From an uncultured Myxococcales bacterium (GTDB lineage Bacteria > Myxococcota > UBA4151), in contig CAXGWI010000037.1 of the NCBI GenBank assembly GCA_964013405.1, positions 1-25,902 on the forward strand: DNA of 25,902 bases. The letters are read 5' to 3'. The position numbers and the translations under genes were made by a program. Of the stretch, positions 1 through 25,902 are shown piece by piece. The notes beneath the pieces are model-generated. The model was not told the origin of the DNA. It saw nothing but the letters and a program-made list of their open reading frames with translations, and did not search any database. How positions within the stretch are numbered: the first letter of the stretch is position 1; each line of letters begins with the position of its first letter.

Positions 1-478
1 CCATGATCTCTTCGATCTCAGCCATCAGATCGAGAGGGTCCTGACCCTCTCGATCCAGTTTGTTGATGAAGGTCATGATGGGGGTGGTCCGCATCCGACA
101 GACTTCAAGGAGTTTGATGGTTTGGCTTTGCACGCCCCGGGCCGCATCGATCATCATCAGGGCCGAGTCGACGGCCGTGAGCGTACGATAGGTGTCTTCC
201 GAAAAATCTTGGTGGCCTGGCGTATCGAGGAGATTGACCACGTAGTCTGAGAAGGGAAACTGCATCACGGAGGTGGTCACGGAGATGCCACGCTCCTGTT
301 CCAGTTTCATCCAGTCACTGGTGGCATGGCGGTCCGCTTTACGGGCTCGCACCGTTCCCGCCAGTTGGATGGCCCCCCCAAAAAGGAGGAGCTTTTCGGT
401 CATCGTGGTCTTCCCAGCGTCTGGGTGGCTGATGATGGCGAAAGTACGCCGTCGTTCCACCTCCTCATCGATATCCAC
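1..478 (-). CDS. prfC: Peptide chain release factor 3 (5' part; runs off the left edge of the window)
   Basis: Manual minus-strand translation from GTG at 478 gives (M)[73 protein letters not shown]...[27 protein letters not shown]...[10 protein letters not shown], the RF3 GTPase signature. An AGGAGG SD lies just upstream. Absent from the ORF track because it is truncated. Confidence 0.97.
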
Positions 479-581
479 GGGCCGACCTCCTGGCTCGGCC
501 GCTAGCACGGCAGGGGCGGTCGCTCAAACCTTCCGGTGTGCCCGGCCTTAGGGTAAGGGGCTGCACCGCAGGAGGGGAGCG

Positions 582-2753
582 ATGCGAATCTGGCTTCTAC
601 TTGGTTTGTGTGTATCCACAGCGAGCTTCGCTGGGGCGGAACCGGCCCCCGACGAGGTTGCCGATGGGGAAGCCTCCGATGTGACGGTCGTCGTGACGGG
701 AACCCGGGAAGAGCAGCGCATGATCGAGATGCCCCGGGCCGTTGAGACCACCGACAGGGAGACGATTGAGAAGCGGGGCACGATGGACGCAGCCGAAGCC
801 CTGGCCACCTTGCCTGGCGTGAGTATTCAGGAGTTGAACCCAGGGGGGGCAGCCCCGGTCCTTCGTGGCCTGACCGGTCCTGATCTTTTGATCCTTGTGG
901 ATGGGATGGACTTTTCAAACCCCCTGACTCGGCCTGGCCCAGACAACCGTATCGGTACGATCGGGCTGTTCTCCGTGGAGCGGCTCGAGGTCATCAGGGG
1001 AGGCTCTAGTGTACTCTCTGGGGCCGGCGGGATGGGGGGTGTCGTCAATGTCCTCACCCGAGATCTGGAACAAGCGGACGACAAGTGGTGGCGTTGGCGC
1101 GAGTTCTTCGGCTTCCATGGCGAGAATCGCTATAATTTCACCACCCTGCTGAAATATAAAAAGCCGAACAAGAGGCTCAGTTATCTCCTGGCGGTCCAGC
1201 GGGATAAGTTTCGCAGCCGCAACATCGGCGGTCTCTTTGCGGGGGCAACCGACCACTGGCGACCGCTTTCCGACCGCGGTCAGTGGGACGGGCTGTTCAA
1301 AGCTCGATATGAAGGTCAGAACTTCGACCTCGTCGGCGGCTACCTCGGCATGCAGGTCAAAGGCGGTGGGCGTCTCGACCAGTTACCCCGAGGGCGGGTG
1401 AGCCGGCAGCATCAAAATGATCAGTTCGCCTGGCTCAAATACAAAGGGAAGGCTGGGCGACTCCTTGCCCACCGAACATTCCATCTCGCTTGGCGGGATG
1501 CGCAAGAGGAGCGAGTCGAACAGCTCTGTGACGGGCATGATCAAGGTCTGGTCGTGAACGAGCGACGGTGCTGGAACCGCTTGATGCCGGAAGAGGACCA
1601 GGATCCCAACACGGGGGCGGTCCCGATCCCGATTTTAGGGACCCGAGAGCAGCGCCTGCGGAGCCAGGGGTGGCAGCTGGGCATGACCGGTCGTTTTCGA
1701 GACTGGGGTCGGCTGCGGAGTCGAGTCGGCCTTTTGGTGAAGTCGGATACGATCACCGAGGTTGAGGGCTCCGATGAGGGGCGGGCCCGTTCCGCCTTGC
1801 CCCTGGGGGCCACCCACGGGCGGGCGACCGCTTTTCTACACGGTCGCTACACACTCTCATCTTGGGGTCAGGATAGCCCCTTTCCTCGCAGCCTAAAGCT
1901 CCAAGGGGGACTGCGCGGGGTGAACGCCTTTACAGAGGTCGTTGAGAGCGACCACAGCGCTGGCGCCGACCGGCGAACCGACCCCGGGCTCGTGGGCGAG
2001 TTTCAGATCGTCTTTAACCGCCAGGGGCGAGGAGCGACCTGGCTTGGTTGGAGTCAAGGCTTCCGCGCACCCAACCTCTCCGAGCGGTATTTTACAGGCA
2101 GTGACGGTGAACTGGACTGGCAAATGAATGAGGGCTTGCAGAGTCAGACCTCCAACACTTTTGAGTTGGGAAGCCGCCGAAAGAGCCGGCGTTGGACCTA
2201 CAGTTGGAGCCTTTATCATAGCCAGGTGGCTGGTCTTCTCGACCCCGTCGAGGTTGCGACTTCAAGCTTTCAACTCATCAATGCGCCCGCGGCTCGATTC
2301 ACCGGTTTCGACATGAGTTTATTGCTCAAGGCGAAGACTTATCATCATCTTCACCAGGTCAGTTGGACCCATGGCACGGTCGACCGGGCTCCCAGCGGCG
2401 AGACGGTAGCCAGCTTGTACCTGCCGCCGATTCACGGGCGACACTTGCTTCACCTTGGCGCAGGTCGTGCAGCCCATGGGGTCCAAGTCTATGCCGATTG
2501 GGCCTTGCCCCAAAACGACCTACACCCGGCCGATGAGGCGCAGGTTCGTTACTGCGGTGGAACCGATGCCACAGCCTGTACCGGTGCCGAGGCCTGGTGG
2601 ACCTTGGGAGCCCGGTGGTTTTGGAAATACTCGAAACGGGCCCAGGGGGGACTGCGGGTGGACAACCTGCTCGATCGTCGCTTCCGGCGTCATGGTTCGG
2701 GGGTGCATGCGGCCGGCTTTAACCTTCGTTCCGAGGTGGAAGTCGAGTTCTAG
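582..2753 (+). CDS. TonB-dependent outer-membrane receptor
   Basis: N-terminal signal peptide, TonB box-like TVVVTGTR, plug motifs (ALATLPGV, LRGL...LILVDG, ERLEVIRGGSSVLSGAGGMGGVVNV), barrel motifs QGFRAPNLSERY and VDNLLDR, and a terminal Phe. GGAGG SD upstream. Confidence 0.92.
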   Translation: MRIWLLLGLCVSTASFAGAEPAPDEVADGEASDVTVVVTGTREEQRMIEMPRAVETTDRETIEKRGTMDAAEALATLPGVSIQELNPGGAAPVLRGLTGPDLLILVDGMDFSNPLTRPGPDNRIGTIGLFSVERLEVIRGGSSVLSGAGGMGGVVNVLTRDLEQADDKWWRWREFFGFHGENRYNFTTLLKYKKPNKRLSYLLAVQRDKFRSRNIGGLFAGATDHWRPLSDRGQWDGLFKARYEGQNFDLVGGYLGMQVKGGGRLDQLPRGRVSRQHQNDQFAWLKYKGKAGRLLAHRTFHLAWRDAQEERVEQLCDGHDQGLVVNERRCWNRLMPEEDQDPNTGAVPIPILGTREQRLRSQGWQLGMTGRFRDWGRLRSRVGLLVKSDTITEVEGSDEGRARSALPLGATHGRATAFLHGRYTLSSWGQDSPFPRSLKLQGGLRGVNAFTEVVESDHSAGADRRTDPGLVGEFQIVFNRQGRGATWLGWSQGFRAPNLSERYFTGSDGELDWQMNEGLQSQTSNTFELGSRRKSRRWTYSWSLYHSQVAGLLDPVEVATSSFQLINAPAARFTGFDMSLLLKAKTYHHLHQVSWTHGTVDRAPSGETVASLYLPPIHGRHLLHLGAGRAAHGVQVYADWALPQNDLHPADEAQVRYCGGTDATACTGAEAWWTLGARWFWKYSKRAQGGLRVDNLLDRRFRRHGSGVHAAGFNLRSEVEVEF

Positions 2754-2754
2754 C

Positions 2755-3444
2755 TCAGCGGATCTTCCATCGGCGGGGGCCCCGGACTCGAGACAACTCC
2801 CAGTTCAGTGGCCAGAAGTTGTCGGCGCAGTTGATGAAGCCATAAGTCTGGGGGTGCATCACTGGGACAGGGCTGCCATCCCGTTTACAGTATCGATGAC
2901 GTTGCCCCAGCGCATGGCCCACCTCGTGGTTGATCAGATAGGTCCGATAGCCTTGGAGGTCGCCGGGAAAAGCGGCGGCATTTTCCCGCCAACGGGCCAC
3001 ATTCAAGGCCACCGTCCCCTGTTTGTGGCAACTGACGTAGCCATTGGTGTTGAGGGGCCGGCAGAGCCTGTCCACCGTCGCGGGGGTGGCCAGAATAATC
3101 CGGATCCGGGCCTTCTTCTTGCGCCAGAACGTGACTTTGCCACTGGATTGCCAGCCCCGCTCGTCGAGTAGAATGTGCTCGACTTCCTGGGCGAACTTCT
3201 CAATGGGATAGCCGGTGCTTTTCTCAACCATCACCTTGTAAGTGGTCAGTTTTCCTTGGGGCTTTGTCGGTTTCGACTGGGCCGAGGCCGTATGATAGCG
3301 GGGCCGCATGCGGAGCTCTTTGCGCTTCCGGCGAATGCGTGCGCCATGAACCGGCGTTTGGGGCGGTGTCATCAAAACAGTTGGAGCAGCGACGGTGACG
3401 GGACCGCCAAGAAGACTTAAACTAGTGGTCAGAATCTGGAGCAT
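2755..3444 (-). CDS. DUF3152-like secreted protein with metzincin-type zinc motif
   Basis: LLDERGW...ILATPATVDRLC.PL.T.G..SC...VALNVARW...YRTYLINHEVGHALGQRH..C...G.PVPVM.PQT.G...C..N.WP matches the DUF3152 pattern as recalled. It has HEXXHXXGXXH plus a Met-turn-like PVM. Confidence 0.8.
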   Translation of the reverse strand: MLQILTTSLSLLGGPVTVAAPTVLMTPPQTPVHGARIRRKRKELRMRPRYHTASAQSKPTKPQGKLTTYKVMVEKSTGYPIEKFAQEVEHILLDERGWQSSGKVTFWRKKKARIRIILATPATVDRLCRPLNTNGYVSCHKQGTVALNVARWRENAAAFPGDLQGYRTYLINHEVGHALGQRHRYCKRDGSPVPVMHPQTYGFINCADNFWPLNWELSRVRGPRRWKIR

Positions 3445-3523
3445 GGCCTTCCTGTATGGCTATAACCGATTCAGCGAGGTGATTCACACCCGTTTTCGGC
3501 CCATTTTTTCTAGGAGTTGAGCG

Positions 3524-3916
3524 ATGACTTATTCCGACGACCTCGACGAACCTGAAAGCGAGTCTTTACCCAGGGGCGTTTTGAAGAAGGGGCTCGACAC
3601 CTTGCTCGGCGTCGAACCCAGCGCGATCCGCGAGGCGGTGAGCGATATGATGCCCCGGGAGGCCGCGGCCAGGCTGGCGCAAGGGACGGAGCGAACCAAA
3701 AAAGAGGTCGTTCGAATCATTGCCGGTGAAGTGAAGGGCTTCTTGGAACAAGTGGACCTCCAGTCGATCATCGCCAAGGTGCTGCAAGACCACGAAATGG
3801 AAGTTCATGTTCGTTTTCGCCCGAAATCCCCAGAAGCAGATGAGCCGGAGGAAGGGGACGAAGATGAGGCATCCGGGACCGAGGCAGGCGAGGACGAGAC
3901 AGAAGATTCCGTCTAA
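3524..3916 (+). CDS. Hypothetical protein (helical core, acidic termini)
   Basis: 130-aa ORF with an AGGAG SD, divergent from the DUF3152 gene, filling the gap between neighbours. No function recognised. Confidence 0.75.
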   Translation: MTYSDDLDEPESESLPRGVLKKGLDTLLGVEPSAIREAVSDMMPREAAARLAQGTERTKKEVVRIIAGEVKGFLEQVDLQSIIAKVLQDHEMEVHVRFRPKSPEADEPEEGDEDEASGTEAGEDETEDSV

Positions 3917-4028
3917 GCCGAAACCCATCCTCGAAGTGCGGTGAACCAGGAGCGACGGGGTCCGCGCCAGCGAAGGTGCCTCTCGTTTCGGGGAACGGAA
4001 CCGTTTGCCGCCTTTTCCCGACGGGGTT

Positions 4029-5345
4029 TTACGGTAAGCACTCGCCTTGATTCTCAAGGGCTAGCCACTGCTCGATCAGTCCAAGTGCATCGGCGCTTAA
4101 AGGCGGACCACCTCGAGGCATTTGATGACCGCAAAGGTCACCGCATGGGCCTTGCCCGCTGCCGACACAGCGGTCGTCCGCACCACATTCACCCCCCTCC
4201 GGGCTACAAACCACCAACTCGTCGGCCGCTTCACAGAACCCCTCACAGCGGTCACCCTCCGGGCACTGACCATCATTTTGGCAGGAGATTTCTGGCTGAT
4301 CTCGGCAGCGAAACCAATCGTCGCGGTTGACGAGCACATCGCCCTGGGTTCCGGCGAGTTTGGCGAGCAGATAGTTGTCGGGAGCGAGGAGGCGCAGTCC
4401 TTGTCGCGTGCGGTGACTGCGCAAGCTCTCGTAGAGTCGAGCGGCCGTGTTTCGTTCGATGGTGAGTCCACCGCTGGCGCCATGGCAACCGCCACAGCGG
4501 TCGAGGATACCCAACTCGTGCAGGCTACAAATCGTACTGCCCTCGGGGACGCATGCGGGCGAACAGCCGTCATCTGCTTGGTTGTTGCCGTCGTCACATA
4601 GTTCGCCGTCGTCGATGACCTCGTCGCCGCAAGATGCCGCCAAGCAATTGGTGCGACAGGCATCTGGCCGGTCGTCGTTGTTTCGCCGGCCATCATCACA
4701 GGCTTCATAGCCCTCATCATCCGGCTCGAGACCCCGCCGCAAAAATCCATCGCCGCACCGGGCTAGCTGACAGGTTCCGGTACACCCGTCCCCATTATCG
4801 TCATTGCCATCATCACAGTCTTCTCTGCCGGCGCGCACGAAGCCATCGCCACAGTCGGCAAACACGCAGCCTTCAACGCAGCCATCCGTGTTGTCGTCGT
4901 TTCCATCGTCGCATCGTTCCTCGCCTCGCTGACGAAAGCCATCGCCGCAATAGGCCTCCTGGCAGGTCCCCGGACAGGCATCTCGATCATCATCGTTGCC
5001 ATCATCGCAGGTCTCCCCCTCATCGATGACGCCATTGCCACAAAGGGGCCCACCATCCGCAGCGGGAGGCGAACCCACATCGATGACGATACCGCCGTCA
5101 CTGGGCATCCCACCGTCCGCGGTCGGTCCACTGTCCTGTTCGGCATCTTCACCCCCATCCACAGCGAAGCCCGTGTCGGTGACTGGGATCTGGCCCCCAT
5201 CCGCCGGGGGATGGTTTCCCGTATCACTGGTCGGTTGGGCGGCGTCCATACTGGCGATCTCGCCCGCGTCGGCTGAAGGGGTGGCCGGATCGCTTGGACA
5301 GGCGAGCAGCCCCAGGGAAGTCCAGATGAGAAAGAGGCGCCCCAT
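4029..5345 (-). CDS. Lipoprotein with five myxobacterial Cys-rich (DUF4215-like) repeats and a C-terminal c-type cytochrome domain
   Basis: Lipobox LLAC, a DAG/DGG low-complexity linker, five CG(N/D)x...CDDG...C...C repeats, CGGCH at 4482-4496, and MPRGGPPLS...LIEQW near the C-terminus. Confidence 0.85.
4542..5042 (-). repeat. Five tandem protein-level Cys-rich repeats (about 30-42 aa each)
   Basis: [16 protein letters not shown]..., [17 protein letters not shown]..., [17 protein letters not shown]..., CGDGFLRRG...CDDGRRN..., [16 protein letters not shown]... Confidence 0.9.
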
Positions 5346-5446
5346 GCTGCCGTCTCCAATGCCCGGACAGCCTAGCTAGGACTTTAGAGTGCGTAAAGCC
5401 GGGGCGGTACTTGACCGTAGCCCCCTTGAACTGCAGGCCTGCGCCC

Positions 5447-6379
5447 ATGACCATCCTTGTCACCGGTGCCACCGGCTTTGTCGGAACCCGTCTTTGCGCA
5501 GAGCTCAGGCATATCGGCAGGCCGCCCCGAGCGCTCGTTCGGAAAGAGAGCGTGACACGGGACTTGGAGGCGGCTGGCCACAGGATCTCGGTCGCCGACT
5601 GGGAGACCGGGGCCGGTCTTGAGGCTGCGATGGAGGGTGCTGAAGCGGTGGTGCATTGCGCCGGCGGCGGTCGCGTGCGCCGACGGAGGGACTACTGGCA
5701 GCAGAATACGGTGACGACGAGGCGTCTCCTTGAGGCGATCGCCTCACCGGCCTCGACTGTGAAGCGTCTCGTGCTTCTGTCCTCCTTAGCGGCTCGGGAA
5801 CCCGTTTCACGCTATGGCGAGAGCAAGAAAGCGGCGGAACAGTTGACCCGAGATGGCTCGGTGCCCACCGCGATTCTGCGTCCCCCGGGGATTTATGGCG
5901 CTGGCGATGACCGCCTCCTCCCACTCTTTCGCAGTGTGAAGCGAGGCTGGGCCATGGTGCCTCACCAGCACCTTCTTGTTCCCTGGCTTCATGTGGACGA
6001 TTGCGTTCGGGCCATCATCGCTTGCCTCGATAGCGATCTCCCCTCCGGGACGGTCTTGGAGGTCGATGACGGCCAGCCCCGCGCACTTGGCGACATCCTC
6101 AACTTGATCGCTGGGCTGATGGACCGCCGGCCGCCTCGGGTGGTTCAGCTTCCTGCCCCGGCCCTTTATTCGGCCGGAGCGATTGCAGAGCTTGGTGCCC
6201 TCCTGCGGGGACAATCGACCCTCTTTAATCGGGATAAAGCGCGGGAGTTACTCCGGAAGGACCTCGCCATGGATGCTTCTTTGGCCCGGCGCGTTCTGGG
6301 CTGGGCGCCGCAGGTGGCGCTCGAGGTGGGCTTGGCCGAGACCTATGACTGGCTTTCAACCCAAGGGCGACTTGGCTAG
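5447..6379 (+). CDS. NAD-dependent epimerase/dehydratase (extended SDR, 3-beta-HSD-like)
   Basis: MTILVTGATGFVG Rossmann motif, VVHCAG, catalytic YGESK, LRPPGIYG and HVDD. The ATG at 5447 is preferred over the TTG at 5411. Confidence 0.9.
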   Translation: MTILVTGATGFVGTRLCAELRHIGRPPRALVRKESVTRDLEAAGHRISVADWETGAGLEAAMEGAEAVVHCAGGGRVRRRRDYWQQNTVTTRRLLEAIASPASTVKRLVLLSSLAAREPVSRYGESKKAAEQLTRDGSVPTAILRPPGIYGAGDDRLLPLFRSVKRGWAMVPHQHLLVPWLHVDDCVRAIIACLDSDLPSGTVLEVDDGQPRALGDILNLIAGLMDRRPPRVVQLPAPALYSAGAIAELGALLRGQSTLFNRDKARELLRKDLAMDASLARRVLGWAPQVALEVGLAETYDWLSTQGRLG

Positions 6380-7341
6380 GCCACCTTGCCCGTACTGCCG
6401 CATGCAGCCATCGATCGTAGGTAGCGAGCGACTTCAACCATGCCTTCGACGCCCGTGGCATCGGCCAGAGCACTGGAGTAGTTGGTGGTACCATTGATGT
6501 CGTAGGTGTAGCGGCGTCCCCGAGCATCGGTCACGAATTCGATGCCTGCGACCTCGATCCCTTCCACGGCACAGAGTCGTAGGTAACTTTGGACTAACGG
6601 GTCGTCTTCGCTCAGGTCAGCGACCGAGAACTTGGGTCCTTGATCAAGTTCAGCGGGGCAGTTGCCGAAGTCCGATCGGGGCACCTGGCAGGCATCACTG
6701 GGGCACAGTTCGAAGCCATCGTTGGTTGAGCTGTGCATGGCATAGAGGAACTTCCCACCGACGATCTCCACCCGCGTGATCCGGTCGTGTTTGGGTTCGA
6801 TGTAGCTTTGCAGAATGATCTTTCCGTCGGGGCCGAGATCAAAGTCTGGATCCTTCAGGTCGTATTCCAGTTGGTCCACGCTGTAATAGAGTTTGATGCC
6901 CAGGCCTTTGCCACCCTGGTTGTGTTTGGTGATAAACGGACCTTCAATACGACGAGCAGCTTCGAGAATCTGTTGGTTGCCCACCGCAAGCAGCGTGCGG
7001 GGCGAAAGAATGCCGTGTTTTGACAGGGCGATCTCTTGGCGAAGCTTACTCATCTCCAGTTCGAAGGCGTTGAGGCCATTGATGACCCGGCGCCCATGGG
7101 CCTGCAGCCAGGCCAGGAGTTCACGAGTCAGGGGGACACTGAAGTCGTGACCCCGGGTATGGGAGGAGGGGCTGATTCGGTTCAACCACAGGCCTTGGGG
7201 CGGGGGGGCAGCCGGATCGAGAAGTCCTGAGTCGATGGGCACGAGATTGACTGGGAAGCCCTCGGATTCCAGTGCCTCGGTCAGGGGCGGAAGCCAGGCT
7301 GGGTTTTCATAAATGATGTGAACGGTGGGGAGGCTGCTCAT
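6376..7341 (-). CDS. ATP-grasp ligase (RimK/glutathione synthase-like family)
   Basis: NRISPSSHTRGH, RRVINGLNAFELEMSK, PFITKHNQGGKGLGI, ILQSYIEP, RVEIVGGKFLYA, AGIEF...YDINGTTNY. AAGGA SD at 7349-7353. Confidence 0.88.
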   Translation of the reverse strand: MSSLPTVHIIYENPAWLPPLTEALESEGFPVNLVPIDSGLLDPAAPPPQGLWLNRISPSSHTRGHDFSVPLTRELLAWLQAHGRRVINGLNAFELEMSKLRQEIALSKHGILSPRTLLAVGNQQILEAARRIEGPFITKHNQGGKGLGIKLYYSVDQLEYDLKDPDFDLGPDGKIILQSYIEPKHDRITRVEIVGGKFLYAMHSSTNDGFELCPSDACQVPRSDFGNCPAELDQGPKFSVADLSEDDPLVQSYLRLCAVEGIEVAGIEFVTDARGRRYTYDINGTTNYSSALADATGVEGMVEVARYLRSMAACGSTGKVA

Positions 7342-7388
7342 GGTGTATTCCTTGTTGGGTTCAAGCCGTGGCAGGCACCGGAGCGTAT

Positions 7389-7434
7389 GAGAACAGATCC
7401 AGCGCCCGAACGACCCGCTGGGTTCGCTGTCCTC
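7389..7434 (-). promoter_or_regulatory. Stem-loop between the poly-Cys ORF and the ATP-grasp gene (candidate attenuator element)
   Basis: mRNA GAGGACAG pairs with CUGUUCUC (8 bp, one G-U), enclosing a CCAGCG/CGCUGG 6-bp stem. No U-tract follows. Confidence 0.5.
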
Positions 7435-7463
7435 AAGTGTTGATTGTGTGGATTAAGAGAGGA

Positions 7464-7547
7464 TCAGCTCGCCTGCGGGGCGGTGGAACAACAACAACAA
7501 CAGGCGCAGTTGCCGGCGGTCATTTGGATGTTCACGGTGCTGATCAT
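7464..7547 (-). CDS. Poly-cysteine small ORF / putative leader peptide MISTVNIQMTAGNCACCCCCSTAPQAS (27 aa)
   Basis: ATG at 7547 to TGA at 7464, containing TGC-GCC-TGT-TGT-TGT-TGT-TGT. It ends 122 nt upstream of the ATP-grasp start on the same strand. A second in-frame ATG is at 7523. Confidence 0.75.
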   Translation of the reverse strand: MISTVNIQMTAGNCACCCCCSTAPQAS

Positions 7548-7553
7548 GACTGG

Positions 7554-7582
7554 AGGCTAGCGGCGCTTCGGGCGGGCCGCAA
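7554..7582 (-). promoter_or_regulatory. Putative sigma70-type promoter for a leaderless transcript starting at the poly-Cys ORF
   Basis: Minus strand reads TTGCGG (7582-7577), a 17-nt spacer, TAGCCT (7559-7554), then 6 nt before the ATG at 7547. There is no SD in front of that ATG. Confidence 0.6.
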
Positions 7583-9914
7583 GTGACTTTCTTCCGACTC
7601 GGGCAACTGCCGGAGTTTTGCGGCGTCGCAGGAGCATGGCGAGGAGAAAGAGCAGGCCGATCTCCCGAGCCGGCGCATTCTGACAGCCACATCCGCTTTC
7701 TGGTGGGAGCCCAGCACCGGCATCGGTGCTGATACCTCCATCGGCAGCAGGCGGTTCAGAGGGACCCGCATCAGAGCCTGTCGGGGGCTCTGGGGGCGAT
7801 TCTGGGGGGGGCGGTGCGGGGGCACAGCCCGCATCCCCGGCCTGGACCAAATGCAGAGCGATGTCATCGACGTAGGCATCGTTGTCGCTGCCTGCGTGTC
7901 GGGTGCCTTGCAGTCGTACACGGATCGATCTGGTCATGGCCGGGATGGGCGTCGTCAGGCCCATACGCTGCCAGCCCCGGGCCCGACGTGTGAGGGCATC
8001 GCTGGTACTCAGCAAGGTGCCATCGCCGGCAAGAAACTGCAGGTCCACCCGCACCTCGTCGTTGCCATTAAAGTCGCTCAGCCAGGCGCTCAGGCGGGCG
8101 TGAAGGTCACCGGCATCCACCGCATCTGACCGATCGCTGAGGTCGACATCTTGATAAGCTTCCGCTTCATCGGCTGCATCGCACACACCGCCGACGGCAA
8201 AGTAGCGCTCGCCGCTGTGGGGTTCGATCCCATCACACTCACCATCGGTGACCGATTCAAAGTAACCTGCAACGACAGTCCAGCCCTCGGTTCCCCCTTC
8301 GGCATCGCCGTTGACGACCAGGTTCGGGCCCCCAGGGGCCGCGGTGGTCGTGAAGGTAACGGGCTCTGACCAAGCACTCCAGGCCAGACCTTCATCCCGA
8401 TAGCGTAGCCGCCAGCAGTAGTTCGTGTTCTCATCCAGTCCTTCGAAGACCTCGTCTTCCAGCAAGTCGTTCGCTTGGTCGTCGGTCTCGAAGTAGAGAT
8501 TCATGCTTTGTTTCCAGGATTCGAAGGCCGGGGGGTCGAAGTCGTCACAGGCTTTGGCGATCTGCCAATGGGTGGAGCCGTGGCCATCACCGTCTGGATC
8601 CCGGTAGGGACTGCCCTGCAGGGTTAAGCAATCGGGACGTACCGCTTCGGAATGGGCCCACGCTGTGGGTTGTTGCGGGGCTTCGTTGTGGCGCCGGATC
8701 GTCAGTCGGTCGGTCTCCTCGTTGTCCCGGATCGCCCCCGGTCGCCCCCGGCTGTAGCGGCGCAGGGTGAAGGCCGCTTCATCGCCGGCGATGATGTCGG
8801 CCACCACAAAACCGTAATCGGCCGTCGTCATGACGAACTCGGGGTAGTCCTGTTGGGCGTACTCGCCCCAGCCATCGATCTTTCCGCCGGCCGTGGCCAC
8901 GTTCATCATGGTGTGGTTGTGATCCCGGGACTGGCCGCGCGAATAGCCGTGGGTGTGGCCAAAGAAATGAACGCTCGGCTTGTCGCATTCGGTGGAGAAG
9001 GTCTCGAGGCGCTCGATGACCTCACCGGTAAAGGAGGTGTTTCCGGCGATCCAGAGTTCGCTCTCAAAGGGGTGATGCAATTGAGCAAAGACAAAGTCGG
9101 TCAGCGGGTCTTCACAGGTTTCAGCCAGCAACTCGGTGAGCCAGTCTAACTGCTGCTGGGTTCGATAACCGTTGTTGGAGTCGAGTCCGATGATGCGCAC
9201 ATTGCTCCGGTCGATCCACCACCAGTGCTCTTCCAGGCCAAAAGACCCGTTCTCTGGCAGATGGAAGTAACTGAAGAAACGGGGACTATCTCGTTCGTGG
9301 TTACCGGGGACGGGGTAGAGCGGCACTTCGGCGAAAAGCTCGGCGGCCGGGGCAAAGAAGGTCTCCCGCCACTCGTCGATTCGCTGGCCATTGTCGACGA
9401 GATCACCGGCGATCATGACCAGGTCCACGTGGTCGCTGAGCTCAGCGCCGTGCTGGGCTCGAATATGGCTGATGACGCCCTCGTTCACCACCTCCCGAAA
9501 CATCTGGGGCTGACGGGAGTCCCGCTGCATGTCGCTCATGGCGACGAGGCGGGTGGCTGCTTCGTCGGGACGCTCTGAAGGGGTCCGAAAGCGATGGATC
9601 TCGCTGACCGCCGCTTCCGTTCGAACTCGATAGTGATAGCTCTGGTTTGCTTCCAGGCCACTGATTTCGACCGTGTGGATGCGGGCGCTCCCGGCACTGA
9701 GTCCGGCTTCACCGGAGCTCGTTTGGCCCAAGGCTTCGGTGGGGCCCCATTCAACGATGCTCTCTGCGCCGTGACTGGTCTCCCACATGATGACCGCCGA
9801 TGTGGGGTGGATATCTTGGAGGTAGGGTTGGACATGGAATTCCTGGGCCTGGGCGGGCAGTGCCAGCAGGCAACTTAACCCCAAGAAGACGGCAGCTTCG
9901 CGTCGGTGCATCAT
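7557..9914 (-). CDS. Secreted purple-acid-phosphatase-like metallophosphoesterase with FN3-like and beta-sandwich domains and a MYXO-CTERM-like anchor
   Basis: Signal peptide (AQA cleavage), PAP N-terminal domain (PYLQ...W.T...GLEANQSYHYRV), metal motifs SDMQ, GDLV, GNHE, HHP and GHTH, a second FN3-like segment (YCWRLRYRD), an NLVVNGDAE...VDDI domain, a Pro-rich linker, and SGCGCQ-hydrophobic-RRRK at the C-terminus. Confidence 0.88.
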   Translation of the reverse strand: MMHRREAAVFLGLSCLLALPAQAQEFHVQPYLQDIHPTSAVIMWETSHGAESIVEWGPTEALGQTSSGEAGLSAGSARIHTVEISGLEANQSYHYRVRTEAAVSEIHRFRTPSERPDEAATRLVAMSDMQRDSRQPQMFREVVNEGVISHIRAQHGAELSDHVDLVMIAGDLVDNGQRIDEWRETFFAPAAELFAEVPLYPVPGNHERDSPRFFSYFHLPENGSFGLEEHWWWIDRSNVRIIGLDSNNGYRTQQQLDWLTELLAETCEDPLTDFVFAQLHHPFESELWIAGNTSFTGEVIERLETFSTECDKPSVHFFGHTHGYSRGQSRDHNHTMMNVATAGGKIDGWGEYAQQDYPEFVMTTADYGFVVADIIAGDEAAFTLRRYSRGRPGAIRDNEETDRLTIRRHNEAPQQPTAWAHSEAVRPDCLTLQGSPYRDPDGDGHGSTHWQIAKACDDFDPPAFESWKQSMNLYFETDDQANDLLEDEVFEGLDENTNYCWRLRYRDEGLAWSAWSEPVTFTTTAAPGGPNLVVNGDAEGGTEGWTVVAGYFESVTDGECDGIEPHSGERYFAVGGVCDAADEAEAYQDVDLSDRSDAVDAGDLHARLSAWLSDFNGNDEVRVDLQFLAGDGTLLSTSDALTRRARGWQRMGLTTPIPAMTRSIRVRLQGTRHAGSDNDAYVDDIALHLVQAGDAGCAPAPPPPESPPEPPTGSDAGPSEPPAADGGISTDAGAGLPPESGCGCQNAPAREIGLLFLLAMLLRRRKTPAVARVGRKSLAARPKRR

Positions 9915-10786
9915 AGCTCCAAGCCGGCCATTTCCTCGGCTAAACCGAAGCCAGCATCGAGGACTTGAAGGCGCTCGGCGCTGTCGGGCCGGGCCGCCGG
10001 GTTGCTGTGGTTAAGGTGGGTGAAGTGAATCTTTTGGCGCAGTTCAGCCGGCAGGGACTGAAACCGAGCCATGCTGTCGGTGAGAAAGGGGTGAGGGATC
10101 GAGGCCATGCGCCCGCCGGGGAGCTCCGTGGCGTCGAAGAAGGTTCCATCGACCCAGGCCAAATCGAGGTTGGGCAGGAGGTCGGGGAGGGAGCGGTCCC
10201 AAGCGGCCCAATCGTCGATGTCGGGCAGGTGGAGGACCGATCGGTCTGGCCCCTGAATCATAAAGGCCACGGTTTCGGAGATCTCGTCTCGGTGGGGGAC
10301 CACGAGGGGCGTGATCTCCAGGCCGTCGGCCAGGGGGACGGCTTCATCAGCCCGAAGGTGGTGAAGCCTGATATGGTCCTGGTCCACCAGTTGTTTCCAG
10401 GGCTCGTGATGGGCGAGAAACTGGGCCATGCGGGGCATGGCGTAAACCGGCAACGAGCGGGTGCCCATCACTTCCCTGCCCAGGTGGATGAGGCCCGTGT
10501 AATGGCCGATATGCGCGTGGGTGAGAAAAACCCCGCTCAGTCCCCAGGCTGGGTCACTGATTTGATTCAGGCGGTCCAGTTGGCGGGGGAATTCTGGTGT
10601 GCAGTCCAGCAGCCATCGCTGTTGGCTACGGGGATCCACCAGCCCGAGGCAGGCGGGCAGCCGAACCTGGCTCGGTTCGCGCCGGGCCGATTCGCAGCAG
10701 TCTTTTTGGCAACCTGCGTGGGGAATGCCCCCATCTTGTGCGGTCCCAAGAACCACAGCAAACGGCGAGGTTTCGACTTCGGTCAC
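9911..10786 (-). CDS. MBL-fold metallo-hydrolase, PqqB/PhnP-like
   Basis: VVLGTAQDGGIPHAGCQKDCC, LLDCTP, LTHAHIGHY, VPHRDE, DGTFF, HP and FTHLNHSNP. Its stop overlaps the next start (ATGA). Confidence 0.85.
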   Translation of the reverse strand: MTEVETSPFAVVLGTAQDGGIPHAGCQKDCCESARREPSQVRLPACLGLVDPRSQQRWLLDCTPEFPRQLDRLNQISDPAWGLSGVFLTHAHIGHYTGLIHLGREVMGTRSLPVYAMPRMAQFLAHHEPWKQLVDQDHIRLHHLRADEAVPLADGLEITPLVVPHRDEISETVAFMIQGPDRSVLHLPDIDDWAAWDRSLPDLLPNLDLAWVDGTFFDATELPGGRMASIPHPFLTDSMARFQSLPAELRQKIHFTHLNHSNPAARPDSAERLQVLDAGFGLAEEMAGLEL

Positions 10787-10885
10787 GGCAGCAGACCCTT
10801 TCTCGATGGAGCACTGTAGGGCGCTTCGCAGGCCCTGTCACCAGGCCCCTCGACAGGGGGGCTAAGGCAGTGCACTGTCGTCTGT

Positions 10886-11431
10886 ATGATCATGCCCGTC
10901 CCCCCCCAGATTGAAGAAGGTCTCGCCGAGCCTTTGCTCAAGGCCAACCGGCTTGTGGTGGCCCAGCAGCGTCCCCGGGGCCGTAAACGGCGCCTTTTCG
11001 TGTTGCTCGTTCTCGGCCTCCTGATCGGCTGGTCCATCACCATCACGGTCGAAGCCACCAGCGTCACCAGCTTTTGGCTCCAGATTGCCGCCGTCGTGCT
11101 GGTGATTCTTGCGGCCGTCGATGAACTGCGGCGGGTGCTTGCGCCCGGCGATCCGGCTCAGGTGGGTACGGAGTTGGTCTTTTTCCACAGCGATGGGCGG
11201 GAAGAGCCGCTCACCAACTATCTTCACCTCGAGCTCTTCGTGCTCAGCAAGGATGATATTTTTCTGCCGAGTCTGCGGCAGCAATGCGTCCTTGTGCTGC
11301 GGCACCAAGAGGACCGCCACCTCGACTTGGAGGTGGGAATTGTCACCGGTCGTGGGGCCGGTGAGCACTACGCTCAAGAAATCGCTGAGCGCCTCAAAAA
11401 GCCCCTCGAAGGGGTCTATGTACCAGCTTGA
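10886..11431 (+). CDS. Hypothetical membrane protein (two TM helices)
   Basis: A basic stretch (RGRKRR) followed by two hydrophobic segments. It fills the gap between its neighbours. The start position is uncertain. Confidence 0.7.
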   Translation: MIMPVPPQIEEGLAEPLLKANRLVVAQQRPRGRKRRLFVLLVLGLLIGWSITITVEATSVTSFWLQIAAVVLVILAAVDELRRVLAPGDPAQVGTELVFFHSDGREEPLTNYLHLELFVLSKDDIFLPSLRQQCVLVLRHQEDRHLDLEVGIVTGRGAGEHYAQEIAERLKKPLEGVYVPA

Positions 11432-11502
11432 ACGACCGGTGGCTTAGGATGCTGCGGCAACCTTTGGGCTCCGCTGTCGCTCGGGCTTGATGAAGATTTC
11501 CG

Positions 11503-13080
11503 TTATTCGGGCTTTAGTTTCGCCATATCGGAATCGACCTTGTCCAGCACAGTGGGCTCGAGGTCGCCGGCTCGTCCCGCATTAAAAGCGGTGATGCCCC
11601 TTTCCTCGTCGGTACCGGGGATGGTGTTGTCCAAGACAAGTGCCGCGAAGGCACCCACCGCCATGCCCGTTTGGCCTAGGGTGTTTAGGATGCTGGCGAG
11701 CAACGTGGAGAGGTCTGTGATGATGGCATCGAGGTGGCAACGGAGGGAGTAACCACAGGCTGCGACCTCGGCCGCTGCCGGATCCTGATTCAAGACGATG
11801 GGGTTCGCGGCAAAGTACTCGGGCACGCTCAGTCCCATAAAGATGGCAAAGCCGATGATGAAGAGGTTGCGGCTGGAGTTGAGGTCAACGAACTGGAGGT
11901 TCGAGAGCCCAACGGAAGCGATCATGCCGAACATGGCACAGTACATGCCCCCAACAATGGGTTGGGGGATGGTGGTAAAAAGGGCACCGAACTTCGCCAC
12001 CAGCCCCAAGACGATCATGATCATAGCGCCTGCTTGGACAACCCGCCGAGCGCCGACTCGGGTCAGGCCGATGGCGCCGATATTTTCGGAGTAACTGGTG
12101 GTGCCATTACCCGTGCCCATGATGCCCGCAATGAGGCTGCCGATGCCTTCGAACATGATGCCTCGGTTGACGGTTTTGGCGTCTGGCGTGGGGGCGCCTG
12201 CAAGTCGTGCGCAAGCATAGTAATCGCCAATACTCTCAACCATGGAGGCGATGTAGCCAGCGATCATCCCGACGATGGCGGCAGCCCCAAAGACCGGCAT
12301 TCCCCATTGAAAGGGGTAGGGGACACGGATCCACGGAGCGCTATGCAGGTTGGCGAGGCTCGTGTGGGCAGGGTGGGCTGCGGTGACGACTTCGCCGGCG
12401 TCATTGAGGACGGCACCGGGGAAATAACCCAGGTAGGTGCATACGGCTGCCACTGCCCAGGCCCCGACGATGGCCAGAAGGATGGGATAGAGTTCGAAGG
12501 CTCGATGCTTCTTCCTCAGATACTGGCTGAACAGGATGATCAAGAAGATGGTCAAGCCACCAATGGGCCAATGGCTACCGGCCACCGGGGCACCAAACTT
12601 AAAGAGCGCCAAGCCGATGAGCGCGATGGTGGGTGCGATCACAATCGGGCCAATGAAGCGAAGCATCTTGCCCACCAGACCGGTTGCGCCAACGATGATC
12701 TCCATGATTGCACCAACGATGATCGCACCTTGCACGTGCTGCATGCGGACCTCGAAGCCAGCCTCTGCAACGCCCGCCATGCCACAAATAGCGAAGGTGG
12801 GTGCGAGGAAGGAGAAGGTGCCGCCTTGGATGATAGGCAGACGGTTGCCCCAGGTCGTTTGTAGGAGCGTGGTGATGCCGCTAACAAAGAACATGGTGGC
12901 GATCAGGGCGCCCAGTTGGGCCGGATCCTTATCGATGCCTAAGGGCTTGCTGAGCAGCAGAGGAATCGCCACCGTGGAGCCAAACATCGTCAAGTAATGC
13001 TGAAAGCCCAGGGCGAGGGTCTCACCGGTCGGCGGGCGATCATCGATACCGTAGATCAGGTCGTTTTCATTTTCGGACAT
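11503..13080 (-). CDS. NCS2/NAT family nucleobase (uracil/xanthine) permease
   Basis: LGFQHYLTMFG (QH motif), SGITTLLQT, RLPIIQG, ESIGDY, and the NAT signature TTSYSENIGAIGLTRVGARRV. The ATG at 13080 is preferred over the 13125 start in the ORF track. Confidence 0.93.
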   Translation of the reverse strand: MSENENDLIYGIDDRPPTGETLALGFQHYLTMFGSTVAIPLLLSKPLGIDKDPAQLGALIATMFFVSGITTLLQTTWGNRLPIIQGGTFSFLAPTFAICGMAGVAEAGFEVRMQHVQGAIIVGAIMEIIVGATGLVGKMLRFIGPIVIAPTIALIGLALFKFGAPVAGSHWPIGGLTIFLIILFSQYLRKKHRAFELYPILLAIVGAWAVAAVCTYLGYFPGAVLNDAGEVVTAAHPAHTSLANLHSAPWIRVPYPFQWGMPVFGAAAIVGMIAGYIASMVESIGDYYACARLAGAPTPDAKTVNRGIMFEGIGSLIAGIMGTGNGTTSYSENIGAIGLTRVGARRVVQAGAMIMIVLGLVAKFGALFTTIPQPIVGGMYCAMFGMIASVGLSNLQFVDLNSSRNLFIIGFAIFMGLSVPEYFAANPIVLNQDPAAAEVAACGYSLRCHLDAIITDLSTLLASILNTLGQTGMAVGAFAALVLDNTIPGTDEERGITAFNAGRAGDLEPTVLDKVDSDMAKLKPE

Positions 13081-13196
13081 GGCTGTATTTTTCCGTTCGA
13101 TGCTTTCGGCAGGCCCCGCTACCATAAATCCGAAGACTTCCTAAGTGGAGGTTTTGGCAGTAAAGAATGCTGCCGAAAGTTAAAAAGGAGTCATCC

Positions 13197-14069
13197 ATGG
13201 CACGCAATGTCCGAGTGGGCCTCATCCAGGCCGCCAATGTGATTAATGATGAGTCTGTCCCCGTCGCAGAGATTCAGGAAGCGATGTTTCAAGCCCACCT
13301 CCCCTTGATCGAAGAGGCCGGTGAGGCGGGGGTTCAAATCCTGGGCCTGCAGGAAATTTTTAACGGCCCCTACTTTTGTCCGGGTCAGGACAAGCGCTGG
13401 TACGACGCTGCGGAGCCGGCCGATGGCCCGACCGTGGAACGCCTCCGGCCTTACTGCCAAAAGTACGACATGGCGATGGTGGTACCCATTTATGAGCGGG
13501 CGATGGCCGGTGTGTATTACAACTCGGCCGTGGTCCTTGATGCCGATGGTTCCACCGTTGGCCTCTACCGGAAGAACCACATCCCCCAGACCAGCGGCTT
13601 TTGGGAGAAGTACTTCTTCAAGCCGGGGAACCTCGGTTACCCCGTCTTCCAAACCAAGTACGGTAAAGTGGGCGTCTACATTTGTTACGATCGCCACTTT
13701 CCCGAAGGAGCCCGGCTTTTGGGACTTAATGGCGCCGAGGTGGTCTTCAACCCTTCGGCGACTGTGGCCGGTCTAAGCCAGTATCTCTGGGAACTCGAGC
13801 AGCCGGCGCACGCGGTCGCCAACGGCTACTTTATGGCGGCCAGTAACCGGGTCGGCACCGAGGCGCCTTGGAACATCGGTAAGTTCTACGGCACCTCCTA
13901 CATCTGCAATCCCCGGGGCGAGTTTCTAGCCAAAGCCGGCGAGGACAACGATGAGGTGGTCTACGCCGACTGTGACTTTGATATGATCGAGGAAGTTCGC
14001 AAGGTCTGGCAGTTCTACCGGGATCGGCGCCCGGACACCTATGACGACATGGTTCGGCAGTTGCCCTGA
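13197..14069 (+). CDS. Nitrilase-family beta-ureidopropionase (N-carbamoyl-beta-alanine amidohydrolase)
   Basis: Nitrilase triad motifs LQEIF, YRKNHIP and ICYDRHFPE, plus FWEKYFFKPGNLGYPVF. AAGGAG SD before the ATG at 13197. The pyrimidine-catabolism context supports the call. Confidence 0.88.
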   Translation: MARNVRVGLIQAANVINDESVPVAEIQEAMFQAHLPLIEEAGEAGVQILGLQEIFNGPYFCPGQDKRWYDAAEPADGPTVERLRPYCQKYDMAMVVPIYERAMAGVYYNSAVVLDADGSTVGLYRKNHIPQTSGFWEKYFFKPGNLGYPVFQTKYGKVGVYICYDRHFPEGARLLGLNGAEVVFNPSATVAGLSQYLWELEQPAHAVANGYFMAASNRVGTEAPWNIGKFYGTSYICNPRGEFLAKAGEDNDEVVYADCDFDMIEEVRKVWQFYRDRRPDTYDDMVRQLP

Positions 14070-15370
14070 TGACCAGCAGCCAGGACGTTCGCGACAAGCA
14101 TGAGCGCCACATGTTCCCCGCAGTGGGGAACTACTATGAAGAGCCGGTGGTGCTCACCGAAGGCAAGGGCAGCCGGATCAAGGATCTCGATGGCCGCGAG
14201 TACCTTGATTTCTTTGGTGGTATTCTGACCGTCAGTGTAGGGCACGCCAATGAGCGGGTGACTGACGCTGTCGTGAAGCAGGCACAGAGGATTAGCCACG
14301 TCAGTGCTTTGTATCCGACGGTGCCGATGGTGGACTTGGCCGAACGGCTGGCCAACAGCACGCCGGGACAACTTCAAAAATGTTTCTTCACAGCCAGCGG
14401 AACCGAAGCTGATGAAACAGCGGTCATGATGGCCCAGGTGTTCACCGGCAACATGGAGGTGGTGGCATTACGCCACGGTTATTCAGGGCGCAGTATGTTG
14501 GCGCAGAGTCTGACGGCCCACAGCACCTGGCGAGCGCTTCCGACACAGATTGCGTCCATTAAGCATGCTCATCCTGGTTATTGTTATCGCTGCCCGTTCG
14601 GGGAAAGCAGTGAGTCCTGTGGGATGCGCTGTGCGAAGGATATCGAGGATCTCATCCAGACGACGACCACTGGGCGCATCGCGGGGATGCTGGCGGAACC
14701 GATCCAGGGGGTGGGGGGATTCATTACCCCGCCCAAGAAATACTTCCAGATCGCTGCTGAAATCATTCGCAAGTATGGCGGGGTTTTCATCAGTGACGAG
14801 GTTCAGACCGGCTTTGGTCGGACGGGGAAGATGTGGGGGATCGAGCAGTATGGTGTCGAACCGGACATGATGACGATGGCAAAGGGGATTGCGAATGGCT
14901 TTCCCTTGGGCGCGGTTATCGCCACGCCAGCGATTGCCGATTCCCTGGAGAAGCCCAGCATCTCGACCTTTGGGGGTAATCCGGTGAGCAGTGCGGCGGC
15001 GAATGCTGTTCTTGATGAAATCGAGCAGGAGAACTTGGTGGAAAATTGCCGGGTTCAGGGCCAGCGTTTGCGAGCCGGCTTAAAAGAGATCCAGGGGAAA
15101 CATCCTCAGATAGTCGGTGAAGTGCGCGGCATGGGCTTGATGCAGGCCCTTGAATTGGTCGTGGATGAAACCCGCAAAGATCGGACCCCAAACCCGGCGG
15201 CAAAGGCAGCGCTGTTTGAGGAAACGAAGAAGCGAGGATTGCTGATTGGTGCCGGTGGCCTCTACGGTAATGTCATTCGAATCTCGCCCATGTTGAATGT
15301 GACCGCTGATGAGGTGGATGAAGCCCTCGCTGGCTTGTCTGAAAGTTTCGACGCCATCGACCCGCGGTGA
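14069..15370 (+). CDS. Class III PLP aminotransferase (probable beta-alanine aminotransferase, AGXT2/PYD4-like)
   Basis: YLDFFGGILTVSVGH, SGTEA, EPIQGVGG, SDEVQTGFGRTG, TMAKGIANG (PLP lysine), STFGGNP and VRGMGLM. Coupled to the upstream gene by a TGATG overlap. Confidence 0.9.
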   Translation: MTSSQDVRDKHERHMFPAVGNYYEEPVVLTEGKGSRIKDLDGREYLDFFGGILTVSVGHANERVTDAVVKQAQRISHVSALYPTVPMVDLAERLANSTPGQLQKCFFTASGTEADETAVMMAQVFTGNMEVVALRHGYSGRSMLAQSLTAHSTWRALPTQIASIKHAHPGYCYRCPFGESSESCGMRCAKDIEDLIQTTTTGRIAGMLAEPIQGVGGFITPPKKYFQIAAEIIRKYGGVFISDEVQTGFGRTGKMWGIEQYGVEPDMMTMAKGIANGFPLGAVIATPAIADSLEKPSISTFGGNPVSSAAANAVLDEIEQENLVENCRVQGQRLRAGLKEIQGKHPQIVGEVRGMGLMQALELVVDETRKDRTPNPAAKAALFEETKKRGLLIGAGGLYGNVIRISPMLNVTADEVDEALAGLSESFDAIDPR

Positions 15371-15438
15371 ATTGCCAGGCTGGGTTTTCGCTCTTCGGCG
15401 ATCATGATAGCCCCAAGACCTGAATTGAGGAGTTGGCC

Positions 15439-16542
15439 ATGGCCGATTTGAGTACGACCGTAAACGGGATGAAGTTCCCGAACCCCTTTGTTTTGGGCAG
15501 CGGGCCACCTGGCACGAACGCTCGAGTGATGAATCGGAGCTTTGCGTTGGGCTGGGGAGGGATCGTCTGCAAGACCATTAGTCTTGAGAACGATAAGGTC
15601 GCTAACGTGACCCCCCGTTACGCTCGGTTGAAAAATCGAACCGACAAAACCGTGATTGGCTTTGAGAATATTGAGTTGATCAGTGACCGCCCCTTTGATG
15701 CCTGGTTGGATGATTTGGCTGAGTGCAAACAGGCCCATCCAGACAAGATGCTCATCGCCAGCATTATGGAAGAGTATTCGAAGGATGCCTGGATCGAGAT
15801 TACGGAGCGGATCGCAGCCACCGGCGTGGACGGCTTCGAACTGAACTTCAGTTGTCCCCATGGCATGCCTGAGCGCAAGATGGGCGCTGCCATGGGCGAG
15901 AACCCCGATATTGTTGAGGAAGTGACGGGATGGGTGGTAGCCGCCACCGATTTGCCGGTTTGGGCCAAGATGACACCTAACCTGACGGACATTACGGTGC
16001 CGGCGCATTCGGCTGTCCGTGGGGGTGCCCATGGCATCAGCGCCATCAACACCATCAAGTCGATTCTCGGCATCAACCATAAGACCCTTCGGCCCTTGCC
16101 GACGGTCCAAGGCTACACCGTGCCTGGGGGTTATTCCGGCGCTGCCGTCCGTCCCATCGCACTTCGACATGTCATGGAGTTAGCGGCCGGTATGCCTGAT
16201 GGCGTGACGATCTCTGGGATGGGGGGAGTAGAGACTGCGGAGGATGCGGCAGAGTTCATCCTTATGGGCAGCCACACGGTTCAGGTTTGCACCGGGGCGA
16301 TGCTGCAGGGCTATGAGATGATCGAGAGCCTCTGCGAAGGCTTGTCCAACTGGATGGACGAGCGGGGCTTTGCCAGCCTGGATGACTTCCGTGGGCATTG
16401 CCTTCAGTACTTCACCAGCCATGCGGATTTGGTCGAGCGGCAACGACAGGCCAAGATTGAGAAGGCCGGTCGTTCGAACCGAGACAACATGTGGAAGGGT
16501 GACATCGCCAAGGAGACCGAATCGCTCACGAGTAACCTCTAG
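15439..16542 (+). CDS. preA: Dihydropyrimidine dehydrogenase FMN subunit, lacking the C-terminal ferredoxin domain
   Basis: NPFVLGSGPP, GFENIELISDRP, LIASIM, ELNFSCPHGMPERKMGAAMG, WAKMTPN, SAINT, GGYSG.AVRPIAL and VQVCT. GAGGAG SD upstream. Confidence 0.92.
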   Translation: MADLSTTVNGMKFPNPFVLGSGPPGTNARVMNRSFALGWGGIVCKTISLENDKVANVTPRYARLKNRTDKTVIGFENIELISDRPFDAWLDDLAECKQAHPDKMLIASIMEEYSKDAWIEITERIAATGVDGFELNFSCPHGMPERKMGAAMGENPDIVEEVTGWVVAATDLPVWAKMTPNLTDITVPAHSAVRGGAHGISAINTIKSILGINHKTLRPLPTVQGYTVPGGYSGAAVRPIALRHVMELAAGMPDGVTISGMGGVETAEDAAEFILMGSHTVQVCTGAMLQGYEMIESLCEGLSNWMDERGFASLDDFRGHCLQYFTSHADLVERQRQAKIEKAGRSNRDNMWKGDIAKETESLTSNL

Positions 16543-16556
16543 GCTTTGGTCTTTTC

Positions 16557-18092
16557 ATGATCTGGAAGATCGTCGGTATCGGCCTGTATCTCGCCATTTT
16601 GGTGGGGATCGGGATCGTCGCCAGTCGCCGCATGAAAGACATGCGCGACTATTTCGCCGCGGGGAAGTCTCTTGGCTTCCTCTCCGTCGCTTTTTCAGCT
16701 CGCGCCACAGGGGAGTCTGCCTGGCTCCTCCTGGGACTCACCGGCATGGGGGCTGCCATTGGCCTCAAGGCCTTTTGGGTGGTCCTTGGTGAGGTCCTTG
16801 GGGTCGGTATTGCCTGGCTCTTCATGAGTCGGCGCTTTCATCGCCTCACCCAACGCTACGATTCCATCACCGTTCCCGATTATCTCGAATCCCGTTTTCG
16901 AGACCGCTCCCAAGCGATCCGGAAGGTGGCGGCCCTCGCCCTCGTGATCTTTGTCACCGTCTACGTCAGCGCCCAGATCGATGCGACGGGCAAAGCCTTC
17001 GAGGACTTCCTGAGTTGGAACTATTACGTTGGCATCGCGGTCGGCTTTGCGGTGGTCTTGGCCTACACCACTTCGGGGGGCTTTCTCGCCGTGGTGTGGA
17101 GCGATGTCTTTCAGGGCTTCCTGATGGTCATCGGCCTTGCGGTGCTACCGATCGCAGCCCTCATCCATATCGGTGGTTGGTCGGCAGTGACTGCCAAGCT
17201 GAACAGTATCGATCCCCATTTAATGACCTGGACCGGGGAACAGGGCCTAAGCGCCATCGGCATCGCAACGATTTTGAGTTTAGCGCTCATCGGCCTTGGC
17301 TTTCTTGGCTCACCTCAGATCTTTGTTCGCTTCCTGTCCTTGAAGGACGAATCAGAAATTACCAAGGGCACGGCGACGGCGATTACGTGGACCATTATCG
17401 CCGATTCAGGGGCCGTACTCATCGGTATGGTTGGACGGGCCATTTTGGCTGACCAGGGCTTGGGCGGCGATACCGAGAACGTGCTGCCCTTGTTGGTTGA
17501 GCACCTCATGCCGGCCTTCTTGGTGGGGCTGTACATCGCGATCGTGCTGAGCGCGACCATGAGCACCGTCGACTCGCTTCTCGTGGTGGCATCCAGCGCC
17601 TTCGTTCGAGACTACTATCAGCAGGTCAAGCATCCGGATTTGGCCGACGACAAGTTGTTGGCCATGAGCCGAAAGATGACCCTTGCTTTGGCCGCTGTCG
17701 GCTTGGGCGTCGCGCTGCTCGTCGCACTGACGACACCCGACCGAACCGTTTTTTGGTTTGTTATTTTTGGATGGAATGGAATCTCAGCCACCTTCTGTCC
17801 CACGATTATTTTGAGTCTCGCCTGGCGTGGTATGACCGCCAAAGGCGCTCTTTATGCCATGGTGGGTGGCTTCCTGGCCGTCCCCGTCTTCCAGTGGGGT
17901 GCCCCGGCTTTAGGGGGCGATGTCGGGCTCTTCTTTAAGGAGTTGAGTTGTTTGCCGCCCGCTTTTCTCGTGAGCCTTGTCCTCGGTATCGTGGTGAGTC
18001 TAAGTGACCGTGAAGGTCAGAATGCGGTCGCCGACTTCGCTCAGGACCTTGAGAGCGAGCCCGGGACGGATTCATCTCGTCCCGTGGCCTAA
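16557..18092 (+). CDS. Sodium:solute symporter, PutP-like
   Basis: About 13 hydrophobic segments, with DYF..GKSLG, SARATGESAWLLLGLTG, TVPDYLESRF, GGFLAVVWSDVFQG, GFLGSPQIFVRF and SATMSTVDSLL. Confidence 0.9.
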   Translation: MIWKIVGIGLYLAILVGIGIVASRRMKDMRDYFAAGKSLGFLSVAFSARATGESAWLLLGLTGMGAAIGLKAFWVVLGEVLGVGIAWLFMSRRFHRLTQRYDSITVPDYLESRFRDRSQAIRKVAALALVIFVTVYVSAQIDATGKAFEDFLSWNYYVGIAVGFAVVLAYTTSGGFLAVVWSDVFQGFLMVIGLAVLPIAALIHIGGWSAVTAKLNSIDPHLMTWTGEQGLSAIGIATILSLALIGLGFLGSPQIFVRFLSLKDESEITKGTATAITWTIIADSGAVLIGMVGRAILADQGLGGDTENVLPLLVEHLMPAFLVGLYIAIVLSATMSTVDSLLVVASSAFVRDYYQQVKHPDLADDKLLAMSRKMTLALAAVGLGVALLVALTTPDRTVFWFVIFGWNGISATFCPTIILSLAWRGMTAKGALYAMVGGFLAVPVFQWGAPALGGDVGLFFKELSCLPPAFLVSLVLGIVVSLSDREGQNAVADFAQDLESEPGTDSSRPVA

Positions 18093-19366
18093 GGGGTTAG
18101 ATACAGCATCGCCAGACACATCTCGTCCATGGTGTCTTCGCCGAACCGTGTGATCTCCGTCCGGCGGCTTGAGTCGAAGTTGCAGGTGATCTCAAGCTGG
18201 TCCGTCGGGCGCAGTTCAACCGGCTCGTGGAGGAAGTAGCCCAGCTGCCAATTGAAGTCCCAGTGCTTCACGTCCACCAGGCAATGGCGCTCACCATTGC
18301 GGATTCGCTCCAAGCGGAAGGTCGTGCCCAACTCGTGCATGTGAGGGATGAGACCCCAAAGCCGGATGGCTTGAGCAGCGCCGGCCTCCCGTGCAGTCAC
18401 CGCATTCTTGACCGTGTAACTCGCTTCGCCAGGGGGGATGGCAAACTCATTGAAGCCATGAACACGCATCAGCCCTGGACTGTCGACTTGAGAGGCGGTC
18501 TCGAGCCGAATGCTCGTCCGGTCCTCAAAGGCACCGTTGACCATATTATAGTGCATTTGCAGGATGAGCTTCCGACCGGCGGGAAGTTCGAGCCCCGTAC
18601 CGGCAGGGTAGGAGACTGCCCCAGTACCCGGTGCCCAGGCAGCAAGCATATTGCTGGGGACGCCCGAACCCCCGTAACAGGAGTATCCGGGCCTACCGCC
18701 CTCACCGTCCCTCGCTTCTGCTGCTCTTTCGGCGCCGGCATTCGCGGGGCTGTAGAGAATGACGTGGTGCACCACGCGGGGATCGCCCGGGACCACCTCA
18801 TAGCGAGTGACAAAGATATTTTCGGTCAGTTCGGGATCGACAAGGAAGCAGCGATAGTCGTCGGAAACGCCGTCATCGGGAAGATAGCTCACTGGCATGG
18901 TGACCGTGAGATCAGGGGCTTCGATGGTTGGCAGTGGTGGGACTTCGGGGGCTGGTTTGCTTTCACCTTCGGCCGCACCCGTGGCAGCCCAATCCGTGAG
19001 GGTTTGGATTTGCGCATCACTGAGCCAATTGGCGTCGACCCATTCGCCACATTCGCCGGAACCATCGGCTAGGAAGGGCGGCATGCTTCGGCTCCGGGTC
19101 GATGCGGCGATCGCCCCGGCCATCGGCTTCGCTTGGGCGTAGGTCCCCAGAGGAAAGGGGGCGATACCGCCCTCTTCATGACAGCGCAGGCAGTGGTCAG
19201 CCAGGATCGGTGCGACATCATCGTGCCAGGTCAGGCCCGATTGGGGGGGCGGGCCACCGTCCTCCGTTTTCGGGCCTTCAGGGAGTTCTGGCGCTTCGTA
19301 GATGAGGGGGCAGGCCCAGAGCAGGGCTGCGATGAATGCGATGGCCGGCGTCCGTTTTAACATCAT
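18089..19366 (-). CDS. Lipoprotein: c-type cytochrome fused to a copper type II (PHM/DBH-like) monooxygenase domain
   Basis: Lipobox LWAC, CLRCH at 19178-19192 followed by MPP and LSDAQIQTLTDW, and Cu-ligand motifs VHHV, QMHY, PHMH and DEMC, plus WDFNWQ. Confidence 0.85.
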   Translation of the reverse strand: MMLKRTPAIAFIAALLWACPLIYEAPELPEGPKTEDGGPPPQSGLTWHDDVAPILADHCLRCHEEGGIAPFPLGTYAQAKPMAGAIAASTRSRSMPPFLADGSGECGEWVDANWLSDAQIQTLTDWAATGAAEGESKPAPEVPPLPTIEAPDLTVTMPVSYLPDDGVSDDYRCFLVDPELTENIFVTRYEVVPGDPRVVHHVILYSPANAGAERAAEARDGEGGRPGYSCYGGSGVPSNMLAAWAPGTGAVSYPAGTGLELPAGRKLILQMHYNMVNGAFEDRTSIRLETASQVDSPGLMRVHGFNEFAIPPGEASYTVKNAVTAREAGAAQAIRLWGLIPHMHELGTTFRLERIRNGERHCLVDVKHWDFNWQLGYFLHEPVELRPTDQLEITCNFDSSRRTEITRFGEDTMDEMCLAMLYLTP

Positions 19367-19586
19367 TCGATCCGATCTTTCTCTTGGCCCACCAGGCGAG
19401 TCACCCAGGCCTCCACTGAACCGACGGTGCGTCGAGGTTCAATCTCGAATACAGCGAAAGCAATTCACGGGAGATGAATAAGATTCAGCATGGAGCCGGG
19501 AACGATGGCGTTTCGTCGATTTGTACTTGCTCGCCGCCCACGACAGCTTGTTGCAGGACAAGAGCGCGAGCGAAGCGGCCGACAAA

Positions 19587-20132
19587 CTATTCATGCCGGG
19601 GCGGTCCGCCCCATTGGTTGACCTTCTGCTCACTGGGTAGAACCGTGAAGACAAAGAGAATGATCCCACCCACATAAGGCACGAAAGAAATCAGATACCA
19701 CCAGCCGCTGCGACCGGAGTCATGGAGCCGGCGAATCGTGACGGCAAGCATCGGAATGATTAGGGCGATATAGGCCAGCCCGCCGATGATGGCCAAGCCA
19801 CCGGTCAGGATGTCATTGATGGCGGCGGCCATCGCGATGGCAAAAGCAAAGACAAACACAACGAAGATGAATGTCAGCCAGAAGCCCCAGTATTCGGTGC
19901 GACTGGCCCGGCCCGAGAAGTTCCCATAGTTTCGAAACACACAGTGGCCAAAGGCCCCCATGAGTTTCGGGCTTAACGCACCGGTACCCGATGGTGCGTG
20001 TCCTCCGCCATCAGTCACCGGCGTGAAGTTCGGCTGCCCGGCACCCCCCATGGCAGCCTGATTGGCTCCGCAGTTCGTACAGAAAGCGGTACCGTCAGCA
20101 TTTTCGGTGCCACAGGTTGGACAGAAAGCCAT
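19587..20132 (-). CDS. DUF805 inner-membrane protein with N-terminal zinc ribbon
   Basis: FCPTCG...FCTNCG, then NYGNFSGRASRTEYW, IRRLHDSGRSGWW and NQWG. GAGGAG SD upstream. Confidence 0.92.
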   Translation of the reverse strand: MAFCPTCGTENADGTAFCTNCGANQAAMGGAGQPNFTPVTDGGGHAPSGTGALSPKLMGAFGHCVFRNYGNFSGRASRTEYWGFWLTFIFVVFVFAFAIAMAAAINDILTGGLAIIGGLAYIALIIPMLAVTIRRLHDSGRSGWWYLISFVPYVGGIILFVFTVLPSEQKVNQWGGPPRHE

Positions 20133-20348
20133 ACGCTTCTCCTCGTGTTGGGGGCGAGCATAAAGGGGAGGCTCTTGTTTGACCAGCCACCAACTTCTGG
20201 GGGGCGCTGCGCTTTTGGACGCCTTGAGGAGCGGGTCCGCCGTTTGTCCGACCCGGCCTCAATTCCTTGAAGAGCCACTGCCTTGCCGATAAGGGGCAGC
20301 GCCAACGACCACTCGCGCACACGAGAAGGTTGGCACTGAGGGGGAATC

Positions 20349-23300
20349 ATGGGCCTATCAGACGCACAGAGACGGCGACGGATCGGATGGTGGCGGGCAG
20401 GGCAAAAGGCGCCCGATCATGGCGCCGAAGCACTGCAGCGGGCGGCACAACGTGTTGACGAGCCGTTTTGCCTTGTCGAAGCCGAAGGCCGACTGGCCGT
20501 AGCTCAAGAGGGGACGTGGGGTCTCGGTCTGGGGCAAGGAGGGGATTATCCCCTGATGGCCCGGGTGCCTGCGCTCCATCCCAGCACCTTGGGGGCCCAG
20601 AGTTTCCTCGACGACTATCAAGTTCGTTACGCTTACGTGGTGGGGGCCATGGCCAACGGGATCAGCTCCGTTGATCTCGTAGCTGCCGCGGCAGAAGGTG
20701 GGCTCCTCGGCGTTTTCGGTGCAGCCGGTCTGGCCATCGACGAGGTGGCCGCCGCCATCAAGACCCTAAAACAACGGCTTGGTGCGAAGACCTTCGGCGT
20801 CAACCTCATCCACAGCCCCCAAGAGCCCGAACTGGAATCGGCCCTGGTTGATTTGCTCATCGAGGAGTCGATTGAGACGGTGTCCGCCAGCGCCTTCATG
20901 GGTTTGACGCCGGCTTTGGTGCGTTATCGAGTCCAGGGGCTGTCTCAAGGCGAGAAGGGGCAGGTGGTCATCGGTCACCGCATCCTGGCCAAGGTGAGTC
21001 GGGAAGAGGTGGCGAAGCAATTCCTGCGTCCGGCCCCTGCGAAGATCCTTAATCAGTTACTGGAAGCCGGTCAGATCACGGCACTGCAGGCCAAGCTTGC
21101 GGCCCAAGTGCCCATGGCCGACGACCTGACCGCGGAGGCCGACTCCGGTGGGCATACGGACCATCGGGCCCTCGTGGTGCTGCTTCCCGCGCTCCTGGCC
21201 CTGCGGGACCAAATTCAGTTGGAGCAGGGCTACGCTCAGGCACCACGGGTGGGCGCAGCTGGCGGAATTGCCACGCCTTCTTCGGCGGCAGCAGCCTTCA
21301 GTCTTGGCGCCGATTACATCCTGACAGGATCGGTGAATCAGGCCTGCTTGGAGTCGGGGAGTTCCGATCGAGTTCGGCAGATGTTGGCCGTGGCCAAGAG
21401 TACTGACGTCACCCGGGCGCCGGCCGCGGATATGTTTGAGATGGGCGTTACCGTCCAAGTCCTGGCGAAGGGCACGCTGTTTGCCCAGCGGGCGAAGCGC
21501 TTGGACGGCTTGTATCGTCGCTATGCCAGCCTGGACGAGTTGCCTGCCGACGAGCGGAGCAAGGTCGAGGAGATCCTAGGTCAGTCCATCGACGAGGCCT
21601 GGGCATCCTGTGAGCGCTTCTTCGAGCAGCGAGATCCGAGCCAGTTGGAGAAGGCCGCCAACGACCCCAAGCATCGTATGGCTTTGGTCTTTCGTGCCTA
21701 CCTCGGCCTCAGTTCCCGTTGGGCCAACGCCGGTGAGCCCTCCCGGGCCATGGATTACCAGATCTGGTGTGGGCCGAGCATGGGGGCGTTTAACGACTGG
21801 GTTCAAGGGACGTGGCTGGAGGAATGGTCCAGTCGGCGAGTCCTCCCGATCGCCCACAATATGCTTCTCGGCGCCGCGGCTCAACTGCGGCTGTCGACCC
21901 TTCGGGCCCAGGGCGTTCCCCTACCGCATGTGGGTGATTTTAAGCCCCTTTCGGCTGCGGCTGCAGCCAAGCTGTTGGCCCGGCCGGTCGTCGAAGCGAC
22001 GGGACCGGAGTCGGCGGTTACAGAAGAAGTAGAGGCCCCTGCTACAGGCTCTGATCGCGAGGCGGTCGCCATCGTCGGTATGGGGGCGCTCTTTCCCAAG
22101 GCGGCGGATCTCGATGGCTACTGGCGCGCCCTTCGTCAGGGCGTCGATGCCATCGACGAGGTGCCGGCTTCTCACTGGTCCCTGGATGACTACTACGACG
22201 AGGACCCCCAGACGCCTGATATGACCTATGGTCGCCGTGGCGGGTTCCTCGATCCGGTGGATTTTGATCCCACCGAGTTCGGTATCCCTCCGACGATTAT
22301 GGAGGCCACCGATACGTCCCAATTACTGGCGCTGATGGTGGCCCGCCAGGCCCTCGAGGATGCCGGTTACGGTGAGGGGGTGTCCTGGGATCGCTCCAGA
22401 GCCTCCGTGGTTCTCGGCGTGACCGGGACCCAGGAGTTGGTGATCAACCTCGGCGCCCGATTGGGGCATCCCCGTTGGCGGCGGGCCTTGGAAGAGGCCG
22501 GTGTCGATGCTGAGACCCGTGAGGATGTGATCGCTCGCATCGCCCAGAGTTATGTCGGTTGGCAGGAGAGCTCCTTCCCGGGGCTGCTTGGCAACGTCGT
22601 GGCCGGGCGGATCGCCAACCGGCTCGACTTCGGCGGCACGAACTGCGTCGTCGACGCGGCCTGTGCGAGTAGCTTTGGCGCCCTTCACATGGCCCTTATG
22701 GAGTTGGAGACAGGCCGAGCCGACATGGTGCTGAGCGGTGGCGTGGATGCCCTGAACGATATCTTCATGCACATGTGCTTCTCCAAGACCCCGGCCCTGT
22801 CTGCGACGGGTGATTGCCGACCCTTTAGTGCTGAGGGTGATGGCACGGTCCTCGGAGAAGGTGTGGGCATGGTGGTCTTGAAGCGCCTCGCCGATGCGGA
22901 GCGAGATGGCGATCGTGTCTATGCCGTGCTGCGCAGTGTGGGGACATCGAGCGATGGTCGGGCCAAGTCGATCTACGCGCCGGTGGCCAGTGGGCAAGCT
23001 CGGGCGCTGCGAAGCGCTTATGAGCAAGCGGGCGCACCACCCGAGACGATCGGTATGCTGGAAGCCCACGGCACGGGAACCAAGGCCGGTGACGTGGCCG
23101 AGTTCACCGCATTGAACGAGGTTTACCGCCAGGCCCAGTCCGAGGGCACTTGGTGTGCCATCGGCTCGGTGAAGAGCCAGATCGGCCATACGAAAGCAGC
23201 CGCGGGTGCAGCGGGCCTGATCAAGGCCGCATTAGCCCTTCGTCACAAGGTGCTGTTGCCGACTTTGAAGGCAACGGAGCAGCCCAACCCGAAGCTCGGT

Positions 23301-25902
23301 CTTGAGGACAGTCCCTTCTATTTGAGCGACCGTGCTCGTCCATGGCTGGCCAGTGGTGAGCACCCGCGCCGTGCTGCGATTAGCAGTTTCGGTTTTGGTG
23401 GCTCGGACTTCCATGCGGTGCTCGAAGAGTACCGACCCCAGCGCCCCGAGGTGGCTTGGGATGGGAGCGTCGACATCGTTGCCGTCAGCGCAGCCCGCCT
23501 CGATGGGCTCAAGCAGGCCCTCCAGTCCTTGCTGGAGGACCCGACTGCGGTGCCCCACTTCGCCCCGACCGACAGCCATCGGGCCGTTCTTGTGCTGGGT
23601 TCTGAGGAGGACCGAGCTGGGCGGATTCAGGAGATGCTGAAGGCGCTGGCGACGGCGCCCACCCAGTGGTCCTCGCCCCTTGGTAGCTACTACGCGCAAG
23701 GGCCGGCCGAGCCCATGGCCTTCGTCTTCCCCGGTCAAGGTGCTCAGCGGGTCGATATGTTGCTGGAGTTGGCCTGTCTCTTTCCCGAGTTCATGGAGCG
23801 GCTCACCGCTTTGGGCCCGCTGGCCCATTCCATCTATCCCATTCCAGCCCTGGACGACGCGGCTCGTCAGGCCCAGCAGGCTGCGTTGACCGCCACCGAT
23901 GTGGCCCAACCTGCACTGGGTGCGATCGGCAGTGCCTGCCAGGCTTTGATGGCGCGCTTTGGTCTCGAGGCTCAGCATTACGCGGGTCACAGCTACGGCG
24001 AGTTGGTCGCGTTGCACGCTGCGGGAGCGCTCACGGCCGAGGAACTCTTCGTGGCCTCCCAGCGGCGCGGCGAGTTGATGGCTGGCGATGGCGAGGACCG
24101 GGGCACCATGCTGGTGGTGCTGGCTCCCCTCGAGGCCATCAAGGGCCTGATCGAGAAAGAAGCTTTGGATGTCGTGTTGGCGAACGAGAATGCGCCGGCG
24201 CAGGGCGTGATTGCCGGTAGCCGAGAGGCCATCGACGCGGCGGAAGCTGCCTGCAAGGTGGCCAAGCTTCGGACCCGGCGGATTCCGGTGGCGGCTGCCT
24301 TCCATAGTCCTCTCGTCGCAACGGCAGAGACTGCCTTTACGGACTGTGTGGACAGCTTGGATTTCGCCGTTCCCGCGGCCCCGGTCTACGCCAACACGAC
24401 AGCGCAGCCTTACACGGGCAGTCGCGAAGACCGTGTGCGCTTGTTGGCCGGGCAACTGTCCCGGCCCGTCCGGTGGAAGGACAGTGTGGAGACCATGTGG
24501 GAGCAGGGTGCTCGACTCTTCGTGGAGTTGGGACCCGGCAAAACCCTCAGTGGCATGATCACTCGAACCTTGGGCGAGCGGGATCATCATTGCCTTGCAT
24601 TGGATGATGGTGGCGCCCGCGGCTCCCTCTTTGGTTTGGCGAAGCTCTTGGGTCGCTTAGCTGCCTTGGGGCAGCCCGTGCGGCTCTCCGAGTGGCAGCA
24701 GCGGGCCTTGGCGCCCCGGGCCGAGCAGATGGTCTCTCGGGAACCCCGGATGTCCATGCCGATTTCAGGCGTGAACTATCGGGCCCCTTACGAGCCCATG
24801 CCGCCCCGTGCGATCAAGCCGGCCGTCACCTCGCCGGTTGCCTCGGTGGGATCGCCCCCTTCGGCGCTACCTGTCGCTTCGGCGAGGCCCGCCGCACCGC
24901 CGCTGGCGGCGGATTCGGCCCTCTTACATCAAAGCCTCCAGCAGTTACAGGCCTTGCAGGCTCAGACAGCCCAACTCCATGGGCAGTTCTTGGAGGGGCA
25001 GCGGCAAGCGCAACTCGGCATTCAGAACCTGCTCTCAGGGGTTCCTGTCCAGCACCCGACGGCTCCGGTTCAAGTCCCGACGATGCCGGTCGTTCCTCCA
25101 TCGGTTGGAGCCCCCCCAGCGGCAGCCCCGATGGTCGCGGCGCCGAAGACCGCCGGACCATCGCCGGCGATCCCCGAAGTCCAAGGACCTGTGGTCGAAA
25201 AGGTTGCGGTGGTTGCCGCCGCACCGGTTGCCGCGATCTCCGCCGAAGACCTTGCTCAGGCCCTCTGTGCGGTCACCGCCGAGGCCACCGGCTATCCGGC
25301 CGAGATGCTCAAGTTGGAGATGGAGTTTGAGGCGGACTTGGGCGTTGATTCGATCAAGCGGGTGGAGATTTTGTCTCGCCTGGCCGATCGGATTCCCGGT
25401 GCGCCCCAGGTGAATCCGGAAGATTTGAGTGACCTGCGAAGCCTGGCTCAGGTCATCGACTTCATGGGTGAGAAGATTCAGGCCAGCCCCGTGGCTAGCA
25501 GCCCCCAGGCTAAGCCGACCCCGGTGGCGGCCGCGGCCAGCAGCACCTTAGGGCCGGAAACTGTGCAAGCCGCGGTCTTTGCGGTGATCGCTCAGACCAC
25601 CGGTTATCCGGAGTCCATGTTGGAAGCGTCGATGGAGTTCGAAGCCGATCTGGGTGTGGATTCCATCAAGCGGGTTGAGATTCTTTCTCGGGTCGCCGAC
25701 GCCCTGCCCGAGTTACCCCAGGTGAACCCGGAGGATCTAAGCGATCTGAGGAGCATCGCTCAGGTGGTGGCTTTCTTGACCGCCGATCTGGGGGCCACTG
25801 CCCCTGCCGCCCCGGTGAATGGGGCGAGCGGATCTGTACTGACTGCAGACCTTGTTCAGGCCGCGGTCTTTGCGGTGATCGCTCAGACCACCGGTTATCC
25901 GG
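20349..25902 (+). CDS. Iterative type I PKS / PUFA-synthase: PfaD-type enoyl reductase fused to PfaA-type KS-MAT-ACP-ACP-ACP (runs off the right edge)
   Basis: One frame from the ATG at 20349 (GAGGGG SD). ER motifs YAYVVGAMANGI, AEADSGGHTD, APAADMFEMG and DYQIWCGP. KS motifs VAIVGMG, VDAACASS (Cys at 22662), EAHGTGT and KSQIGHTK. MAT motifs FPGQG, GHSYGE (Ser at 23991) and AFHS. ACP motif EADLGVDSIKRVEI (Ser at 25350 and 25662). Confidence 0.93.
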   Translation, partial: MGLSDAQRRRRIGWWRAGQKAPDHGAEALQRAAQRVDEPFCLVEAEGRLAVAQEGTWGLGLGQGGDYPLMARVPALHPSTLGAQSFLDDYQVRYAYVVGAMANGISSVDLVAAAAEGGLLGVFGAAGLAIDEVAAAIKTLKQRLGAKTFGVNLIHSPQEPELESALVDLLIEESIETVSASAFMGLTPALVRYRVQGLSQGEKGQVVIGHRILAKVSREEVAKQFLRPAPAKILNQLLEAGQITALQAKLAAQVPMADDLTAEADSGGHTDHRALVVLLPALLALRDQIQLEQGYAQAPRVGAAGGIATPSSAAAAFSLGADYILTGSVNQACLESGSSDRVRQMLAVAKSTDVTRAPAADMFEMGVTVQVLAKGTLFAQRAKRLDGLYRRYASLDELPADERSKVEEILGQSIDEAWASCERFFEQRDPSQLEKAANDPKHRMALVFRAYLGLSSRWANAGEPSRAMDYQIWCGPSMGAFNDWVQGTWLEEWSSRRVLPIAHNMLLGAAAQLRLSTLRAQGVPLPHVGDFKPLSAAAAAKLLARPVVEATGPESAVTEEVEAPATGSDREAVAIVGMGALFPKAADLDGYWRALRQGVDAIDEVPASHWSLDDYYDEDPQTPDMTYGRRGGFLDPVDFDPTEFGIPPTIMEATDTSQLLALMVARQALEDAGYGEGVSWDRSRASVVLGVTGTQELVINLGARLGHPRWRRALEEAGVDAETREDVIARIAQSYVGWQESSFPGLLGNVVAGRIANRLDFGGTNCVVDAACASSFGALHMALMELETGRADMVLSGGVDALNDIFMHMCFSKTPALSATGDCRPFSAEGDGTVLGEGVGMVVLKRLADAERDGDRVYAVLRSVGTSSDGRAKSIYAPVASGQARALRSAYEQAGAPPETIGMLEAHGTGTKAGDVAEFTALNEVYRQAQSEGTWCAIGSVKSQIGHTKAAAGAAGLIKAALALRHKVLLPTLKATEQPNPKLGLEDSPFYLSDRARPWLASGEHPRRAAISSFGFGGSDFHAVLEEYRPQRPEVAWDGSVDIVAVSAARLDGLKQALQSLLEDPTAVPHFAPTDSHRAVLVLGSEEDRAGRIQEMLKALATAPTQWSSPLGSYYAQGPAEPMAFVFPGQGAQRVDMLLELACLFPEFMERLTALGPLAHSIYPIPALDDAARQAQQAALTATDVAQPALGAIGSACQALMARFGLEAQHYAGHSYGELVALHAAGALTAEELFVASQRRGELMAGDGEDRGTMLVVLAPLEAIKGLIEKEALDVVLANENAPAQGVIAGSREAIDAAEAACKVAKLRTRRIPVAAAFHSPLVATAETAFTDCVDSLDFAVPAAPVYANTTAQPYTGSREDRVRLLAGQLSRPVRWKDSVETMWEQGARLFVELGPGKTLSGMITRTLGERDHHCLALDDGGARGSLFGLAKLLGRLAALGQPVRLSEWQQRALAPRAEQMVSREPRMSMPISGVNYRAPYEPMPPRAIKPAVTSPVASVGSPPSALPVASARPAAPPLAADSALLHQSLQQLQALQAQTAQLHGQFLEGQRQAQLGIQNLLSGVPVQHPTAPVQVPTMPVVPPSVGAPPAAAPMVAAPKTAGPSPAIPEVQGPVVEKVAVVAAAPVAAISAEDLAQALCAVTAEATGYPAEMLKLEMEFEADLGVDSIKRVEILSRLADRIPGAPQVNPEDLSDLRSLAQVIDFMGEKIQASPVASSPQAKPTPVAAAASSTLGPETVQAAVFAVIAQTTGYPESMLEASMEFEADLGVDSIKRVEILSRVADALPELPQVNPEDLSDLRSIAQVVAFLTADLGATAPAAPVNGASGSVLTADLVQAAVFAVIAQTTGYP
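25245..25902 (+). repeat. Tandem ACP-domain repeats (two complete, third truncated)
   Basis: Repeated TGYP..ML...MEFEADLGVDSIKRVEILSR units. An identical 43-nt stretch occurs at 25569-25611 and 25860-25902 (period 291 nt). Confidence 0.9.

Follow-up and report, generated by a model that had tools for sequence, protein, structure and literature searches.

In an uncultured Myxococcales bacterium, a short open reading frame (sORF) with a run of cysteine codons lies ahead of an ATP-grasp ligase gene, which raises the question of whether this sORF senses cysteine and how its translation could reach the ligase. The window, as we call the whole stretch of DNA that was analysed, is 25,902 nt long, and the leader and the ligase lie on its minus strand. 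The candidate regulated gene (6376..7341) encodes a RimK/LysX-like ATP-grasp ligase of 321 amino acids (Pfam RimK, E 1e-6) and abuts a convergent gene. The original prediction, made from the sequence of the window, held that ribosome stalling on a leaderless poly-Cys sORF switches the RNA fold and turns this gene on.

The Leader sORF and Its Predicted Promoter

The ORF list of the window confirmed the proposed poly-Cys frame, a minus-strand ORF (7547..7464) of 27 amino acids that contains CACCCCC. Its first Cys codon is TGC (7508–7506), and the remaining five are consecutive TGT codons (7502–7488). By codon usage and sequence, the segment comprising TGC GCC and the five TGT codons (7488..7508) is the putative sensor, designated region 1. 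Ahead of the sORF, we found TTGCGG (7582–7577), a 17-nt spacer, TAGCCT (7559–7554), 6 nt, and the ATG at 7547, with no Shine-Dalgarno (SD) sequence. This geometry is as originally described, but the element does not sit in the intergenic gap as supposed: it falls within the last codons of the upstream purple-acid-phosphatase-like gene (7557..9914, minus strand), whose TAG stop forms the first half of the −10 box. That gene is not conserved beside the leader. Each of the five family leaders has TTGCRY at the position of the predicted −35 box (7577..7582), and TTG-N17 is the dominant arrangement, present in 43 of the 51 loci that have the geometry. Similarly, TANNNT-N6-ATG, which in the window includes the predicted −10 box (7554..7559), is kept in all five, though their upstream gene ends elsewhere or differs. 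A generic sigma-70 scan returned 0 sites and did not report the TTGCGG/TAGCCT element.

The (TGT)5 run of the leader is the only one in the 3.9-Mb genome. The only other run of five TGY codons was considered as a candidate and rejected, as it lies antisense to an Asn-rich gene. Among 37 short ORFs in the genome with the −35/−10-at-ATG geometry, the leader was the only one holding two consecutive Cys codons; this test thus returned no second leaderless poly-Cys sORF in the genome, and hence no regulon. One tRNA-Cys (GCA) was found in the genome, and given this, the wobble-read UGU codons may sharpen cysteine sensing. An RNA-library contig with 99+% identity covers 7495–7159, from the Cys codons into the gene; it comes from one study, gives neither strand, start, nor level, and may be of DNA origin. 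No RNA contig covers 7572–10800, an absence that is uninformative.

Conservation of the Leader Across ATP-Grasp Loci

We collected 172 ATP-grasp loci and retained 139 non-redundant ones with an upstream flank of 300 nt or more; the other 33 were duplicates or had flanks that were too short. Weak matches to other ATP-grasp families (L013–L030) were excluded before counting. The leader test required a Cys-rich, stop-ended frame 40–260 nt before the ATP-grasp start. It was positive in 79 of the 139 loci, or 78 once a false match to CPCPCP (L065) was removed, compared with 3/139 on the antisense strand, 0/126 downstream, and 0/118 and 0/113 further upstream; the loci are kin, so these counts are not independent trials. 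The poly-Cys sORFs that the original prediction suggested looking for upstream of ATP-grasp orthologues are therefore present in more than half of the loci. From the end of the sORF to the ATP-grasp start, the distance was 64–151 nt in the 78 loci. When the loci were binned by protein identity, from >65% down to <45%, the leader was found in 7/11, 29/32, 26/48, 16/30, 1/13, and 0/5. The remaining 61 of the 139 loci had no leader by this test. Weaker leaders in L033 and L040 (CCLC and CCRC) fell narrowly below the threshold, so that 78 is a lower bound. In L185, two tandem poly-Cys leaders occupy 273–80 nt before the ATP-grasp start, the first of them followed by a U-tailed hairpin.

The start geometry accompanies the sORF (7464..7547 in the window) across these loci. 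We searched with the pattern TTG-N3-N15-18-TA-N4-N5-8-RTG, which was adopted in relaxed form after a strict −10 test gave 30/79. In the Cys frame, the pattern occurred at the start in 51 of 78 loci against 0.5 expected (27 of 78 with strict −35/−10), and in the Leu and Val frames in 0/78 each. An SD-like 4-mer preceded 9 of the 78 leader starts compared with 71 of the 78 ATP-grasp starts. The Cys codons showed a TGT:TGC ratio of 300:165 in the leaders and 29:257 in their ATP-grasp genes. In the leader peptides, Cys made up 23% of residues and was the sole shared residue; outside the Cys cluster, even the best-conserved positions were shared by no more than roughly one third of the loci. Judged from sequence, these findings tie an apparently leaderless poly-Cys sORF to the ATP-grasp gene.

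The run might instead be a (TGT)n microsatellite that arose by chance, or encode poly-Leu, since TGY runs give Leu when the frame is shifted and a 79-aa ORF that overlaps the leader reads LLLLL here. We find this hardly credible given the fixed position before one gene family, the near-zero controls, and the 165 TGC codons, which interrupt the repeat yet preserve Cys; the restriction of the promoter-at-start geometry to the Cys frame disposes of it. It is also very improbable that the peptide itself is the product, either as an ATP-grasp-modified precursor (a graspetide-like RiPP) or as a metal- or thiol-binding microprotein. Graspetide clusters place a small ORF beside an ATP-grasp gene, a layout that this locus matches, and RiPP ATP-grasp enzymes appear among the fold matches of the ligase from rank 21. 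Graspetide precursors, however, carry acidic acceptors and a conserved core, whereas the window peptide contains no Asp, Glu, or Lys, 43 of the 78 peptides are without Asp or Glu, and the non-Cys residues are unconserved, which disfavours a RiPP precursor. Moreover, the enzyme occurs without the peptide at the 61 loci noted above, with a SAM-I riboswitch in its place in two, and a peptide product would leave the RNA complementarity and the TGT bias unexplained. We consider it very likely that a real Cys-codon attenuator precedes the ATP-grasp gene.

Predicted Competing Helices Downstream of the Cys Codons

The leader RNA was divided into regions numbered after classical leader-peptide attenuators, in which the pairings 2:3 and 3:4 compete. 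Region 2 (7459..7480) consists of the post-Cys codons, the stop codon, and 5 nt; region 3 (7414..7434) and region 4 (7389..7408) are the 5′ and 3′ arms of the hairpin at 7434–7389. Region 3 can pair with region 2 or region 4, and region 4 with region 3 (predicted OFF) or with region 5 further downstream (predicted ON). Across the family, the first hairpin of ≤ −9 kcal/mol was taken as 3:4; 7 of the 78 leaders had none, leaving 71 for analysis.

According to the original prediction, the UGUUGUUG tract itself pairs with C/A-rich segments downstream. Every element named there is present, namely the hairpin at 7434–7389, the C/A segment (within 7458–7435), and CAACAA (7357–7352) overlapping the AAGGA SD (7353–7349). 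The pairing itself was not supported by computed folds: between the Cys tract and the spacer, 0.1 base pairs were expected in the window and 0.0 in its four relatives, and forcing the pairing cost +10.4 kcal/mol on the C/A loop and +2.8 to +6.6 kcal/mol on CAACAA, depending on the register. The C/A-rich loop of the 2:3 helix (7435..7458) is unpaired in the minimum free energy structure and varies in length and sequence among family leaders. A model of the Ms5788A type, in which a duplex between the Cys codons and the C/A segments close to the SD is prevented by ribosome stalling, is thus very improbable for the window, although the complementarity exists, the cheapest CAACAA register costs only the +2.8 kcal/mol given above, and the tract pairs with the spacer by at least 4 bp in 12 of 71 homologues, most strongly in a cysM-linked clade. 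Over the 71 leaders, the own spacer was better than the median foreign spacer in 32, i.e., there was no cognate preference, and the one strong duplex of the Cys tract in the window has regions 3–4 as its partner and not the C/A segments. The cysM-linked clade (L059, L062, L142, L151, and L153, with L064) has longer Cys tracts of up to 13 Cys, tract–spacer pairing of 13–19 bp, and an Ms5788A-like fold; in five of these loci, cysM follows the ligase gene immediately.

The strand predicted to compete in the window is instead region 2. It had 9.1 expected base pairs compared with 4.7 for shuffled sequences, 1 of 20 shuffles was as good, and its own region 3 ranked within the top 1.4% against 70 foreign ones. 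In the computed fold, the probability of 3:4 was 0.83 with region 2 blocked and 0.0 with region 2 free, so that a 2:3 antiterminator and the 3:4 hairpin are mutually exclusive, as in trp/his-type attenuators. Among the 71 leaders, 2:3 pairing exceeded the shuffled mean in 65, and in 32 it was better than 19 or all 20 of the shuffles; region 2 preferred its own region 3 in 63 leaders, with 41 of 71 for region 4 as the control. Once the complete hairpin was transcribed, region 2 displaced it at equilibrium in 25 of 69 loci compared with 2 of 69 for shuffled sequences, and because displacement was confined to these, the choice between 2:3 and 3:4 must be co-transcriptional in most loci. This displacement test took the strongest hairpin, which picks 4:5 in some loci. 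An earlier automated switch test, which chose weak helices, passed 58 of 77 native leaders, but the controls also passed often (39% of the shuffled and 47% of the swapped ones), and the whole-leader folding z-score was only −1.07. Rfam gave no match at the gathering score, with one chance match (E 3.7) and nothing at the leader. The idea that ribosome stalling switches the fold thus stands insofar as competing helices are predicted, but the pairing strand would be provided by the post-Cys codons and not by the Cys codons.

Predicted Output of the Proposed Switch in the Window

Downstream of the hairpin, the folds place region 5 (7372..7382), an 11-bp partner of region 4, or of the SD region when 3:4 holds, and region 6 (7342..7353), which comprises the SD AAGGA (7353–7349) and the spacer to the ATG. 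The 4:5 duplex of the window beat 100 of 100 shuffles; it was significant in four of the five members of the window's clade (L001, L111, L003, L004, and L005; support 99) and in 14 of 71 leaders overall. Opening the ribosome binding site (RBS; −14..+6) of the window was predicted to cost 6.6 kcal/mol with 3:4 fixed compared with 2.8 kcal/mol with 2:3 fixed; this wider footprint was adopted because the difference for the window had been only 3.0 vs 1.7 when the 4 nt of the SD were tested. RBS opening was dearer in the OFF than in the ON state in 5/5 clade members at four footprints, these five members being kin. Across the whole family, the SD opening cost was higher in OFF than in ON by at least 1.5 in 7 of 69 loci and showed the reverse in 14 of 69, i.e., there was no family-wide trend.

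At equilibrium, the full-length window RNA kept 4:5 whether region 2 was blocked or free, and because of this preference, the OFF state must be a kinetic trap. The OFF fold lay 2–3 kcal/mol above the minimum (in the window, 2.1 above the free ensemble), with findpath barriers of 23–25 (24.9 in the window) that disregard strand displacement. The same RBS costs, 2.8 vs 6.6, predict that an untranslated leader in the window would be ON.

On the basis of the observed sequence, conservation, frame, and complementarity, we infer a transcription start site, translation, stalling, folds in vivo, and a level of output that would combine as follows. A leaderless transcript would begin at the ATG (7547), with the ribosome trailing RNA polymerase. 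When cysteine is plentiful, the ribosome would get to the UGA and cover region 2, so that 3:4 (7434–7389) would form during synthesis; region 5, left free, would then pair over the SD (5:6), and the resulting OFF state would be held as a kinetic trap. When cysteine is scarce, the ribosome would stall on the UGU run, region 2 would capture region 3, and region 4 would pair with region 5, so that the SD would stay open and the gene would be ON. Roughly half of the homologues would use this choice between 2:3 and 3:4 to govern an intrinsic terminator instead. The direction foreseen in the original prediction, from low cysteine to ON, agrees with the modelled folds and is likely. That a translational relay onto the SD is the main output in the window is a reading we somewhat favour. 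As a whole, the data are best explained by a ribosome-driven cysteine attenuator that would switch the ligase ON as charged tRNA-Cys runs low, through a predicted relay that frees the RBS, with a rough probability of 0.55.

The main rival retains the sensor and the 2:3/3:4 switch but takes the output in the window to be premature termination at 3:4, with 4:5 merely tidying the read-through RNA; the terminator could be weak intrinsic, Nus-aided, or Rho-dependent. A U-rich tail (at least 5 of 8) follows 3:4 in 34 of 71 leaders, compared with 14 of 146 hairpins after the long ORFs of the genome, which serve as a rough control. Many U-tailed homologues have textbook-like terminators after 3:4 (L042, L128, L171, and L182), and within the clade of five, the tail attains 5 U of 8 in two members. 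The lack of a family-wide SD switch, the presence of rho in the genome, and a pyrimidine-rich stretch after the hairpin also speak for termination. In the window, however, only 4 of the 8 nt after 3:4 are U and the lower stem takes up this tail, leaving no good U tract, and an intrinsic-terminator scan detected nothing at this hairpin. The conserved 4:5 helix would also be superfluous, because region 5 is not yet transcribed at the point of termination. We therefore regard termination as a rather unlikely main output in the window, and both termination and the relay predict that low cysteine turns the gene ON.

More tentatively, and at slightly less than even odds, a single conserved 2:3/3:4 switch may have been adapted to three outputs ahead of one and the same ligase gene: an intrinsic terminator, which would be the "missing" classical attenuator for cysteine, the three-helix SD relay of the window, and direct pairing of the Cys codons in the cysM clade. 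These would belong to a widespread, unpublished family of leaderless cysteine attenuators in Myxococcota-like bacteria, and a role in sulfur starvation would then be assigned to a large family of uncharacterised ATP-grasp enzymes.

The ATP-Grasp Ligase and Its Probable Links to Sulfur Metabolism

The ligase scored under all NCBIfam cut-offs. Its assignment as a RimK alpha-L-glutamate ligase was not supported, as the TIGR00768 score (59 bits) was below the family cut-off of 143.4. The predicted model (pLDDT 88.5) has an ATP-grasp fold, with ArgX, LysX, and RimK as the closest structures (TM 0.66–0.72, 16–20% identity); a single-sequence PDB search gave no match. The family is large, with 3196 matches among 8000 candidates scored. 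C213 and C218 were invariant among 60 ligase sequences. Within residues 209–229, the motif GFELCP..C is invariant and C228 nearly so; they lie next to a loop modelled with low confidence, and this region is a possible metal site or catalytic thiol.

The genome carries a separate gshB-like gene and two cysK/M-like genes; with the queries used, neither a cysE above the cut-off nor a PAPS reductase was found in this 94% complete genome. In five related loci, the ligase gene lies directly before cysM, and four of these extend to mec, a small cysO-like ORF, and moeZ. A SAM-I riboswitch replaces the leader in L090 (3804–3915) and L101 (2147–2258), at a distance of approximately 1.1 kb from the ATP-grasp gene that follows; in L090, a panB-like gene separates riboswitch and ligase. 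In the tree, both loci are nested inside a leader-bearing clade. An Rfam search of 46 loci, nearly all without the leader, returned these two SAM-I riboswitches only and no T-box. No neighbour gene was conserved across the whole ligase family. The adjacency to cysM and the replacement by SAM-I point to sulfur-amino-acid metabolism, and the ligase probably belongs to a sulfur-amino-acid starvation response.

Several other elements were observed. Five loci without the leader (L073, L080, L100, L180, and L187) have a CCTAC..TAGG-like palindrome 60–135 nt before the start; with a loose pattern, it occurred in 6/64 vs 1/78 loci, one match being the SD itself. This palindrome, which we take to resemble an Rrf2/CymR site, is possibly a repressor site. 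The very close kin L096, L098, and L105 share a non-coding motif about 130 nt before the start with no Rfam match. Elsewhere in the window (11503–16542), genes for an NCS2 permease, a carbon-nitrogen hydrolase, a class-III aminotransferase, and a PreA-like dehydrogenase look like a reductive pyrimidine-degradation cluster.

Comparison With Known Systems

In the literature searched, we found no description of this leader system, in line with the original prediction, which was aware of no account of the mechanism in Myxococcota-like bacteria; subscription journals and supplements, including that of 10.1101/834739, lay outside this scope and may list some cases. The word "cysteine" is absent from the main text of PMC11109978 and PMC11550727, and term look-ups in PMC2965389 and PMC4833913 gave nothing relevant to Cys leaders. 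Cys leader peptides have been predicted before cys/cbs operons in Actinobacteria, which, in the portion of that report available, likewise have Cys-codon runs near the stop of a short ORF but no conserved hairpins or terminators (PMC1262725); here, in contrast, the helices are the conserved feature. For the ligase, a parallel is LdmS, an ATP-grasp enzyme of staphylococci that joins L-Asp to L-Met, is controlled by CymR/CodY or an S-box, and, according to the sections available, is reported from Firmicutes only (PMC9486568). In both cases, an ATP-grasp ligase is predicted to be induced by shortage of sulfur amino acids through interchangeable sulfur-sensing regulators. LdmS was absent among the listed sequence or fold matches of our ligase, and the parallel is an analogy, not a family assignment. 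The regulator would give a first hint at the function of this large ATP-grasp family, which is so far labelled by similarity alone.

The closest precedents are mycobacterial Ms5788A and Rv2334A, described in the available text of the preprint as polycysteine leaderless sORF attenuators (Canestrari et al., bioRxiv 10.1101/834739). As in those systems, our sORF has leaderless geometry and consecutive Cys codons near its end, lies approximately 100 nt before the gene, and is predicted to relieve repression upon stalling, with translational output as the best model (10.1101/834739, text available). In Ms5788A, as far as that text goes, the SD region is paired with the Cys codons themselves, and mutating the start codon locks the system OFF (10.1101/834739). 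In the window, by contrast, the pairing strand would be formed by the post-Cys codons, through which the hairpins compete, and the prediction for a leader that is not translated is ON. The phylum (Myxococcota) and the target gene also differ from those of the mycobacterial attenuators, with no sign of homology. With trpL, hisL, and pheL (architecture as in 10.1101/834739, text available), the leader shares the order of sensor codons followed by 2:3 against 3:4, and the U-tailed terminator is shared by 34 of 71 homologues. It differs from them in sensing cysteine, in its apparently leaderless start, and in targeting an uncharacterised ligase rather than a biosynthetic operon; in the window, the good U tract is lacking and regions 5 and 6 are added.

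The window thus lacks one defining feature of each type, the Cys–SD pairing of Ms5788A and the U tract of trp. In the literature found, leader-peptide cysteine sensing has experimental support in mycobacteria only, where it acts through direct SD pairing. A trp-like version with competing hairpins, conserved in dozens of uncultured genomes and coupled to a leaderless start, would bring both to a further phylum, and if true, the family would form a natural series in which one switch moves from transcriptional to translational output.

What the first reader, a model, noticed from the sequence alone, without database searches (positions are those of the whole stretch)
20349..25902. PfaD-type enoyl reductase fused N-terminally to PfaA-type KS-MAT-ACPn in one polypeptide
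Seen: reading 21780-22080 codon by codon shows no stop between the ER C-terminus (DYQIWCGPSMGAFNDW...LRAQG) and the KS start (AVAIVGMG). They are joined by an Ala/Pro/Glu-rich linker of about 50 aa, and the ORF track lists no separate PfaD ORF. Established: pfaD is a separate gene in Shewanella/Moritella, and in myxobacteria pfa1 (ER) lies just upstream of pfa2 as its own gene. Inference: this is a pfa1-pfa2 fusion, an atypical PUFA/secondary-lipid synthase architecture with an unknown product.
Basis: partly seen in the sequence, partly recalled or inferred. Interest (0 to 1): 0.75.

Follow-up and report, generated by a model that had tools for sequence, protein, structure and literature searches.

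The report
Fused two-gene polyunsaturated lipid synthase
In a group of mostly uncultured myxobacteria, two normally separate genes of a known fat-building enzyme system are joined into one giant gene; the enzyme likely makes polyunsaturated fatty chains, so this is a real but modest rearrangement of a known pathway.

Summary
The fusion is real. Window 20349-25901 is one open frame: a PfaD enoyl reductase, a 47-residue link, then KS-MAT-ACP. It appears to continue on contig C13 (more ACPs, KR, DH), followed by a complete PfaBC without AGPAT. The same junction occurs in 65 other proteins and in 34 of 401 genomes of the phylum. These form one KS clade, sister to split Geobacter/planctomycete-type (type I/J/K) clusters with the same gene order, so the fusion likely arose once by loss of the stop between adjacent pfaD and pfaA. 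In the other fused genomes oleA follows pfaBC directly (29 of 30 loci), the Geobacter C31:9 hydrocarbon layout. This genus lacks that linked cassette, so its product more likely enters membrane lipids (untested). Fused 'pfaDA' genes are already in print (Ottowia, Aquimarina, Renibacterium-like). A type-M-like example checked here has tandem FabK-like reductases instead, so this PfaD-type fusion looks independent; my searches found no paper on it. The scan noted the FabK-type fusion earlier on other DNA. Verdict: new variant of a known kind, modest interest.

The parts
20338..20345 (+). Shine-Dalgarno-like purine run before the ATG
   Evidence: sequence
20349..25902 (+). 5' part of the fused pfaDA gene (ER-KS-MAT-ACP1-ACP2-start of ACP3); runs off the contig end and appears to continue on G000:C13:3-2903 (ACP, ACP, KR, PS-DH)
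20349..20579 (+). N-terminal PfaD extension (aa 1-77), alignable to the N-terminus of PfaD 4YX6
   Evidence: match from residue 14
20580..21920 (+). PfaD-type FMN enoyl reductase (aa 78-524) with helical insert; His269 of EADSGGH at 21153-21155
   Evidence: TIGR02814 615 bits; PF21607; His in 66 of 68 rows, 2 gapped
21921..22061 (+). 47-aa ER-KS link: about 22-25 aa of PfaD tail (helix 536-544), then an Ala/Pro/Glu-rich unstructured stretch
22062..23438 (+). PfaA-type ketosynthase, Cys772/His907/His947
   Evidence: triad in 68 of 68 rows
23715..24578 (+). malonyl-CoA:ACP transacylase, GHSYG (Ser1215) and AAFH
   Evidence: xAFH is described as MAT-specific in PMC12895367 passages
25245..25472 (+). 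ACP1, LGVDSIK (Ser1668)
25557..25784 (+). ACP2, LGVDSIK (Ser1772)
25848..25902 (+). start of ACP3, cut by the contig end inside the ACP repeat

Best explanation
This is the first subunit of a two-gene, iterative PUFA-type synthase (PfaDA: ER-KS-MAT-ACP(4+)-KR-DH; PfaBC: KS-CLF-AT-four FabA-type DH domains) that likely builds polyunsaturated acyl chains from malonyl-CoA and, in this genus, likely releases them through the PfaBC acyltransferase into membrane lipids. Shown: the domains, the intact catalytic motifs, the conserved fusion and the gene neighbours. Inferred: the chemistry, by analogy with Pfa synthases (FMN-dependent ER reduces enoyl-ACP; KS/CLF elongate; FabA-type DH place cis double bonds). 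Also inferred: the origin, one loss of the stop between adjacent pfaD and pfaA in a Geobacter-type pfaD-A-BC-oleABCD operon, which would fix ER:PfaA at 1:1 and tether the ER near the ACPs without new chemistry. In the rest of the family the chains likely go to the co-transcribed OleABCD to give a C31:9-like polyene hydrocarbon. This genus has no such linked cassette.
For: Domains above cut-off; catalytic residues conserved in the family. PfaBC starts at an ATGA overlap on C13, has the PfaC KS-CLF structure 6RIW as best PDB hit, four FabA domains and a PfaB-type GYSLG AT motif. An Sfp/HetI-type PPTase lies on C59. One KS clade: 79 fused rows plus 4 N-truncated fragments, support 99; 17 of 17 fused rows in the IQ-TREE subset, SH-aLRT 99. 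Of 54 GTDB loci with ER before KS, 48 are split and 10 of those have overlapping stop and start codons. OleA is found in 33 of 34 fused genomes and lies 14-33 nt after pfaBC in 29 of 30 loci read, and within 300 nt in 15 of 20 split sister genomes. Geobacter bemidjiensis has pfaD,A,B,C-oleA,B,C,D in tandem and makes C31:9 (PMC4882568 passages). Here pfaBC is followed by pyrimidine-catabolism genes. The genome's own OleA is about 40% identical to the linked OleAs but 65-67% to those of family relatives G002/G003, which gave no match to the pfa junction query. No oleA was found in same-genus G001.
Against: No lipid, expression or enzyme data. The genome carries a full oleABCD-like operon on C23 that could take the chains. 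G001 is 93% complete, so its missing oleA may be a gap; its dihydropyrimidinase orthologue was also not recovered (best hit 39%). The AT motifs are the same in ole-linked relatives, so nothing in the synthase itself marks a switch to membrane lipids. Four desaturases are present, so PUFA could also be made aerobically. The C37-C13 join rests on repeat identity, gene order in relatives and flanking pyrimidine genes, not on reads.
Confidence: 0.5

Rival explanations
1. Same synthase, but here too its chains (such as 16:4) go to OleA and end as a polyene hydrocarbon, using the unlinked oleABCD operon on contig C23.
For: Family-wide pfaBC-oleA adjacency. G000 has oleA/B/C/D-like genes in order (the OleC and OleD models score high but below their cut-offs). 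OleA takes acyl chains from Pfa ACPs in Shewanella (PMC6463001 passages). Unlinked pfa and ole genes are known (PMC3098273 section 10).
Against: This OleA groups with those of relatives that gave no pfa match, not with the linked OleAs. No oleA was found in G001, which keeps the intact fusion.
Confidence: 0.3
2. The fused chain holds all six activities of a type I FAS and replaces or completes FAS II, because the genome has no stand-alone FabZ/FabA.
For: All 4 PF07977 matches in G000 (94% complete) lie inside PfaBC. A precedent was proposed for Renibacterium (PMC3098273 passage).
Against: FabD, FabH (2), FabG, FabF, AcpP, PlsX and a FabI-like gene (below cut-off) are present, as are three MaoC-type dehydratases. 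G002 and G003 lack both a PF07977 match and the pfa genes, and 14 of 41 relatives have no PF07977 match. Two of three other fused genomes checked, G041 and G043, have a stand-alone PF07977 gene.
Confidence: 0.1
3. The pair makes a non-PUFA specialised lipid (long saturated or hydroxylated chain) for a tailoring system elsewhere, such as the DarB-like or type III PKS loci.
For: A DarB-like KS with a desaturase and an MMPL gene on C2; a type III PKS with a FAAL on C1.
Against: Neither locus is linked. PfaBC keeps KS-CLF and FabA-type dehydratases as in PUFA synthases. Family context points to Ole.
Confidence: 0.09
4. The fusion is an assembly error (a lost stop or a frameshift).
For: No raw reads, and 25 bases of the link are uncovered. 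Such false fusions exist: G431 looks fused only through a frameshift.
Against: 65 other proteins, 34 of 401 genomes, one clade, and a gap-free diverged link in L002. The ER matches its profile to position 442 of 444 in the same frame.
Confidence: 0.01

Closest known systems
Type I secondary lipid synthase of Geobacter bemidjiensis (pfaD-A-B-C-oleABCD-pfaE; C31:9 producer) and the related types J/K (Shulse & Allen 2011, PMC3098273; PMC4882568)
   Same: Gene order ER, KS-MAT-ACPn-KR-DH, fused PfaBC. The KS sister group holds Gemmata, Planctopirus and Desulfococcus loci. ole genes follow directly in the other fused genomes.
   Different: pfaD and pfaA are one gene. The PPTase is unlinked. This genus has no linked ole cassette. 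The Geobacter sequence itself was not in my tree.
Published fused 'pfaDA' + pfaBC(-PPTase) clusters: Aquimarina sp. TRL1, Flavobacterium sp. N502540, Ottowia thiooxydans, and the Renibacterium (type M) cluster they are said to resemble (10.1101/2025.10.24.682833)
   Same: An enoyl reductase fused N-terminally to KS-AT-ACP-KR.
   Different: The example with that layout fetched here (L205, G101) has two FabK-like ERs (TIGR03151; no TIGR02814 or PF21607; no BLAST similarity to this ER, E 1.7), one ACP, no DH hit, and a single-KS partner ending in a PPTase. The published proteins themselves were not fetched, so their ER type is inferred.
Myxobacterial Pfa1/Pfa2/Pfa3 (Aetherobacter, Minicystis, Sorangium; PMC8436480)
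   Same: ER first, then KS-MAT-ACP-KR-PS-DH, then KS-CLF-(AT)-DH; PPTase at another locus.
   Different: Pfa1 and Pfa2 are separate genes there, and Pfa3 ends in AGPAT, which is absent here.
Canonical PfaA-E of Shewanella/Moritella
   Same: The ER is a close PfaD homologue (4YX6, E 1e-156); the KS-CLF's best hit is the PfaC structure 6RIW.
   Different: Five genes with pfaD last, against two genes with the ER at the N-terminus.

Membership tests
Pfa-type PUFA/secondary lipid synthase | PfaA-type KS-MAT-tandem ACP-KR(-DH) | tested here: met
   TIGR02813 above cut-off; at least 4 ACPs, KR and PS-DH across C37 and C13
Pfa-type PUFA/secondary lipid synthase | PfaD-type FMN enoyl reductase | tested here: met
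   TIGR02814 615 bits against cut-off 449, PF21607, His269
Pfa-type PUFA/secondary lipid synthase | KS-CLF plus FabA-type dehydratases and a PfaB-type AT | tested here: met
   C13:2900-9757. TIGR02816 matches only below cut-off.
Pfa-type PUFA/secondary lipid synthase | PPTase available | tested here: met
   one ACPS-family, HetI-like gene on C59
Pfa-type PUFA/secondary lipid synthase | Makes polyunsaturated acyl chains | not testable with these tools
   no biochemical data
Type I (Geobacter-type) pfa-ole operon | Order ER, PfaA, fused PfaBC; KS in the type I/J/K group | tested here: met
   (group named through Gemmata, Planctopirus and Desulfococcus loci; Geobacter not included)
Type I (Geobacter-type) pfa-ole operon | pfaD is a separate gene | tested here: not met
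   fused
Type I (Geobacter-type) pfa-ole operon | oleABCD in tandem after pfaBC | tested here: not met
   not met in G000; met in 29 of 30 oleA loci of other fused genomes
Myxobacterial Pfa1-3 (Aetherobacter type) | C-terminal AGPAT on Pfa3 | tested here: not met
   no such Pfam hit; the protein ends after the last FabA domain
Type M-like fused pfaDA + pfaBC-PPTase | Tandem FabK-like ERs; partner with one KS and a fused PPTase (as in L205) | tested here: not met
Type M-like fused pfaDA + pfaBC-PPTase | Shared KS ancestry with the type M example | tested here: inconclusive
   AU test does not reject one clade (p 0.48; the type M row is a long branch)

The most novel reading that the evidence does not exclude
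An independently evolved, so far undescribed PfaD-PfaA fusion gives a complete PUFA synthase in only two polypeptides. In this marine myxobacterial genus it has been cut loose from hydrocarbon synthesis and makes long-chain PUFA (EPA/ARA/DHA type) for membranes. That would be a naturally stoichiometric, minimal PUFA synthase from an unrecognised marine producer, with a first chain holding a full FAS-I-like set of activities.
Probability: 0.3. Interest if true: 0.55.

Novelty: new variant of a known kind. Interest (0 to 1): 0.33.

Why it matters
If active, a natural ER-PfaA fusion shows that PfaD works when tethered to the PfaA N-terminus, which constrains models of the Pfa complex and offers a two-gene cassette for heterologous PUFA or polyene production. 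The family also marks a group of Myxococcota (26 of 172 genomes in one family, 6 of 7 in another) as likely producers of Ole-type polyene hydrocarbons. The chemistry is probably known chemistry, so the gain is architectural.

Tried and rejected
Read support: 13 runs were listed, none holding half the words; no RNA holder was listed. Only contigs could be laid: one search gave scattered short pieces, X3 and X4 gave none, X8 left 21974-21998 uncovered.

Structure of residues 1-1033 (34-row alignment): mean pLDDT 64.9, pTM 0.54; the ER is confident and the KS is not, so it says nothing on ER-KS docking. No complex prediction or fold search was run. The Atlas search gave no result.

FAS II replacement was rejected as the main reading. 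FabV searches were uninformative because the controls did not ring.

G431 first counted as fused but is a frameshift artefact: the true ER ends at an ATGA overlap, and grouping it with the fused clade is rejected, p-AU 1e-33. P0079 and P0088 look similar (links of 151 and 116 aa) and were dropped from the count of 65.

The KS tree cannot show independence from type M (p-AU 0.48); that claim rests on the ER type. An insertion of the pfa pair into the pyrimidine cluster could not be tested: 4 of 5 relatives gave no preA match. The promoter/terminator scan found nothing above chance.

Literature: nine searches found no paper on a PfaD-type fusion in Myxococcota. Figure 1 of PMC3098273 and Figures S6/S9 of the hybrid-lipid paper are images I could not see, and they bear on the ER type of the published fusions. 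Gemperlein 2014 (Chem Sci) and Sukovich 2010 were seen only as reference entries.

Full report
Observation. The window is all of contig C37 of a 3.9-Mb genome, 94% complete. A relative at 89% identity is titled Myxococcales bacterium (L002). Frame 20349-25901 is open for 1851 aa. It holds a PfaD ER (aa 78-514, TIGR02814 615 bits, cut-off 449; helical insert PF21607), then KS (572-1030), MAT (1123-1410) and two ACPs, and scores above the TIGR02813 PfaA cut-off. The ER aligns along its length with solved PfaD proteins (4YX6 E 1e-156). The link is 47 aa. Split PfaD proteins mostly extend 20-24 aa past the same point and split PfaA proteins mostly start about 10-15 aa before the KS. The model folds 521-550 with the ER and leaves about 555-572 unstructured. 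The link is therefore PfaD tail plus PfaA lead plus a few residues.

Not an artefact. Raw reads were not available; X8 contigs cover the link without indels except for 25 bases. L002 aligns gap-free with a diverged link. Of the best 120 hits to the junction, 67 cover it at 95-100%. 65 of them show ER then KS with 41-79 aa between, and the other 2 are N-truncated; two lower hits with frameshift-like links were dropped. Seven of the best 150 cluster representatives span the junction. 6 of 80 GTDB loci kept (of 580 found) are fused, all titled as Myxococcota. In 401 genomes of the phylum, 34 have a stop-free junction by my count of the listing: 2 in the window's family, 26 of 172 in f10, 6 of 7 in f22. 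L002 and G001 are counted once.

Rest of the system. C13 begins in the same ACP repeat and continues with ACP, ACP, KR and PS-DH to 2903. An ATGA overlap then starts a 2285-aa PfaBC: KS-CLF-AT-four FabA domains, no AGPAT. Its best PDB hit is the PfaC KS-CLF structure 6RIW. The join is inferred from repeat identity, from full-length relatives with the same order, and from pyrimidine-catabolism genes on both sides. At least four ACPs result. Catalytic residues are present: ER His269, KS Cys772/His907/His947, MAT GHSYG/AAFH (conserved in 65-68 of 68 rows, the rest gaps), ACP DS, KR Tyr, DH His/Asp, second KS triad, AT GYSLG. The AT motif readings follow PMC12895367 (passages); the ER, KS, KR and DH motif assignments are recalled. 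A PPTase lies on C59.

Origin. In a 250-row KS tree, 79 fused rows and 4 truncated fragments form one group with support 99. A 45-row IQ-TREE subset gives the same result (17 of 17 rows, 99) and places it beside split clusters of Planctomycetota, Desulfobacterota and Elusimicrobiota, including Gemmata, Planctopirus and Desulfococcus. Gemmata, Desulfococcus and Planctomyces limnophilus are listed under types I, K and J in PMC3098273 (sections 5 part 1, 7 and 10 and passages read); that P. limnophilus is now Planctopirus is recalled. Of 54 loci with ER before KS, 48 are split and 10 of these have overlapping stop and start codons. A single stop loss in such an operon is the simplest origin (inference). 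One apparent second fusion, G431, is a frameshift error.

Product. OleA is found in 33 of the 34 fused genomes. It lies 14-33 nt after pfaBC in 29 of 30 loci read (the other at 1046 nt; the loci of two genomes were not fetched), and within 300 nt in 15 of 20 split sister genomes. oleB and oleD follow in the long regions read, and the gene between them in L155 matches OleC models. This is the layout of Geobacter bemidjiensis, a C31:9 producer (PMC4882568 passages), and OleA draws acyl chains from Pfa ACPs (PMC6463001 passages). The window's genus is the exception. pfaBC is followed by MMSA dehydrogenase and dihydropyrimidinase. Its oleABCD-like operon is on C23. That OleA is about 40% identical to the linked ones and 65-67% to those of G002 and G003, which gave no match to the pfa junction query. 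G001 gave no oleA (93% complete). I therefore put membrane PUFA at 0.5 and hydrocarbon through the unlinked OleA at 0.3. The AT motifs do not separate the two. The genome lacks a stand-alone FabZ/FabA, but so do relatives without pfa genes, 14 of 41 in all, and the rest of FAS II and MaoC dehydratases are present, so replacement of FAS II is unlikely (0.1).

Comparison with what is known. Fused pfaD-pfaA genes are reported for Ottowia, Aquimarina and Flavobacterium and likened to Renibacterium (10.1101/2025.10.24.682833, passages; supplement of PMC13291983 searched, architecture figures not visible). An actinobacterial cluster with that layout (L205) has two FabK-like ERs with no similarity to this ER, and a single-KS, PPTase-fused partner. 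Such proteins are common in Streptomyces, and none of the best 120 lists PF21607. The KS tree cannot exclude shared ancestry (p-AU 0.48), but the fused partner differs, so an independent event is likely; the published proteins were not fetched. Myxobacterial Pfa1-3 keep the ER separate and end in AGPAT (PMC8436480 passages). PMC6163206 and PMC7064751 (passages) did not mention the fusion. Nine searches found no description of this PfaD-type fusion.

Verdict. A real, lineage-wide rearrangement of a known synthase, with known chemistry most likely: new variant of a known kind, interest 0.33.

Noticed in passing
window 11503-16542 and L001 9865-12914: Reductive pyrimidine-catabolism genes (uracil permease, beta-ureidopropionase, class III aminotransferase, PreA; then MMSA dehydrogenase and dihydropyrimidinase) flank the pfa pair on both sides. 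No preT-like ORF was seen among the ORFs scanned.
   Followed up: partly
window 18089-20132: A copper monooxygenase-like gene and a zinc-ribbon/DUF805 gene lie between the sodium symporter and pfaDA here, but are absent at that spot in G001.
   Followed up: partly
G000 whole genome; No stand-alone FabZ/FabA was found in any of the 6 genomes of this family searched, and 14 of 41 relatives have no PF07977 match at all, although FAS II is otherwise present in G000. The dehydratase they use is unknown; three MaoC genes are candidates.
   Followed up: partly
L137 3159-8229 (G000:C2): MMPL/HpnN-like transporter, desaturase and DarB/StlD-like ketosynthase in one cluster.
   Followed up: no
L136 1846-6930 (G000:C1): Type III PKS, ICMT-type methyltransferase, fatty acyl-AMP ligase and flavin reductase in one cluster.
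   Followed up: no
L215 3591-5400 (G431): A false ER-KS fusion made by a frameshift; a caution for domain-architecture surveys of MAGs.
   Followed up: yes
L156 6215-8250; L158 1145-3276: A second, divergent oleA-oleD pair follows the main ole genes in G042 and G044.
   Followed up: no
P0069-P0070, P0072-P0078, P0080-P0083: Other natural fusions put a PfaD-type ER C-terminal to a KS-containing chain (some from Anaerolineae, cyanobacteria, Chitinophagales by name).
   Followed up: no
window 4029-5345; L001 15855-18029: Cysteine-rich repeat proteins (DUF4215 in the window copy) typical of myxobacteria.
   Followed up: no
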